From Promethearchaeati archaeon SRVP18_Atabeyarchaeia-1 (GTDB lineage Archaea; Asgardarchaeota; Atabeyarchaeia; Atabeyarchaeales; Atabeyarchaeaceae), in contig CP147779.1 of the NCBI GenBank assembly GCA_037308085.1, positions 448,001-512,000 of the forward strand: a stretch of DNA of 64,000 nucleotides, in the 5' to 3' direction. The notes under the pieces are model-generated. The model did not search any database. It saw nothing but the letters and a program-made list of their open reading frames with translations, and was not told the DNA's origin. Shown here piece after piece: positions 1-64,000 of the stretch. Numbering within the stretch: position 1 is the first letter of the stretch; every line of letters starts with the position of its first letter. The position numbers and the translations under genes were made by a program.

Positions 1-40
1 AGGGGGAAACCCCACCGAGCGGATGTCTCGCCGGACCCAC
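1..40 (+). rRNA. Possible 3' end of 5S rRNA, cut by the window edge
   Basis: GGGG-GAAA-CCCC hairpin followed by GAGCGGATGTCTCGCCGGACCC resembles the 3' strand of 5S helices IV/V/I; too short to be sure. Confidence 0.3.
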
Positions 41-67
41 CACTTCTCCATCATCAACGAATAGTAG

Positions 68-144
68 GGGCCGGTAGCGCAGGCTGGAAGTGCGCCGGCT
101 TCGCAAGCCGGAGGTCGTGGGTTCAAATCCCACCCGGTCCACCA
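68..144 (+). tRNA. tRNA-Ala(CGC), intronless, CCA encoded
   Basis: GGGCCGG/CCGGTCC acceptor stem, anticodon loop TT-CGC-AA, GGTTCAAATCC T arm. Confidence 0.95.
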
Positions 145-189
145 AAAGCAGCCGCTCTCTTCTGCAACGAGAAAATTCCACCATAAAGC

Positions 190-197
190 TTATAATA
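190..197 (+). promoter_or_regulatory. Candidate TATA box for pre-16S
   Basis: TTATAATA with a purine-rich upstream stretch, about 270 nt before the 16S start. Confidence 0.4.
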
Positions 198-400
198 TGT
201 GCGACGCTCCTAGCGTAAACTTGCACAGGTTTTTCGCAGCGAATCCCGAATAGCGTCGACCCCAACAGCGGTTAAAAACCTGTGGATGAAGGGTTGTTTT
301 TCCACTGCGAAAAATCAGTGGCAGGCAGAAATGAGGACCCGAAAAAACCGACAGCACGGCTGCCGGAAATTTGGGCCTGATGTGGGCTCGAAGAAAAACC

Positions 401-446
401 CTGGAACCATGACATAAGTTAATCCCCCGAACAACATATTTGCGGC
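401..446 (+). other. 5' strand of the 16S processing stem with BHB
   Basis: AAC-CATG-aca-TAAG (405-418) pairs with CTTA-CATG-att-GTT (3133-3146), and also with a second copy near 4111-4121. Confidence 0.8.
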
Positions 447-809
447 TAATATAAACTCCCATGAAACCGGTTGATCCTGCCGGACCCAACCGCTATCGGA
501 GTGGGACTAAGCCATGCTAGTCGAGCGCCTCGGACTATGGCGAGGCGCGGCGTACGGCTCAGTAACACGTGGTTAACCTAACCTCCGGACGGGGATACCT
601 CCGGGAAACTGGAGCTAATACCCGATAGGTGAATAGTTCTGGAATGGCTTTTCACCCAAACGGCTTTGACACCATGTTTGCCAACGTCGCCAGAGGATGG
701 GACCGCGGCCGATTAGGCTGTTGGTGGGGTAACGGCTCACCAAACCGACAATCGGTACGGGCCGTGAGAGCGGTAGCCCGGAGATGGGGACTGAGACAAG
801 GCCCCAGGT

Positions 810-846
<37 letters not shown>

Positions 847-985
847 TGGAAACAGCGACGGGGCTACTCCGAGTGCCGTCCGCTAAGGGCGGCTTTTCCA
901 CAGTATAAAAAGCTGTGGGAATAAGGGGAGGGCAAGGCTGGTGCCAGCCGCCGCGGTAAAACCAGCTCCTCGAGTGGTTGGGATG

Positions 986-1016
<31 letters not shown>

Positions 1017-1198
1017 TTGTAAGTCCTTGGCTAAATCCGTCAGCCTAACTGACGGCGTGCTGAGGATACTGCTTGGCTTGGGGGCGAGAGAGGCTGAGGG
1101 TACTACTGGGGTAGGGGTGAAATCCTATAATCCCAGTAGGACCACCTGTGGCGAAGGCGTTCAGCTGGAGCGCGCCCGACGGTGAGGGACGAAAGCTA

Positions 1199-1232
<34 letters not shown>

Positions 1233-1333
1233 TAGCTGTAAACTATGCGGGCTAGGTGTTGGAGCGGCCACGTGCTGCTCCAGTGCCGAAGGGAAGCCGT
1301 TAAGCCCGCCGCCTGGGGAGTACGGCCGCAAGG

Positions 1334-1375
<42 letters not shown>

Positions 1376-1481
1376 AAGCCTGCGGTTTAATTGGACTCAA
1401 CGCCGGGAAACTTACCGGGGGCGACAGCAGAATGAAGGCCAGGTTGACGACCTTGCTTGACAAGCTGAGAGGTGGTGCATG

Positions 1482-2392
1482 AGGCCTTCAGGTCGTCCTA
1501 AAACTCTTCGCGGCTTCCTCTAACCTCTCTACGATGTGACTCATAGTCGTCTCTGTAGGAAGGCTGTTGACAAGTGTTGGCGAGGGAGTTCAAATGAACT
1601 CGCTTGTGCCTTTCTTAGGAGGGGATCATGACGATCGTTGACGACAAGAGGAAGTATGTTCTGGTCAAAACGAAGAGTCTTATCCGTCGTCTGCGCCAAC
1701 AAGACTGTGGGGCTCTGCAAGGAGTATACAGGCACGTTGATGACTTGGTTGAGTGGAATACCTTTCGAGACTGGGCGTATAGAGGCTGCTTCCGGATGCC
1801 TCTCAACGTGTTCGCAAGGTTGAAGAAGACATATGAGATCAAGGACGTGCCGCGAGTGGTCACAGAGACTCAATGGTACGCAGAGACACGCAAGAGAGCA
1901 GCAAGAATAATGCACGAACGCCACCCCCATAAGGAGTGGCTATCGCGAGCAGCGAAGGCTGGCGGTGAAGCTGTAAAAGCCAAGTACGGGATCAGGTATC
2001 TGACAAAACTCTCTGGATCTGCCATACATTCATCAGCCAGATACCGATACAAGGATGGATATGGAATAGAATACCGTAGCCGCCTGGAACTGCGGGTTGC
2101 GGATTTGCTGCGCAAACATGGATACAAATTCGATTATGAACCGGAGATAGATGGATACATCCCTGACTTCCTAATCAACCACACAATAATCGAGGTTAGC
2201 GGATACTTTCGCGACCACGATTATCTTTCAAGACTCCAGATCAAACTTGCAGACCTAACCACTAAGGGTTGGGATATCATCGTTGTATGTGAACCGCGAA
2301 ACAAAGCTGCTCTCCAGCAGGCGCTCGTAGGAATACGAGTCAAGGCAATTATGACAACGGATGAGTTCGGACGATGGCTGTAGGTCTGCGAA
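1482..2392 (+). mobile_element. 16S BHB intron 1 (911 nt, about E. coli 1057) carrying an endonuclease ORF
   Basis: Central helix TGCA/TGCG, bulges TG^A and AA^G; splicing gives GTGCATG|GCCGTCGTCAG. Confidence 0.93.
1628..2383 (+). CDS. Intron-encoded PD-(D/E)xK endonuclease (T7 endonuclease I/DUF559-like)
   Basis: YRSRLE...YEP...YIPDF...IIEVSG motif; stop codon lies in the intron's BHB stem. Confidence 0.75.
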   Translation: MTIVDDKRKYVLVKTKSLIRRLRQQDCGALQGVYRHVDDLVEWNTFRDWAYRGCFRMPLNVFARLKKTYEIKDVPRVVTETQWYAETRKRAARIMHERHPHKEWLSRAAKAGGEAVKAKYGIRYLTKLSGSAIHSSARYRYKDGYGIEYRSRLELRVADLLRKHGYKFDYEPEIDGYIPDFLINHTIIEVSGYFRDHDYLSRLQIKLADLTTKGWDIIVVCEPRNKAALQQALVGIRVKAIMTTDEFGRWL

Positions 2393-2741
2393 GCCGTCGT
2401 CAGTTCGTGCCGTGAGGTGTCCTGTCAAGTCAGGCAACGAACGAGACCCCTGCTTACAGTTGCTACCAGGCTTAGAAATGGGTCTGAGCACACTGTAGGG
2501 ACTGCCGGCGATAAGCTGGAGGAAGGAGGGGGCCACGGCAGGTCAGTATGCCCCGAATCCCCCGGGCCACACGCGGGCTGCAATGGTTGGGACAATGGGT
2601 TCCGACCCCGAAAGGGGAAGGTAATCCCGAAACCCAATCTCAGTTGGGATCGAGGGCTGCAACTCGCCCTCGTGAACATGGAATCCCTAGTAATCGCGCG
2701 TCATCATCGCGCGGTGAATACTGTCCCTGCTCCTTGCACAC

Positions 2742-2774
2742 ATCGTGTCTAGGAAGCGCTTAGCGCGAGTGTAG
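2742..2774 (+). other. 16S BHB intron 2 (33 nt, about E. coli 1397)
   Basis: Helix GCAC/GTGT, bulges AC^A and AG^A; splicing gives TGCACAC|ACCGCCC. Confidence 0.92.
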
Positions 2775-2849
2775 ACCGCCCGTCGCTCCACCCGAGTCGG
2801 GTTAGGGTGAGACGTAGCCTTTTTGGCCACGTCGAACCCAGGCTCGGCA

Positions 2850-2880
<31 letters not shown>

Positions 2881-3047
2881 AGACTCCGTAGGGGATGCTT
2901 GTGATTGTGATGGGGTGGCATCCGCCTTTTGCTTTGTATGCAACGACTTTGTTGCGGCTTGAGGTGTTCTCGTAGGTTCCGTGTTGCGCGTCTGATGTGT
3001 TTGGGATGCGTTTCCGAGGTTTCGTTTGTCTCCTTGGAGTCCGGTAA
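2881..3047 (+). other. 16S BHB intron 3 (167 nt, helix 45, about E. coli 1513)
   Basis: Helix GCCG/CGGT, stem GACTCC/GGAGTC, bulges TA^A and AA^G; splicing gives GCCGTA|GGGGAACC. Confidence 0.92.
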
Positions 3048-3292
3048 GGGGAACCTGCGGCTGGATCACCTCCTATGAATCCCCACCCGTTAGGGTGGGG
3101 TTCTTCCGCCGCGATTGTTGCCGAGGGGTTGGCTTACATGATTGTTGTGGGGTTTCGAGCCCGCCTACCTGCTTCTCACTGCTCATTTTGTTTTCCTGGT
3201 TATCCGATTAGCCATGTTATTGTCTAGCATTTGCTTTCTCTTTTCTGGATGGCTTCGGATTCGGAAAGCTGGGCGTGTTACTGTAGTTGGTG

Positions 3293-4024
3293 ACCTTTAA
3301 TGTCATCATCCATGACTAGATGATTGTGAGCTACGAACTCCTTGAAGGGTGTGGGCTTTCTGGTTCAATTTGATAAGATTCTGTTGAGGACCGATCAGTC
3401 GGCGGAGGCAACTCCATCCATCTGCTATCTTGCAGGTACGTTCAGAGATGGTTGCATATCAACCCAGTGGCAGATCAAGATCAAGCAGAAATCGAGGCAG
3501 TATCTTCTCAATAAGATCATACCAATACTAAACCAAGAATCCAATCTCCATTTGACAGAGAGAGCCGTCTATTTGCAGGCTGACGCAAATAGGCGCTTTT
3601 ATGTCGCGTTCAAGAGAAAGAAGGCATGGGGGCAGCTCAGGAAAACTTTCAGCATCCCCCCAGACAGTGTAAGTTAGGGAACGCCGCCGTTCGTCAAAAA
3701 ACTAGACAAAGCCCTGTTGCGTTTCTATATACAGGGCTTCTTTGACGCTGAAGGTGGAGTGCCCCGTAACCCGATGAGCTCCAAATTGTACATCTCATTC
3801 ACCCAAAGAAACCGTGAATCCCTAGAGTTTCTAAGAAACAAGCTGTATTCCGAGTGGAATATTGTCTCGGGCAGGCTGAGGATTTCTGATAACAGGTCCC
3901 ACTGCTGGAGGTTCACGATTGCTGGGCTAGGCTCGATCAAACGATTCATGACAGAGATTGGAACGGAACATCCATCTAAGGAGAGAAGATTCACTATCAT
4001 TTCGAATCTGCTTAAAGGCTGGTA
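3293..4024 (+). mobile_element. LAGLIDADG-bearing BHB-type intron in a duplicated 16S helix 45 copy
   Basis: CCTTTAA(3294-3300)/TTAAAGG(4012-4018) stem, TTGG/CTGG central helix, bulges TG^A and TA^G; followed by a copy of the 16S last exon. Confidence 0.6.
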
Positions 4025-4025
4025 G
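3342..4025 (+). pseudogene. Double-motif LAGLIDADG homing endonuclease with one in-frame TAG (3675-3677)
   Basis: Motifs YLAGTFRDG and YIQGFFDAEG are in the same frame; the two ORF-track pieces are separated by a single TAG. Confidence 0.8.
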
Positions 4026-4142
4026 GGGAACCTGCGACTGGATCACCTCCTACGAAGTCCCGCCCAAATGGGCGGGCTTCCTTTCTGCCGCATGTGTTGT
4101 TTGGGATCAGCTTACATGATAGCCAACGGGTTTTGGAGCCTA
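4025..4142 (+). repeat. Diverged duplicate of the 16S 3' exon and trailer (copy of about 3048-3162)
   Basis: GGGGAACCTGCGACTGGATCACCTCCT, GC hairpin, CTTACATGAT processing site, GGGTTT..GAGCC. Confidence 0.9.
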
Positions 4143-4300
4143 CCGAATCTCGTCTTCTCTGATATTTCGTATTGTGTCCTCTGCTATTCCTGTAGGCGGA
4201 TTGTTGCACTCCGATGTGGCTTGGACAAGATCGAGCTAAGCTGGAAAGCAGCCAGTGAAGATGGTCTGGACTCTGCCGTATTTGCCGCGCGCGAGATCCT

Positions 4301-4969
4301 CTATTCGAAGTACACGAGAGCGAAAGCTGTTGCCATGACTGCCATTCCTACGATTAGCTGTCTGAGAGTGATGCGGGAGGCCAGTGCAACGAAGAGAACG
4401 CCAAAACCTATCATGCTGACGACTACTACAAAGTAAAACGGCCTGAGAATGTCGGGTTTTCCAATTCCATAACCAAATAGCGTCCCAGTTATGGAGTGTA
4501 TAATCAACCATAGCACACCGAGGAATATGAGGATCAGTCCGAGTCCCGCGGCGATCCCCCTTGCGCTCCCTCTTCGGCCCCATCCCCACTCGTTCCGCTT
4601 TCTTTCGTCGGGCTCAAGAAAATCTAGTCTCAACCGCGCATTCCCACCTCTGATCACTGTCAACACGAAATCATCCCTAATGATGATCTTGATGGGCGCC
4701 ATATATATGTAGAGCGGCATCTGGTCGGGTGGATCATCATAGTCCCTAGATAATTGAGAGAGAGAGAGAGAGCCATCAAGAAGGTCATTATGTTGTATGG
4801 AATGTGTCCGGGAAGAATCAGGGACAAACCTGCGGTGAAGGAACTCATAGAGCGAATTATGGTGGAGGCGGGCGATACAATAGACTGGCTCGATGAGCTC
4901 TGGGGAAAAAAGGCACCTAGATAGGCGCTGGTAGCGCTGGACATCCATGAATGCGTCCATGTCCGTCAC
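4301..4969 (-). CDS. Hypothetical membrane protein; true start probably downstream of the ORF-track start
   Basis: Three hydrophobic segments in the C-terminal ~95 aa. Confidence 0.45.
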   Translation of the reverse strand: MTDMDAFMDVQRYQRLSRCLFSPELIEPVYCIARLHHNSLYEFLHRRFVPDSSRTHSIQHNDLLDGSLSLSQLSRDYDDPPDQMPLYIYMAPIKIIIRDDFVLTVIRGGNARLRLDFLEPDERKRNEWGWGRRGSARGIAAGLGLILIFLGVLWLIIHSITGTLFGYGIGKPDILRPFYFVVVVSMIGFGVLFVALASRITLRQLIVGMAVMATAFALVYFE

Positions 4970-5400
4970 CCTTATTACAGCTTCAACTCATACCTGTACT
5001 AGGGGTGAGAGTGAGACACGGCGAAATGCCCGAGATGTGGAGAATGGATGAGAACTGAGACTCGAACTGAACCGCTTCTCGGATTGAGTAAGAAGCGTCC
5101 AGCGTTCCCTAGGACAAAAAGACGTGACGTGTGTCCGCATTGCCACTACAGCACCATGTGGATCTAGTCGTAATAGGTTGCGCCTCTCCGCGAGAATGCC
5201 CTAGGAGGGTGCGCCCTGTTTCCTGTTGTTGTCCTGGTCGTTTTTCGTTGGGGTGGCTTGCTTTCTGTTTGGGGCCTTTTCCTGTGTGTGGGGGTTGGTT
5301 CTTTTCGGTGGGGGCTTCTAGCCGAACATTATTTAAGCTTGTGGAAGCGAATGCTTTGTTTGGAATACTTGTCTTGGCGCAGATGGGAGGGTGTTTAGCT

Positions 5401-6036
5401 TTGGCTGCTGGTGGTCTGCATGAGGCTTTAAATAGGTGCCCCAGGTGTGGTGCTGGGATGGAGTATCTTGGGAGGTCGGTGGCGTATTTGGAGTCTGGAG
5501 GCATCTCCGCCTTGTTCGAGGTTTATGTGTGCAGCAGCTGTCTTACGGTGCAGTTGGTTTCTTTCGGTAACGAGAGGGCCTATCGAGATCTTGTCAGGAA
5601 AAATGTTGGGCCATCATCGTTTCTCAAGCCGTGCGTCAGCTGTGGGAGCAGGATTCCCATAGCGTCGGAGGAGTGCCAGTTCTGCGGATCAAAGCAGCCG
5701 CCTTGGGATGAGGCTAAGAGGGGGAGGACGCAGGCTGAGCAAGCCTTGATGCAGAAGCTGGCTGAAATTATGAGAAGGAAGGCTGACGCGCGACTGCAGG
5801 GTGCGGCGCTCTCTAGTGGAGGAGGTGAGTCTGCGCCCGAGTTGGAGGCGGCGCCTCAGATTGAGGTGAAAGAGAAGCCAGGAGAATGCATGGTCTGCCA
5901 TAGCCCAGTGCTGAAGAAGGATGATGTGATTACTTGCCCTCACTGTGGAGGCGTTGCCCACAGGGTTCATATGCTTGAGTGGCTGCATGTCAAAGGCACC
6001 TGCCCCGCGTGCCATCAGCCGATAGCCCATCCTTAG
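5401..6036 (+). CDS. Zinc-ribbon plus C-terminal RING-like finger protein
   Basis: Four CxxC pairs, then CMVC...CPHC...HRVH..EWL...TCPAC; GGAGGGTG SD before TTG 5401. Confidence 0.75.
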   Translation: MAAGGLHEALNRCPRCGAGMEYLGRSVAYLESGGISALFEVYVCSSCLTVQLVSFGNERAYRDLVRKNVGPSSFLKPCVSCGSRIPIASEECQFCGSKQPPWDEAKRGRTQAEQALMQKLAEIMRRKADARLQGAALSSGGGESAPELEAAPQIEVKEKPGECMVCHSPVLKKDDVITCPHCGGVAHRVHMLEWLHVKGTCPACHQPIAHP

Positions 6037-6183
6037 CTTGGGCTGCTCCACCCACAGTTGGCGGCGATGGCTGCCCTACCCATTAGTCCTTTGCCCTCTA
6101 TCTGCCAGCGACTTATAGAAACCTATAATTCTATCTGAAGTGACAACTTACCAGCAGAGAGTTCGCTGGAGAATGAATGTTAG

Positions 6184-6420
6184 ATGCCGAAGCCTAAGGT
6201 GTCAATAAAGTTTTGTGGTGTCTGAGGTTCGAGCGCTGTGACAAGGAAGCTTGTGTCGTCTGTGGTACCGGGTCTTAAGAGCAAGGCGGACGTGGAATTG
6301 GTCAGGAAGGATGGTGCGCATCCTGAGATTCTCGTTAACGGCAAGAAGCTGAAGGCTGACTACGGCGACTTTGAGTCTTTGAAGAAGTCTGTGATAGATG
6401 CTGTGGACAAGGCGAAGTAG
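6184..6420 (+). CDS. SelW/Rdx-like selenoprotein (CxxU)
   Basis: MPKPKVSIKFCGVU(TGA 6223-6225)GSSAV continues in frame into ORF 6238-6420; SECIS-like hairpin follows. Confidence 0.85.
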
Positions 6421-6434
6421 CTCGAACGCTGCGA

Positions 6435-6482
6435 CCCTGATGATTCCCGCTCGTAAAAGCTGCGAGGGGGCGGGATGAAGGG
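6435..6482 (+). promoter_or_regulatory. Eukaryote-type SECIS element in the 3' UTR
   Basis: CCCT/AGGG helix I, ATGA...TGA core, TCCCGCTC/GGGCGGGA helix II, apical AAAA. Confidence 0.75.
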
Positions 6483-7358
6483 AGGGACGCCCCCGCGAGG
6501 TTTCTCGCGGTCGTCATCAACCTAGTTTCATGTTGAGTAGGCACTTCTGTGTTTGGAGGCGCCGTGGCGCCGGTGTATTGTCTCTTTCTCTTGCTGACCG
6601 CAATACTTATAATGGGTTCACCGCACTATCTTTGAATTGCGGTAGAGAGATGGCTTTGCAGCTGTTACTCTATCGCCCTCATGATGAACTTGAGATGCAA
6701 CTCGGGAGGATTGTACAATTGGGCCTCTCGGGTGAAGGGCAAAGTGGGGATTCACATGGTTACCATCCTCACGATAATTGCCGTGCATAGGCTCCATCTG
6801 CTAGATCGTTCGTACGAGGAGAACCCAGGTATATCCAACACCAAACTGGACCAAGGTTATGAGTAAGGTCTGACATGCCTACGCCGCCTGGAGGATGGCT
6901 AGGCTTGGGCGCCGAGGAAGGCCGTGGCAAGCTGCGATAAGCCTCGGGTAGGCGCACGCTGCCTGCGATCCGAGGATTGCCGAATAGGACTTCCTGACTA
7001 AGGTCAATAACCTTAGTCGCTCCCGTCAGGGAGTGGGAACTCTCCGAAGGGAAGCATCTCAGTAGGAGAAGGAAAAGAAACTAACAAGGACTCCCTTATT
7101 AGCGGCGAGCGAAAGGGGAAAAGGGCAAACCGAATCCTGCAGGGAAACCTGCTGGAGATGTGGGGTTACAGGACCTAGCTTCCACCTCTTCGAGGAAGTT
7201 GAAAGACATGGAAATGTCTGCCTTAGAGGGTGATAGCCCCGTAAGCGCAACTCGAAAAGTGCAGGGCTGGGGATCCTGAGTACCGTGGACTGCTTACTCC
7301 GCGGGAATTTGGGAGCTACCGACTTCCAACCCTAAGTACGTCCCAAGTCCGATAGCGC

Positions 7359-7392
<34 letters not shown>

Positions 7393-8803
7393 GGAAGGGG
7401 GGTGAAAAGGGCCTGAAACCAGGCGGTTATAGACGAGCGCGGCCTGAAAGGGTAGAGTCTTCCCGAAGGAACCCGGGGTGACCCGGTAGTACGAGGGAAG
7501 AGGACCAGGGTTGCGCTATCCGTCTTGAAACACGGGCCGGGGAGTTCACGCTTGTGGCGAGCCTAAGGAGGTAAAGCTCCGTAAGCGAAGGGAAACCGAC
7601 ATGCCCGCAACCGGCTTAACTGTCGGCGAGGGGCGGGGTCTGAAAGGGCCTGGAGTCACATGCGTGGAACCCGAAGCTGGGCGATCTAGCCCTGGCTAGG
7701 ATGAAGCCAGACGAAAGTCTGGTGGAGGTCCGCAAGGGTGCTGACGTGCAACTCGCTCCCCTGAGCTGGGGCTAGGGGCAAAATACTAATCTAGCCCAGG
7801 GATAGCTGGTTCCCCCCGAAGTAGGTCGTAGCCTAGCCTGGCTGGAGGTTGCCGACGGGGTAGAGCACCGACTGGGGAGCAAGGGATCGAAAGATCCCAC
7901 TTTCCTATCGAACTCCGAACCTATCGGCGCCGTAGAAGGCCAGAGACGGGTGCCTAGGGATAAGCTCTTGGACCGAGAGGAGAACAATCCAGACCGGGGT
8001 TAAGGCCCCAAAGTGCCGGCTAAGTGTCAAACCGAAGGGCGTCCGCAGCCTCAGACAGCAGGAGAGTAGGCTTAGAAGCAGCCATCTCTCAAAAAGTGCG
8101 TAACAGCTTACCTGCCGAGGTTGTGGGCCCCGAAAATGGACGGGACTAAAGCCGGCCGCCGATACCCCGGGGCACGGTGTAGCACCGTGATCCGGTAGGG
8201 GGGCGTTGCGGTTGGGTCGAAGCTGAGCCGTGAGGTTCAGTGGACCGACTGGAAGTGACGATCCCGGCAGTAGTAACAACAAAGCCAGGTGAGACTCCTG
8301 GCCGCCGAAGGGGCTCGGGTTCCTCGGCAACGCGTCGTCAGCCGAGGGTTAGTCGATCCTAAGGCTAAGCTTAACTCGCTTTAGCCGAAAGGGAAACTGG
8401 TTTATATTCCAGTACCATGGAGGTACGATTGCGGCGACGCTAAGCTTGGTTCCTGACGCTTCCGGGTAGGTTGAGCAGGGTCTTCGCCCTGTTTAAGTGT
8501 ATAAGCCTAGGGAGGGCCGTAAAGGCGAGAACTAGGTGAAAGCACGAATAGCTGCCCGTTTAGGGCGGTTCAGCCGAGCTCAGGAGCCCGTGAAAAGGGA
8601 GCCAAGAAGGATCCTCCATGACCGTACCTAGAACCGACACAGGTGCCCCTAGGTGAGAAGCCTCAGGCGTGTCGGAATAAACTCGGGCAAGGGAATTCGG
8701 CAAATTAGCCCCGTAACTTAGGGATAAGGGGTGCCTGGAACCTTTAGCGTAAAAACTTGGGGTTCTAGGTCGCAGTGACTAGGGAGGCCTGACTGTTTAA
8801 TAA

Positions 8804-8836
8804 ACGGACGAAGGCACATGCCCTTCTCCGATTAAG
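8804..8836 (+). other. 23S BHB intron (33 nt, about E. coli 1784)
   Basis: Helix TAAT/ATTA, bulges AA^A and AG^A; splicing gives TTTAATAA|AAACATAG. Confidence 0.9.
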
Positions 8837-8964
8837 AAACATAGCTTCCCGCAAGCGCGTAAGCGTGTGTACGGGAGGTGAATCCTGGCCAGTGCAGGTA
8901 CGTTAAGCCTGGTTTCAACCGGGTGAAGCGCCTGTAAACGCCGGGAGTAACTATAACTCTCTTA

Positions 8965-9013
8965 ACAGGCTTTGGGGAGACAGTTCATGTGCTCTCCCCC
9001 CGGCCTGGGGGAA
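8965..9013 (+). other. 23S BHB intron (49 nt, about E. coli 1927)
   Basis: Helix CTCT/GGGG, stem CAGGC/GCCTG; splicing gives CTCTTA|AGGTAGC. Confidence 0.9.
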
Positions 9014-9579
9014 AGGTAGCCAAATGCCTTGTCGGACAAGTACCGACGTGCATGAATGGACCAACGAGGTCTCTACTGTCCCTGCCCGGGGGCCGGTGAA
9101 CCTACGTAACCTGGCGAACGGTCCAGGAACCCCCAAGGGGAAAAGAAGACCCCGTGGAGCTTTACTGCAGCTTGGTGCTGGGGTGCGGTTGCGGTTGCAG
9201 AGCGTAGTCGGGAGCCGTTAATACCAGTCCTTTAGGGGGCTGGCTAGGCGCCAATGCCACACCGACCTTCCATGACTGTATCCCTAACCGAGGGAAACCC
9301 CGAGACAACGCTAGGTGGGCAGTTCGGCTGGGGCGGCACGCCCTTGAAAAGGTATCAAGGGTGCCCAAAGGTCGGCTCAACCGAGACAGAAACTCGGCGT
9401 AGAGGGTAAGGCCAAAAGCCGGCCTGACTGAATCCTGAAAAGCAAAGGATGCAGAGGCGAAAGCCGGGCCTAACGATCCTTCATGTCCCTCTCGGTGAGG
9501 GCTGGAGGTGACAGAAAAGTTACCCCGGGGATAACAGAGTCGTCGCGGGCAAGAGCCCATATCGACCCCGCGGCTTGCT

Positions 9580-9611
9580 AGTTAGGAAGATTCGTTCTTC
9601 CTGACCGGGAG
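9580..9611 (+). other. 23S BHB intron (32 nt, about E. coli 2496)
   Basis: Helix CTTG/CGGG, stem GTTAGG/CCTGAC; splicing gives GCTTGCT|TCCTCGATGTCGG. Confidence 0.88.
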
Positions 9612-9670
9612 TCCTCGATGTCGGCTCTTCCCATCCTGGAGGTGCAGCAGCCTCCAAGGGTAGGGCTGTA

Positions 9671-9820
<150 letters not shown>

Positions 9821-9884
9821 ACAGGTCGGGTTTTATCTCTTGGGGGTGCAGGGTCGCCTGAAGGTAAGGTACCCTCAGTACGAG

Positions 9885-9918
9885 AGGGCTGGAGTGCTTT
9901 GTGCACCTGCTCCGTAAG
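9885..9918 (+). other. 23S BHB intron in the sarcin-ricin loop (34 nt)
   Basis: Helix TACG/CGTA, both bulges AG^A; splicing gives AGTACGAG|AGGAAC. Confidence 0.92.
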
Positions 9919-19173: not shown

Positions 19174-19599
19174 ATGAGTAGTCAGGTAAGTTTTGACAAG
19201 CTTAAGGTCGGAGACAGTCTTCCGCCGCTTACCAAGGGGCCGCTAACGAGAGAGTGGATCAAGAAGTACGCGGATGCCTCAGGCGATCATAACCCGATCC
19301 ATATAGATGATAAATCCGCTACTGCCTTTGGTCTCCCTAGCGTCATAGCTCACGGCATGCTGAACATGGCATTTGTGGCGCAGCATGTCACGAACTGGGC
19401 TGGCCTTAGCGGCGACCTGAGGATGATAAAGGTTCGTTTTGGAGCGATAGTGAAACCTGGTGAGACGGTTACCTGCAAAGGCAAGGTAAAGGGCAAGAAG
19501 GTTGAGGCAGGCAGGAAGACGGTTAATTGTGAATTGTGGGCCGAGAACCAGAAGGGTGAACAGGTGATTACTGGAGAGGCTGAAGTGGTTTTCCCATAG
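19174..19599 (+). CDS. MaoC-family (R)-enoyl-CoA hydratase
   Basis: YADASGDHNPIH, IAHGM. Confidence 0.9.
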   Translation: MSSQVSFDKLKVGDSLPPLTKGPLTREWIKKYADASGDHNPIHIDDKSATAFGLPSVIAHGMLNMAFVAQHVTNWAGLSGDLRMIKVRFGAIVKPGETVTCKGKVKGKKVEAGRKTVNCELWAENQKGEQVITGEAEVVFP

Positions 19600-19671
19600 C
19601 ACGCAATCAAGACCGGTGATTGATCAGCGTTCCAAGGCCTAACTCCCCATTTTTTTGTTCTGCGCGCATTC

Positions 19672-20697
19672 TCAGAGCCACTGATCCAAACCCGTTGGTC
19701 TTGCCGACTTCCTTATTTCCTCTATTCTCTTCAAAGCCGCTTGAACGCGTTCAAGAGAGAATCCGTGCTCGTCCACTAGTAGCCGAATTACGCCATCCTT
19801 GTTCAGGTGCCCAGGTTCCATCTGGTACTCATCCGTTGTACTGGGATGGCGGAAAAGCTCTCGTACCTCGGTGTACGGTATTTCCGTTGATGCGCCTTTT
19901 TCCTTGATCGCCAGTTCAGCAGTTCCATATTCCTTTATTAGTTTTAGAGCCGTCTTGGGTCCTATGCCCTTTATTCCCGGGTTGTAGTCTGTCCCAAGAA
20001 TCAGCGCTATTTCAATGAGCTGCTCTCTGGTGACGCCAATACTCTTCATTGACTCTGCAGCGTCAACAATTTCGGGTTCGATCTTCAGATAGATATTCTT
20101 GCCGGGTAACTTTCTTCTCCCACTTATCACGATGTTGCGGATCAATCTTGGAGATCCGAAGAGAATGGAGTCGTAGTCTTGGCTTCCAGTGCCCCATGCA
20201 ACTCCCTTCTCTGTCATGTGAGCAGCTTGGGCTTCGCCTTCAGAGGGAGCTTGGATCCATGGTATTCCCATGCTGTCCAAGAGATCTTTGCTCTCTTGGA
20301 TCATGTCGCCACTTATCGCTAGGGCAAACTGCGCGTATTTTCGCGCGGAAACAACATCCCCAGCGGATAGGGCTTCTTCCCACTTCTCCTTTGCTTCTTT
20401 TCTCTGCTCTCGGCGCTCCTGGACAGTATCTTTCTTCAGCTCAGGAGGCTCTCCGTCAAAAACGAATATCGGTTTAATATTGAATTCTAGCAGATTTACA
20501 GAACGGTAGAATAGCCCACTCAGATGTGACGTGGTTCTCATCCTGCTGTCCATCAAAGGTGTTCCATCGGGTTGCCGAATTACGCTCAGGAACGCGTAAA
20601 GATAGTTCAGCGCATCTATTGTTAAAGTCCTCCCGCTTATCTCCTCCATGGCAATGGGTTTCTTCACCATTAGGTCCCCTAATTTCTGGACTCCCAA
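19672..20697 (-). CDS. fen: Flap endonuclease 1
   Basis: IRQPDGTPL, APSEGEAQAA, GTDYNPG, C-terminal PIP-like motif. Confidence 0.96.
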   Translation of the reverse strand: MGVQKLGDLMVKKPIAMEEISGRTLTIDALNYLYAFLSVIRQPDGTPLMDSRMRTTSHLSGLFYRSVNLLEFNIKPIFVFDGEPPELKKDTVQERREQRKEAKEKWEEALSAGDVVSARKYAQFALAISGDMIQESKDLLDSMGIPWIQAPSEGEAQAAHMTEKGVAWGTGSQDYDSILFGSPRLIRNIVISGRRKLPGKNIYLKIEPEIVDAAESMKSIGVTREQLIEIALILGTDYNPGIKGIGPKTALKLIKEYGTAELAIKEKGASTEIPYTEVRELFRHPSTTDEYQMEPGHLNKDGVIRLLVDEHGFSLERVQAALKRIEEIRKSARPTGLDQWL

Positions 20698-20769
20698 TCA
20701 GCTTTCACCCCTGATTTCTTGATCAGAGAAAGACGGGTTCTCCAGTCTTGAGGTGACGTGTATGATGCT

Positions 20770-21048
20770 CTAGTCTTCACTTACAGGGAGGAACTCTGCA
20801 CCTGGCTTAATCGCTTCAATTCTCCTCTTTGTCCTTGTAATCCTCGATACGTGGATTATTCCGCTTATCTCCAGATCCATCAATGCCTTATTCAACCCTG
20901 ATTGAGATATCTCCCCGTATTCCTTCTCTAAGATGGGCACGAGTTCATTGTCTAGTATGACGCCTTGATGTTTCGCCAGAACGGACATAATCACGTTTCT
21001 CAGCGGAACTGCGTTCCACACCCTTTGTTCCAAGAATACCATCTCCAC
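20770..21048 (-). CDS. Small winged-helix hypothetical protein
   Basis: LNKALMDLEISGIIHV; lies in the cdc48-fen operon. Confidence 0.7.
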   Translation of the reverse strand: MEMVFLEQRVWNAVPLRNVIMSVLAKHQGVILDNELVPILEKEYGEISQSGLNKALMDLEISGIIHVSRITRTKRRIEAIKPGAEFLPVSED

Positions 21049-21070
21049 TTTAATCTGATTTCAGCGAGTG

Positions 21071-23254
21071 CTATACGACTGGTTCAGGCTGACCCAACCA
21101 TTGTCTCCTCATGTAGTCAACAAACGTTTCGTATCTTCTCACCACTTCAGGAGAGACCGTTGGATGTACTTTCTTAGTGGCCTGCTCCAAGTGAGTAGAG
21201 CTCACCTTCTCGGCTTTCTCTCTAATGGCCAAGACCGCGGCCTCTCTACATAGGCTTTCCAAGTCGGCCCCAGTGTAACCATCGGTCTCAAACACGACTT
21301 TCTTCAAGTCGACGTTCCCTTCAAGCGGCATATTTCGAGTATAGACAGACAGTATCTGAAGCCGCTCATTACCGTTCGGAGGCGGAACGTAGATCATCCG
21401 GTCTATCCTCCCAGCTCTAAGCAAAGCTGGATCTAGGATGTCGGGTCGGTTTGTGGCGCAGACTAGTGAAACGTTCTCCATTGTCGCCAGTTCATCCATT
21501 TCAGTTAGGAGCTGGCTCATGACTCTCTCAGGTACATTCGGGTCGCTGGTTGCGTGCTCTCTTCTCCTGGCTATGGCATCGAGTTCATCTATGAAGATCA
21601 CGGTTGGAGCAGAGGATCTAGCTTTTCTGAATACCTCGCGAATTGCTTTCTCCGATTCCCCGACCCACTTGCTCATGACTTCTGGGCCTCTGATGCTAAT
21701 GAAGTTGACTCCGCTTCTTGCTACTACTGCTCTCACCAATGAAGTCTTGCCACAACCGGGGGGACCGAAGAGAAGGGCACTTCTAAGGGGTTTGACACCC
21801 ATCCTCTTGAAATCACCGGCCCTCTTGAGCGACCATTCAACGACTTCAAGTAGCTCCTGTTTTACAGCGTCGAGACCACCCACGTCGTTGAGATCGAGTG
21901 AAGGTACTTCAACCAGAATTTCCCTCAAAGCCGAAGGGTGAGTGTCCTTGAGGGCTTCGTCAAAATCCCTCATCTCGATCTTTAGGTTATCCATGACCTC
22001 GCTTGGCACTCTCTCCTCTTCGAAAATTAATGAGGGAACATGACGACGAAGCGAACGCATTGCGGCTTCCCGGCAGAGTGCAGCCAAGTCCGCGCCAACA
22101 AAGCCGTAGGTTTTTTGGCTTATCTTCTCCACATCAACATCGTCGGCTAGTGGCATCCATCTGGTATGGATTTGCAGTATCTCCGTCCTCTCTTCTGAAG
22201 TGGGCACGGGCAATTCTATTTCTCGATCAAACCGCCCCGGTCTCCGCATCGCTAGATCTATGGAGTTCGCCCTATTTGTGGCCCCGATTACGACGACCCT
22301 ACCTTTGCGTTGAAGTCCATCCATCAGTGATAGGAGTTGCGCGACTATACGTCTCTCAACCTCTCCGATTGTATCTTCTCTCTTTGGGGCAATGGCATCA
22401 ATCTCATCGATGAATATTATTGCAGGAGAGTTCTCCTCAGCATCCTTGAAGACGTCCCGGAGATGCTTTTCAGACTCTCCATAGAACTTGCTTATGATTT
22501 CTGGCCCATTAATTGCGGTGAAATGCGCATCTGACTCGTTTGCCACAGCCCTCGCCAATAATGTCTTGCCACAACCGGGGGCTCCGTAGAGCAGAACGCC
22601 ACGAGGGGGTTCAATTCCAAGTTTGTCAAACAACTCGGGGTACTTTAGAGGAAGTTCAACGATCTCACGCAACCTGAAGATAGTCTCACTCAATCCGCCA
22701 ATATCCTCGTAGGTTACGTAGGGAACATGCGCATCGCGACGTGGGAGGCGAGGCTTTTCACTTATGCGGAGCGACGTCTGCGGTTTTATGACCACGACGC
22801 CTCCGGGTCTCGTCTTCGAAACGGCAAACGAAAAGCCTTTAGTTATCATGGTGACTGAAATAACGTCGCCCTGCAGAATCGGATAGTTAATCAACCTGTT
22901 CTTCACGAATGCCTCAAAACTGGGGTCGATTGATAGCCTCTTTGATAACGGCGTGAGAACAACCGACAGCGCCGCTTTCTCAGATACTTTCTTAATGGTG
23001 ACCTTGTCTCCCAGGCTTACGGCGGCGTTTCTTCGAAGGTAGCCATCCATCCTGATTACTCCTGGGTCGTCATCCTCAGGACGTGCTGCCCAAGCGACGG
23101 CGACTGTTACCCGTTTTCCTCTGATTTCTATTATGTCACCTGTCTTTATACCTAGCTTCTCAAGCACGCTACCACTAAGCCTAACCTTGAACCTCCCCAC
23201 ATCCTCCCGATGGGCTTCCTCTACATTTAGCTGTAAGTCAGACTGACCCGTCAA
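21071..23254 (-). CDS. cdc48: Cdc48/VAT AAA+ ATPase
   Basis: N-domain plus two AAA modules ([16 protein letters not shown]). Confidence 0.95.
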
Positions 23255-23466
23255 GGTCTTACCTCCGTCCCTCCAATATTAGCAAGCTACACTGATCCCG
23301 GATTGTTGCACGCTTTGCTCGACACTTTGGCGCAGGTGGAGCTGGCACTAACTATGTGGTTCAACTCGATTGCTCTGTTAGCAGACTATCTCAAATTGCA
23401 ACTAGACCGATCAGTTTTTGGATGAGAGGCAGATACCTTATCAACCTGCCCCAAAAGTGGTCGAAG

Positions 23467-23733
23467 TTACAACCTGCTGCAGAACTCAATTTGGACGTCG
23501 CTAACCCCTTTGACGTTTCTTATGGCCTCTTCGACGGAGTCTGTTCCTCCAGTTTCATCAGGTAGCATTAGGCTGAGTTTCAAAGCCTTTATTCCGAATG
23601 CGACTTCCTCGATTTCAGCTTTCTTGATGCTTACCTTGGGGGGAAGCTTTTTTGATATTGCACTCTGCAGCTTCTGGATATTTGTCTCAGCACTTTCAGG
23701 CATCACCTTGATTATTGCAAGTACGTTTGCCAT
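23467..23733 (-). CDS. ef1b: Elongation factor 1-beta
   Basis: IKVMPES, EEVAFGIKAL, GGTD. Confidence 0.93.
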   Translation of the reverse strand: MANVLAIIKVMPESAETNIQKLQSAISKKLPPKVSIKKAEIEEVAFGIKALKLSLMLPDETGGTDSVEEAIRNVKGVSDVQIEFCSRL

Positions 23734-23875
23734 CTTAGTTCACACAACCAAATCGCTATACTCGTCTTGAACAGATTTCTACAAGGGACAAAACATGAAG
23801 TGTGAGAGCTAAAAATGTTCCTACCAGCGCTTATTGCTCCATGATTGTGATATTCTGGGGTTCCAAGAGACTCGC

Positions 23876-24052
23876 CTACGGTCCAGTGAAGCCACATTTC
23901 GCGCAGCGATACGTGTTCCCGAATTTTCTACACTTACCGCAACGCCATATTACGACCTCGCCGCAGCTTGGACAAGCGAAACGAACGGCTTGGTCTCCTG
24001 GCTGAATGAAACGACCGCAACTAGTGCAGGCAGGCATCTGTATCCTTGACAT
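23876..24052 (-). CDS. Small double zinc-ribbon protein (DUF1610-like), not in the ORF track
   Basis: MSRIQMPACTSCGR...FACPSCGE..IWRCGKCRK...YRCAKCGFTGP; upstream of EF-1beta. Confidence 0.88.
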   Translation of the reverse strand: MSRIQMPACTSCGRFIQPGDQAVRFACPSCGEVVIWRCGKCRKFGNTYRCAKCGFTGP

Positions 24053-24129
24053 TCTGGGATTTCACCTTTTGACTTAAACATCAGGTACTTTGCGAAGAGT
24101 AGTGCACAACCATATTTAAATCTAAGGTT

Positions 24130-25101
24130 ATGAGCTCAGAAATCTCGGTGATGGCAGTGTCTTTGAGGGAGAAGTCCAGGCTGATTGAAGGGATAACCCT
24201 ACGGGATATTGGAAGGAGGGGAGTCGATCGCCTTTACCGGGCGGTCTCTGACCTAGCAGCTGGCACTCCAACCCTCAGCGCCGCCGATTCACTATACAGA
24301 GCCACCAAGCGTGGTGGTAACGTCATAGTCACTTCAGGTTTCACGATATTGACCTCAGATAGATGCGAGACTGACGGCCCCTTGGGATCCATTGTCTTGG
24401 GGAAGCTCATCGGAAAGATGGGTGCCCATTTGATTCTCCTGACTGATCCCGATTACCTGGATCTGTTCGAAGCCATATGCATATCAGCGGGCTTGACTTC
24501 CTTTCAGTGCCTTGGCTTCCCTATTGAGCATGATCAGGCAAAAGTGGAGACGACGAAGATATTTGATGAGTTCTCTCCTGTTGCCATTATCGCCATTGAG
24601 AGGCCAGGCTGGAACAGGAAGTTCGTCTACCACAACATGCTAGGTCAAGACATCTCTTCGAAGACAGCCAAGGTTGATTACATCTTCAACCATGCACAAT
24701 TGAGCAGAACTCTCACAATTGGCATAGGCGATGGCGGCAATGAAATAGGAATGGGGAATATTGCAGGCACCATAAATGAACATGTTCCATTCGGTTCAGT
24801 GTGCCGTTGCCCTTGCAGAGGGGGAATCGCGAGTATCACGAAAGTAGATCACTTGATAGTTTCCTCAGTGTCAAACTGGGGGGGTTACGGGCTGGCAGCG
24901 ATATTGGCGCGACTCGCGAATGTGCCATTCGAGCACACACCTAACGATGAACGCAGACTGATCAAGGCCGCTGTTAAAGCAGGGGCAGTTGATGGCGTAA
25001 CCGGAAAATCGATTCCTGCCGTCGACGGTGTGGACATGGACGGAAATGCCGAAGTCGTGAGGAGAATCCTCATGGTCATGTATGGTCATGGCTCGTGGTA
25101 G
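24130..25101 (+). CDS. D-glutamate cyclase-like (DUF4392) protein
   Basis: ETDGPLG, IERPG, IGIGDGGNEIGMG, VSNWGGY. Confidence 0.88.
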   Translation: MSSEISVMAVSLREKSRLIEGITLRDIGRRGVDRLYRAVSDLAAGTPTLSAADSLYRATKRGGNVIVTSGFTILTSDRCETDGPLGSIVLGKLIGKMGAHLILLTDPDYLDLFEAICISAGLTSFQCLGFPIEHDQAKVETTKIFDEFSPVAIIAIERPGWNRKFVYHNMLGQDISSKTAKVDYIFNHAQLSRTLTIGIGDGGNEIGMGNIAGTINEHVPFGSVCRCPCRGGIASITKVDHLIVSSVSNWGGYGLAAILARLANVPFEHTPNDERRLIKAAVKAGAVDGVTGKSIPAVDGVDMDGNAEVVRRILMVMYGHGSW

Positions 25102-25122
25102 AAAGAGGTAGCACGGCCCCAT

Positions 25123-26349
25123 CTATCTTATCCCTAAGAGTGATAGGATGGGCGCGATGATTATCCTAGGATTCCTCAGTATGGTCTTGAGAAAATTGGA
25201 CTGCAGATCTATGTCTCCTTTCTGCTCCATCAAGTCTGCTAACCCACTCTTCACCGCAGTACGTACAAGTTTGTCCAATAGACCGTCGGGAAGATAGTTC
25301 ATGAGCCGACGCGCCCAAAGCATCGTGGAAAATTCTCGACTGAGTTCCCTTCTCCACTCTTTCTCATACCTCTCAAGGAATCTCTTGCTATAGTCTGTAT
25401 GCGCAGAACAATCCAATACAACTCTCGTCGCGATCTTCGCGCAAGTTCCTCCCATCACGACTCCTCCACCAGTCGTGGGTTTAGTCTGACCGGCGCAGTC
25501 CCCTATCGCAAGGAATCTATTAGAATAAGTTCTTCTCGTCGGCCCACCGGTCAGAACAAGTCCTCCAAAGGTCTTCTCCACTTTTGCCTTTGCAAACATC
25601 TCACATGTGGGAGGATGATGCGAGACGAAATATCTCAACAAGGAAAGCGACTTTGGCACCTTAGATGCCAAACCAACTCTTGCCGAGTTGCTTCCGGTCG
25701 GAATGACCCAGGCAAAGAACCCTGGAGCGAAGGTCCTGCCTAGATGTATTTGCACGAGATCGTCTCTCTCCAATCTGACACCATTCATCTCAAACTGTGT
25801 AGCGTAGAGCCTCATTCTTGGATTGGGTGCGCCGAGACCGACCTGCCTTGATAGATTGGCAAGCGCACCCTCACATGAGATAACCAAATCAGCTCGTATC
25901 CTCATCTTTTCTTTTGAACTTCTTCCGCTTGGCATTTCGGTAGCCACGACAGCCTCTTCGGGCTTGATGTCCACCGAGGTTGCCTTCGCATTTAGCGCAA
26001 TCCCCGATCCTTTCTTGGCGGCCTCATCTGCAATCTGCCTGTCAAGTGATGCTCTGTCGAGGACATAGGCTTGATCATATTGCCTCTCGACAGTCATTTG
26101 CGCCCCGAATCTTGAGAACAGTGTTGCACCCTTAACTTTGTTTAACACGGCTCTTCTTGATGGTGTGATTCCCAGTCTGCCCAGCCCATTGATGCTTATT
26201 AGACCCGCGCAGTGCTCCGGCTGCCCGATAGTAGTGTGCTCTTCGAGGATCATGGTATTCAAGCCTTTTTCGGCTAAGCCTTTTGCGGCAATGCCTCCAA
26301 TTGGTCCTCCGCCGACAACCACGACGTCGAACTTCTCGGAAAAAGTCAC
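25123..26349 (-). CDS. Geranylgeranyl reductase family FAD oxidoreductase
   Basis: DVVVVGGGPIG, HCAG, APGFFAWVIP, GDCAGQTKPTTGGG; start refined to GTG after an SD. Confidence 0.88.
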   Translation of the reverse strand: MTFSEKFDVVVVGGGPIGGIAAKGLAEKGLNTMILEEHTTIGQPEHCAGLISINGLGRLGITPSRRAVLNKVKGATLFSRFGAQMTVERQYDQAYVLDRASLDRQIADEAAKKGSGIALNAKATSVDIKPEEAVVATEMPSGRSSKEKMRIRADLVISCEGALANLSRQVGLGAPNPRMRLYATQFEMNGVRLERDDLVQIHLGRTFAPGFFAWVIPTGSNSARVGLASKVPKSLSLLRYFVSHHPPTCEMFAKAKVEKTFGGLVLTGGPTRRTYSNRFLAIGDCAGQTKPTTGGGVVMGGTCAKIATRVVLDCSAHTDYSKRFLERYEKEWRRELSREFSTMLWARRLMNYLPDGLLDKLVRTAVKSGLADLMEQKGDIDLQSNFLKTILRNPRIIIAPILSLLGIR

Positions 26350-26647
26350 CTGCAGCTCACCCACTGTAACGATACCACGAGGGGCAAAGGATGCTGATTC
26401 AAAGGTGTGTGGGAGATAATAACCATTCGGAGAGACAACGTTCTGCCTGGCTTCTGGGTCCTTCTTCTGGCCCTCTATCCCCTCATCGATTAGCCCCGAA
26501 GGATTCTTATTGGTAAAGGCGATGTAGTGCCTCAAAGTGTAGATAGTTCAACTTGGTTGTTTCCTCTAGGGCGCAACCAAGTCATTTCCTGACTCCATCA
26601 TAGTTCTCTGCCGGCAATAGAACCACCTCTGATTCAACAGGAGGCGT

Positions 26648-27037
26648 TTGAGAATAAGAGACGTATTACAAGGTTCGTCCATATTCAGCTTCAAGCAAGT
26701 TATCGTCTTGAGAACTGATATAAAGATGTCCAAAGGCAAATTCGCTGTGCAAGCCTCCCATGCGTCGGTGACCGCACTAGAGGAAGCTAGAAAAGAGCAC
26801 CGAGACTGGGTCAAATCTTGGCTTGATGAAGGGCAGAAGAAGGTCGTGGCTAAAGTCAAGAGCATAGAGGAACTCCAGATCCTCAGGCGCCAGGCTGAGA
26901 GGCTGAGTTTGCCTAACGCACTGATTGAGGACAGAGGTCTCACGGAGCTCCCTCCTGGAACAGTCACAGCATTGGGAATCGGCCCCGCACCAAACGATGC
27001 AATCGACAAAGTAACACGAGATCTCAAGTTGCTGTAA
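26648..27037 (+). CDS. pth2: Peptidyl-tRNA hydrolase Pth2
   Basis: MSKGKFAVQASHA, GQKKVV, D.GLTE, GIGP. Confidence 0.93.
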   Translation: MRIRDVLQGSSIFSFKQVIVLRTDIKMSKGKFAVQASHASVTALEEARKEHRDWVKSWLDEGQKKVVAKVKSIEELQILRRQAERLSLPNALIEDRGLTELPPGTVTALGIGPAPNDAIDKVTRDLKLL

Positions 27038-27069
27038 ACAAGGTAGCCATATATCCTGAGGGAACAAAC

Positions 27070-28416
27070 TTGCCAAGCGTTGCCGCGATGGAAGAAGATC
27101 TTGGCATCGAGCTTTTCTCCACATCTTCGGAAGGAATCGGCGGCGCAATAAAGCAGAGAGAAGAGGACTTCAGAGTCGAGGAGATCCCATTATGGACCGA
27201 CATGGGAGAAGATGCGAGCGGTGTCCAGAACAATGGCCCGTACTCGGTTTTCTGGCTCGAAAAGCGAGGCTTAGATACCCTTTTGGCCATCAAAAGAATC
27301 GCCAAGAGTCTTGGCATCAGTCAGAAAAGGCTCTCCTTCGCAGGAATGAAGGACAGAAATGCTATAACCCTCCAGAGAGTGAGCGCCTGGAAAGTCCCTG
27401 CCGAGAAGTTGAGGCAGGTCAATCTCAGCGGAATCCAGATAAAAGATGTTTCACAATCTGATGTCCCAATCCGCATGGGAAGCCATTGGGGAAACGCTTT
27501 TTCAATTATCGTCAGAGGCATACCCTTTACTGTGACCGAAGCGGAGACCCGGATTGAGATGGTATCAGAGGAAATCAGATCCAAAGGCGGATTGTTGAAT
27601 TACTTCGGGCAGCAAAGATTCGGTTTATCACGACCGATAACTCATATCGTGGGTCTGAGATTACTAAAGGGAGATCTTAGGGACGCCGCCATGGTTTTCC
27701 TTTCCAAGACGTCCCCGTATGAGTCAGATGATGTGAGGGGAGCAAGAGCGGAACTCGCTGCAACGGAAGACTTCGAGTTGGCGGTTAAGCGGTTTCCCGT
27801 CCGACTATCATATGAGCTGGCCATGTTAAACAAGCTCGCCTCCGACCCACGCAACTTTGCTAATGCTTTTCGAGCCCTGCCGAGGAGGTTGCTGCAGATG
27901 TTCATATCTGCCGCGCAATCTTGGTTATTCAACAAGTTTCTGAGCGAGCGCCTGAGAAGAAATATACAGCTCAATGAGTGCGTGCCTGGAGACGTCGCAT
28001 CGCCCCTTGACGCCCGCGGACTAACGACGAATGAGTTCTTCAGAGTTGAGGACTCAAACCCTGTCGAGTTGAAAGAGCAGTTGGATAGCGGAAAAGCCGC
28101 GATTGTATATCCGGTTCCAGGTTTCGATATGAATCTACCCGAGGGAGTGATGAAAGAGATAGTTAGGGAGATAATGGACCGAGAAGGGATAGTCCCAAGA
28201 AGTTTCTGGATCAGCATGATTCCTGAGACTAGCTCGGCGGGCGTATTTAGATCCATAGTCTTAATACCAAAAGGGCTAAAGATAACAGCGTCATGCTCAG
28301 AGACTGCGGGAGTATCCAATGCGAGATTCGAATTCTCATTGGTCAGAGGAGGATATGCAACCGTCGTACTGAGAGAGTTCATGAAAAACGATAATCCTCT
28401 CGCTGCAGGTTACTAG
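27070..28416 (+). CDS. truD: tRNA pseudouridine(13) synthase
   Basis: EDFRVEE, AGMKDRNA, NYFGQQRFG, GGYATVVLRE. Confidence 0.93.
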   Translation: MPSVAAMEEDLGIELFSTSSEGIGGAIKQREEDFRVEEIPLWTDMGEDASGVQNNGPYSVFWLEKRGLDTLLAIKRIAKSLGISQKRLSFAGMKDRNAITLQRVSAWKVPAEKLRQVNLSGIQIKDVSQSDVPIRMGSHWGNAFSIIVRGIPFTVTEAETRIEMVSEEIRSKGGLLNYFGQQRFGLSRPITHIVGLRLLKGDLRDAAMVFLSKTSPYESDDVRGARAELAATEDFELAVKRFPVRLSYELAMLNKLASDPRNFANAFRALPRRLLQMFISAAQSWLFNKFLSERLRRNIQLNECVPGDVASPLDARGLTTNEFFRVEDSNPVELKEQLDSGKAAIVYPVPGFDMNLPEGVMKEIVREIMDREGIVPRSFWISMIPETSSAGVFRSIVLIPKGLKITASCSETAGVSNARFEFSLVRGGYATVVLREFMKNDNPLAAGY

Positions 28417-28479
28417 CGTCAGGCAAGAGAATGATAATTACGGCAAACGAACAGTGAAGATGTCGGGTGATCTGATAAA

Positions 28480-29799
28480 ATGGAACTTGACGAATTGGGC
28501 GATCTTAGGAGAACGCATTTCTCAGTGGCAATAGACTCCTCCTTACATGGCAAAGAGGTAGTTGTAGCCGGACATGCAAACAGGATTCGAGACATAGGCA
28601 AAGTCAAATTCATCGACCTACGGGATAGAGACGGTAATGTGCAAGTCACTGTGGTGACCGGCAAGGCCAGCAGAGAGGTAATTGAAAAAGTCAAGCAAAT
28701 AGGCAATGAGTTCGTGCTCGTTGTTAGGGGCGTCGTCAGCGCTAATCCGCAAGCTCCAAGAGGAGTGGAGATACTTCCCTCAGCCATTAAGATTGTTAAT
28801 TCAGCCAAGCACCCGCTGCCTCTTGATCCAACAGGGTCTGTTCCTGCCGATATCGACACGCGACTTAATGCGAGAGTGCTTGATCTGAGACGCCCGAAGC
28901 CGCATGCCATATTCAAAATACAGCACTTTCTGCTAAAGTCGATCCGGCAATTTCTGTCGGATAGGGGATTTATCGAAATAGATACGCCGAAACTCATAGT
29001 CAGCGCGACGGAAGGAGGAACCCAACTCTTTCCCGTTAAGTACTTTGAGAGAACGTGTTATCTCAGGCAGTCAGCTCAGCTGTACAAGGAACAGCTCTCA
29101 AGTTCCTTTGACAAAGTATACGAGATAGGACCTGTTTTCAGAGCTGAAGAGCATGATACAACCAGGCATCTTAACGAATTAACGCAAATAGACATCGAAG
29201 CCGCATTCATGAGCTATGTTGACGTCATGAAGATCCTTGAAGAGCTCGTCTCTGAATGTTATAGCGAGCTAGCTGAGAACTGCTCTGGAGAACTAGCTGC
29301 TCTCGGAAGGAAGATCGAGAGGCCAACTATTCCATTCGAGAGAGTCACTTATAGTCAATTAGTAGAAGATTTGAAATCCCAGGGGATTGAGCTTGAATGG
29401 GGTCAGGACTTTGAACTTCATCATCTCAAAGCCATTGGAAAGAAACTTGGGAGCTTCTACTTCATTACAGATTGGCCGACAAGTATGAAGCCATTCTACA
29501 TAAGGCCGAAAACTGACCACCCAGATGTTAGCGAATCCTTCGATCTTCAGTACGGTTGGCTTGAGCTTGCAAGTGGCGGAACAAGGATACACGAAGAAGA
29601 TCTACTCCTCAAGCGCCTTACGGAGCAAGGGCTGAAACCCGAGCATTTCCGGGACCATCTGCAAGCCTTCGAAGTTGGCATGCCCCCGCACAGTGGATGG
29701 GCAGTTGGTCTTGCAAGGTTGATGATGGTCATAGCTGGCGTAGATAACATAAGAGAGTGCGTCTTCTACCCAAGAGATAGATTAAGGCTGACCCCGTGA
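28480..29799 (+). CDS. aspS: Aspartyl-tRNA synthetase
   Basis: [31 protein letters not shown]. Confidence 0.95.
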
Positions 29800-29827
29800 G
29801 AAGCCTGCCCCGAGAACCAAATGAAAA

Positions 29828-29989
29828 CTACTTCGAGAGTTCACGCTTCTTCAGCCTAAGGTCAGATCGATGGCAGTTGCGGCATCTCTTCGCAGAAATC
29901 GGGTTCTTTGAGCCACAGGTTCTGCATATCTTGAAGTAGAGTAAGTGCTGAGCCGCAATTCTTCTCTTCTCAGGATCGCCAATAGGCAT
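29828..29989 (-). CDS. rpl40e: Ribosomal protein eL40, not in the ORF track
   Basis: MPIGDPEKRRIAAQHLLYFKICRTCGSKNPISAKRCRNCHRSDLRLKKRELSK. Confidence 0.92.
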   Translation of the reverse strand: MPIGDPEKRRIAAQHLLYFKICRTCGSKNPISAKRCRNCHRSDLRLKKRELSK

Positions 29990-30077
29990 CATTTGTCACC
30001 CAACGATACTAGATAGCAGCGAACGCAATTGGTCAGTAGGAGATAGGTATAGTATCCTTCTGTTTTAACTTTATCGG

Positions 30078-31692
30078 CTGGAAGTCCCCAAACTTCGGGT
30101 CGGGGATAGAAGCCCAAACCATTATGCGTTGTTAGAGTATACTGTTTTCTTGGTAGCCTAAATGAAGTACAAGCTTGACAAGCCCTCGCATGCTGTGTTC
30201 TCGCCGCAGTACCATTTAGTGCTAGTTATCAAGTACCGGCGTAAGGCTCTTTGCGGCGAAACTATTAGAGAGCGTTTTAAGAATATTATATGGGGTTTAG
30301 CAGGGCAGCTTGGCGTAGGAATAATCGCTCAAGAACCTGCCGAAGACCATATTCACCTTCTTTTCAAGGCTAAACCGGGCACCGACCCTGTGAAGACCGT
30401 TAATACTTTGAAGGGTGTGACGGCGAGGCTTCTCCGCAAAGAGTTCCCTCAACTAAAAGAGTTGTTATGGGCCGGCTCGTTCCGGTCTGACTCTTACTTT
30501 GTGGCAAGCACAGGTCAGGCAAGTCTTGACGTGTTGAAGAAGTATGTGGAGGAACAGCAGGGTGTTGAGCCAAAAGTTTAGGCTGTATCCCTCTAAGACG
30601 GTGGAGAGGAGGGTTGAGGAGAATCTTGAGTTGTGCAGATGGCTCTATAATCGGTTACTTGAAGAACTGAACAAGGCTAAGGCTGAAAAGGGAAGGCTCG
30701 CGTGGAAAGATACCCAGGCCCTCATTGTGAGGTTGAAACTGGAAAAGCCAGAGTTAAACGTGGTTCACTCTAAGGTTTTGCAGATGCTGAATTATCAGCT
30801 TTGGAGCAATATCCACACTTTGGCTGGGGCCAAGAAAAGTGGGGGGAAGGTTGGCAAATTAAGATTCAAAGGTGGATGGCTCAAAAACTCTCAACTTCAA
30901 CCAATCCGGATTCAAACTGGAAGGAAGAAAGCTGCATTTTTCCAAAATCGGAGCGATCAATGTGAAGCTTCACCGTGCCCTCACAGGAAAAGTCAAGGGT
31001 GTTATTGTCAAGCGGTCGCTCTCTAGGAAATGGTATGCAGTGTTTCAAGTTGAGAATTCAGTGGTTAACCATCTGCCTGAAACTGGAAAGGCAGTAGGCT
31101 TGGACATGGGTGTAAAACATTTTCTATCGGACAGCATCGGAAGACAGATTGAAAACCCGAAGTTCTACGAGAAGTCTCTTGCAAGATTGAGGGCTACGCA
31201 CAGAATTCTGTCACGAAAGGAGAAGACGTCAAAGAACAGAGCAAAAGCGAGAGTTAGGCTCGCAAGGGTTTATGAACGACTGGTGAATCAGCGGGACGAT
31301 TTTCTGCATAAACTCTCAAGGTGCCACGTGAATACCTATGATGTTACTGCAGTCGAGGATTTGAATGTTAGGAGCATGGTTAGGAATCATCACCTACTTA
31401 GCGCGAAAAATCCATGATGCCTCCTGGAGCAAGTTCTTTCAGATGTTATCCTACAAAGCTGAAAACGCTGGTGGGGTACTTGCAAAAGTGAATTCGAGAG
31501 GCACAAGCAAAGAGTACAAGCACGGCGAGCTTGACCGTGACTACAATGCTGCGCTCAGTATTTTGGAGCGTGGCTTAGCGGGGTTGGGACGACCCTTAGA
31601 GCCTGTGGAGATAAAGCCTCTGCTGGTAGCGGTGCCCGCAAGCCTTATCGTTGAAGCAGGAAGCCCTCACCGTTCAGGGCAGGGTAGTTCAC
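30078..31692 (+). mobile_element. IS200/IS605-family element
   Basis: tnpA plus tnpB; related subterminal hairpins GGAAGTCCCC...GGGGATAG (left) and GGAAGCCCTC...AGGGTAGTTCAC (right). Confidence 0.85.
30162..30581 (+). CDS. tnpA: IS200/IS605 Y1 transposase
   Basis: YHLV...KYRR, DHIHLL HUH motif, SYFVAS.G, KYVEEQ. Confidence 0.92.
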   Translation: MKYKLDKPSHAVFSPQYHLVLVIKYRRKALCGETIRERFKNIIWGLAGQLGVGIIAQEPAEDHIHLLFKAKPGTDPVKTVNTLKGVTARLLRKEFPQLKELLWAGSFRSDSYFVASTGQASLDVLKKYVEEQQGVEPKV

Positions 31693-31712
31693 AAGGTTTC
31701 CCTATCGCTTAA
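30561..31712 (+). pseudogene. tnpB: TnpB broken by two frameshifts
   Basis: FRLYP HTH, GLDMG RuvC-I, AVEDL, DRDYNAA spread over three frames (breaks near 30885 and 31397). Confidence 0.88.
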
Positions 31713-32565
31713 TCAGTTTGGCCACTTCAGAAGGTCTACTTGCTACTTTCACTCCGACTTCTGCAAGTGCTTGGATCTTTGCTTCTGCGGTTCCAGAGCT
31801 TCCACTTATGATAGCGCCGGCGTGTCCCATTCTCTTGCCTGGGGGTGCAGTTCTTCCAGCGATGAATGCGACCACGTTCTTCTTGAATCCGGTCTCTGAT
31901 ATGTACCTTGCAGTACTCTCTTCGGCGTTGCCACCTATCTCTCCGATCATGACTACACTCTTAGTTTCTGTGTCATCCTTGAAGAGCTCCAATACGTCAA
32001 TGAAGTTCATCCCTGTCACTGGGTCGCCTCCAATTCCCAAGCATGTCGACTGGCCTATGCCCGAATTCGTCAGGTTTGCCGCGATCTCGTACGTCAAAGT
32101 CCCTGATCTACTTATGATCCCGACATTTCCTCTCTTGAATACATGTCCCGGCATTATTCCAAGCTTGCACTCACCAGGGGTTATGATTCCTGGCGTGTTG
32201 GGACCGATCACTCTTACCCCTTTCTCAGAGGCCACCCGAGCTATGACGATTTCATCATGAACTGGGATGCCCTCGGTTATTATCACAACGGGGTTCAGAT
32301 TTGCGTCGATGGCCTCTAAAGCTGCATCTTTTGCAAAAGGCGCAGGAACAAATATAATGGAAGAATTCGCGTCGTGGTTTTCAAGGGCTTCCTGGATTGA
32401 ATCATATACAGGAATTCCTTCTATGCTCTGACCTGACCTACCGGGTGCTGATCCCGCAACGATGCTTGTACCGTACTCGAGCATCATTTTTGTGTGAAAG
32501 AGCCCTTGCTTCCCCGTTATGCCTTGAACAATAACCTTCGTGTTCTTGTTGACAAGTATTGGCAT
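31702..32565 (-). CDS. sucD: Succinyl-CoA synthetase alpha
   Basis: VQGITG, SRSGTLTYE, MGHAGA. Confidence 0.96.
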   Translation of the reverse strand: MPILVNKNTKVIVQGITGKQGLFHTKMMLEYGTSIVAGSAPGRSGQSIEGIPVYDSIQEALENHDANSSIIFVPAPFAKDAALEAIDANLNPVVIITEGIPVHDEIVIARVASEKGVRVIGPNTPGIITPGECKLGIMPGHVFKRGNVGIISRSGTLTYEIAANLTNSGIGQSTCLGIGGDPVTGMNFIDVLELFKDDTETKSVVMIGEIGGNAEESTARYISETGFKKNVVAFIAGRTAPPGKRMGHAGAIISGSSGTAEAKIQALAEVGVKVASRPSEVAKLIKR

Positions 32566-32592
32566 TTAATATGCACCTCACGGATCATGTCT

Positions 32593-33726
32593 CTAGCGGG
32601 AAACTTGTACAGCTTTCATGGCTGCGTCCTCCATGGTATCTAGAACTTCTATCCCAGCCTTGTTGAGTATGCTCCTTCCCTCAGCTTCATTTGTGCCCAC
32701 CATTCGCACTACTAACGGCTTGTCGATCCCAACCTTGTTTCTTGCCTCGATTATCCCTACTGCCATTTCGTCGCAACGTGTTATACCGCCGAGAATATTG
32801 ATCAATATGACCTTCGAATTTGGATGCGAAGACACTATTTGAAGCGCTTTTAGCATTCTTTCTGACGCTGCGCCTCCACCGACATCAAGAAAGTTGGCTG
32901 GCTTTCCTCCATACAGATCTACCATGTCAAGGGTCGCCATTACAAGACCTGCACCGTTTCCTATGATTGAAACGTTTCCCTCCAACTCGACGTAGGACAT
33001 GCCGGCCTCTCTTGCTTCGGCTTCCCTTTCGTTGAGTTCGTCACCTATAGCGACTCTTGACTCGAGGTCTTTGTGGCGAAAAAGGGAATTGTCGTCCACG
33101 TTCAACCGAGCATCAGCCGCAACTAGTCGGCCATCTTCTGTTCTGACAAATGGGTTTGATTCAACGAGCTCGGCATCATACTCACGCATTATTCTCCACA
33201 GTTTCAGCATGACCTTCGATGCGTCCCCTAGCTCGGCATCAGCGAACCCCGCTTTTCTGGCAATCATCCTTGCCTCGAATTCACACATTCCAAGCAGTGG
33301 ATCGATATATCTTCTGACTATCTTCTCCGGAGAGCTTTTGGCGACTTCTTCGATGTCCATCCCTCCCATCGAACTTGCCAAGGCGACGGGTTTCCTACTT
33401 GAACGATCAATTGTTATTCCAATGTAGAATTCGTGCTGTATTCTGAGCTTCTCCTCGACTAACACCCCACCGACGACCAGACCATGGATCTTTGTGCCAA
33501 GAACCATCCGCGCCAGCTCTTCTGCTTCGTCGGGGGTGTCGGCAAATTTGATTCCTCCTGCTTTTCCTCTTCCCCCCACCAAGACCTGCGCTTTCAAGAC
33601 AACAGGACATCCAATTTCATTAGCCAGCTTCTTGGCTGCCTCCGGCTCGGTTACGTATCCTCTCCTCGGAACTGGAATGCCAATTCCTTCGAAGACGGAC
33701 TTCGCCTCGTATTCAAAGAATCTCAT
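32593..33726 (-). CDS. sucC: Succinyl-CoA synthetase beta
   Basis: GGRGKAGG, NGAGLVMATLD, ANFLDVGGG. Confidence 0.96.
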   Translation of the reverse strand: MRFFEYEAKSVFEGIGIPVPRRGYVTEPEAAKKLANEIGCPVVLKAQVLVGGRGKAGGIKFADTPDEAEELARMVLGTKIHGLVVGGVLVEEKLRIQHEFYIGITIDRSSRKPVALASSMGGMDIEEVAKSSPEKIVRRYIDPLLGMCEFEARMIARKAGFADAELGDASKVMLKLWRIMREYDAELVESNPFVRTEDGRLVAADARLNVDDNSLFRHKDLESRVAIGDELNEREAEAREAGMSYVELEGNVSIIGNGAGLVMATLDMVDLYGGKPANFLDVGGGAASERMLKALQIVSSHPNSKVILINILGGITRCDEMAVGIIEARNKVGIDKPLVVRMVGTNEAEGRSILNKAGIEVLDTMEDAAMKAVQVSR

Positions 33727-34001
33727 GATTCGGAACCCACCAGTCAAAGCGTTTCGCAATAGGCCTCTTTGCCCGCGTATCCTACAATCTTCTCTCCCTA
33801 AGGGTTATCCCATTGATCTGCCGTATTATTTATGTTCCGGAGTCTTTTAAGTTTAGGTTCATGGCAGTTCGCTAAGCTCCGCTAACTTTATTAGCGAGGC
33901 AATCATTAACAAAAATCACGGTGACTACAGCACAGTTGTGCTTCAGCTACAACGACAACTAGAGAAAAAAGGAAAAAGGAGCAAAAGGTGATAATCAGAA
34001 T

Positions 34002-34283
34002 ATGCCCGAAAGATCAGAAGAGAATACTGTATTCGTCGGAGTTAAACCCCCAATGAATTATGTCCTCGCAGTAATAACGCTTTTTCACGATAACGCCAAG
34101 TCAGTTAGTATAAAGGCGCGGGGACGAGCAATCAGTCGAGCAGTGGATGTCGCTGAAATAGTACGCAATAGATTCATGTCAGACGTAAAGGTCAAAGACA
34201 TCGCCATAGGCACAGAACAAATAACTGGGGAGCAAGGAAACAAGATCAGTGTCAGCACGATGGAGATAAATCTCTCCAAATAG
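34002..34283 (+). CDS. albA: Chromatin protein Alba
   Basis: [24 protein letters not shown]. Confidence 0.96.
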
Positions 34284-34491
34284 GAAGGAGGGGTTGTTGT
34301 CCCCAAGGCCCTTTACATCTCTCCTTTTTTGATAGCTTTCTGCCTCTCTTGTATCCTCTTTTCTTAGCGAGCTACCGCCCTAAAGGGTGTGGACTCTCTG
34401 GCTCGATTATGGCAAAGCTTTTATTGGCGGGCATTTATCCCGTATTTAGTTTGAAGGAAGAGCAGACGACACCTGAGATGCATGATCCAAA

Positions 34492-34998
34492 ATGAAGACT
34501 CCGATCTGTACGATTGACATCAAGGGCGGCTTTCTGTGCAGTCGATGTCAGGATAAATTGGATAAGGGTCTGATTACCCAACTTGACATAGATGTGGCGA
34601 AAGAACTCCTGTCCTTCGAAGACAAGACTCCTAGCCTAAAAGACGTTGATTTCAAGAGAGCAATCGATACAGGCTCCATGATAGTTGTGTTAGTAGGTCA
34701 CGGGAATCTGCCCGAGGCACTTGGACCAAGAGGGAAAATCCTTAAGGAACTTGAGAAAAGGTTTAACAGGAGTATAAGAGTCATAGAAGAGAATTCCAAC
34801 ATCAGGAGAACAATCGAAGACTTGGTGACTCCCGCAACAGTGCTAGGCATCAATACCTTGTGGCTTCCCGATGGAAGCCTCGAAAAAAAGGTGAGGCTGA
34901 ACCTCAGCGACCCAAAGAGACTGCCTACAGATATTCATGTCATCGAAGAGACCGTGAAGTCTCTTACTGGAGAAAGGGTAAGGATAGTATTTGAATAG
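34492..34998 (+). CDS. Archaeal NusA-like KH-domain protein with N-terminal Zn motif
   Basis: PIC..D...LC..C, GPRG KH loop, GINTLWLPDG. Confidence 0.8.
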   Translation: MKTPICTIDIKGGFLCSRCQDKLDKGLITQLDIDVAKELLSFEDKTPSLKDVDFKRAIDTGSMIVVLVGHGNLPEALGPRGKILKELEKRFNRSIRVIEENSNIRRTIEDLVTPATVLGINTLWLPDGSLEKKVRLNLSDPKRLPTDIHVIEETVKSLTGERVRIVFE

Positions 34999-35055
34999 TG
35001 GGTTCCTCTGCAAGTTGGCTACTGTTATCGCATCCAAGAATCGCGTCTACAACTT

Positions 35056-35190
35056 GGGCGGGTGATCTAGTTCGGTTATGATGCCACGCTCACACTAAGT
35101 CGCGATAGAAAGGAGTAAACCGTGGATGAATATACTATGAGTCGAGTTGTTCAACGAGTGTCGAGAGTTCAAATCTCTCCCCGCCCACCA
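35056..35190 (+). tRNA. tRNA-Val(CAC) with two introns (anticodon loop and variable loop)
   Basis: GGGCGGG acceptor, CCACG-CTCAC..-CGTGG, GAGAGTTCAAATCTCTC, CCA encoded. Confidence 0.85.
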
Positions 35191-35236
35191 ACCCCACTTG
35201 ACTTCGACTAGATAATCTTGTTTGGAGGAAAATCGT

Positions 35237-35437
35237 ATGCCTAAAGAACTTCGCGAAGAAGAAATCAAGGATTTCGTCGAATTGTCAAAAGCGGCCGAGG
35301 AATGCCGGGTTAAGCGGATCGGTGATACAGTCAAGCTGAAGTTGAGGACTAGCCGATATCTGTACACACTGAAGCTGAAACCTGACAAGGCAGAAGAGAT
35401 TGTAAAGAACCTTGGTTGCCCAGTGATTGAAGGCTAG
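35237..35437 (+). CDS. rpl38e: Ribosomal protein eL38
   Basis: MPKE...IKDF...VKLKLRTSRYLYTL. Confidence 0.85.
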   Translation: MPKELREEEIKDFVELSKAAEECRVKRIGDTVKLKLRTSRYLYTLKLKPDKAEEIVKNLGCPVIEG

Positions 35438-35486
35438 CTGTTTCCTGACAAATTCGCGTTTCGGCGTCTCTCCCATTTCTGCCTGT

Positions 35487-36386
35487 TTAGATAGAGAGTA
35501 TCATGAATACCACTATCGGAACCGCTCCTATCAAGCTAGTTATTGGGAGACCCGGCAAGAACTCCCTTTTTTTCAGGAGCTGCAGCGTCAAGATAGAACC
35601 TATGATAATACCTACTATTGAGAAAATGCAGGCAATCAAACCAAACTGCGTCTCAGCGAGGGAAATGAGCATAGAATAGATGCCAAGGTCTCCAAGACCG
35701 ATCTCCCAGTCGCTGGATACGTAGCTAAGACCAGGAATCACTTCCTGCCGATCCTTTGAGACTTTCACGATCTCCTTTATTGGACCACTCCTGACAGAGT
35801 ATATGTCGTAGATCGAGATCCCCATCACCATCAGAAGACCCGTCCAGAGTGGCAGAGTTGTACCAAGTAGAGTACCTATTCCGCCACCATACACCACTGC
35901 AGCCAGGTTTTTTGCTCCTTGGGAGACCCGCGTGCTTAGTATAATATAGACTAGTATTATGTTCAGAGCCAAACCCAGCGGAATCGCTATCATGAATGCG
36001 TTTTCACTCTGAAGATTGCCGACCGTGACCATCAGCGCACTTCCAATAATGATTGAGAATATTGTAGAACCCGCCAAGACGAAACCTGTTCCGATAAATG
36101 CCTTCAAAAGGAGTTGCCTTCGCTTCCTCAAAATAAAGAGAATAACGAATCCACCAATGAGAGGAAGCACCGAAAGGATTATCGCATTTATGCCGGCTGC
36201 AAAGATTCCGCCTTCCGATTCAGGCACAAACTCGATCGGAGCGAGAACAATGGCGCTTATGGTCAGGTAAGTAAAGATCGCTGAAAACACGACAGAAGCC
36301 ACAATAGGCTTCATAAACGGAACCGCTCTACCGGCTTTAGCATTCTGCCTATCGTCCTTCGACCGCGAATTACCCAAACCAATCAT
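35487..36386 (-). CDS. Presenilin-family GxGD intramembrane aspartyl protease
   Basis: About 9 TM segments, YDIYSV, GLGDL, PGLP. Confidence 0.88.
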   Translation of the reverse strand: MIGLGNSRSKDDRQNAKAGRAVPFMKPIVASVVFSAIFTYLTISAIVLAPIEFVPESEGGIFAAGINAIILSVLPLIGGFVILFILRKRRQLLLKAFIGTGFVLAGSTIFSIIIGSALMVTVGNLQSENAFMIAIPLGLALNIILVYIILSTRVSQGAKNLAAVVYGGGIGTLLGTTLPLWTGLLMVMGISIYDIYSVRSGPIKEIVKVSKDRQEVIPGLSYVSSDWEIGLGDLGIYSMLISLAETQFGLIACIFSIVGIIIGSILTLQLLKKREFLPGLPITSLIGAVPIVVFMILSI

Positions 36387-36474
36387 CTCATTGCCGATCG
36401 GTGATTACTGGCTTTACCTCTTGTTAATATAAGCCTGACCGGTATAATAATCATAGCAGGGGGTCTATTAGCGG

Positions 36475-36813
36475 GTGGTAAAGCATCTCGCAAGCAAGCT
36501 ACTGAGAGTACCTATTCTTGATGACGAGAGCCAGAGGATTGGCAGATTGAGTGACATCCTCGTCGAAACGCGCACAGGCAACTTGACGTATCTTGTCATC
36601 GATAAGGTTGACTCTCAGACCTTTCTTGAAATCGTGCAACAGCTGCCAACTGGGGAATCGGTCATACCCGTTTCCGTTGCGAAGCTTGGCGATGACTCAG
36701 TAATCGTAGACGCGAAGAAACTAAAGCTACTGTCTTTGAAGAAGAGCTTGAAGAAAAGGGCCTTTTTGGCGAAGAGTGCCGGCACCAGTCAAACTGGTGA
36801 AAGCCCGCACTAA
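36475..36813 (+). CDS. PRC-barrel domain protein
   Basis: IGRLSDILVETRTGNLTYL, IPVS. Confidence 0.8.
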   Translation: MVKHLASKLLRVPILDDESQRIGRLSDILVETRTGNLTYLVIDKVDSQTFLEIVQQLPTGESVIPVSVAKLGDDSVIVDAKKLKLLSLKKSLKKRAFLAKSAGTSQTGESPH

Positions 36814-36814
36814 G

Positions 36815-38074
36815 TCAGATATTAAAGGAATCTCCAATGCTTGGAGCAACTGCCTCGATTCCGAGTTCATCTTTTGCTCTTTCTGCGAGCGAGATGCAGG
36901 CCTCCTTTTCGCCATGTACGACGTACACTTTTGTCGATGAGTCCAATCTGCTCAAGATGCTCCAGAGTTCTGATTTTCCGCAATGGCTAGAGAAGTCGAA
37001 GAACTTGACTTTCGACTTTGCCACTCTCCTTTCACCGTTTTCGGCAGTATAGGTCCCACCATCCATAAGCGCTCTGCCGTTAGTTCCAGGTATCTGATAG
37101 CTAACCAAGAAGATCCCGTTTCTGGGGTCTTGGGAAAATGCGTTCAGATAACCGACTGCTGCCCCGCCATCAAGCATGCCTGCTGATGCGACTACGATCC
37201 CTGGATTTGAAAGCGCTCTCTGCTTGTCTTTCTTCCCACGAACCCAAACTGCCCTTTCTAGAGCTTTGTTGAGCAGAGCATGATCTTTGATGAAGCTCGG
37301 GTTATGCCGAATTATCTTGCTTGCAGCTCTCACCATGCCATCTATAGTTGTAGTATAGTTGATGCCATATCTCTCAAGTATGCAGAGAATCTCCTGTGAC
37401 CTAGCTACAGCAAACGCGGGGATCAGGACCTTTCCTCCCTCTCCCTCGACTATCTCCTTGACAGATTCGATGAACTGTTTCTCGGTGTCATTCCTGTTGG
37501 GATGATCCTGAAGTGCATACGTGCCCTCTATTATGATGGCATCAAGAGACGAGACATCAAAGTTTGCCCCGCCCAAGAGCCTAGTCTCAACGGTATTTAT
37601 GTCCCCAGTCACAAGGACTTTCTTGTCTTCAGCTTCAATAAGAGTTGATATGCTGCCAGGGATGTGACCTGCATCTAGAAAGGTCAGTAGGAAACTGTCG
37701 TTCAATCCGATCTCTTCGCCTATCCCCGTAGGGTGGCTCTTACCCATCATTCTGGAAAGCTCATGCTCCTCGAAGGGGAGCAGTTCTCCACTCAGGTTTA
37801 TCTCGTCAGTTAGCAGAAGCTCAGTGAGTTCGAGTGTCATCTGTGTTGAGTAAAGGTCAGCCTTGCCTGAGACATAAAGCAGTGGCAAACTGCCAGAATG
37901 GTCCAGATGGGAATGCGTAAGTATCACGGCCGACAAATCACGAGGAGAACATGGTAACGGGAAGTGAGGAGTGTCATCCATGTAGATCCCATAGTCAACT
38001 AGGGCAGAAACGTGATTTGACTTCAGAAGAACCGCGGATCCGCCTATTGTACGACATCCACCCAGGAAATGCAA
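36815..38074 (-). CDS. Beta-CASP MBL-fold ribonuclease
   Basis: THSHLDH, AGHIPGS, EGTY, FSSH, VHGE. Confidence 0.9.
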   Translation of the reverse strand: MHFLGGCRTIGGSAVLLKSNHVSALVDYGIYMDDTPHFPLPCSPRDLSAVILTHSHLDHSGSLPLLYVSGKADLYSTQMTLELTELLLTDEINLSGELLPFEEHELSRMMGKSHPTGIGEEIGLNDSFLLTFLDAGHIPGSISTLIEAEDKKVLVTGDINTVETRLLGGANFDVSSLDAIIIEGTYALQDHPNRNDTEKQFIESVKEIVEGEGGKVLIPAFAVARSQEILCILERYGINYTTTIDGMVRAASKIIRHNPSFIKDHALLNKALERAVWVRGKKDKQRALSNPGIVVASAGMLDGGAAVGYLNAFSQDPRNGIFLVSYQIPGTNGRALMDGGTYTAENGERRVAKSKVKFFDFSSHCGKSELWSILSRLDSSTKVYVVHGEKEACISLAERAKDELGIEAVAPSIGDSFNI

Positions 38075-38282
38075 TAACGTGATTCAGCAGACCCCCAAAG
38101 TTGAACAAGGTTGGATCATGCATCTAGTTTGAGTTCGATGCTACTTTGAAAAGCTTCCTAACCTAACTAACCGCAAACTTAAATAAACGTTTCCAAATGC
38201 TTCCTAGCGAGAAGAAAGCGAAATAAGCGATTCCAGAAGTATTTGGAGTGCAGGCATAGAAGTCGGCAACCTATTTGCTGCA

Positions 38283-39020
38283 TTGAGGTGTGTGGCGAGA
38301 GTGACAATCAGAATAGCTTTGTATGATGACAAAGAGGACGTGAAGAACTGCCACTTCTTAACCGGCTTCCACGGAGTAGGGCTGACCGGCTATATCACAG
38401 TCAACCATATTGTGAAGTCGCTACACGCACATCCTATTGGTTATGTAGAAACTCAACACCAGCCCGCTTTAGTTTCGCTGGCAGAAGAAAGGATATCTTT
38501 TCCGTTCGAGATTTTCAGACACGACGACATTGTGATACTCTTCCCCAGGGTGCAACCCAAGCGGTCTGAAGTCAGGGAATTCACACGCGAGATGGTCAAA
38601 TGGGTTACCGAGAATGAAATGAAGGATGCAGTATTAATCGGTGGGTTGGACAACAGATTCAAACAAGAGAATGCAACAATGAGATGTGTTCCCACAAGAC
38701 CTTCACTTGACAGAGCGAAGACTTTGAATATCCCATTGCTGGAGGAAGCTCTTTTCGTCACCGGACCGCTGGCGCTGATGCTAACGTATTTTGAGATGAA
38801 GACCTTCCCCGCTATTGCATTATTGCCATACTCAGAGAGAGGCCGACCGGATCCCAGAGCTGCGGCCTTGGCGGTCAAGGAGATTAACAGCCTATTCTCC
38901 CTGAACGTCGACGATCTCGAGTTAATCAACGATGCGAAGAGAATAGAGGATGAAGTGACCAAGATAATAAACGGGCAAAAAGAAAAGGCAGGCGACGATT
39001 CCCAGACAATGTACACTTAG
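38283..39020 (+). CDS. Proteasome assembly chaperone (PAC2 family)
   Basis: GFHGVGLTG, GGLD, GPLA, PDPRAA. Confidence 0.85.
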   Translation: MRCVARVTIRIALYDDKEDVKNCHFLTGFHGVGLTGYITVNHIVKSLHAHPIGYVETQHQPALVSLAEERISFPFEIFRHDDIVILFPRVQPKRSEVREFTREMVKWVTENEMKDAVLIGGLDNRFKQENATMRCVPTRPSLDRAKTLNIPLLEEALFVTGPLALMLTYFEMKTFPAIALLPYSERGRPDPRAAALAVKEINSLFSLNVDDLELINDAKRIEDEVTKIINGQKEKAGDDSQTMYT

Positions 39021-39177
39021 AGTTCTGTCCCTGACCGATTCTGCTTTTATCGAGGCACTTTTCCGTCGTCTCAGATCATACAACCCCACAACTTCTGAAA
39101 CATCTGAAAACATTTATGAGACGAATGTTTCATTCAAACTGCTATCGTATTTTTCATCAAAAACGAGGTGATTAACA

Positions 39178-40468
39178 GTGGAAGAATACGCTGTCAAAGA
39201 CTTAAGCCTAGCACCTCAAGGACATAGCAAAATAGATTGGGCGGAATCTCACATGCCAGTTCTCATGATAATTCGTGAACGATTCGCAAAAGAGAAGCCA
39301 CTGGCTGGCAAGAGAGTATCAGCTTGTCTTCACGTAACCAAAGAGACGGCCGTGCTAGCAAGGACGCTCCGCGCGGGTGGAGCCAAGGTCGCGCTGTGCG
39401 CATCCAATCCTTTGTCGACGCAAGACGATGTTGCAGCCGCTTTGGCCAACGAGGGTTTCAACGTATATGCTTGGAGAGGCCAGAATACAGAGGAATACTA
39501 TGATTGCGTAAACAACGTGCTTAACTACGCCCCTAATATCACTCTGGACGACGGGGCTGACCTGATCACAAGCATTCACACGAAACGCCAAGAACTATTC
39601 AAAGGAGTGATAGGTGGATGCGAAGAAACTACTACTGGCGTAATCCGACTCAGGGCCATGGCAAAGCAGAAAGTCCTCAAATACCCAGTGATAGCTGTCA
39701 ATGATGCACAGACCAAATGGTTCTTTGACAACCGCTATGGAACTGGGCAAAGTAGCATCGACGGAATATTGCGGTCGACCTCGGTTCTACTTGCTGGAAC
39801 AAAAGCAGTTGTCGCCGGGTACGGTTGGTGCGGGAGAGGGATAGCGACTCGATTGAAAGGTATGGGATGCAGGGTGATTATCTCTGAGGTAAACCCCCTA
39901 AGAGCTCTTGAAGCAGTGATGGATGGGTTTGACGTAATGCCCATGTCTGATGCAGCAAGACAAGCAAGACTTTTCGTGACGTCCACTGGAGACAAGAAGG
40001 TGATAACAAGGGAGCATATAGACGCCATGCAGGATGGATCAATACTTGCTAATGCTGGGCACTTCAACGTCGAAATATGGGTTCCTGACCTTGAGAGTTT
40101 GTCTGTAAAGAAGAGAGAGATAAGGTCGAACGTCGAGGAATACACCCTAAAGGATGGACGACGAATATACCTATTGGCTGAAGGGAGACTCGTCAATCTG
40201 GCTGCGGCTGAGGGGCACCCCAGTGTTTGCTTCAGCAGTAACTAGCTGGGCAACTGGACAGGTCATGGATATGAGCTTCTCAGATCAAGCTCTCTCAGCT
40301 GAATACCTAGCTAAGGAAGGAAAAACACTGAAACCAGAGGTCTACCTTGTTCCGGCAAGAATAGACAATCTCGTCGCCGAATTGAAGTTGGAGTCGATGG
40401 GGATCAAGATAGACAAACTGACAGAGGAGCAGAAGGAGTACTCGCAAGGATGGACTGAGGGGACATAG
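39178..40468 (+). CDS. ahcY: S-adenosylhomocysteine hydrolase; exons 39178-40225 and 40260-40468 (418 aa spliced)
   Basis: [30 protein letters not shown]; GHPSEVMDMSF restored by removing a 34-nt BHB intron. Confidence 0.92.
40226..40259 (+). other. mRNA BHB intron in ahcY (34 nt)
   Basis: Central helix CCAG/CTGG, bulges TG^T and AC^A, intron stem TTGC.TCAGC/GCTGG.GCAA, exon stem ACC/GGT. Confidence 0.88.
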
Positions 40469-40551
40469 TCTCCTCTCCCCCGTCTTTGTGGCACAGGATG
40501 GCGCTCAAGTAGATTTGCCCCGTTATCGCCAAAACACGGTGAGAAGTCAGT

Positions 40552-41199
40552 ATGGAAGAAAAAGACGGCCTCGGACGGGCACCCAACGCCAGCCCGACGA
40601 GAAGAGTCCATATAGCCGACATTTTTGCCACCGAGAATTCCGAACCGGCCCCTTCAAAGAATGAGCGGCTAGCCAACGTCAAGATCTATGGGATAGTAAT
40701 GGATAAGAGAGTTTTCCGCAGCGAAGGTAAGGTTGACTATGGAGTCATTTCAATCGATGACGGCAGCGGATTCTTGATCCAGATAAAAACCTGGAGTGGC
40801 GAGACATCAGCAGTTGAAAAGATGGCAGTGGGAGATATGATTGACGTTGTAGGAAAAGTAAAGAAAAAGAATGCGGATGTCTATGTTATTCCAAGTATAG
40901 TTCGCAAAATCGAAGACCCCAACTGGGAGACAGTAAGAGAACTGGAGATAATGAAGGATTCTCTGGTAGAGAGCAAGGCAAGACTAACAAGGAGTGCGCC
41001 GCCTACACCTCATTCCAAAAGCATCGAATCAGAAATACTTGAAATAATAGAGGGGGGTAGCAACAGCGTCGGCGTCGAATACAAAGAACTGATAAAGCGC
41101 ATCGAACACTCGAGTGAGGAAGAGATTAAAAAGACTCTGAAGGAACTACTTGATCAAGGAAAGATCTATGAGTCAAGGCCGAATAGGTATAGAAAATGA
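40552..41199 (+). CDS. RPA2/RPA32-like protein (OB fold plus winged helix)
   Basis: IDDGSG, DVVGKV, C-terminal LLDQGKIYE. Confidence 0.8.
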   Translation: MEEKDGLGRAPNASPTRRVHIADIFATENSEPAPSKNERLANVKIYGIVMDKRVFRSEGKVDYGVISIDDGSGFLIQIKTWSGETSAVEKMAVGDMIDVVGKVKKKNADVYVIPSIVRKIEDPNWETVRELEIMKDSLVESKARLTRSAPPTPHSKSIESEILEIIEGGSNSVGVEYKELIKRIEHSSEEEIKKTLKELLDQGKIYESRPNRYRK

Positions 41200-41227
41200 C
41201 GACTCGGAGCTGGAGGTAAGAAATCTT

Positions 41228-41641
41228 ATGGGCGAGTACGACTATGAGCATCTGCTTGACAGGGCAAGGTCTTCGGTCCCTGAAAAACTCTTTGCGAAGG
41301 ATAGGTTTGACGTTCCATTGGCGTCAATCTTTCCAGAAGGAAGCAGGACGTTCGTTCTGAACTTTAAGGAAATCTGCGATACATTAAATCGTGACCCAAA
41401 CCAGCTGATGAAGTTCCTTCTTAGGGAGCTGGCCACATCAGGACTCGTTGAGGGTAACAGAGCCGTTTTTCAAGGCAAATTCTCTGACTCGACTCTTAAT
41501 GATCTCATCAAGAGGTACACGAAGGACTATGTATTGTGCCCACTCTGTGGTCAGCCTGATACGACGCTGAAGAAGGAGGGGAGGGTAACCATTCTTGTGT
41601 GTGACGCGTGTGGGGCCAGAAACCCTGTGAGACCTACGTAG
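41228..41641 (+). CDS. eif2b: Translation initiation factor 2 beta
   Basis: YEHLLDRA, NRDP, CPLCGQPDT, CDACGA. Confidence 0.93.
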   Translation: MGEYDYEHLLDRARSSVPEKLFAKDRFDVPLASIFPEGSRTFVLNFKEICDTLNRDPNQLMKFLLRELATSGLVEGNRAVFQGKFSDSTLNDLIKRYTKDYVLCPLCGQPDTTLKKEGRVTILVCDACGARNPVRPT

Positions 41642-41672
41642 TTGACCCCATAGGTACGAATGAGGGAAAACT

Positions 41673-41969
41673 ATGGAGATATACCTGAAGGAATTCCACT
41701 CAAAGGGAGATGTGGTCGTTGCGGCTTGCGACCCAGAACTCCTTGGAAAATGTTTCAAAGAAGGCAGACTAGTGTTAGACGTGAGAAAGGAGTTCTATGA
41801 AGGGTCCCTAGTAAGCGTTGAGGAGGCGCTAGCGGCAATAGAATCTTCAACGATAGCAAACATTGTCGGAGAGAAGATCGTATTCAACGCAATCAAAGCA
41901 GGTCTCATTTGCGAGGAGAGCGTGCTAACAATCTCAAAAGTTCCACACGCTCAGAGGATTGTACTCTGA
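41673..41969 (+). CDS. DUF424 family protein
   Basis: VAACDPELLG, FYEG, ANIVG, VPHAQ. Confidence 0.88.
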   Translation: MEIYLKEFHSKGDVVVAACDPELLGKCFKEGRLVLDVRKEFYEGSLVSVEEALAAIESSTIANIVGEKIVFNAIKAGLICEESVLTISKVPHAQRIVL

Positions 41970-42033
41970 TACGAGTATCCTTCAGTTGTGCCTCCACTTT
42001 TTCGTGTATGATGTCGCGACAGGTGAGCAAAGA

Positions 42034-42825
42034 ATGGCTAACCGAAAGCGGTTTTGCGTCGTCTGTGGTTCCGAAGAGACCCAGACCAATAGATTGTATA
42101 ATGGCCTCTGCGGGAGATGCTCAGCAATCGAGAAACCCAGCGAAATCATCAACACGACTCCAACAATCAGACTATGTAAGATATGCGGAAGTCTTGAAGA
42201 AAAGGGAAAGTGGATTGCTCCTAGCTCAGGGAAGCTGCAAGAAGATCTATCAACTCTATTGAGGAGAATGGCGACAAAGTTCGTCAGAGTTGAAAAAGAA
42301 GAGCGTGTCGAAGTATCAATTCCACAGATGCCGATTCCGATAGGCTCGAAAAGTGTACTCATACCTTTCTGCATTAGGACTAAGGGTGCCACCGGACAGC
42401 ACGAGCATCCGCAACGAGAGTCCATGGCAAAAGTGAGGCTAACGCCCTCGATATGCTCTAACTGTACCCTGATGAAGCAGAAGTACTACGAGGCAACGCT
42501 CCAAGTCAGAACGTCCGACAAAAAGATGCGCCCAGAGGAAAGGGAGAACCTGTTGGGCAGAATAGATGCGTGGGTAGAAGAAGGGAGAAGAAAGGATAAA
42601 CAAGCTTTTATATCAAAGTATGAAGATAAGCCTGAAGGATTCGACCTGTACTTGGGATCGCGTAGTCTAGCTTACTCGATTGCCTCGAAATTCAGAGCAA
42701 TGAAAGGAACAAGCATCAAGGAAACATTCAAGATAGGAAATGTAGATAAGTCCACGGGCAAACGGAAGAGTAAAGCAACAATCCTGATAAGACTCCCCCC
42801 GCAAATAGTCGATGGTCCAGCTTAA
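42034..42825 (+). CDS. NMD3-family protein
   Basis: FCVVCG, LCGRC, CKICG, CSNC...YYEATLQVR. Confidence 0.85.
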   Translation: MANRKRFCVVCGSEETQTNRLYNGLCGRCSAIEKPSEIINTTPTIRLCKICGSLEEKGKWIAPSSGKLQEDLSTLLRRMATKFVRVEKEERVEVSIPQMPIPIGSKSVLIPFCIRTKGATGQHEHPQRESMAKVRLTPSICSNCTLMKQKYYEATLQVRTSDKKMRPEERENLLGRIDAWVEEGRRKDKQAFISKYEDKPEGFDLYLGSRSLAYSIASKFRAMKGTSIKETFKIGNVDKSTGKRKSKATILIRLPPQIVDGPA

Positions 42826-42930
42826 GAATGTGGGAAATCCACACATTATCAGAAGAATTAAAAACCTTGACCAACCATGTCTAGCCAGACAACCCTCACG
42901 CCAGACATGGCATGATCATGTTCAGGAGCG

Positions 42931-43257
42931 ATGGCATTGCCAAAGAAAACTAGAGGAGTTCAAGAACCCAGCTACGAAAGTGAAATCAAGCAAACCCGGA
43001 TTCCCGGCAAGGGCGAAGTTGTTGGCGTGATTGTTCAACAACTTGGGTTTGATAGAGTAATGGTCAAGTGCGCCGACGGGTTTTCCCGCCTCTGCCGAAT
43101 CCCAGGCAGGATGAAGAAACGGGTATGGCTTAGAGATGGAGACATCGTGTTGGTGGCTCCATGGGATTTCCAGTTTGAGAAACGGGCTGACGTTGTATGG
43201 CGATACACTAGGTCCCAAGCCGAATGGCTCAAGAATAGGGGCTACCTGAAGCTCTGA
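42931..43257 (+). CDS. eif1a: Translation initiation factor 1A
   Basis: CRIPGRMKKRVW, APWDFQ, WRYT. Confidence 0.95.
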   Translation: MALPKKTRGVQEPSYESEIKQTRIPGKGEVVGVIVQQLGFDRVMVKCADGFSRLCRIPGRMKKRVWLRDGDIVLVAPWDFQFEKRADVVWRYTRSQAEWLKNRGYLKL

Positions 43258-43460
43258 GTCTGCTCCTGCATTTTCCTACCTTCCCTCTTATCACACTATT
43301 GCTCCTCTTTTCAGCAACTTCTTTTCATCTCTTCGCCTTGCCAGACGCGTCTGCAGGCGGAGACGTAGAATATTTAAGCGTCCGACTGGATCGCTTTCGT
43401 TGCACGTCCTCCCACCCATGAGGAGAGTGGGCATTTCCGCAGCCCAGAGGCGAATTACCC

Positions 43461-44246
43461 ATGGTAGGCGACGCTCTTGAGAATCTTGAACGCAATAGAA
43501 TAGACGCTCGAAACTTCAGAGTGAAGCGTAGCGAGGATCTCAAGACCATCGAAGGCGTTATCGATCAGTCTACTATGCTGGCGCTGTATAGTCTGATGAA
43601 CAAGAACATCATTAAAGTAATTCATGGTGTTGTGGCAACAGGCAAAGAGTCAAACGTATATTGGGCTCAAGACGGTGCGGGAAAGAGCGCCGCTCTTAAG
43701 ATCTATCGAACCTCGACGGCTGATTTTAGGCGGATGCGGGAGTATGTGATGGGAGATCCCCGCTTTGAGAGGATTAAACGTGGAACGCGCTCTCTGATAT
43801 TCACCTGGGCCGAGAAGGAATTTAAGAACCTAATGATAGCCCAAGAGGCAGGTGTCCGCGTACCCAGACCAATCGCCGTGGAAAAAAATGTACTTGTAAT
43901 GGAGTTCATAGGTAAGGAAGGTACGCCCGCCCCCAGAATGAAGGATAAGCCGCCCAGCAATCCTTCTGCCACATTCAAGAAGATTCTTCGTTACGTGGAC
44001 CTGTTATACAAGAAAGGCAAGATAGTGCATGCCGACCTCAGTGAGTACAACGTCTTGATGTGGAAGGGACCTGTAATAATAGATGTTTCGCAGGCCGTGC
44101 ACACGTCTCATCCAGCTTCTAAGGAGTACCTACAGAGGGACCTGCGCAACACAATAAAGTATTTCACTTCCCTTGGGGTTTCCACCAAAAGCATCCCCCT
44201 CATCTATGAAGATATTACTGGTGAAAAAATGGAGAATTACGGTTAG
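43461..44246 (+). CDS. rio1: RIO1 kinase
   Basis: TGKESNVY, WAEKEFKNL, HADLSEYN, IDVSQA. Confidence 0.93.
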   Translation: MVGDALENLERNRIDARNFRVKRSEDLKTIEGVIDQSTMLALYSLMNKNIIKVIHGVVATGKESNVYWAQDGAGKSAALKIYRTSTADFRRMREYVMGDPRFERIKRGTRSLIFTWAEKEFKNLMIAQEAGVRVPRPIAVEKNVLVMEFIGKEGTPAPRMKDKPPSNPSATFKKILRYVDLLYKKGKIVHADLSEYNVLMWKGPVIIDVSQAVHTSHPASKEYLQRDLRNTIKYFTSLGVSTKSIPLIYEDITGEKMENYG

Positions 44247-44279
44247 TTCCCCCTACTTCGAAGGAATCGGTGTCTTAGT

Positions 44280-44858
44280 ATGCAAGCGAGAGAAGTAGTT
44301 AAGGTCCCACAGATAAGAGTGGGCGTAGTCATTGGAAAGAATGGCGAAATCAAGAGAAGGATCGAAGAGGAAACAAAGACAAAGGTCACTATAGACAGCA
44401 AAGAAGGCAACGTCACCATTGAGGCTTCTGAGACGACTGATGACCCACTTGCCGTTTGGAGAGCAAGAGATATTGTTGTCGCGATAGCAAGAGGATTCAG
44501 CCCCAAGAAGTCTTTCAGATTGTTCGACGAGGACGAAGCGATGGAAGTGATAGACCTGACTGACTTTGTGGGGAGATCGGAGAATGCCCTAAAGAGAATA
44601 AGAGGGAGGATAATCGGGGAAAACGGCAAGGCTAGACGCACAATAGAGGAGCTCACCGGCGTTAATATGTCAGTGTATGGGCGCACGGTCAGCCTTATTG
44701 GAGAATATGATCAGCTAACAGCGGCCAAGGAATCAATCATGCTTCTTATTCATGGAGCGCAGCATAGGACGGTCTATCGATTTCTCTATAGAAAGAGCAG
44801 GGAACTCAAGAAAGAGAGGCTTCAGTTATGGAAACCGGTGCAAGAAGCGAAAGGATAG
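44280..44858 (+). CDS. Dim2/Pno1 KH-domain rRNA-processing protein
   Basis: IGKNG, AIARGFSP, GRIIGENG, GAQHRTVY. Confidence 0.9.
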   Translation: MQAREVVKVPQIRVGVVIGKNGEIKRRIEEETKTKVTIDSKEGNVTIEASETTDDPLAVWRARDIVVAIARGFSPKKSFRLFDEDEAMEVIDLTDFVGRSENALKRIRGRIIGENGKARRTIEELTGVNMSVYGRTVSLIGEYDQLTAAKESIMLLIHGAQHRTVYRFLYRKSRELKKERLQLWKPVQEAKG

Positions 44859-44979
44859 CGACGTGCTACTCTTTATACTTGGCTGAAAATCCTTGACGAT
44901 GGCTTTCCGAAAACCTTAATATTGCTCGCCGTTTCTACATATTTTGCAAAATCCGCGTCTGGGATTTCCCAGTGCACGC

Positions 44980-45126
44980 GCCGGGGTAGCTCAGCCAGGT
45001 AGAGCAGCGGGCTGTTAACCCGTCGGTCACACATGTCTAGTCGACGTGGACCACAGGTTCGAATGCTTGGAGGACATTGTCTGTCAACCATATCGTCCAA
45101 AGCCGAATTTCCTGTCCCCGGCGCCA
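44980..45126 (+). tRNA. tRNA-Asn(GTT) with two introns (50/51, 59/60)
   Basis: GCCGGGG acceptor, loop CT-GTT-AA, BHB helices GGTC/GACC and TTCG/CGAA. Confidence 0.88.
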
Positions 45127-45193
45127 AGACGCGCATAGCCTGCCGACAAGACGGGCCATAACCGACGGCAGAATGACACAAGACAGTACACGT

Positions 45194-45318
45194 GCTCCGG
45201 TAGTCTAGCCCGGTCATCCCTCTGGGTCCGAAAGGATAGAGGCCCTTCGAGCCTCCGACGCGGGAAGCCTTGCTCAAACAAGAAAGGCTCGCGAATCCGA
45301 ATCCCGCCCGGAGCACCA
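45194..45318 (+). tRNA. tRNA-Glu(TTC) with two introns (D loop, 53/54); C33 and C55
   Basis: GCTCCGG acceptor, GAGGC-CCTTCGA-GCCTC, spliced T arm GCGGG-TCCGAAT-CCCGC. Confidence 0.82.
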
Positions 45319-45497
45319 TTCATCGGCAAAGTGGTTCAGATGCCGTGGCTGACCTACACCTGCGAGAATAATCGCCACTATACGAAGTGACCCGATGGAA
45401 CTCCTTTCCCTAGAAGACTTCACAAACTTGGAACAGTAGTTTTAAATAGATAGGACTCGGGGGGAATACACAACGGACGGAGTGGCAGGAGGATTGC

Positions 45498-46238
45498 GTG
45501 TTGAAGAAAAGTCTTCTGATTACCTTTGCAGCACTAACGATTCTCCTAGTCGTCTCTGTGACCTCTTACACCTCGTCCGCGGCAGACGGCAATAAGCTGT
45601 ATGGAGCACCCTCCCCGGCATACACCAAAGTCGGCGTGAAAGTAGGCGACTGGGCAGACTACTCAGTGAGCTCAAACCCGAATTTCCCGGCTGACGGAAT
45701 TCACTTGTGGTTCACAGCCATAAGTGGAACCATGGTCACATTCAGCTGGAGGACCCATTTTATCAATGAAACCGTGAGCACTACAACGGGCACTGAAAAC
45801 ATTTCCCGACACGGTTCATTCGCCTATTTCTGGTTGGTCTGTCCGGACTTGGGAACAGGTGACCAGCTCGCCTTCAACAACCCGTATACGATAAACGGGA
45901 CTTCCAGCATGTCTACCGGAGGCGAAGTTAGGTCAGTCAGCCACTTCAACATCAGCCACTCAGACATCCTTTACTTCCCTGGCGTTGACTATCTCGACAT
46001 CTACTGGGACCAGGCGACTGGGCTTGGGGTCCTGAGTACCCACCACGAAGCCGCGGGCTGGTATAACTACACCTTAACTGGCACATCTTTGTGGGGTCAA
46101 GGGATCCCAGTAGCATTCTTCGTCTTAGGTGTGGGCGCTGCTGCAGTCTTGATAGCAATTTCTTTGATCGTATTGCCAAGACGCGCAGCAAAGAGGATGG
46201 CCACCAAGCCAAAAGATCTGCCATCTGCTGGAAAGTGA
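45498..46238 (+). CDS. Secreted, C-terminally membrane-anchored protein
   Basis: Signal peptide, GVKVGDW...YWDQATG core, N-glycosylation sequons, C-terminal TM. Confidence 0.8.
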   Translation: MLKKSLLITFAALTILLVVSVTSYTSSAADGNKLYGAPSPAYTKVGVKVGDWADYSVSSNPNFPADGIHLWFTAISGTMVTFSWRTHFINETVSTTTGTENISRHGSFAYFWLVCPDLGTGDQLAFNNPYTINGTSSMSTGGEVRSVSHFNISHSDILYFPGVDYLDIYWDQATGLGVLSTHHEAAGWYNYTLTGTSLWGQGIPVAFFVLGVGAAAVLIAISLIVLPRRAAKRMATKPKDLPSAGK

Positions 46239-46920
46239 AGGCGGAGGAGGAGAAGCTGGGTAAAGAGGCAAGCGATGCGGTGGACAGGACAAAAGACAAA
46301 GTGCGCAGTGCACAGGGCAAGAGCGCCAAGAAAGTGGACGATAACGGTACGCCTACCGACTGAGCAGAAAACGAGGCAAGCAGCCGTCTCATTTTTCTGG
46401 GTATCCTCGCATCGCTTGATCACGACGTCCGCTGCGAGGAAGCCCACATCCATCTAGGGGTGGGCGGTTCATGGCGCTGGGAGTCACATATATGTGGCTT
46501 GTCCCCTGTTTTGGTAGAAGCGAGTCAGAGGGGGTGATAAGGGAATTTGACGAAGAACCTTGCATCTTATCGTGGAGGGATGACGCTGGCAATAGCCGGT
46601 TTCATCTTTTCCCTGTTTGGTTTCTTGTCCGTTATGTTCAGCTCTGGATTGTCTTGGCTTCAAGGACTCCCGTTAATGGTTTTTGGTATTTCACTTGAGT
46701 TGCTGGGCATTGCCTATCGTCAATGACACGATGCCTAGCCATCGCCAAACGTATGCTGGATTAACTGGGAAGTCCAACTTTCTTTTTTTTACGTATTCTT
46801 CGGACTCCGTTTCAACTCGGTGTCTCAGTCTTGTGCCAATTCATTCTGCAGGGACGTTAAGACTATAAGCCAAAGAAGGTGTCATTATGCTTGTCTAGTA
46901 GACGGAGGAGACGATTCGAT

Positions 46921-47397
46921 ATGAATGACAAGTTCCACATGGTTGGCACTAGAATTCCAGAGTTCAGCCTCCCGAATTCCAGAGGAGAGAACGTCAACAT
47001 AAGGGATTTTGAAGGCAAGAAGAACGTCGTCATAATCCTGCTAAGGGGCATAAGCTGACCATACTGTAGAGGACACCTTGCCGGACTTGCAAGTGGCTAC
47101 GAAGGGTTTGAGCAACTGAACGCAACGCTGTATCCTATTACCGCGGACAAATTAGAGAATGCTGAGAAAATGGAGGAAAAATACGCCAAGGGAAGATATC
47201 CGGTGTTCTATGATCAGAGTAAGAAGGTTGCAGACATGTTGCACCAAGAGGTCATCATTCACAAGTTCGGGAGGATGCCGGCTCTACTGGTTGTAGACAA
47301 GAAGGGAATGGTTCGATACGCGCATTACGGCGAATCAATGAGGGACATTCCCAAGAACGAGGAGATATTCGGGGTGCTCAAGGAATTCGTGGATTAG
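46921..47397 (+). CDS. Peroxiredoxin-like (AhpC/TSA) selenoprotein (UxxC)
   Basis: PEFSLPNSRGENV...LLRGISU(TGA 47056-47058)PYC continues in frame into ORF 47170-47397. Confidence 0.85.
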
Positions 47398-47474
47398 AGA
47401 TTTGGTGGGGTAAGACAGAAAAGACAGATGAAGTCTATACCCTTAACTTGGCCAAAGTGACCAGATCTCGACCT

Positions 47475-47990
47475 TCACCTTTTTTGGGGGCGCACTTCTG
47501 CCGCCCACGAGTCCTTCCCGTCTTGCTGTTGTAGTATTCTGTCCACGCATCTCCTCACATATACTTCTATTTCCCTGATGGAACGTTCAAAAACCTCTAC
47601 TGGTTTTTCCCAAAGATCTTCCATATCCCTATCGTCGGAAAAGCCGGCGCAATTCTTGATCGTGAGGATCTTCGCCTTGGTCTTTGGAAACATGCCCTCT
47701 AGTTCTGCCACCTGCTTCTTATCAAAAACCAAGATCAGATCAGCCGCCTCAACCAAGCTAACATTCACCTGTCTGGGCTTGTGACGAGATAGATCAACGC
47801 CGTACTTTCGGGCCACCTCAACTATTTCCTGCGGTAATGGCTGACCTCTATACTCAAGTATTCCAGCCGATTCCACCTTTATGCTCGAGTTTCCAAGAAG
47901 TTTCTTAGTTATCCGTTCGGCGAACGGGCTTCTGAAGACATTTCCTGTACAAACGTATAGTATGCTCTTGATGGGCATTTGAAACACCAT
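47475..47990 (-). CDS. Low-molecular-weight phosphatase/arsenate reductase family protein
   Basis: VCTGNVFRS CX5R loop, ESAG, ADLIL. Confidence 0.85.
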   Translation of the reverse strand: MVFQMPIKSILYVCTGNVFRSPFAERITKKLLGNSSIKVESAGILEYRGQPLPQEIVEVARKYGVDLSRHKPRQVNVSLVEAADLILVFDKKQVAELEGMFPKTKAKILTIKNCAGFSDDRDMEDLWEKPVEVFERSIREIEVYVRRCVDRILQQQDGKDSWAAEVRPQKR

Positions 47991-48099
47991 CTTGGCGATT
48001 CTTACTTGTGGAAGGAACGATATAGCGTTTGATGGGTTGACACAGAGCTTTTTATTTAGTACATTGTATCTGGTTAATATCCACTGTGGAGGGCTTTGC

Positions 48100-49545
48100 A
48101 TGAGTGCGGTGAAGAATTACGATCTTATTGTCGTCGGAACCGGCTCCGCTATGGCGATAGTGGACGCCATGATCAATGAGAATACTCACCTAAAAGTCGC
48201 GGTCATAGACAAGGATGATCCCGGCGGTATCTGCTTGACACGAGGCTGTATCCCATCAAAGCTACTTGTTTACCCCGCAGAGATAGTGCGAACAATAGAG
48301 AGAGCAAATGAGTTTGGAATCGACGTGAACCTGAGGAAAGTGGATTTCGCCAAGGTTATGGAGAGAATGCGGTCCCACCTAGGTCCCGAGATTAAGATGA
48401 TCAGAGAGGGGCTCTCCAGCGCTGCAAACATGGACTACTATCCCATTGCAGCTGAGTTCATCGCCCCGTACAAGTTGAAAGCTGGAAAAGACGTCATAAC
48501 CTCGAAGATGATTATTCTCTGCACCGGGTCCAGACCCATGATACCCCCAATCAATGGGCTTGACAAGGTAGGCTATCTCACAAGCGACACACTGCTCGGA
48601 ATCACTCGCCTGCCCGATAGCGTGATGATAGTAGGTGGTGGATTCATAGCTGCGGAGTATGGACACTTCTTCTCATCTATGGGCTCGAAAGTCACAATAA
48701 TCGGTCGCGCACCACAATTCCTCCCGGAGGAAGAACCAGAGATCGGTGCTCTATCAAAAAGGGAGATGCAGAGACACATGACAATCATCACAAACCACGA
48801 GGTTGTAGACGCCAACAAGACAGCTTCAGGAAAGAAGAAGCTCATAGTAGTAGATCGCTCGACCAAGAATAGGACCGAAGTTATCGGCGACGAGATACTG
48901 GTGGCAGCCGGAAGAGCATCAAATTCGGATGTGCTTCATCCAGAGAAGGCTGGAATCGCCACAGATAAGAATGGATGGATCATCGTCAACGAGCACCTCG
49001 AAACCAACCAGCCAAACATATGGGCTCTGGGTGACGCAGACGGCAAGTATCCCTTCAAACACAAAGCGAACTATGAGTCCCTAGTCTTATACCACAACGC
49101 TGTTTTGAAGGACAACATGAAGGCAGATTACCATGCAATTCCACACGCAATTTTCTCGTTCCCCGAGATTGCGAGTGTGGGGCTGAAGGAGAGAGAAGCA
49201 ATAGAGAGACTTGGCGAAGATAAGATCCTCATTGGTATCCAGAGATACGAAGACACTGCAAAAGGAGAAGCCATGGGGGTTAAGGATTTCTTCGTCAAGG
49301 CAATCGTGGAAAAAGAAACCATGAAGATCCTGGGGGCGCACATCATCGGCCCAAGTGCATCCATTCTCATACAGGAGATAATAGACTTGATGTACACGCC
49401 ACAGCAAAGCGCACTACCAATAACTCAAGGAATGCATATCCACCCAGCGCTCACCGAAGTGGTAGAAAGAGCCTTCGCAAACCTCATGTCTCCAGATCAG
49501 TATCACCACACTATCGAGGATCATTTCAAGCTGCCAACCCAGTGA
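48100..49545 (+). CDS. Dihydrolipoamide dehydrogenase/mycothione reductase-like flavoprotein
   Basis: GGICLTRGCIPSK, GGGFI, HIHPALTE. Confidence 0.9.
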   Translation: MSAVKNYDLIVVGTGSAMAIVDAMINENTHLKVAVIDKDDPGGICLTRGCIPSKLLVYPAEIVRTIERANEFGIDVNLRKVDFAKVMERMRSHLGPEIKMIREGLSSAANMDYYPIAAEFIAPYKLKAGKDVITSKMIILCTGSRPMIPPINGLDKVGYLTSDTLLGITRLPDSVMIVGGGFIAAEYGHFFSSMGSKVTIIGRAPQFLPEEEPEIGALSKREMQRHMTIITNHEVVDANKTASGKKKLIVVDRSTKNRTEVIGDEILVAAGRASNSDVLHPEKAGIATDKNGWIIVNEHLETNQPNIWALGDADGKYPFKHKANYESLVLYHNAVLKDNMKADYHAIPHAIFSFPEIASVGLKEREAIERLGEDKILIGIQRYEDTAKGEAMGVKDFFVKAIVEKETMKILGAHIIGPSASILIQEIIDLMYTPQQSALPITQGMHIHPALTEVVERAFANLMSPDQYHHTIEDHFKLPTQ

Positions 49546-49837
49546 AACCCATCTCAACCATTGGAGCTACCTGCCGACTCAACTGCTTTAGAAACACAAG
49601 ATCACGTTCATCAACGCGTTCCGCGCAGAGACTAAAGAAGCAACCATCTGGCAGAAGTCCCCCTTCAGGTTCAGCTTCGAGGCGACCCTTTTTGCGAGCC
49701 TTTCAGAAAATAACCTCCGTGCGTTGACATCCAACTGAGTCGCCTGACCAATTCCATGCTTCTCCGTTGAAACCACCTTAAATCCTCTTGACGTGAGGTT
49801 TCTGTCTTGGCGACTGCGGTCGGAGGTGGCAAGAAAG

Positions 49838-50359
49838 CTAGGCGATCTTTGAGGCGTCGACATCGATTCGGCATGGAGTTGGCAGTTTCATTGCAGCTCT
49901 GCGCAAGGCTTCCTTGGCGACTGGAGCCGCGTCGGATCTAACGCGGACTGTGACCAGTGGTTGTCCAACTCTCACTCTTGCTGCGCTTCCAATTGCCTTG
50001 CCGAAGGCTCGCTTCATTCCATCCTGTAACCTGTCAGCACCCGCAAAGGCCATCATCTTGTTCTCTCTGAGAATATGGTGAGGGTAAACCCTGATGAAGA
50101 GCTGGAAGTCTTCCTTCCCGATCTTCTTCGCCAAGTACTTGTTGGCTGCCTGTCTGGCTGCCTCAAGAGCCATATGCCTTATCTGCGCAGCCTCCTTAGC
50201 GAATATGGACAGCCGTACAGGATAATCACCTTCCTGCGCCGCTTTGTTCCCCATGGTGAAAATCGTTATCTTAGGCGGTGGTCCACCATGAATGTATTCT
50301 TTCCTGGTGTACGCCTGCTGCGAGATTTCTCTGTAACAATGTCCGGGGCGTTGAGGCAC
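49838..50359 (-). CDS. rpl10e: Ribosomal protein uL16 (L10e)
   Basis: YTRKEYI, LEAAR, RENKM, GADRLQDGM. Confidence 0.96.
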   Translation of the reverse strand: MPQRPGHCYREISQQAYTRKEYIHGGPPPKITIFTMGNKAAQEGDYPVRLSIFAKEAAQIRHMALEAARQAANKYLAKKIGKEDFQLFIRVYPHHILRENKMMAFAGADRLQDGMKRAFGKAIGSAARVRVGQPLVTVRVRSDAAPVAKEALRRAAMKLPTPCRIDVDASKIA

Positions 50360-50463
50360 TCTATGTCACCTATCCAAACCCAATTGATTCGATCTACAGA
50401 TTAGAACACGTACTCCTCCAAAGCGCCTAGGAAGTATTGGGGTAGCTAGCTTCTGTGCCATAT

Positions 50464-51075
50464 TTAAGAGTTTTGTCCTTCCAGTGGTTCTCGCCTGCAC
50501 CGAAGTTCCTCGTCTCTATAAATCTTGCTTGGTTCGGGACCAACTTGGTGCTGGTATTTCGATCCTCTATCTGGGTGTCCGTATGGCCTTTCCGAAGGCG
50601 AGGACAACATCTCAAAAACTATTTGGCACACTCTCTGGCCCGGGTACAAGGCAACTGGCAACTTTCCCACATTCGACATCTCAAGCGTCAAATGCCCGTC
50701 GAAGCAGCTGTCGACGAACCCCGCTGTCGCATGGATCACGACAGCAATTCTACCCAAGCTTGAACGACCTTCAAGCCTTCCTACAAGGTTGTTCGGAAGC
50801 TTCACCCGTTCCACCGTCGTCGCCAAAACAAACTCATAAGGATGAAGAATGAAGGGTTTCCCGTCCTCGACCTTTATTACCTCAGTATACTTTTCAAGAT
50901 CCTTGTCGTTCAACGGATCTATGTAGGCCTTCTCCGAGGGCTTGAACACTCTAAACAGATTGCCGAGCCGTAGATCCACAGAGGAAGGTTGTATCTGCGT
51001 AGCCGGATCAAGAGGCTCTATGAGCAGCTCATTGGTTTTGAGGAGCTTCTTGATATCCCTATCAGAAAGGATCAA
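50464..51075 (-). CDS. dcd: dCTP deaminase
   Basis: QPSSVDLRL, GRSSLGR, HATAGFVD, SKYQ. Confidence 0.95.
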   Translation of the reverse strand: MILSDRDIKKLLKTNELLIEPLDPATQIQPSSVDLRLGNLFRVFKPSEKAYIDPLNDKDLEKYTEVIKVEDGKPFILHPYEFVLATTVERVKLPNNLVGRLEGRSSLGRIAVVIHATAGFVDSCFDGHLTLEMSNVGKLPVALYPGQRVCQIVFEMLSSPSERPYGHPDRGSKYQHQVGPEPSKIYRDEELRCRREPLEGQNS

Positions 51076-51208
51076 CCCTCAAGGCGCCCTCCAACTTTGC
51101 TTGTCATTGATCGTTCTGCCTCTCATCCTTAGATCATCGGTCTCGACCTGCTTTTAAGATGTTTGTATGATAACTTACAGAAGCGATTTCCTCTTCATCC
51201 GCATGGCG

Positions 51209-52390
51209 CTATGTGAGATAGAGTTGCACAACATCCTTGTCCCGTAGAACGTGACCCGCCCCCACAAATTCCATGTCAAACTTGGCCGAGGGACCCATGA
51301 CCTTTGCGTACTTGAATTGTTCTTGGAACACCTTGGGAAGTCTTCTCGCCAGATCAGCGACTGTCGCTTCCTTTTTCAGCACGATGGGCTTCTCCGATGG
51401 TTTTTTCCTCGGCTCCTTAGTGTAGACCCTTATGACATCTAGAACCTTGAATACCTCACTCTTCAGCTCTTCTTTTCCTCGGTCCTTCTCAGCCGAGACA
51501 GCAACCAGAGGAAATCTGTGGTGGTACTTCTCCTCTAATGCTCTGTAATTCTCGGAGGATCCCGCAGAATCACCCTTTGTGCCTATCACAATTGTCTTCC
51601 TATAGGTCATTCTTGCGTCAATTGCCTCAAGGATTTCATTCTTTGTAGTCGGCTGATATAGCTGCACCTTGACGTTGTGCGAATACTTGGACAATATTTC
51701 CTTCAGCTCATCAACATCATCCTTATAAAGTGGGACCCCAAAGATCTGGACGCCGCCACTACCAGTTTTCTCCAAACCAATTCTTGGAGGCTGCTCATTC
51801 AGACGTAACGATGCATTACCAAGTTCTTTCAGTACAGAATCCATCTGCAGAACCGCGTCTCGGGAGAGATCTATGACCACGGCTACGGCATCAGAGTTTC
51901 TGATAGCTCCGATTATCTGTGGACCTAAGCCCTTGCCAGATGCCATATCATCGTATATCGCCGGCAACTCGACTAACTGAATAAGTATATCCTCATAGTC
52001 CATCATCCCCGGCACAGGAATTCTAGTGTTGAAAGAGTGGGGAGACACCTCCGGCTTGGCATGCGTAAGCCAGCGCAAAACCGATGAGCGACCAGTGGTT
52101 GTCAAGCCTACAAGCACAATCTGTCCCGCACCCTCTTTCTTTATGTGAAATGGGCTTGCCGCCGCCGACCCCTTCCTCATCGAGCGGCGCTTCTCAGCCT
52201 CACCCTCAAGCTTTGAGAGCTTTGACCTCAGCTGTCTTAGCAGCCTCTCCGTTCCCTTGTGCCTGGGGACCAAGGAGATGTACTCCTTGAGAGAAGATAT
52301 CTTCTCGCCAGGCGTCTGCGCTTCCATATATCTTCTTCTGGCAGCTAAGCACTGAGGCGACAGATTCGTTGGAATAGGCTTATACCCCAC
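51209..52390 (-). CDS. DRG/OBG-family GTPase with TGS domain; G1/G3 motifs diverged
   Basis: HKGTE, KKEGAGQ, RVYTK, TGS domain; G1 reads GLTTTGRS and G3 reads ELPA. Confidence 0.85.
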   Translation of the reverse strand: MGYKPIPTNLSPQCLAARRRYMEAQTPGEKISSLKEYISLVPRHKGTERLLRQLRSKLSKLEGEAEKRRSMRKGSAAASPFHIKKEGAGQIVLVGLTTTGRSSVLRWLTHAKPEVSPHSFNTRIPVPGMMDYEDILIQLVELPAIYDDMASGKGLGPQIIGAIRNSDAVAVVIDLSRDAVLQMDSVLKELGNASLRLNEQPPRIGLEKTGSGGVQIFGVPLYKDDVDELKEILSKYSHNVKVQLYQPTTKNEILEAIDARMTYRKTIVIGTKGDSAGSSENYRALEEKYHHRFPLVAVSAEKDRGKEELKSEVFKVLDVIRVYTKEPRKKPSEKPIVLKKEATVADLARRLPKVFQEQFKYAKVMGPSAKFDMEFVGAGHVLRDKDVVQLYLT

Positions 52391-52625
52391 GGCCCTTAGT
52401 ACTTGCAGCCTCCCTCCGAATACTGAGAAAGACTTTCACTGGGCGCCCGAGAGCCCGAATTGAGCCCTGTTCTCTCTGCGGCTTCGGCGAGTCTGCAATC
52501 CCAAGACTAAGAGAGCGAGATACACATTAAAAAACCATACTGCCCACCCAGATTAAGACTGCGAAGAAATGGGTGGAGGCATGTCGCAGACAAGGCCAGT
52601 TCTTCTCGACTCGAGTGCCAGCCTT

Positions 52626-53039
52626 TCACCCGCTCAAATGGGCAAAAACGACTGCAATCCACGTGGAGTTCTCCCACGCAATATGTACTCTATAAAAGCC
52701 TGCAGCGTAATTGAAACACACATCCACGTTTACAGGATACTCTCTATAGATCGTGCTTGTTATAGAACTTGAGCTGAAGTAATATGAGACTACATTCATC
52801 GAAGATTTTACGGTCACGGTGCTCGGAACGTAGATGTCTTTCTGAAATGCGTTCTGCCCGCTGTCATTCACCACCTTGTTTACACCATTGTCAATTGAAT
52901 CTATCAAATCCTTAAACTGGGAATAGGCGTACTGGTCATGGACTTGAGTTATCCCTCCTTCGATCAGTGGCATACAAATCATCGAGGCAAGTAAAAGACC
53001 CACAAAAGTCAACATTACCTTCTCCAGACTGAGTTCCAA
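52626..53039 (-). CDS. Hypothetical protein with N-terminal TM (pilin-like organisation)
   Basis: SLE followed by a hydrophobic helix and a beta-rich domain. Confidence 0.6.
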   Translation of the reverse strand: MELSLEKVMLTFVGLLLASMICMPLIEGGITQVHDQYAYSQFKDLIDSIDNGVNKVVNDSGQNAFQKDIYVPSTVTVKSSMNVVSYYFSSSSITSTIYREYPVNVDVCFNYAAGFYRVHIAWENSTWIAVVFAHLSG

Positions 53040-53270
53040 AGTGCCTTAACTCCTAGGTCGCTAGATTCTGAAGTCTCTACACTCGAATCCCAAACGAGGA
53101 TATTTAAACGGCCGCGAAAGATTTCGCGTAGCTCAGGCGAGAACCCGTAGAAGATGACAGGAACTCCAAGTCGCGCCACCGTCGACGCGCGGAGCGGAGC
53201 CTGCAATTCTGCAAAAGGCTTAAAAGTGTGTAGATTCATTTTTCATCTCCACAGCGGAGGAAGAAATCGT

Positions 53271-53465
53271 TTGCCAGAGAAAGACCTGATACCGAATCCG
53301 CGTTCTCGATTCCTTAGAGTGAAGTGCCTGGACTGTGGAAATGAGCAGATAGTATTCGGCTCATGTTCAACTCCCGCCAAGTGCGAGGTATGCAACAGAC
53401 CGATAGTACAGCTGACGGGCGGAAAATCGAAGATTCTGGCGAAAATAATAGAGGTCCTGACCTAA
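53271..53465 (+). CDS. rps27e: Ribosomal protein eS27
   Basis: [24 protein letters not shown]. Confidence 0.95.
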
Positions 53466-53519
53466 GTGCTGGGATCCTCACAAGCGCGGAGCGTTCAGAC
53501 CGATGGAGAGTCTTAGACT

Positions 53520-53798
53520 ATGAAGGCCCCAAGCGTTATGCGAGTCAACTGCCCACGGTGTAAGACACACACAGAGCATTCAGTGACCCTCTACAAAAAG
53601 GGGCGCGAAAGGGTCCTGTCCCAAGGGAGAAGAAGATACAACAGGAAACTGAGGGGATACGGTTCACAGCCTAAGCCTGAGCAGAAGAAATTCGCCAAAA
53701 CAACCAAGAAAATGACAATGGTACTTAAATGCAAGAAATGCGGGTATACCCTCATGCGCAAGGGTATCAGGCTCAAGAAACTGGAAATAGGAACTTAG
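53520..53798 (+). CDS. rpl44e: Ribosomal protein eL42 (L44e)
   Basis: CPRCKTHTEH, GYGSQPKP, KTTKK, CKKCG. Confidence 0.95.
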   Translation: MKAPSVMRVNCPRCKTHTEHSVTLYKKGRERVLSQGRRRYNRKLRGYGSQPKPEQKKFAKTTKKMTMVLKCKKCGYTLMRKGIRLKKLEIGT

Positions 53799-53855
53799 GG
53801 CGGCCTCAGAGGTCTGACAGGCGGTCGACCAGTCGACTTGGCTTCGGTTGGTTAC

Positions 53856-54446
53856 TCATCTTTCCGTTGTCTTCTGCGAGGACTTCTCGAGAGTCCACCT
53901 TATCGTCGTCGAAATCTGTTTCTGCCTATTGTCTTCTCTGTAATTCGAAATGGTGATTTGCCTGAGTGTCCCATCACTGTTTTTGGCAATCTGATACGAC
54001 ATTTTCTCTTTGGCGCTTATTTTCCCACTCTTGATTAGTTCGTCGTCTTTCTCAATCATGTTGTTCAATATCTTCTTTATGAAGAAGGAGCTAAACGTTC
54101 CAGAATCCGCTGGGATCTTAACGTTCTCTGCGGGGACTATCGTGATTAAGGAACCACTGGTGGTCATCTCACCGAGTTTCATCCCGTCAGCACGTGACGT
54201 CAGTTCGATTCTTCCTCCTTCGGTCACTTCCTTCGCCGCCTTGATTTCTGGTCCTTGCTCTTCAGCCTTAGCCTTACTCTCCTTCAGCAAGTCAGCGGCT
54301 ACCTTGAAGCTTGTTCGTGTCAACACGCTGTCGATTGCTTGTATGTAACCCCTGTAAAGAGCCACCTTCTCCTCGAGATCCTTCAGTCGCCTTTCCAAGT
54401 AGCTCTTCAAGCCTGCCAAGTGTTCAACATCAATTTCCTTGTTCAA
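53856..54446 (-). CDS. Conserved archaeal hypothetical protein (N-terminal coiled coil)
   Basis: 196-aa ORF; FSSFFIKKIL, NYRED, IRWTLEK. Confidence 0.7.
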   Translation of the reverse strand: MNKEIDVEHLAGLKSYLERRLKDLEEKVALYRGYIQAIDSVLTRTSFKVAADLLKESKAKAEEQGPEIKAAKEVTEGGRIELTSRADGMKLGEMTTSGSLITIVPAENVKIPADSGTFSSFFIKKILNNMIEKDDELIKSGKISAKEKMSYQIAKNSDGTLRQITISNYREDNRQKQISTTIRWTLEKSSQKTTER

Positions 54447-54597
54447 GGGCTCAAGCCTCCAACGAGTAAGCAGTATCAGGATTTAACTTATAAGTATCCC
54501 GAAGCATTTAAGCAGAGTCCGATCTATCTACGATATTGCCCGAATGGTTTTGCGATTCGGTTTTTGAATTCACAGCGTGTATTTCAGATGATGAAAG

Positions 54598-55389
54598 ATG
54601 GTAAGAAAAAGAGAGGAATGGCCGGAGATTGGTGAATGCGTGATTGCCACGGTCCGGGAAATAGCACCCCATGGTGTATATGCGCTACTCGACGAATACG
54701 GTGACAAAGAAGGCTACATACACATAGGCGAGCTCTCGACTACATGGGTCAAGAACATTAGAGACTTCGCAAGAGAGAATCAGAAGATAGTCGCGAGGGT
54801 TCAGAGAGTTGATCAATCAAAGGGACACATTGACCTCTCACTGAAAAGGGCAACCGAGCAGGCACGACGCCAGAAGATCTACGAATGGAAGAGGGGGCAG
54901 AAGGCTCAGAACCTGCTGCAGATGGCGGCCGAGAAGCTTGGGAAAACGATGGACCAGGCTTACGAGGAGGCAGGCTGGAAGATGGAGGATGCGTTCAATG
55001 AGATCTACCTAGGATTCGAGCAGGCGGTTGAGAGAGGCGAAGATGTACTGACAAAGGCGGGGGTGCCAGAGGATTGGGCCAAGGCCATAAAGCAGTGCGC
55101 AGATGCTTACATACAATTGCACAAAGTCAAGGTGGAACGCCTCTTAGAATTGAGGTGCTACAAATCGGATGGAATAGAGGCTATAAGGCAGTCCTTGTTG
55201 AAGGCAATTAAGGAAACCAGCTCGAGTGATTTCGAAGTCAATGTTGCTCTCATAGGAACTCCGCGGTACAGAATAACAGTGACAGCTAAGGACTACAAGA
55301 TTGCTGAGAAGGAGATTGACAAGACCGTCGCAGTGGCACTTGACGAGCTAAGAGCCAACGGTGGAGAAGGAGCAGTCGTGAAAAGCTAG
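54598..55389 (+). CDS. eif2a: Translation initiation factor 2 alpha
   Basis: WPEIGE, S1 domain, KGHIDLSLKR, PRYRI. Confidence 0.95.
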   Translation: MVRKREEWPEIGECVIATVREIAPHGVYALLDEYGDKEGYIHIGELSTTWVKNIRDFARENQKIVARVQRVDQSKGHIDLSLKRATEQARRQKIYEWKRGQKAQNLLQMAAEKLGKTMDQAYEEAGWKMEDAFNEIYLGFEQAVERGEDVLTKAGVPEDWAKAIKQCADAYIQLHKVKVERLLELRCYKSDGIEAIRQSLLKAIKETSSSDFEVNVALIGTPRYRITVTAKDYKIAEKEIDKTVAVALDELRANGGEGAVVKS

Positions 55390-55415
55390 GCCCCCGTGTG
55401 GAGATGCGGCTTCGC

Positions 55416-55628
55416 ATGCCAAAACTACTAAGAAAGTGTGCCCAATGTGGGAGATACACTCTTAAGAAAGATGCCTGCCCCTATTGCGGCGGCAAGCTGA
55501 CAATGCCCTATCCACCCAAATTCTCGCCTGTGGACAAGTACGGAGAATACCGCAGAAAATACAAAATGGAAGAAGCAACAGAGTCATCTAAGAAAGAACA
55601 CGCTGAATCGCTAGAGCAACAAACTTGA
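55416..55628 (+). CDS. nop10: H/ACA RNP protein Nop10
   Basis: RKC..CGRYTLK..CPYCG, PPKFSP.DKYGEYR. Confidence 0.93.
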   Translation: MPKLLRKCAQCGRYTLKKDACPYCGGKLTMPYPPKFSPVDKYGEYRRKYKMEEATESSKKEHAESLEQQT

Positions 55629-55710
55629 GTATTGACAGTGATGTAGATCATTCTGGTCGCACAAAATAAATAAAGGATCAAGCAAAGCTAGAGGCCGAAC
55701 CCGATCAGCC

Positions 55711-56127
55711 CTACTTCTTTTCGCTTGACTCCTTGACAAGCTTTGCGTAGGCCTTAGAGTTGAGTAGTTTGGCTTTGTCTGCACCTACATCGGAGGACTT
55801 GATCTTTATGATCCACCCTTCTCCATAGGGATCCTCGTTGACCTTTTCTGGGGAATTCTCTAGCTCGCTGTTGATCTCTTCCACCACTCCAGACATTGGC
55901 GCGTAGAGTTCAGATACCGCCTTGACCGATTCTATAGAACCAAACTCTGATCCCTGAGTCACTTGAGTTCCTTGCTTCGGTAGTTCAACGTACACTATGT
56001 CCCTCAAAGACTTCTGCGCGTAGTCTGTGATCCCCACTGTTACGAGATCCTCTTCGATCTTGGCATATTCATGATCCTTGGTATACATCAACTCATCCGG
56101 AATATTGTAATCGCCAACCTTGACCAA
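55711..56127 (-). CDS. gcvH: Glycine cleavage H protein
   Basis: GITDYAQ, ESVKAVSE, PYGEGW. Confidence 0.95.
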   Translation of the reverse strand: MVKVGDYNIPDELMYTKDHEYAKIEEDLVTVGITDYAQKSLRDIVYVELPKQGTQVTQGSEFGSIESVKAVSELYAPMSGVVEEINSELENSPEKVNEDPYGEGWIIKIKSSDVGADKAKLLNSKAYAKLVKESSEKK

Positions 56128-56319
56128 GAGAAATACACTCCATAATTTCTAGATCGGAAAATATTGTGCTGAAATTTCACGTGTGCCAATAAACGCGGAG
56201 TGGGTATATAAGTCTAGCCATTTCATGCATCTAAGCCGAGAGTAGTTGACTCACGTTCAGTAGCCAGCTCTTCTCGAACGGATTCCCATGCTCGGGATTT
56301 CAGTCCTTCTAGGCTCATT

Positions 56320-57657
56320 TCATGAGAACCCGCCAGAATCCGCCGTGCAACCTTCTCGAAGCTTGCTCTTAATGAGCCCCGCTATCTCCTCTATCTTCAT
56401 CTCCCACTCCTCTCTCTTCTCCATTGATCTCAGCTTGAGGACGCCCCTGCCTAATTCAGCTGGACCCACTATGACTACATATGGTATTCCAAGGGAGTCA
56501 GCATATTTCAACTGCCTCGCGATCTTCCTCTCCCCAATAAGGTCTGTCCTTACATGCAATCCTGACCTTCTGAGCTCCTGGGCTATTTTCAGAGCCTGTA
56601 GACTGGTCTTGTCGTCTACTGCGGAGACAAGGACCATTGTCTTGGTTCTTGGAAGTGAAACCATCTTGAGTTCTTTCATCACATCGATGATTCTCTCAAG
56701 CCCGAAAGATATCCCCGTAGCCTCGACACTGACCCCGCCCAGGCTTCCAATCAGATCGTCGTATCTTCCTCCCCCCGATAAACTACCGATCTTGGGCTCC
56801 GTCACGACTATTTCGTAGATCGGGCCGGTATAGTAGTCCAATCCCCTCGACAGACCAAGATCAACGGCGTAGGTCTTCTCGTCAACGCCCAGGTCAGCCA
56901 AGATGCCTATGAGTTCCCTTAGTTCCTCTACCCCCTCTGCTCCTGATGCATAGCCTCTCACGTTCTCTGCCACAGAGTCTAACACCTGAGATGGGTTGCC
57001 CTCGATCCTTACTAGTTCAAGGATTTTCTGGATCGAGTCGCTCGGGAATCCGCTTTCCTTCATGTTCCGCGCGAAACCTTCCACGCCTATTTTGTCAGCT
57101 TTGTCCAAATTCCGCAAGACTTCGATTCTTCTGTTTTCATTGATACCCGCGAAGTCGCACATGGCGTCGAGTATCTTCCTGTTGTTTATCCTGATCCTAA
57201 AGTCTTTGAACCCTAATGTGCTGAAGACATCGACTGCCAGCATGATGAGCTCGGCATCAGCCAACATGCTCTTTGAGCCAACGATATCGACGTCACATTG
57301 CCAAAACTCCCTATACCTTCCCTTCTGAGGGTTGTCATACCTCCAGACCCTTGAGATCTGGTACCTCTTGAAGGGTTTAGGCAGATGGGGATTCGATGCC
57401 ATAACCCTGGAAAGAGGTACAGTCAAATCATATCTTAACGCCAGATCCCTTCCACCCCGGTCCTTGAATTCATAGATCAGCCTCTCCTCTTCGCCATATT
57501 TGCCCTTTAGCACCTCACCAAACTCAATCACGGGGGTCTCCATCGGGTCATACCCATATTCCTCAAAAACCCTTCTTATTGCCCCTATCACGTACTCCCT
57601 CACAATCATTTCTTCTGGCAAGAAGTCCCTCGTCCCTATAGGAGTCCTCAGCGCCAT
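56320..57657 (-). CDS. hisS: Histidyl-tRNA synthetase
   Basis: GTRD, LRYDLT, GRYREF.QCD, RGLDYYTG, GGGRYD. Confidence 0.96.
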   Translation of the reverse strand: MALRTPIGTRDFLPEEMIVREYVIGAIRRVFEEYGYDPMETPVIEFGEVLKGKYGEEERLIYEFKDRGGRDLALRYDLTVPLSRVMASNPHLPKPFKRYQISRVWRYDNPQKGRYREFWQCDVDIVGSKSMLADAELIMLAVDVFSTLGFKDFRIRINNRKILDAMCDFAGINENRRIEVLRNLDKADKIGVEGFARNMKESGFPSDSIQKILELVRIEGNPSQVLDSVAENVRGYASGAEGVEELRELIGILADLGVDEKTYAVDLGLSRGLDYYTGPIYEIVVTEPKIGSLSGGGRYDDLIGSLGGVSVEATGISFGLERIIDVMKELKMVSLPRTKTMVLVSAVDDKTSLQALKIAQELRRSGLHVRTDLIGERKIARQLKYADSLGIPYVVIVGPAELGRGVLKLRSMEKREEWEMKIEEIAGLIKSKLREGCTADSGGFS

Positions 57658-57916
57658 TTTCTTCTTCCTTTCTCCAGCATTGTTGTCTTTCAAGGAAAAA
57701 ACCCCACTTATCGCCACTTCGATCACGCGGCGAAGTGTCAGGAAAACCAGGGATCTGAGAAGCAGAGGCTCTCATTAATTTGAAACGAACGGTTTCTAAC
57801 ACAACTAAGATAAGTGTTTCCTCCCTTCTAAAACCTATGGGGAAAGTTGCTTCAAAGCCCTATCTGACTGTCCACCGACAGTCGCTAAGGCTAATGCCCC
57901 GTGAGGTAAAACACCA

Positions 57917-59614
57917 ATGACGAAGAAATTTGTTGTGGACACGTCTGCCGTTATTAGCGGAATGCTCTCAAGCATGATCAGCAGCGGAGGATTGGACAAG
58001 GATTCTAATGAACCACCTGAAATCCTTGTCCCGAAAACCGTCCTCGCAGATATTGAGCATCAATCAAACATGGGAAGAGCCTCTGGCCCAGTGGGTCTCG
58101 GTGAATTAAAGAAGCTACGAGAACTATCAGACCAAGGGCGGATTAGCCTGCAATTAGTGGGAGAAAGACCAACCCTTGAACAAATCAGGGCGAGCGGAGG
58201 TGGAGAGTTGGATGAAGCCGTTCGAAACCAAGCTCGACTCAGCAATGCAACGCTTATTACAAGTGACACAGTTCAAGCCTCGATGGCTCAAGTGGAAGGG
58301 ATGCCAACCCGCTACATGGAGCCTACATGTGCCGCAAGGCTCGCAATCGAGAATTACTTTTCCTCCGACACCATGTCAGTCCACCTAAAGGAGAACGCTG
58401 CACCTCTCGCAAAAAGGGGGAGACCAGGCAACTGGAAACTGGTCAAGGTCTCTGAAGAGGTGATGACGAAAGACAAGCTCGAAGCAATAGCCCTCGAGAC
58501 CATCGACAGAGCCAGGTCAGCCCCTAACTGCTTCGTGGAAATAGATGAACCCGGCGCAACGGTAATCCAGGCAGGTGAATACCGGATTGCCATAGCGAGA
58601 CCGCCATTCTCAGATGGGCTTGAGATCACCGCTGTCCACCCTCTGCTCAAAGTCAGCTTCGACGATTATGCACTCCCAGAGCAGCTCAAACAAAGGCTGG
58701 AAAAGCGGGCTGAGGGTGTTTTGGTGGCAGGACCACCAGGCGCCGGAAAAACCACCTTCGCAAGCGCGCTCGCAGAGTTCTACTGGAAAAAGGGGAAGAT
58801 AGTCAAGACGATCGAGAAACCAAGAGATCTGCAAGTACCAGACGAGGTTACGCAGTACACCGCACTAGACGGCAAAATAGAGAAGACCGCAAACCTCCTC
58901 CTTCTAGTCAGACCCGACTACTGCATCTATGACGAGCTGAGAAACGAAGAGGACTTCAAGATCTATGTGGATCTAAGACTCGCAGGAGTAGGAATGGTTG
59001 GCGTCGTCCACTCATCCAGTGCTATAGACGCGATACAAAGGATCCTCAATAGAGTAAGCCTGGGTCAGCTCTGCCAAGTAGTCGACACGGCCATATTCAT
59101 AAAAGACGGCGGAATCAACAAAGTCTACAGCACACAAATCAAGGTACGCGTCCCTTCAGGCATGAGGGAGGCCGACCTAGCAAGGCCAGTAGTTGAAATA
59201 AAGGATTTCCTTACAAATTCAATAGAGTACGAGATCTACACCTTCAGCGACCAAGTAATAGTCGTACCAATCAAGCCAAAGGAGCCAAATAGACCCCCCG
59301 AAAGGAGACCCGTACAGAAAGCCTTCGACCGCAGAAGAGTCGCTGACCACAGATTCGGCCGAGACGAAATGATAGCAGGCGTAGCAGAAGGTTACAGGAT
59401 CCCCACCCAAGTCCGGTTCTCCAACAACCGGATCACTATTACTGTTGAGCCAGTCTTCTCCAACAAGAACCTGAAGATCTATGCAGACGACAGGCTCCTC
59501 TTCTCAAGTGAGACCGATAGTCAAGGATCCATAAGCATCAGAAAAGACGTACCTACTGGCGAGAAGCTTCTAAAAGCGCTAAGGGAGAACGCCAACATAT
59601 ACGCCATGCTTTGA
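57917..59614 (+). CDS. PIN-domain VirB11-like ATPase (PINA family)
   Basis: VVDTS PIN domain, GPPGAGKT, VRPDY, DLARPV. Confidence 0.9.
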   Translation: MTKKFVVDTSAVISGMLSSMISSGGLDKDSNEPPEILVPKTVLADIEHQSNMGRASGPVGLGELKKLRELSDQGRISLQLVGERPTLEQIRASGGGELDEAVRNQARLSNATLITSDTVQASMAQVEGMPTRYMEPTCAARLAIENYFSSDTMSVHLKENAAPLAKRGRPGNWKLVKVSEEVMTKDKLEAIALETIDRARSAPNCFVEIDEPGATVIQAGEYRIAIARPPFSDGLEITAVHPLLKVSFDDYALPEQLKQRLEKRAEGVLVAGPPGAGKTTFASALAEFYWKKGKIVKTIEKPRDLQVPDEVTQYTALDGKIEKTANLLLLVRPDYCIYDELRNEEDFKIYVDLRLAGVGMVGVVHSSSAIDAIQRILNRVSLGQLCQVVDTAIFIKDGGINKVYSTQIKVRVPSGMREADLARPVVEIKDFLTNSIEYEIYTFSDQVIVVPIKPKEPNRPPERRPVQKAFDRRRVADHRFGRDEMIAGVAEGYRIPTQVRFSNNRITITVEPVFSNKNLKIYADDRLLFSSETDSQGSISIRKDVPTGEKLLKALRENANIYAML

Positions 59615-59699
59615 AAAAGGAACCTCAGCCATGGACGATAAAGTTAAAATCCATTGACCGACCCTTCTGGCATCAGCAACTGCACACACCAGCACCGCA

Positions 59700-59804
59700 G
59701 GGCCCGTGGCCTAGTCAGGATAGGGCGCCAGCCTCCTAACTCATTTCTCCCCGCAAACCGGAGAGAGCTGGTGGTCGAGGGTTCAATTCCCTCCGGGCCC
59801 GCCA
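59700..59804 (+). tRNA. tRNA-Arg(CCT) with canonical 37/38 intron
   Basis: GGGCCCG acceptor, CCAGC-CTCCTA|A-GCTGG, CCA encoded. Confidence 0.92.
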
Positions 59805-59846
59805 CAACCACATATCAAGCCCTCACATGCGCTTTTCTTATGTAAC

Positions 59847-60371
59847 ATGTCTCCTTCTCACTCCGCCACCCCGAATATCTCACACCGCAAAGGATTCTAC
59901 AAGATCCACATGGACAAACGCCAGAAAGAAATCTACGGCAGAAAACTAAAAGGAACAAACTACATGTTGCACTTGGGTCCAGAGCTGTTCAACAAAATGA
60001 TGAGGAACCACACGAATAGCATGCAAAGGAAACGATGGGTCCCTTGTGAAAGAGAAGAGAGGATACGGAGAGCGAAAGAAGCTTGCACACTCGAGGAAGC
60101 TCGAAAAAGGACCAGATTACAGTACGAATGGAGGACGCTGACAAAGGAAGGGTTAGAAGAAGAGGTTCGGCAAATGCCGCTAAAGGAGATCGCAGGCAAA
60201 TACAACGTGTCACAAACCCCCACCGTGGCGAGGAAATGCAGGAAACTCGGAATTCCGATACCAGAACGCGGTTACTGGACGAAGGTCTACTGGTCAAGAG
60301 TCAAATCGTTGGAAAGGAATAAGATAGAAAAAGGCGTCCAGCGAGAAAGTGAAACGAACTATCGTAATTGA
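59847..60371 (+). pseudogene. 5'-truncated paralog of the LAGLIDADG gene at 16860-17753
   Basis: IYGRKLKG..Y...GPELFNKMM...RKRW.PC...EACT...RGYW aligns with its C-terminal half; no LAGLIDADG motifs. Confidence 0.8.
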
Positions 60372-60404
60372 TAACGAGCGATGAAATAGATTACAGAAAA
60401 GGAG

Positions 60405-60574
60405 CGCCCTGGGCGGGACTACCGGGGATCATCGCGTGTTGTTCTTGGTTTTTGGGTGATTCCACTCGAACCCGCGTCCTAGGTTTTGTCCCTCTGCGTT
60501 GGGTGTGACAGACCTAGATGTTAACCGCCTCGTGGCCGTCTCACGGTGTGTGAGGAGGCTTGCACCACCAGGGC
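60405..60574 (-). tRNA. tRNA-Asp(GTC) with three introns (14/15, 38/39, 59/60)
   Basis: GCCCTGG/CCAGGGC acceptor with G73; spliced loop CT-GTC-AC. Confidence 0.85.
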
Positions 60575-60898
60575 ACCCTGCTTGCTGCTAGTACTACGTT
60601 TGTATGTCTTTTATTCTTTTTGAGGGTTGTTGCTCCTTGTCGGGGTGACATGCTTACCGGAACGAGTATTCTTGGAACGGAGGTCATCAAGCAGTCAGCG
60701 AACTTCGAGTCCAGGCTTCAGACTGGCTCAGGCAAGATCATGCATCTTCAAGAGTCGGTAGGAAAAGGGTTTGGCAAACAGGAACGGCTCTTTCTGGAAA
60801 AGCGTGACGGTCACGTATCGACAAATGGAAGACATAGAACACGCCAAAATATATTTCTTGGATGCGCTCCTATTGTCTATGAGTTGGAGCGGACGCAG

Positions 60899-62113
60899 AT
60901 GGATGTTAACGATGTTGAAACTATAACTGTACTCGGCGCAGGTCACATGGGCCTGGCAATTGCGCAGGTCATCGCAATGTCAGGGTACCAAGTCAATCTA
61001 AGAGACTTGAACAAGGAAATACTTGACAGAAACATAGGTAGGATAAGATATATCCTTACAAGGTACGCCGAGAAAGGGGAGTACCCAAAGAACAACATCG
61101 AACCCACTATGAAGAGAATAAAGCCCTTCACAGATTTGAAAGAGTCGACCAGAAACTCCCAGTACGTTATTGAGACCGTTCCAGAGCAACTCGAACTCAA
61201 ACAGAAAGTCTTCAAAGATGTAGAGAAACTCGTCCCAGAGGACGTGATAATCTCAACCAACACGAGCGCCCTTCCCATAACAGAGATTCAGAGAGGAGCA
61301 AAGAAACCAAACAGAATCGTGGGAACACACTTTTTCAACCCACCTCAAAGAATCAAGCTAATTGAGATAGTATACGGCGCAAAGACAAGCGACGAAACTG
61401 TGAACTTCACACTGAAGCTCATGAAGAAAATAGATAGGGATCCAGTCGTGTGCAGGAAGGACATTCCAGGGTTCTTAGCTAACAGAACAGTAACTACAAT
61501 GCTGAATTTCTCGTCGTGGCTCGTAGATGCAGGCGAGTTCACATGCTCAGAGATAGACTCCGCCTTCCACTACAGGCTCGGACAGCCAATGGGCACATTC
61601 GGCCTAAACGACTTCTTAGGATTAAGGACGACCTACTCAGTGCAGAAATTCATAGAGCAGAGAGAGCCGGAGTGCAAAGTTCCACCAATGTGGGAGGAAT
61701 TGGTGAAATCCGGGCACAACGGCGTCGACACTGGAAAAGGGTTCTACGAGTACCCCGACAAAGTCTGGAGAAAGCCCGAATCGTGGAGCGAGAAGATAGC
61801 AGACAGATACAACCCCAATTGGTCAATGCTCGTCGGAATAAACAGAATGGCACAAATCATAAACGACGGAGCGGCAACAACGGAAGAAGTTGACAAGGCA
61901 GTGAAAATCGGCTACCTAATGCCAGTCGGCTTACTGGAACTCGCTGATCAAATGGGCATAGACAACGTAGTAAAAGAGCTCGAAGCCTTGAAGAAGAGAT
62001 TCGGAAGAATCGAAAGCATGAACTACATGCTAGAGCCGAATCCCCTCCTCAGAGAAAAAGTGAGGAAAGGAGAGTTAGGGTACAAAACAAAGAAGGGATT
62101 CTACAAACACTAA
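60899..62113 (+). CDS. 3-hydroxyacyl-CoA dehydrogenase
   Basis: GAGHMG, ETVPE, NTSAL, GTHFFNP, PGFLANR, duplicated C-domain. Confidence 0.92.
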   Translation: MDVNDVETITVLGAGHMGLAIAQVIAMSGYQVNLRDLNKEILDRNIGRIRYILTRYAEKGEYPKNNIEPTMKRIKPFTDLKESTRNSQYVIETVPEQLELKQKVFKDVEKLVPEDVIISTNTSALPITEIQRGAKKPNRIVGTHFFNPPQRIKLIEIVYGAKTSDETVNFTLKLMKKIDRDPVVCRKDIPGFLANRTVTTMLNFSSWLVDAGEFTCSEIDSAFHYRLGQPMGTFGLNDFLGLRTTYSVQKFIEQREPECKVPPMWEELVKSGHNGVDTGKGFYEYPDKVWRKPESWSEKIADRYNPNWSMLVGINRMAQIINDGAATTEEVDKAVKIGYLMPVGLLELADQMGIDNVVKELEALKKRFGRIESMNYMLEPNPLLREKVRKGELGYKTKKGFYKH

Positions 62114-62771
62114 CCAAATGATAATCGTCGTTGCCTTTCTCTTAAGATATTGGCTTGCCCCCCGTGATTTCGCGTGGACACATTTCAGATGCTTTGCTTG
62201 GACTACCACAACTTCTTCACAGATGATCTGTGGGCCACTCAGCCATCCACCACAAATTCACGACCGCCAATTAAGTGTAGACCGACGACCATCCCGAGAA
62301 TCAAGAAGAATGTCCAATTCATTATTCGTCTAATCCATCTTCAAACGGATTCGGGAATGACCTAGTCCGAAGCCTTAGGGGTTTCGAGCTCGAGCCTAAA
62401 GCACTTAGAAAGTGCGGGGAACTCAGAGTTCATAAGGAAGATCGCTTTGTCAGTTGCAGAAGTGCTCAAGAACGAGAGGCCCATAAACCGACAATTTCGG
62501 GGATACGGAAAAGACTAGAACCCCAAATATGCCGGTCTACAGACCTGCAGCCTTCTTATCTTCGGGGCCGGAAATCGCTTCTCTCAACAAGCCATTGTAC
62601 CTCGATTCCAGTGGTCTTTGTAGAAGAATAGGATCATGTCGTTCCAGTAGTTGCCAATGGCTGCAACTTAAGGACGCGGGCTACGAAAAGAAAAAAAAGG
62701 AGAGCAATCAAGCAGATAATCTGATCTATTATCCTTATCCTGCTAGTCGACTACCGTAGGTGTTCCTTGAC

Positions 62772-62927
62772 TTAGCTCACTGCTTCGCCTGCTTTGTGCG
62801 CTGCGTGGCCCACTGCCTTGCCAGTCTTCTTCCCCGCTTTCTTCACTGCTTTGCCTGTCTTCTTCGTCGTCGACTTGGTCTTTCTAGATACCTTCTTAGC
62901 CTTCTTCCCAAATCCAAATGGGCTCGT
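62772..62927 (-). CDS. Small Lys-rich repeat protein (51 aa) with ACG start, or pseudogene
   Basis: AGGTGA SD then ACG; SPFGFGKKAKKVSRKTKSTTKKTGKAVKKAGKKTGKAVGHAAHKAGEAVS. Confidence 0.5.
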   Translation of the reverse strand, partial: TSPFGFGKKAKKVSRKTKSTTKKTGKAVKKAGKKTGKAVGHAAHKAGEAVS

Positions 62928-63606
62928 TCTTGATCACCTAACATGAGTATATCTGCCCTCAAGCAGATAAGGCTATGGAGTCAGCTATCCACCGATGAAG
63001 CTTGTGGACCTGCAACTCAGGATATTATTTTATTGCCTATCCAGAATACCGTGCGCCTAAGTCAATCTCGTGTTGCCCTTCTCAGCTTCAGACAGATGAA
63101 AATCTCACATATATTGCCTGCGACCGTAGTTTCGTGAAGTTGAACTAGGGAAAAGACTAGAACCACAAGAATCTGTCCTTTTAGACCCACATACTTCTTT
63201 TTTGGCGACTAATCCCCGGGCAGAGTCGGTGATACAGCCTTCTCTCAAAAATCGGACAGCATTCAAAGGCAGTTTTTTATAAGTGGTTCAAGTCTCACGG
63301 GCTGGTCGCAGGCATTCTTCCGTTTGTGATATCTGGCGCCAGATAATTCGTTGCGTGCGAACACGTTAAAATGTTCACGTGGCAAACCAGTGTCCTGATC
63401 GGACGAGTGGTGTAAGGTCGAAATGGGCGCAAAAAACGAGAAAGGAAGCGAAAACGTTGCCCCTCCCGCGCCTGCCATCAAGAAGGGGAGCGAAACGGTG
63501 AGAAAGAAGAAGCAAATAAAGCGGACTCTGGAAAAGATAAAGGAACCCTACCCTAGACACGAGAAAAAAATGAAGTATTCTAGTAATTGCTTCATTTACC
63601 GGGCGC

Positions 63607-63876
63607 CTATTTCTTCATTTCCTTTTGCTTCAGCTTCTTATCCCGGTTCGCGACGTATGCGTCTGCCGCCTTCTTATTAAGCTTACGAAGCTCCGTGGCT
63701 ATAAGGTCAGACAGTTTTGCCGTAGTGACGTCTACCATGTTAGCTACTTTCTTGGCGATATCTTTGGCTACCTGTGCTGCCTGTTTGGCCGTCGCGCCGG
63801 CTTTCTCAACTGCAGCCACAATCTTGGATTCTGAGAATTCCTCTATTCTTCCATCTCTCTTCTTCACTTTCACCAT
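63607..63876 (-). CDS. ATP-cone domain protein
   Basis: VKKRDGRIEEFSESKI. Confidence 0.85.
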   Translation of the reverse strand: MVKVKKRDGRIEEFSESKIVAAVEKAGATAKQAAQVAKDIAKKVANMVDVTTAKLSDLIATELRKLNKKAADAYVANRDKKLKQKEMKK

Positions 63877-64000
63877 GTCAACCATATCCTTGCTTGACTG
63901 CTCTTGTAAGAGAAAGGGTTGCATTAAATACCTTGTGCCAACAGAGAACCTCTCACTAAAGAACTGAAGAGGTCGCCATTACTACAGGCATGTCTGCCCC

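Follow-up and report, generated by a model that had tools for sequence, protein, structure and literature searches.

A probable mobile intron in 16S rRNA helix 34 of an Asgard archaeon, carrying a putative homing endonuclease of the PD-(D/E)xK, T7-endonuclease-I-like type

In reviews and in a survey of the Thermoproteales, introns of archaeal rRNA genes are tied to LAGLIDADG enzymes (PMC4496867, PMC3943268), and the first-pass annotation of the locus described here, which called the described open reading frames (ORFs) of these introns typically LAGLIDADG, agrees with this literature. Homing enzymes with a restriction fold are known only from group I introns of bacteria and phages, namely I-Ssp6803I and I-Bth0305I (PMC3943268, PMC3239194). 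In CPR bacteria, the genes found in rRNA inserts are of the LAGLIDADG and GIY-YIG types (PMC11270868). No description of an archaeal bulge-helix-bulge (BHB) rRNA intron with a restriction-fold nuclease was found in the open literature.

In this study, we analyzed a 64,000-nt stretch of an Asgard archaeal genome (hereafter the window) with an interrupted 16S rRNA gene. We consider it probable, at about 0.7, that the interruption is a mobile archaeal BHB intron in helix 34 carrying a PD-(D/E)xK homing endonuclease related to T7 endonuclease I. The 16S exons, the intron and all elements within it described below lie on the forward strand.

The match to archaeal SSU rRNA (Rfam RF01959) spans positions 464–2889 of the window and is broken at model position ~997 by ~916 unaligned nucleotides. 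This 16S rRNA gene, the only one in the genome, is split by an insert of 911 nt, whose bounds are set at 1482–2392 because the 16S rRNA gene of a second genome of the same family (G002, closed, 2.8 Mb; locus L008) is uninterrupted there; they are exactly those of the first-pass annotation. The 16S rRNA gene of G002 has 1498 nt and is 99% identical to the window across 282 nt of exon preceding the junction, which reads GGTGGTGCATG/GCCGTCGTCAG (slash at the junction), or, in another span of the intronless site, GAGAGGTGGTGCATG/GCCGTCGTCAGTTCGTG; the uninterrupted stretch across it is GGTGGTGCATGGCCGTCGTCAG. At the junction, the spliced window sequence equals both the 16S rRNA of G002 and the Rfam consensus, i.e. 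removal of the insert restores the host RNA. The upstream exon (464–1481, Rfam RF01959) ends with ...GGUGGUGCAUG, corresponding to E. coli G1057 (rrsB numbering), and the next exon (2393–2741) begins with GCCGUCGUCAG. The insertion site is 1057/1058, which we take to be located in helix 34. The first-pass annotation did not recognize it as common, and it is absent from the list of 13 16S intron loci compiled for archaea by Jay and Inskeep 2015 (PMC4496867).

The rRNA genes of the window hold further inserts. A 33-nt insert (2742–2774) separates UGCACAC from ACCGCCCGUC and is probably an ORF-less mini-intron; archaeal introns are known from its position, E. coli locus 1391. Another insert of ~170 nt (~2880–3050) is located near the 3′ end of the 16S rRNA gene, which places the true end of the gene near 3075 and not at 2889. 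Behind the 16S rRNA gene, two LAGLIDADG-like frames (3342–3677 and 3717–4025) look like one broken gene. In the 23S rRNA gene (6867–10208, Rfam), an insert of ~32 nt (~9581–9612) between GCUUGCUA and CCUCGAUGUCGG is located near E. coli position 2497, where contig L022 has an ORF-less intron; this is 14 nt from the site 2483/2484 of the nuclease-bearing introns of L022 and L025 described below.

The ends of the 911-nt insert pair to form a BHB motif. Its 5′ half (1471–1491) comprises the outer helix (1471–1475), the central helix (1476–1479), the bulge (1480–1482) and the inner helix (1483–1491), while the 3′ half (2378–2398) comprises the inner helix (2378–2386), the central helix (2387–2390), the bulge (2391–2393) and the outer helix (2394–2398). 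In the central helix, U1476–A1479 pair with U2387–G2390 (UGCA/UGCG, four pairs), flanked by the three-nucleotide bulges UGA (U1480-G1481-A1482) and AAG (A2391-A2392-G2393); the outer helix has five pairs, and in the inner helix eight of nine positions pair between G1483–G1491 and C2378–C2386. Splice sites are predicted after the second base of each bulge, i.e. after G1481 and after A2392. In five homologous introns, the inner helix covaries, with compensatory changes such as GGCCU/AGGUC, GGAUG/CAUCC and GGUAG/CUACC, while the bulges keep their register. The BHB pairing, the gap in the Rfam alignment and the empty allele of G002 all define the intron at 1482–2392. A group I or group II intron was ruled out, as no Rfam family other than SSU rRNA matched at E ≤ 1 within 1440–2440.

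A circular form of a related intron was found in an environmental sample. Contig L015 (IMG sample 3300019250, 1026 nt) has identical ends of 116 nt and closes to a circle of 910 nt, derived from either RNA or DNA, in which the last base of the intron is joined to the first, exactly at the predicted cut sites; the encoded protein is 82% identical to that of the window. From the same sample, contig L014 runs from exon 1 into the intron and across the same circle junction. An archaeal rRNA intron would be expected to take this form after excision. The first 43 nt of L014 have no 16S match, end just before GAAACUUACC, and may represent the end of a further intron located close to E. coli position 978. 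With no ribozyme match at E ≤ 1, a covarying inner helix and a relative assembled as a circle, the initial assignment as a BHB intron is borne out. The host genome has two genes for EndA-type splicing endonucleases and also encodes the RtcB ligase. The pre-rRNA would fold into the BHB motif and be cut by EndA after G1481 and A2392, and RtcB would join the exons and circularize the intron.

Homologous introns of 872–879 nt occupy exactly this position in Hermodarchaeota YT_063 (L001/L013) and Ca. Borrarchaeum weybense (L005/L012) as well as in one SRA contig (L002) and two metagenome contigs (L016, L017), giving one intron type at one site in three Asgard lineages. The records of Borrarchaeum (G307) and Hermodarchaeota (G109) belong, like the genome of the window, to the phylum Asgardarchaeota. 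Among 400 genomes of the phylum, only three, from three families, have a gene of this type, always at 1057/1058, a count limited by draft genomes that are missing rRNA genes. Across the Asgard lineages, the first ~55 nt of the intron are conserved above the level of the coding region in an alignment of seven introns; in the window, this non-coding start (1482–1540) contains CAGGTCGTC ... AAAACTCTTCGCGGCTT ... CCTCTC. Covariation-supported structure was not found in it among the seven introns aligned.

The intron carries an ORF of 251 codons (P0001, 1628–2383), whose stop codon TAG (2381–2383) is located inside the inner helix of the BHB motif. Its frame is intact and contains the motifs YRSRLE, YEPE, PDF and IIEVSG, as read in the first-pass annotation. 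Seven close homologues share 65–85% identity with P0001, and reading frames are intact in all seven to eight homologues. With dN/dS values of 0.09–0.13 (Nei-Gojobori, against three homologues, with synonymous sites near saturation), P0001 is, as judged from sequence comparison, under strong purifying selection. Upstream of the ORF, a Shine-Dalgarno-like stretch AGGAGGGGATC (1617–1627), complementary to the 16S rRNA 3′ end GGAUCACCUCC, has a GGAGG core ending 5 nt before the ATG; in the intron alignment, it is absent from the homologues of Hermodarchaeota and Borrarchaeum. The 251-aa protein would be translated from the excised intron via this GGAGG located 5 nt before the AUG.

In the Hermodarchaeota and Borrarchaeum forms (L001, L002, L005, L016, L017), the ORF has no stop codon before the 3′ splice site. 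In the precursor, the frame extends 15 codons into exon 2 (...AVASSWRELSS), and in the circle it stops past the junction. The C-terminus of the circle product of L005 (...FLTTGKR) is exactly that of the database protein P0004, which indicates that the gene of P0004 was called on a contig with the circle junction.

The N-terminal half of P0001 (aa 1–140, 1628–2047) is helical and basic with a pI of 10.3, as expected from the earlier description of a basic region ahead of the nuclease. Residues 12–78 weakly resemble Cro/C1-type HTH domains, at Z scores of 5–6.4 that are within the noise range, and a look-up of the N-terminal half in the ESM Atlas gave no usable match.

The C-terminal half (aa 141–251, 2048–2380) was assigned as a PD-(D/E)xK nuclease domain by profile, predicted fold and invariant residues. 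The only Pfam match of P0001 is Phage_endo_I (PF05367) with E = 0.0026 and 17.8 bits, below the cut-off of 29.1 bits. LAGLIDADG domains gave no Pfam match at E ≤ 10 in P0001 and the fold differs as well, in line with the original statement that the ORF is non-LAGLIDADG. An exhaustive search yielded 46 relatives at E ≤ 1e-3, all of which, except for the two closest, share only aa 90–235. Searched against PDB sequences, the family profile matched T7 endonuclease I (E = 4e-10), Bax1 (E = 2e-8) and the catalytic domain of I-Bth0305I (E = 1e-4); the first of these matches supports homology with T7 endonuclease I despite the low Pfam score. In the AlphaFold model, residues 140–251 have a pLDDT above 94, and the best match was I-Bth0305I (PDB 3r3p) both with Foldseek (E = 1.3e-4) and with VIA-align (Z = 9.2); further fold neighbours include Vsr, TnsA, Can2 and restriction enzymes, and most of the top matches are PD-(D/E)xK proteins. 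Since sequence profile and structure prediction agree, a nuclease fold is supported, and the structure prediction proposed at the outset as a check thus recovered it. The assignment of this half to the PD-(D/E)xK fold, with T7 endonuclease I, Bax1 and Vsr-like enzymes as its relatives, is therefore supported, including the resemblance to T7 endonuclease I originally read from motifs.

Within this domain, E154 (2087–2089), D180 of the PDF motif (2165–2167), F181 and E189 (2192–2194) are invariant in an alignment of 50 sequences. The lysine of the ExK motif is missing: Ser191 (2198–2200) occupies the position of Lys67 of T7 endonuclease I, which bears out the Ser noted there in the first-pass annotation, and the position is Ser, Ala or Cys across the clade, while more distant relatives vary there. 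In T7 endonuclease I, the mutation K67A abolishes activity, and this mutant is the non-cleaving form in PDB 2pfj. Activity of P0001 would thus depend on a substitute residue, for which K206 (2243–2245) in the next helix, retained in at least 90% of the 50 family members, is a candidate suggested by its conservation. An invariant histidine was not found in the nuclease domain; H197 varies between H, Q, K, D and P among close homologues.

The loss of the ExK lysine gives room to a doubtful, but of all alternatives the least improbable, reading, namely that the nuclease is dead or only nicks and that the protein is kept for binding of DNA or pre-rRNA, as an aid in splicing or folding (maturase-like) or for protection of the intron, which would persist by vertical descent with occasional loss. 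Ser, Ala or Cys is found at the lysine position throughout the clade, RAP-domain RNA-binding proteins are among the fold neighbours (mitoribosomes, Z = 9.2; FASTKD4, Z = 6.7), and strong purifying selection is compatible with any function. However, none of the three acidic residues of the metal site varies among 50 diverse members, K206 is conserved nearby, filled (window) and empty (G002) alleles of the site occur within one family, and relatives at several rRNA intron sites in other archaea form the pattern of a mobile endonuclease.

These relatives were found by the search for homologues in rRNA introns that had been suggested for this locus, and are located at 16S 1079/1080, 23S 2483/2484 and 23S near 2291. 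Five of the nine nearest distant relatives looked up are located inside archaeal rRNA genes. P0012 (L020) is encoded in a 790-nt 16S intron at E. coli 1079/1080 with a perfect central helix of 4 bp, the bulges UGA and AAA and 11 of 12 pairs in the inner helix. P0013 (L022) and P0017 (L025) are encoded in 23S introns after E. coli C2483 (2483/2484), for both of which the central helix has three pairs plus A·G, the bulges are ACA and AAC and the inner helix covaries. For P0014 (L023) and P0016 (L027), both in the 23S rRNA gene near E. coli 2291 with approximate junctions, a canonical BHB motif could not be drawn. Outside rRNA genes, P0019 and P0020 are encoded by free-standing genes, and the gene of P0022 directly adjoins a tRNA.

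Some of these contigs hold further introns. In L020, a 40-nt BHB mini-intron (2365–2404; central helix GGUG/CACU, seven of seven inner pairs) is located at 16S E. coli 1052/1053, five bases from the site of the window. It precedes the P0012 intron by 27 bases and brings the number of distinct intron sites in helix 34 to three (1052/1053, 1057/1058 and 1079/1080). In L025, the P0017 intron appears to be preceded, at a distance of 6 nt, by an ORF-less insert of ~120–150 nt (~2255–2373, junctions approximate); further upstream, this contig has a LAGLIDADG intron.

Free-standing genes with the nuclease domain occur in 116 of 400 Asgard genomes, and the genome of the window itself holds five copies of the domain. 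None of 27 other Asgard loci, taken from the best profile hits, adjoins rRNA, and among the loci fetched, only the P0001 clade is intron-borne within the phylum. Most Asgard relatives are thus free-standing and away from rRNA, and an intron location is therefore not inherent to the domain. One free-standing paralogue in the genome of the window (347 aa; L004 1480–2523, reverse strand; G000:C1 ~992640–993680) has four tandem HTH repeats followed by the nuclease domain, which likewise lacks the lysine (ILEVTG), and three weaker paralogues are located at ~102707, ~1242562 (with an in-frame TAA) and ~33166.

The free-standing paralogues, common in the phylum and present in the same genome, could also speak for a structure-specific nuclease, similar to T7 endonuclease I or Bax1, that was lodged in the intron by chance and acts on branched or damaged DNA and not on the rDNA site; the best sequence relatives of solved structure are indeed T7 endonuclease I, which resolves junctions, and Bax1, which acts in repair. 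We regard this as improbable, as a conserved basic N-terminal domain is particular to the intron-borne clade, which is always located at one rDNA site and whose nearest outside relatives are likewise intron-borne. A frame that is spurious or in decay within an old intron, for which only the missing lysine could be cited, can be dismissed as far as sequence data go, since the frames are intact in all homologues at a dN/dS of ~0.1 with saturated synonymous sites and the fold is predicted with confidence.

P0001 is most likely, as far as can be told from sequence, a homing endonuclease of a class undescribed for archaeal introns. We infer a function in homing because filled and empty alleles coexist within one family, three Asgard lineages share the site, and related proteins are encoded in introns elsewhere in rRNA genes. 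Besides, the genome of the window holds a single copy of the intron and no uninterrupted copy of the target is left in it, a self-protection that was counted in favour of homing. As a homing endonuclease, P0001 would bind the uninterrupted rDNA site with its basic N-terminal domain and cut it with its C-terminal domain by means of metal ions held by E154, D180 and E189, where K206, located one helix further on, would take the place of the absent ExK lysine. The cut gene would then acquire the intron through repair templated by a copy that has it. Going further, and with only a slight preference, we lean towards regarding P0001 and its relatives as an unrecognized archaeal homing endonuclease family that is T7-endonuclease-I-like, has a relocated catalytic lysine, resides in BHB introns of Asgard and other archaea at no fewer than four conserved positions of the rRNA genes, and derives from common free-standing HTH-nuclease genes.

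If a PD-(D/E)xK homing enzyme in a BHB intron is confirmed, the rule that homing of archaeal introns relies on LAGLIDADG enzymes only would end (PMC4496867, PMC3943268), and a second, unrelated nuclease class in the BHB niche would show that homing enzymes were recruited more than once, as in group I introns. Compact enzymes aimed at universally conserved rRNA sequences are possible tools, and a clade that lacks the ExK lysine yet is strongly selected represents a natural test of active-site rewiring in the restriction fold. Helix 34 is located at the decoding centre and the tetracycline site. Site 1057/1058 is located under the widely used primer region 1053–1070, and thus introns at this position can cause amplicon surveys to miss these archaea and can disrupt the assembly of 16S sequences.

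Among the known systems, I-Ssp6803I, a PD-(D/E)xK enzyme of the group I intron in the Synechocystis tRNA-fMet gene, shows that a restriction fold can serve intron homing (PMC3943268). It is bacterial, borne by a group I intron and a compact tetramer, unlike the setting of P0001, and since it is missing from the sequence and fold matches of P0001, no specific kinship is shown. T7 endonuclease I and Bax1 are the best sequence relatives, and the equivalents of E20, D55 and E65 of T7 endonuclease I are conserved in the P0001 family. In contrast to both, P0001 has Ser, Ala or Cys at the position of Lys67 as well as an extra basic N-terminal region, and it is located in an intron, a context that is not that of a resolvase or repair factor. 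I-Bth0305I (EDxHD, PDB 3r3p) is the best structural match of the nuclease domain, and it likewise combines an N-terminal DNA-binding region containing an HTH with a C-terminal restriction-fold nuclease without the classic ExK lysine; by sequence, the domain of P0001 is closer to T7 endonuclease I than to I-Bth0305I. The Vsr-type histidine serving as general base in the EDxHD motif of I-Bth0305I has no conserved counterpart in P0001, and the carrier differs as well, being a group I ribozyme in phage recA for I-Bth0305I (PMC3239194) and a BHB intron for P0001. With the LAGLIDADG-bearing archaeal BHB introns (those of I-DmoI, I-PorI, I-ApeI and I-PogI and of the 16S rRNA genes of Thermoproteales), the intron described here shares a length of 0.7–1 kb, a location in a highly conserved rRNA stretch, a single ORF and a patchy spread among relatives, and, like them, it would be spliced by proteins and excised as a circle. 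It differs from them in its Asgard host and in its ORF, which has neither the LAGLIDADG motif nor the LAGLIDADG fold and instead encodes a predicted PD-(D/E)xK domain.

What the first reader, a model, noticed from the sequence alone, without database searches (positions are those of the whole stretch)
3283..4142. Homing-endonuclease intron parked in a duplicate copy of the 16S 3' end
Seen: after the real 16S end comes a LAGLIDADG ORF, then a second 16S last exon, hairpin and processing-BHB strand. The ORF is bracketed by its own BHB-like ends and would cut before the same GGGGAACC as 16S intron 3. Splicing would rebuild a helix 45 mimic (AGTTGGTG|GGGGAACCTGCGACT), in which the G-to-A change in the exon copy is matched by T in the pseudo-5' exon. 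Both trailers can pair with the single 5' leader. Inference: the nuclease sits in a decoy site next to the ORF-less intron it could mobilise (collaborative homing), or this is a displaced older allele. The central helix is rich in G-U pairs, so splicing is uncertain.
Basis: partly seen in the sequence, partly recalled or inferred. Interest (0 to 1): 0.85.

Follow-up and report, generated by a model that had tools for sequence, protein, structure and literature searches.

The report
Escaped homing-endonuclease gene behind 16S rRNA
A selfish DNA-cutting enzyme gene that normally sits inside an intron near the end of the archaeal 16S rRNA gene lies here just behind the gene, followed by a second copy of the gene's tail. 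The layout is real and shared by close relatives, but in this genome the enzyme gene is recently dead.

Summary
After the 16S 3' end (3048-3074), hairpin and processing strand comes a two-motif LAGLIDADG ORF (3402-4025). It is followed by a second 16S 3' end (4025-4051), hairpin and processing strand (4088-4143).

It is not a chimeric assembly. Independent contigs from the source run and from another study span the junctions.

Four metagenomic relatives (16S 3' domain about 99% identical where it could be compared) share the layout, with intact 207-222 aa genes. dN/dS is 0.09-0.17 and the catalytic Asp and Glu are invariant. More distant homologues sit inside canonical introns at the same helix-45 site, or also just downstream of 16S.

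In this genome the gene is a pseudogene. The ATG is lost, there is an in-frame TAG, a 47-nt repeat is inserted upstream, and a strain variant carries further frameshifts.

The "intron in a decoy site" reading is only partly supported. No copy of the 5' exon exists, and the BHB-like ends are good here only (weak in one relative, absent in the others).

The best reading is an endonuclease gene displaced from the intron into the 3' flank by duplication of the gene's 3' end. It stands alone beside an ORF-less intron that occupies its presumed target. Collaborative homing is plausible but untested.

I class this as a new variant of a known kind.

The parts
384..446 (+). 16S 5' leader strand of the processing stem. 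Its BHB half is central CAUG 408-411 and bulge ACA 412-414.
   Evidence: Cofolds with trailer 1 as a canonical helix-bulge-helix-bulge-helix, and also with trailer 2. Sequence read.
464..3074 (+). 16S rRNA gene with three introns. The functional 3' end is copy 1.
   Evidence: Rfam SSU_rRNA_archaea, 1293 bits. The intronless G002 16S aligns across all three insertions.
2881..3047 (+). ORF-less 167-nt BHB intron in helix 45 (E. coli 1513/1514). The motif is GCCG/UAA/GACUCC ... GGAGUC/CGGU/AAG.
   Evidence: Removing it restores GTAGCCGTA|GGGGAACC, as in the intronless relative G002. It is 82% identical in L028. Its 5' end resembles that of the ORF-containing intron in L073.
3048..3074 (+). 16S 3'-terminal exon, copy 1
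3081..3100 (+). Hairpin 1 (CCCCACCC GUUA GGGUGGGG)
   Evidence: Compensatory differences from hairpin 2 and from the relatives' hairpins.
3108..3166 (+). Trailer 1, the 3' strand of the 16S processing stem. Central CAUG 3137-3140, bulge AUU 3141-3143.
   Evidence: canonical BHB with the leader. Conserved among relatives, z 10-27.
3185..3196 (+). T-tract ATTTTGTTTTCC, a possible terminator of the 16S transcript (inference)
   Evidence: Read. Similar T-rich stretches occur in L028, L029 and L031. Not tested.
3287..3302 (+). Conserved block TTGGTGACCTTTAATG. It is a TATA-like element about 65 nt before the relatives' ATG, and in this genome also the 5' BHB-like strand.
   Evidence: It is the only block conserved in five otherwise unalignable spacers. 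It resembles the CTTATAAT boxes upstream of 16S (189-196) and 23S (6606-6613).
3326..3372 (+). 47-nt dispersed repeat inserted in the 5' untranslated region
   Evidence: Absent from L028-L031 at this point. At least 9 other copies in the genome.
3402..4025 (+). LAGLIDADG homing-endonuclease pseudogene. GCG at 3402-3404 replaces the ATG, TAG at 3675-3677 replaces TGG, and the stop is at 4023-4025.
   Evidence: Pfam. Alignment with intact relatives. dN/dS. A strain variant has 1-nt deletions at 3594 and 3878.
4012..4025 (+). 3' BHB-like strand UUAAAGG/CUGG/UAG, overlapping the last codons of the ORF
4025..4051 (+). 16S 3'-terminal exon, copy 2 (G-to-A at 4037)
4059..4076 (+). Hairpin 2 (CCCGCCC AAAU GGGCGGG)
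4088..4143 (+). Trailer 2, a second copy of the processing-stem 3' strand. Central CAUG 4115-4118, bulge AUA 4119-4121, then GCC instead of GUU.
   Evidence: Pairs with the leader. Conserved among relatives, z 7.7-23.5, while the flanks are not. The derived GCC/GCU is shared by all copy-2 trailers.

Best explanation
This is a decayed copy of a rearranged mobile element that is conserved in a small clade.

Origin (inferred). The ancestor was a bulge-helix-bulge intron at 16S helix 45 that carried a two-motif (I-DmoI-type) LAGLIDADG homing-endonuclease gene. That arrangement is still seen in other archaea. In this clade the 3' end of the gene region was duplicated: the last 21-27 nt of 16S, the hairpin, the processing-stem strand and the T-rich tail. 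The endonuclease gene now lies about 330 nt behind the functional 16S 3' end, between the two copies. The intron left at the target site has no ORF.

State in the relatives. Shown: the gene is intact, keeps its catalytic Asp and Glu, and has been under purifying selection long enough for synonymous sites to saturate. Inferred: it is expressed from its own TATA-like element and Shine-Dalgarno-like GAGG.

Likely mechanism (inferred, about 45%). The enzyme cuts intronless 16S alleles such as that of the same-family genome G002. The ORF-less intron protects the carrier. Repair copies the intron, and, when the break's right end pairs with copy 2 and trailer 2 rather than copy 1, the whole cassette. 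This is collaborative homing with a built-in downstream homology arm.

State in this genome. Shown: the gene has recently died. The start codon is lost, TGG has become TAG, a 47-nt repeat is inserted upstream, and a co-occurring strain has extra frameshifts.
For: 1. The layout is real. Contigs from two studies bridge 2851-4500 and 3050-4083 with no differences. The genome is a single 2.8-Mb contig.

2. The same order occurs in L028, L029, L030 and L031: 16S with an ORF-less intron, 3' end, trailer, spacer, conserved block, endonuclease gene, second 3' end and trailer. Their genes are intact, 207-222 aa, and 70-83% identical. L031's contig ends at the endonuclease stop codon, so its second copy is not seen. 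The shared 16S 3' domain is 99.6% identical to L028 and L029, against 95.2% to G002, which has no intron and no cassette.

3. dN/dS is 0.09-0.17, with dS from 0.6 to above 2. D16 and E117 are invariant. The AlphaFold model has pLDDT 94, and its best PDB matches are PI-PfuI, I-Tsp061I and I-DmoI.

4. Homologues lie in canonical introns at exactly this site in L032, L075 and L073. They also lie just downstream of 16S in distant archaea: L071/L072, with a 43-nt ORF-less intron at the site, and L070.

5. Trailer 2 is conserved about as well as trailer 1 (z 7.7-23.5 against 10-27). The spacer and the downstream DNA are not. Copy-2 trailers share a derived GCC/GCU and follow a leader change (A-U to G-C).

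6. Pseudogene lesions are shown.

7. The known analogue is the fungal mitochondrial endonuclease ORF flanked by an inserted and a native gene 3' end (PMC3630166). Collaborative homing is defined in PMC3984707.
Against: - No activity, transcript or target has been shown for any member.
- The target is inferred only from the canonical homologues' insertion site.
- The promoter reading rests on one conserved AT-rich block, and a simple motif check was uninformative.
- The fungal model predicts that the downstream copy is the native one. Here diagnostic positions are mixed: trailer 1 shares GUU with the naive G002, while trailer 2 shares CCGCAUGU and AGCUU.CAUGAUAG.
- Gene conversion between the copies could mimic conservation of trailer 2. 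L029's copies are identical for about 80 nt, and L028's are 89% identical.
- L070 and L071 have no recognisable second copy, so the duplicate is not required for the downstream position.
- Long purifying selection on a selfish nuclease could also mean a host function.
Confidence: 0.6

Rival explanations
1. First reader's reading. The ORF with its flanks is still a working BHB intron, sitting in a mimic of helix 45 within the 16S 3' trailer. The splicing endonuclease excises and circularises it, which is how the nuclease mRNA is made.
For: In this genome the ends form a 4-bp central helix, two 3-nt bulges and a 7-bp inner helix, with cuts at 3292|4025. With the 3' site fixed, only 11 of 2000 shuffles do as well. 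In L028 the same 5' site is the best partner (7.5/11). The inner helix resembles that of the canonical intron in L032. The joined flanks can form a hairpin in W and in L028 (read by eye).
Against: The motif is best in the one genome whose gene is dead. It is not significant in L028 (228/2000) and is absent in L029 and L031, whose genes are intact. A free search of both ends is matched by 94 of 200 shuffles. Three of the four central pairs are G-U. The 5' flank is not a copy of 16S exon 1. Copy 2 lacks GGGGA in L028 and L029. A T-tract after trailer 1 may stop 16S transcription before the ORF.
Confidence: 0.12
2. Neutral relic. A tandem duplication (or unequal crossover between ORF-containing and ORF-less alleles) stranded the gene downstream. 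Copy 2 has no role and stays recognisable only through gene conversion from copy 1. The nuclease persisted for a host function or by chance, not by homing.
For: Gene conversion is evident in L029 and L028. The cassette looks vertically inherited within a clade with near-identical 16S. No close homologue was found in 400 genomes of the phylum. The gene is decaying here, as expected at the end of a homing cycle.
Against: dN/dS of about 0.1 across saturated dS needs sustained selection on the protein. Copy-2 trailers keep their own shared derived bases, so they are not simply overwritten. L030 keeps trailer 2 although its 16S part is gone. The patchy presence, with G002 naive, fits mobility.
Confidence: 0.25
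3. Assembly artefact. Two strain alleles of the 16S 3' region, one with an ORF-containing intron and one with an ORF-less intron, were joined head to tail.
For: The region holds a repeat of about 120 nt and comes from a metagenome. Strain variants exist.
Against: Logan contigs from the source run (2851-4500) and from an independent study (3050-4083, 3085-4231) bridge both junctions. Four other assemblies show the same order. The sequence upstream of the ORF is not 16S exon 1, which a chimera would require.
Confidence: 0.02

Closest known systems
Archaeal rRNA-intron LAGLIDADG homing endonucleases (I-DmoI, I-Tsp061I, I-ApeI type)
   Same: It is a single chain of about 200 aa with two LAGLIDADG motifs carrying Asp and Glu. 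The predicted fold matches I-Tsp061I and I-DmoI. The family is tied to an rRNA BHB-intron site, and some homologues are canonical intron ORFs (L032, L075, L073).
   Different: Here and in four relatives the gene is outside the intron, behind the 16S 3' end. The helix-45 site (1513/1514) is not among the 16S intron loci listed for Thermoproteales (PMC4496867). No close sequence relative has a solved structure. This genome's copy is broken.
Collaborative homing: a free-standing endonuclease plus an ORF-less intron at the same target (phage examples reviewed in PMC3984707)
   Same: An ORF-less intron occupies the presumed target, and a separate endonuclease gene lies within a few hundred bases, close enough to be co-converted. 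The pair is inherited together in five assemblies, and in the distant L071/L072.
   Different: The known cases are phage group I introns with HNH-type or other nucleases. Here the intron is an archaeal BHB intron in a cellular rRNA gene, and the likely direction is escape from the intron rather than pre-adaptation. Cleavage specificity is untested.
Fungal mitochondrial mobile ORF 'gene hybrids' (Allomyces atp6; Glomus atp6, atp9, cox2, nad3; PMC3630166)
   Same: The order is the same: gene core, one copy of the gene's 3' end, endonuclease ORF, second copy of the 3' end. The upstream copy is the one in use.
   Different: Those duplicate a protein C-terminus, and the downstream copy is clearly the native one. 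Here the duplicate is an rRNA terminus plus its processing strand, which copy is native could not be settled, and an intron also sits at the target.
Endonuclease gene downstream of the single 16S gene in Ca. Heimdallarchaeum (HeimM2, PMC8813620)
   Same: An rRNA-intron-type homing endonuclease homologue is placed directly after a 16S gene in an archaeon.
   Different: That gene was described as part of an 8-kb mobile element, co-opted for integration. No ORF-less intron or duplicated processing strand was reported in the passages read. Relatedness to this family was not tested.

Membership tests
LAGLIDADG homing endonuclease, two-motif monomer | Two LAGLIDADG motifs, each ending in an acidic residue followed by Gly | tested here: met
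   YLAGTFRDG and FFDAEGG are present. D16 and E117 are invariant in the alignment. Pfam LAGLIDADG_3 E 6.8e-9.
LAGLIDADG homing endonuclease, two-motif monomer | Two alpha-beta-beta-alpha-beta-beta-alpha domains packed through the motif helices | tested here: met
   Model of relative P0002 has pLDDT 94.4 and pTM 0.91. Foldseek top matches are PI-PfuI, I-Tsp061I and I-DmoI, probability 1.00.
LAGLIDADG homing endonuclease, two-motif monomer | Intact reading frame able to give the enzyme | tested here: not met
   In this window there is GCG in place of ATG, TAG at 3675-3677, and a repeat inserted upstream. The frame is intact in L028-L031.
LAGLIDADG homing endonuclease, two-motif monomer | Site-specific double-strand cleavage of the intronless allele | not testable with these tools
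   Needs the enzyme and a substrate.
Archaeal BHB intron (claim for the 3293-4024 element) | Bulge-helix-bulge motif at the two boundaries | tested here: inconclusive
   W scores 9.5/11, matched by 11 of 2000 shuffles with a fixed 3' site. A free search is matched by 94 of 200 shuffles. Three of the four central pairs are G-U.
Archaeal BHB intron (claim for the 3293-4024 element) | Motif kept in relatives that keep the element | tested here: not met
   L028 228/2000. L029 and L031 have no motif at the homologous site.
Archaeal BHB intron (claim for the 3293-4024 element) | Interrupts a functional RNA, with exon sequence on both sides | tested here: not met
   The 5' flank has no 16S similarity beyond chance. 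Copy 2 is truncated in L028 and L029 and lost in L030.
Archaeal BHB intron (claim for the 3293-4024 element) | Spliced junction or circular intron RNA | not testable with these tools
   No RNA holder was listed.
Archaeal BHB intron (the ORF-less element 2881-3047) | BHB motif, and exact restoration of the conserved rRNA sequence on removal | tested here: met
   The motif is GCCG/UAA/GACUCC ... GGAGUC/CGGU/AAG. Removal gives GTAGCCGTAGGGGAACC, as in the intronless G002.
Collaborative homing pair | ORF-less intron at the site, with a free-standing endonuclease gene close by | tested here: met
   The intron is at 2881-3047 and the gene at 3402-4025. The same holds in L028-L031 and in L071/L072.
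Collaborative homing pair | The endonuclease's target equals the intron insertion site, and the intron protects it | not testable with these tools
   Inferred only from homologues that are intron ORFs at this site (L032, L075, L073).
Collaborative homing pair | Endonuclease kept functional by selection | tested here: met
   dN/dS 0.09-0.17 among five copies. It is no longer met in this genome.
Mobile endonuclease ORF with a duplicated gene 3' end (fungal mitochondrial type) | Two copies of the gene's 3' end flank the endonuclease ORF, and the upstream copy is in use | tested here: met
   Only copy 1 is joined to exon 1 by the intron, and only copy 1 keeps GGGGAACC in all relatives.
Mobile endonuclease ORF with a duplicated gene 3' end (fungal mitochondrial type) | The downstream copy is native (closest to uninvaded relatives) and the upstream copy is foreign | tested here: inconclusive
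   Identity to the G002 trailer is 68% for copy 1 and 66% for copy 2. The diagnostic sites point both ways.

The most novel reading that the evidence does not exclude
Trailer 2 is a working second partner of the single 16S leader. Read-through pre-rRNA would fold leader with trailer 2. The splicing endonuclease and ligase would then release a circular RNA carrying 16S plus the nuclease gene, or a processed spacer RNA that serves as the nuclease mRNA. A selfish gene would thereby use the rRNA-processing stem, not an intron, for its expression. The same duplicate would also serve as the DNA homology arm that lets the whole cassette home.
Probability: 0.15. Interest if true: 0.8.

Novelty: new variant of a known kind. 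Interest (0 to 1): 0.6.

Why it matters
Homing endonucleases of archaeal rRNA introns are known as ORFs inside the intron. Here comparative data show a lineage in which the gene left the intron yet stayed next to its presumed target, and stayed under purifying selection for a long time.

If the relatives' enzyme cuts the intronless helix-45 site, three things would follow:
- It would be the first archaeal, BHB-intron case of collaborative homing that I found in the literature searched.
- It would be a natural example of a mobile cassette that carries its own downstream homology arm.
- It would be an rRNA counterpart of the fungal mitochondrial 'gene hybrids'.

There are practical consequences too. 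The duplicated 16S terminus, and an intron inside the last 30 nt of 16S, can mislead rRNA annotation, primer design at the 1492-1541 region, and assembly.

For this genome alone the element is a dead remnant.

Tried and rejected
- Chimeric assembly: rejected.
- Copy of 16S exon 1 upstream of the ORF: none beyond chance in W, L028 or L029.
- A second leader-like strand in the spacer to pair with trailer 2: duplex energies are no better than shuffles (one search timed out).
- Free search for BHB motifs: not better than shuffles in any of the five loci.
- Genome-contig scan with the protein found nothing.
- A DNA-pattern scan of genome contigs gave one hit (L076). It is a chance match inside a bacterial protein gene with no rRNA nearby.
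- The metagenome scan gave 27 loci (L033-L059) at 22-41% identity. None had the 16S motifs except L039, which is an AT-rich insertion at another 16S position.
- 400 genomes of the phylum hold only 28-35% identical homologues.
- Among 40 relatives none has the cassette at the DNA level. The same-genus draft G001 has no assembled rRNA match.
- No RNA holder was listed for the stretch, so expression is untested.
- The Rfam E-value scan of 2700-4400 gave no credible family other than 16S.
- The PDB sequence search gave only weak hits.
- ARAGORN finds no tRNA at the dispersed-repeat loci, and the repeat's fold is not better than shuffles in W.
- A check for the TATA-like motif upstream of long ORFs was uninformative.
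- Pyrrolysine or read-through of the TAG: rejected as the simplest reading. Relatives have TGG there, the ATG is also lost, and strain variants carry frameshifts.
- L070 and L071: no similarity between the 16S trailer and the DNA after the nuclease gene.
Full report
**What is in the sequence**

The window opens with a tRNA and a single archaeal 16S gene (464-3074). Rfam aligns the gene only when three insertions are skipped. The third insertion (2881-3047, 167 nt, no ORF) lies in helix 45. Its ends form GCCG/UAA/GACUCC ... GGAGUC/CGGU/AAG. Cutting after the second base of each bulge restores GTAGCCGTA|GGGGAACC. The same-family closed genome G002 has exactly that uninterrupted sequence.

After the 16S terminus (3048-3074) come three features:
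- a hairpin (3081-3100);
- the 3' strand of the processing stem (3108-3166), which forms a canonical bulge-helix-bulge with the leader at 384-446, with central CAUG on both strands;
- a T-tract (3185-3196).

From 3402 to 4025 runs a LAGLIDADG reading frame. At 4025-4051 the 16S terminus appears again with one G-to-A change. It is followed by a second hairpin (4059-4076) and a second processing strand (4088-4143). The repeat finder gives 57 nt at 81% and 31 nt at 71%, at spacings of 977 and 978 nt.

**Is it an assembly artefact?**

No. The genome is one 2.8-Mb contig and this is the only such locus in it. Logan contigs assembled independently support the layout:
- From the probable source run, one contig covers 2851-4500 without a difference.
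- From a different study (wetland samples), one contig covers 3050-4083 without a difference.
- A second wetland contig covers 3085-4231. It has three substitutions and single-base deletions at 3594 and 3878.

A chimera of two intron alleles would also need 16S exon 1 in front of the ORF, and it is not there.

**The gene**

The frame 3342-4025 is continuous apart from TAG at 3675-3677. It carries two motifs, YLAGTFRDG and FFDAEGG.

A search of 5.8 billion proteins found five relatives, 54-83% identical and 203-222 aa. An exhaustive profile search added more distant ones. Aligned with them, this copy shows three lesions:
- It has GCG where the others have the ATG.
- It has TAG where they have TGG.
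- It has a 47-nt insertion (3326-3372) in the 5' untranslated region. This insertion is a dispersed repeat with at least nine other copies in the genome.

Together with the extra frameshifts in the strain variant, this makes it a pseudogene.

The damage is recent. dN/dS between this copy and L028 is 0.14, the same as among intact copies (0.09-0.17), while dS ranges from 0.6 to saturation. D16 and E117 are invariant. The model of P0002 is confident (pLDDT 94). It matches PI-PfuI, the archaeal intron enzyme I-Tsp061I, and I-DmoI.

**Relatives**

The contigs that encode the four closest proteins (L028, L029, L030, L031) have the same order as the window:
- a 16S gene with an ORF-less intron at the same site (L031's contig begins only within the 16S 3' terminus, so its intron is not seen);
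- the 16S terminus, hairpin and trailer;
- a poorly conserved spacer;
- a conserved block (A/T)TGG(T/G)GA(C/G)CTTAAATG;
- the nuclease gene;
- a second copy of the terminus and trailer.

The second copy starts at ACCTGCGG in L028 and at AACCTGCGG in L029, so GGGGA is missing. In L030 only the trailer part is recognisable. L031 ends before it.

In 229 shared 16S columns, W is 99.6% identical to L028 and to L029, and 95.2% to G002. G002 has none of the three introns and no cassette. The arrangement is therefore a feature of a narrow clade, and is old relative to synonymous change in the gene.

Further out, homologues occur in two settings:
- Inside canonical introns at precisely this site: L032 (54% identical; GTAACCGTA|AGGTCC ... 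GGAAA|GGGGAACC), L075 (40%) and L073 (61%, itself broken). The 5' end of L073's intron, AGATTCCAAGGAGG, resembles that of the ORF-less intron here.
- Just downstream of a 16S gene in distant archaea: L070 (59%) and L071/L072 (46%). In L071/L072 the 16S 3' domain is only 73% like W's and a 43-nt ORF-less intron sits at the site. No second copy of the terminus can be recognised in either.

The family is thus tied to the helix-45 site, and has more than once ended up free-standing behind the gene.

In this window the ends of the ORF element do form a BHB-like motif, UUGG/UGA/CCUUUAA with UUAAAGG/CUGG/UAG. It would cut at 3292|4025, directly before GGGGAACC.
- With the 3' site fixed, 11 of 2000 shuffles of the upstream region do as well.
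- With both ends free, such motifs are common: 94 of 200 shuffles.
- At the homologous site L028 scores 7.5/11 with the same partner (228/2000).
- L029 and L031, whose genes are intact, have nothing there.

The inner helix resembles that of the canonical intron in L032. It is therefore most simply a remnant of the ancestral intron, retained in the W/L028 branch. It is not a conserved requirement.

The 'pseudo-5' exon' is not a copy of exon 1, so there is no complete decoy target.

**The second trailer**

Trailer 2 is not decaying like the DNA around it.
- Across all pairs of W, L028, L029 and L030 it aligns with z 7.7-23.5, close to trailer 1 (10-27). The spacer and the DNA after trailer 2 give z near 0-3, apart from the W-L028 spacer, which still aligns (z 21.5).
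- It can pair with the single leader over about 50 bp.
- One pair changes from A-U in W to G-C in L028 for both trailers.
- All copy-2 trailers share GCC or GCU after the bulge, where copy 1 and G002 have GUU or GUC. This turns the trailer-side bulge into an internal loop, and shows that the second copies are a lineage of their own.
- Gene conversion also occurs. The L029 copies are identical for about 80 nt, and the L028 copies are 89% identical.

I cannot tell whether the constraint acts on RNA (pairing with the leader) or on DNA (homology with naive alleles).

**Mechanism proposed**

Shown:
- the layout;
- its conservation;
- purifying selection on the relatives' gene;
- the pseudogene state here;
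- an ORF-less intron at the site where homologues are intron ORFs.

Inferred:
- The ancestor was an ORF-containing intron. Duplication of the 3' end placed the ORF behind the functional terminus, as in the fungal mitochondrial gene hybrids (PMC3630166).
- The gene is transcribed from the conserved TATA-like block, which resembles the CTTATAAT boxes before 16S and 23S in this window.
- The enzyme cuts intronless alleles such as G002's.
- Repair copies the intron alone if the break's right end pairs with copy 1. It copies the intron plus the nuclease gene if that end pairs with copy 2 and trailer 2.

This is collaborative homing in the sense of PMC3984707, with a built-in homology arm. I give the structural and evolutionary part about 0.85 and the homing mechanism about 0.45.

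**Comparison with what is known**

- The enzyme is a member of the archaeal two-motif LAGLIDADG endonucleases.
- The ORF-less element is an ordinary BHB intron, at a 16S position not listed for Thermoproteales (PMC4496867).
- The displaced gene with a duplicated terminus has analogues in fungal mitochondria, and, for the intron-nuclease pairing, in phages. I found no description for archaeal rRNA introns in the library searched.
- A nuclease gene directly behind the 16S gene of Ca. Heimdallarchaeum was published as part of a mobile element (PMC8813620). I did not test whether it is related.

**Verdict**

The finding is real and more interesting in its relatives than in this genome. It is a new variant of known kinds of homing-endonuclease arrangements, present here as a recently dead copy.

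Noticed in passing
window 3326-3372; also L002-L008 (other places in the same genome): A dispersed element of about 50 nt (GTGAGCTACCAAC..CCTTGAAGGG..GGCTTCCTGGTTCA) has at least 9 further copies in this genome and 2 in the same-family genome G002. There are two subfamilies, short (about 52 nt) and long (about 110 nt). It has no tRNA or Rfam assignment. Here it is a recent insertion in front of the nuclease gene.
   Followed up: partly
window 1482-2392 (ORF 1628-2383): The first 16S intron carries an intact 251-aa ORF that is not LAGLIDADG. Its only Pfam hit is a weak one, below the curated cut-off, to Phage_endo_I (E 0.0026).
   Followed up: no
window 3075-6866: 16S and 23S are about 3.8 kb apart, with protein-coding ORFs on both strands between them. 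Each rRNA gene is preceded by its own CTTATAAT box (189-196 and 6606-6613), so the two rRNAs are probably separate transcription units.
   Followed up: no
window 3594, 3878 and 3695 (variants in runs X3 and X4): Strain variants from wetland samples carry single-base deletions (3594, 3878) or an extra A (after 3695) inside the nuclease ORF. The pseudogene is accumulating frameshifts in nature. The insertion is a single contig at depth about 5.5 and may be an error.
   Followed up: partly
L071/L072 471-1403; L070 1-789: Distant archaea (16S 3' domain 73% like this one) have a homologous nuclease gene 160-260 nt behind the 16S 3' end. In L071/L072 a 43-nt ORF-less intron sits at the same helix-45 site, without a recognisable duplicate of the terminus.
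   Followed up: partly
L028 2792-5717: The 16S gene of the closest relative has at least four insertions absent from this window's 16S (about 142, 33, 61 and 675 nt). It lacks this window's large first intron at the same size. Intron content therefore differs strongly between 16S genes that are 96-98% identical in their exons.
   Followed up: no
L075 120-175: This canonical ORF-containing helix-45 intron is preceded, only 12 nt upstream, by a second mini-insertion of about 44 nt between AAGTCGTAAC and ACAAGGTAACC.
   Followed up: no
window 4115-4130 and the copy-2 trailers of L028, L029, L030: All second trailers have GCC or GCU directly after the bulge, where first trailers and the naive relative have GUU or GUC. 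With the leader, this leaves the trailer-side bulge unclosed. No partner sequence for GCC(A/G)A was found.
   Followed up: partly

Follow-up and report, generated by a model that had tools for sequence, protein, structure and literature searches.

A probable BHB intron interrupting the single ahcY-family gene of an Asgard archaeon

Spliced archaeal mRNAs and related systems

The cbf5 pre-mRNA of Crenarchaeota contains an intron, reportedly described by Watanabe in 2002 and by Yoshinari in 2006. The cbf5 intron has also been treated by Yokobori in 2009 (PMC2738675), and in the literature that we searched, cbf5 of Crenarchaeota is the only archaeal coding sequence for which EndA-type splicing has been confirmed, other cases being referred to only as "predicted" (PMC2738675, PMC7714728). 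Here, we describe an insert in the ahcY gene of Promethearchaeati archaeon SRVP18_Atabeyarchaeia-1, which lies within a 64,000-nt stretch of the genome (contig CP147779.1, positions 448,001 to 512,000 of the forward strand). We refer to this whole stretch as the window, and positions are counted from its first letter unless indicated otherwise. The ahcY insert resembles the cbf5 intron in being short, of the BHB type and located in coding sequence, within a codon of a catalytic or invariant motif. It is also predicted to be cut by a hetero-oligomeric EndA behind the second bulge base, and it, too, is distributed patchily, having been gained and lost among close relatives. The two differ in their host, which is here the metabolic gene ahcY in the Asgard phylum, and in their structure, relaxed motifs being the majority among cbf5 introns, in contrast to the strict canonical hBHBh' of ahcY. 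They differ further in that splicing of cbf5 has been demonstrated, with cDNA and in vitro, whereas that of ahcY is deduced here from sequence. The cbf5 gene of this genome has no break: its TruB_N matches are contiguous within one open frame of 291 aa, and no interruption of the cbf5 type, at the catalytic Asp codon, was found.

The tRNA BHB introns of Atabeyarchaeia and Freyarchaeia share with the ahcY intron the lineage, the motif and presumably the enzymes. The recurrence of inserts at one ahcY codon, GHPS/E (the slash marks the interruption), parallels the repeated gains and losses at identical positions described for the tRNA introns of both groups (bioRxiv 10.64898/2026.10.13.758758). 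The tRNA intron load of this lineage is extreme, 92-95% of the tRNA genes being interrupted (PMC11291895). In contrast to the tRNA introns, that of ahcY is hosted by an mRNA, and the exon half of its motif consists of codons, so that protein and RNA-structure constraints overlap. Neither the Atabeyarchaeia papers (PMC11291895) nor the preprint on tRNA introns (bioRxiv 10.64898/2026.10.13.758758) mentions introns in protein genes. In the window itself, a 102-nt tRNA recognized by Rfam at 59700-59801 (71-position model) and missed by ARAGORN is probably intron containing, as the lineage would suggest.

Two further systems invite comparison. In Haloferax volcanii, a BHB intron is found in the 5' UTR of HVO_1309, where the mRNA is processed by EndA and the circular intron has been detected (Schwarz 2020, PMC7714728). 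Being located in a UTR, that intron interrupts no reading frame, whereas the ahcY intron lies in coding sequence. In eukaryotes, the HAC1/XBP1 mRNA is cut by Ire1 and ligated by RtcB or Trl1 in a stress-regulated manner. The likeness to ahcY lies in protein-only splicing of an mRNA at paired stem-loops, with a change of the C-terminal frame and joining by a tRNA ligase; the endonuclease (Ire1) and the motif are different, and regulation is not evident for the ahcY intron.

The ahcY gene, its insert and the predicted fold

The ahcY gene occupies positions 39178-40468 of the plus strand, and a reading of its sequence together with the open reading frames places a break directly after GHPS, at a 34-nt insert. 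The upstream frame of the ORF list extends from a GTG at 39178 to 40245, and the C-terminal part of the enzyme (VMDMSFSDQ...WTEGT, followed by the stop) is encoded in a different frame that closes at 40468. Deletion of 40226-40259 joins G40225 to AG at 40260-40261, which gives GAG (Glu), the peptide GHPSEVMDMSF and a continuous protein of 418 aa. Exon 1 (39178-40225, plus strand) thus comprises the GTG start, 349 codons and the G that opens the split Glu codon. It is followed by the BHB intron (40226-40259, plus strand), the excision of which produces GHPS-E-VMDMSF, and by exon 2 (40260-40468, plus strand), which begins with the AG completing Glu and continues for 68 codons to a TAG stop at 40466-40468. 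Within the intron, a TAG in the exon 1 frame (40243-40245, plus strand) terminates the unspliced product at 355 aa.

Exon 1 matches positions 1-139 of AdoHcyase (PF05221) and positions 1-161, that is, the whole domain, of AdoHcyase_NAD (PF00670), and exon 2 matches positions 225-285 of AdoHcyase (PF05221). The same Pfam architecture as that of both exons combined is present in the intact orthologue from the sister genus (G002, L006; 420 aa). Exon 1 is 82% identical to this orthologue, and the spliced 418-aa protein is colinear with it, without a gap at the junction. The whole genome, which is closed in a single contig of 2,808,651 bp, contains only this one AdoHcyase match. Some archaeal AdoHcyase members use S-inosylhomocysteine as their substrate. 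Judging from its domains, the product of this ahcY-family gene would be an S-adenosyl-L-homocysteine hydrolase or the closely related S-inosylhomocysteine hydrolase.

The sequence-only reading had held that absence of the insert from DNA reads would speak against an intron, but contigs of three sequencing runs (labelled as wetland or freshwater-sediment metagenomes) carry it. DNA contigs of run X1, including one of 27 kb, span the entire ahcY gene and are identical to it. A contig of X3 (39401-40280) and one of X4 (40073-40353), both from a different study than X1, bridge the insert, and the X4 contig represents a strain variant with five differences in the exons and none in the intron. No spliced joint was detected among the DNA contigs of four runs. 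A joint that skips 44 positions (depth 2, side 23, with 10 other letters in between) and a loose end at 40220 were assigned to intronless ahcY genes of other organisms. In a collection of 5.8 billion proteins, we found neither a spliced-form nor an intronless protein of this species, exon 2 being at most 82% identical to the longer proteins.

The ahcY junctions form a strict hBHBh' motif, with an outer helix h of 3 bp, a central helix H of 4 Watson-Crick bp, two 3-nt bulges on opposite strands and an inner helix h' of 5 + 4 bp, all on the plus strand. In the outer helix, ACC of the His and Pro codons (40217-40219) pairs with GGU (40261-40263), consisting of the third Glu base and the GU of the Val codon. 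In the central helix, CCAG of the exon (40220-40223) pairs with CUGG of the intron (40254-40257). The 5' bulge is UGU (40224-40226), with the predicted cut at 40225/40226, and the 3' bulge is ACA (40258-40260), with the predicted cut at 40259/40260. The inner stem-loop h' (40227-40253) is built from UUGCU (40227-40231) paired with GGCAA (40249-40253) and CAGC (40233-40236) paired with GCUG (40245-40248), closed by an 8-nt loop (40237-40244). As stated for cbf5, the cleavage site of EndA lies between bulge residues two and three (PMC2738675), and this rule leads to exactly the ahcY junction that restores the frame. Our re-reading agreed in every position with the break at GHPS-E-VMD, the 34-nt insert, the pairings and the bulges that the sequence-only reading had described, and reproduced its GAG codon and 418-aa protein after a cut behind the second bulge base as well as its unspliced stop at 40245.

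The canonical BHB fold has an energy of -16.0 kcal/mol, 1.9 higher than that of the MFE structure (-17.9). The MFE register is off by one base, with a 5-bp helix CCAGU/ACUGG, and would cut out of frame. The folding energy is ordinary in comparison to shuffled sequences (z = -0.14). When the whole genome was scanned, motifs of at least the quality of that in ahcY, defined by H of 4 bp, h of at least 3 and h' of at least 6, occurred at 1.8e-6 per (start, end) pair. The signal above chance is the geometry at the sole frame-restoring position, and the comparison with relatives strengthens it. No second copy of the intron was found in the whole genome by blastn-short, and the intron is thus not a repeated element there; nor did Rfam give a match to it or to the 191-nt intron of a relative described below.

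Two EndA paralogues (tRNA_int_endo) are encoded in the genome, one of 209 aa with a catalytic Y/H/K context and one of 241 aa, along with an intact RtcB (583 bits, 490-aa open frame). The paralogues map to G000:C1:202619-202873 (minus strand) and 624258-624518 (plus strand), and RtcB maps to G000:C1:1025457-1026764. Asgard EndA is reported to be of the broad-specificity (alpha-beta)2 type (PMC5829648). We propose that the ahcY pre-mRNA would fold locally, exon positions 40217-40223 and 40261-40263 engaging with the intron in the hBHBh' structure, and that a heteromeric EndA would cut both 3-nt bulges behind their second base, i.e., after 40225 and after 40259. RtcB would then ligate the exons and probably circularize the 34-nt intron. 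In RNA letters, the junction is predicted to read ...CCCAGUG joined to AGGUCAUG, such that in the spliced form ...CACCCCAGUG would be placed directly onto AGGUCAUGGA... Spliced mRNA would be translated into the 418-aa enzyme, and unspliced mRNA would give the shorter product, lacking the last 69 residues.

Relatives, other insertion sites and other genes

The congener G001, which comes from a separate assembly of 280 contigs and shows 85% amino-acid identity in exon 1, carries a 34-nt insert at the identical nucleotide. Between the two genomes, synonymous differences per site reach 0.71 in exon 1 and 0.86 in exon 2 and are thus saturated, with dN values of 0.089 and 0.058, respectively. Such low dN at saturated synonymous sites indicates strong purifying selection on both exons, including exon 2 in its post-splice frame. 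In the intron, 5 of the 34 bases differ (29/34 conserved), two of them in the loop, one in the 3' bulge and two in the inner helix, where G-U is replaced by C-G and U-A in G001. Among our observations, only this conservation of the entire 34 nt would accommodate an additional function to some extent. The ahcY gene of the sister genus (G002) does not contain the insert.

When 400 genomes of the phylum were searched by pattern, inserts of 31-32 nt emerged at exactly the GHPS/E codon in 12 genomes from nine genera of family f6. These introns (L045-L056) share the core GCATTYGYTGC and are scattered, congeners without an intron being present. A further insert, of 191 nt, was found at the same ahcY nucleotide in G037, a closed, Freyarchaeia-like genome of 3.58 Mb. 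Most relatives of the Atabeyarchaeia genome under study lack an intron at GHPS/E. The relaxed f6 introns (G331, G334, G370 and G375) and the first two introns of the G037 gene were read by eye. Pattern matches in family f9 (G264, G272 and G295) lay outside ahcY and were discarded as due to chance.

A stop in the exon 1 frame is present within all 15 same-site introns, a count which, like the others given here, represents about three lineages rather than independent events and overstates independence. Cutting behind the second bulge base also restores the conserved peptide for the 31-, 32- and 191-nt introns. The outer helix h is paired in 13-14 of 14 same-site introns, and pairs 1-4 of h' are formed in 11-13 of 14, with 3-5 different pair types. 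At the third pair of H, where the wobble base of the Pro codon meets an intron base, seven genomes have C-G, another seven U-A and one a mismatch (14 introns were tabulated, six of them with U-A; the seventh U-A is that of G348, read by eye). In f6, imperfections are seen in three introns whose central helix ends, on the inner side, in a G.A mismatch, and in one with a G.A at pair 3. The Glu codon is G/AG in 14 of 15 intron-bearing ahcY genes, whereas 20 of the 25 intronless genes in this sample have GAA, and the Ser codon is AGY in all intron-bearing genes. Codon choice in the exons of intron-bearing ahcY genes thus appears to lean towards pairing. The sequence-only reading had proposed looking in related genomes for inserts at the same site with compensatory changes, and G001, the f6 genomes and G037 provide them.

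The introns of the three lineages have nothing in common beyond structurally constrained bases, and the conserved exon sequence CAYCCNAGYG^AGGU already provides the outer helix and half of the central helix. We tentatively consider it possible that GHPS/E is a recurrent insertion hot spot, at which the 34-nt introns of the Atabeyarchaeia genus g1, the 31-32-nt introns of f6 and the 191-nt Freyarchaeia-like intron were independently gained at one nucleotide, the alternative being a single ancient intron that was lost many times. If true, repeated gain would imply that BHB introns are actively inserted into mRNAs, guided by structure, in the archaea most closely related to eukaryotes; they might enter, for example, through reverse splicing catalysed by EndA and RtcB and subsequent reverse transcription or recombination.

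BHB introns were also observed elsewhere in ahcY. The gene of G037 (L037, G037:C1:1875800-1878200, minus strand) carries three BHB inserts, at EETTTG/I, at KWE/FDN and, with the 191-nt intron, at GHPS/E. An in-frame insert of 27 nt, containing a TAA, interrupts the ahcY gene of G028 at KWE/FDN, and three congeners of this genome (G140, G141 and G143) have one TAA each within the ahcY match. In G020 (L033, G020:C270, about 2350-2383), a 32-nt BHB insert is located at GHFDIE/IP, with an 11-bp inner hairpin and AAA/AAA bulges, and its canonical register (H = AUUG/CAAU) restores the frame. BHB introns thus strike ahcY at four different sites across Asgard genomes. Six further ahcY genes (L014, L022, L024 and L034-L036) contain 57-66 extra in-frame nucleotides near residues 135-160, which may be protein insertions or frame-cancelling pairs of introns.

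In the genome under study, a similar insert interrupts gatE (G000:C1:2219068-2219108; L062:369-409). It measures 41 nt, forms a strict BHB motif with h of 4 bp and h' of 8 bp, and is placed at ...CLLEA/DEEPPH..., splitting a domain, as the exons match positions 2-30 and 45-276 of GatB_N. A genome-wide census returned about 52,000 loose BHB motifs, and those joining open reading frames numbered 384 in frame versus 342-355 in the out-of-frame controls, values at which true introns are not countable. When the census was ranked by motif quality, only ahcY and gatE stood out; the third top candidate (657550) is the end of a PolD-like gene and a false positive. The candidates within the window at 2366/2403, 3603/3676, 31375/31455 and 31648/31687 were rejected as chance-like or as belonging to a frame-broken TnpB-like gene.

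Several other features of the window were noted in passing. The TnpB-like frame (IS200/IS605 OrfB type) extends over 30863-31709, with a frame break near 31375-31455 and no convincing BHB motif. The 16S rRNA match (464-2889) covers 2426 nt for a model of 1478 positions, and the 23S rRNA match (6867-10208) covers 3342 nt for 2987 positions; this excess length points to large intervening sequences in both rRNA genes. An open frame of 249 codons (1619-2366) lies within the 16S span, and another (3330-4022), between 16S and 23S, contains a LAGLIDADG-like motif (GFFDAEGG) and may encode a homing endonuclease. Finally, the archaeal RNase P RNA match (12808-13204) has 397 nt for a 288-position model and may carry an insertion.

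Role of the ahcY intron, alternative explanations and significance

The sequence-only reading had regarded the insert as a BHB intron destined for the tRNA-splicing machinery, the retention of which would leave a truncated protein only. In agreement with it are the structure and restored frame, the conservation and covariation, and the selection acting on exon 1 as well as exon 2; moreover, the gene is present in a single copy, and the genome encodes both EndA and RtcB. We thus consider it very probable that the single ahcY-family gene contains a genuine BHB intron spliced by EndA and RtcB, and that production of the full-length enzyme depends on this splicing; cleavage and ligation of the pre-mRNA themselves we infer from these observations. 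Most simply, the ahcY intron would be one of many BHB introns that have spread through an intron-rich lineage, and it may be kept because loss of its structure would kill the gene.

A real and spliced intron could in addition have a dedicated regulatory function, as a checkpoint making SAH-hydrolase output, and with it methylation capacity, depend on tRNA-splicing activity. The stop within every same-site intron would make unspliced mRNA nonproductive, the intron, including its loop bases, is far better conserved between this genome and G001 than synonymous sites are, ahcY has been struck at several sites across Asgard genomes, and a role as negative regulator was once proposed for the cbf5 intron (PMC2738675). 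However, the intron is missing from the sister genus and from most relatives, the unrelated gatE gene of the same genome has an intron of the same kind, and the saturation of the lineage's tRNA genes with introns (PMC11291895) fits a nonspecific spread. Moreover, the 34 nt revealed neither a sensor nor an alternative fold or condition-dependent element, and we saw no sign of a dedicated regulatory role. We therefore regard such a checkpoint as improbable. The coupling of RNA-processing capacity to methylation capacity that the sequence-only reading had suggested gained no support, given that gatE and other ahcY sites in Asgard genomes bear introns and G002 has none.

It is very unlikely that the gap is bridged in translation, by ribosomal bypassing or programmed frameshifting, rather than by splicing of the RNA, even though cbf5 cases were at first mistaken for frameshifting by others (PMC2738675). 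A +1 or -2 shift would be unable to skip 34 nt with a stop six codons in, and the matched take-off and landing codons that bypassing calls for are absent. Bypassing would also leave unexplained the strict 3-4-3 geometry of the BHB motif, the compensatory changes between exon and intron and the fact that, for introns of 31, 32, 34 and 191 nt alike, a single cut rule yields exactly the conserved peptide.

Slighter still is the chance that ahcY is a split gene or a decaying pseudogene, in which the 355-aa N-terminal product is used, with or without a separate C-terminal piece, or the gene is dead. An ATG at 40154, 36 codons upstream in the exon 2 frame, could provide a start for such a piece in this genome, but it is missing in G001, where the exon 2 frame is open for only 4 codons upstream. 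The invariant Glu would be lost. A split gene or pseudogene is further at odds with the strong purifying selection on exon 2 in the spliced frame (dN of 0.058 at saturated dS). An intact second ahcY accompanied by other signs of decay, which the sequence-only reading had named as evidence to the contrary, was not seen: this is the only ahcY in the genome, and the gene has no further lesions. That the insert is an artefact of sequencing or assembly can for practical purposes be dismissed, as we found no point in its support, the 27-kb X1 contig covers the whole gene, contigs of another study, including a strain variant, bridge the insert, and inserts are present in the separate assembly G001 and, at the same site, in 13 other genomes.

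With EndA/RtcB splicing of a genuine intron as the preferred explanation, ahcY represents a clean canonical BHB case in a central-metabolism gene of an Asgard archaeon, with the same codon affected again in three lineages. It would also offer a short, well-defined substrate for biochemistry. Such introns affect gene calling, and the databases contain truncated or scrambled ahcY proteins for these genomes. Together with gatE and the other ahcY sites of relatives, the ahcY intron adds to the evidence that protein-only splicing of mRNAs may be routine in some Asgard lineages, and it also has a bearing on the spread of introns before or alongside eukaryogenesis.
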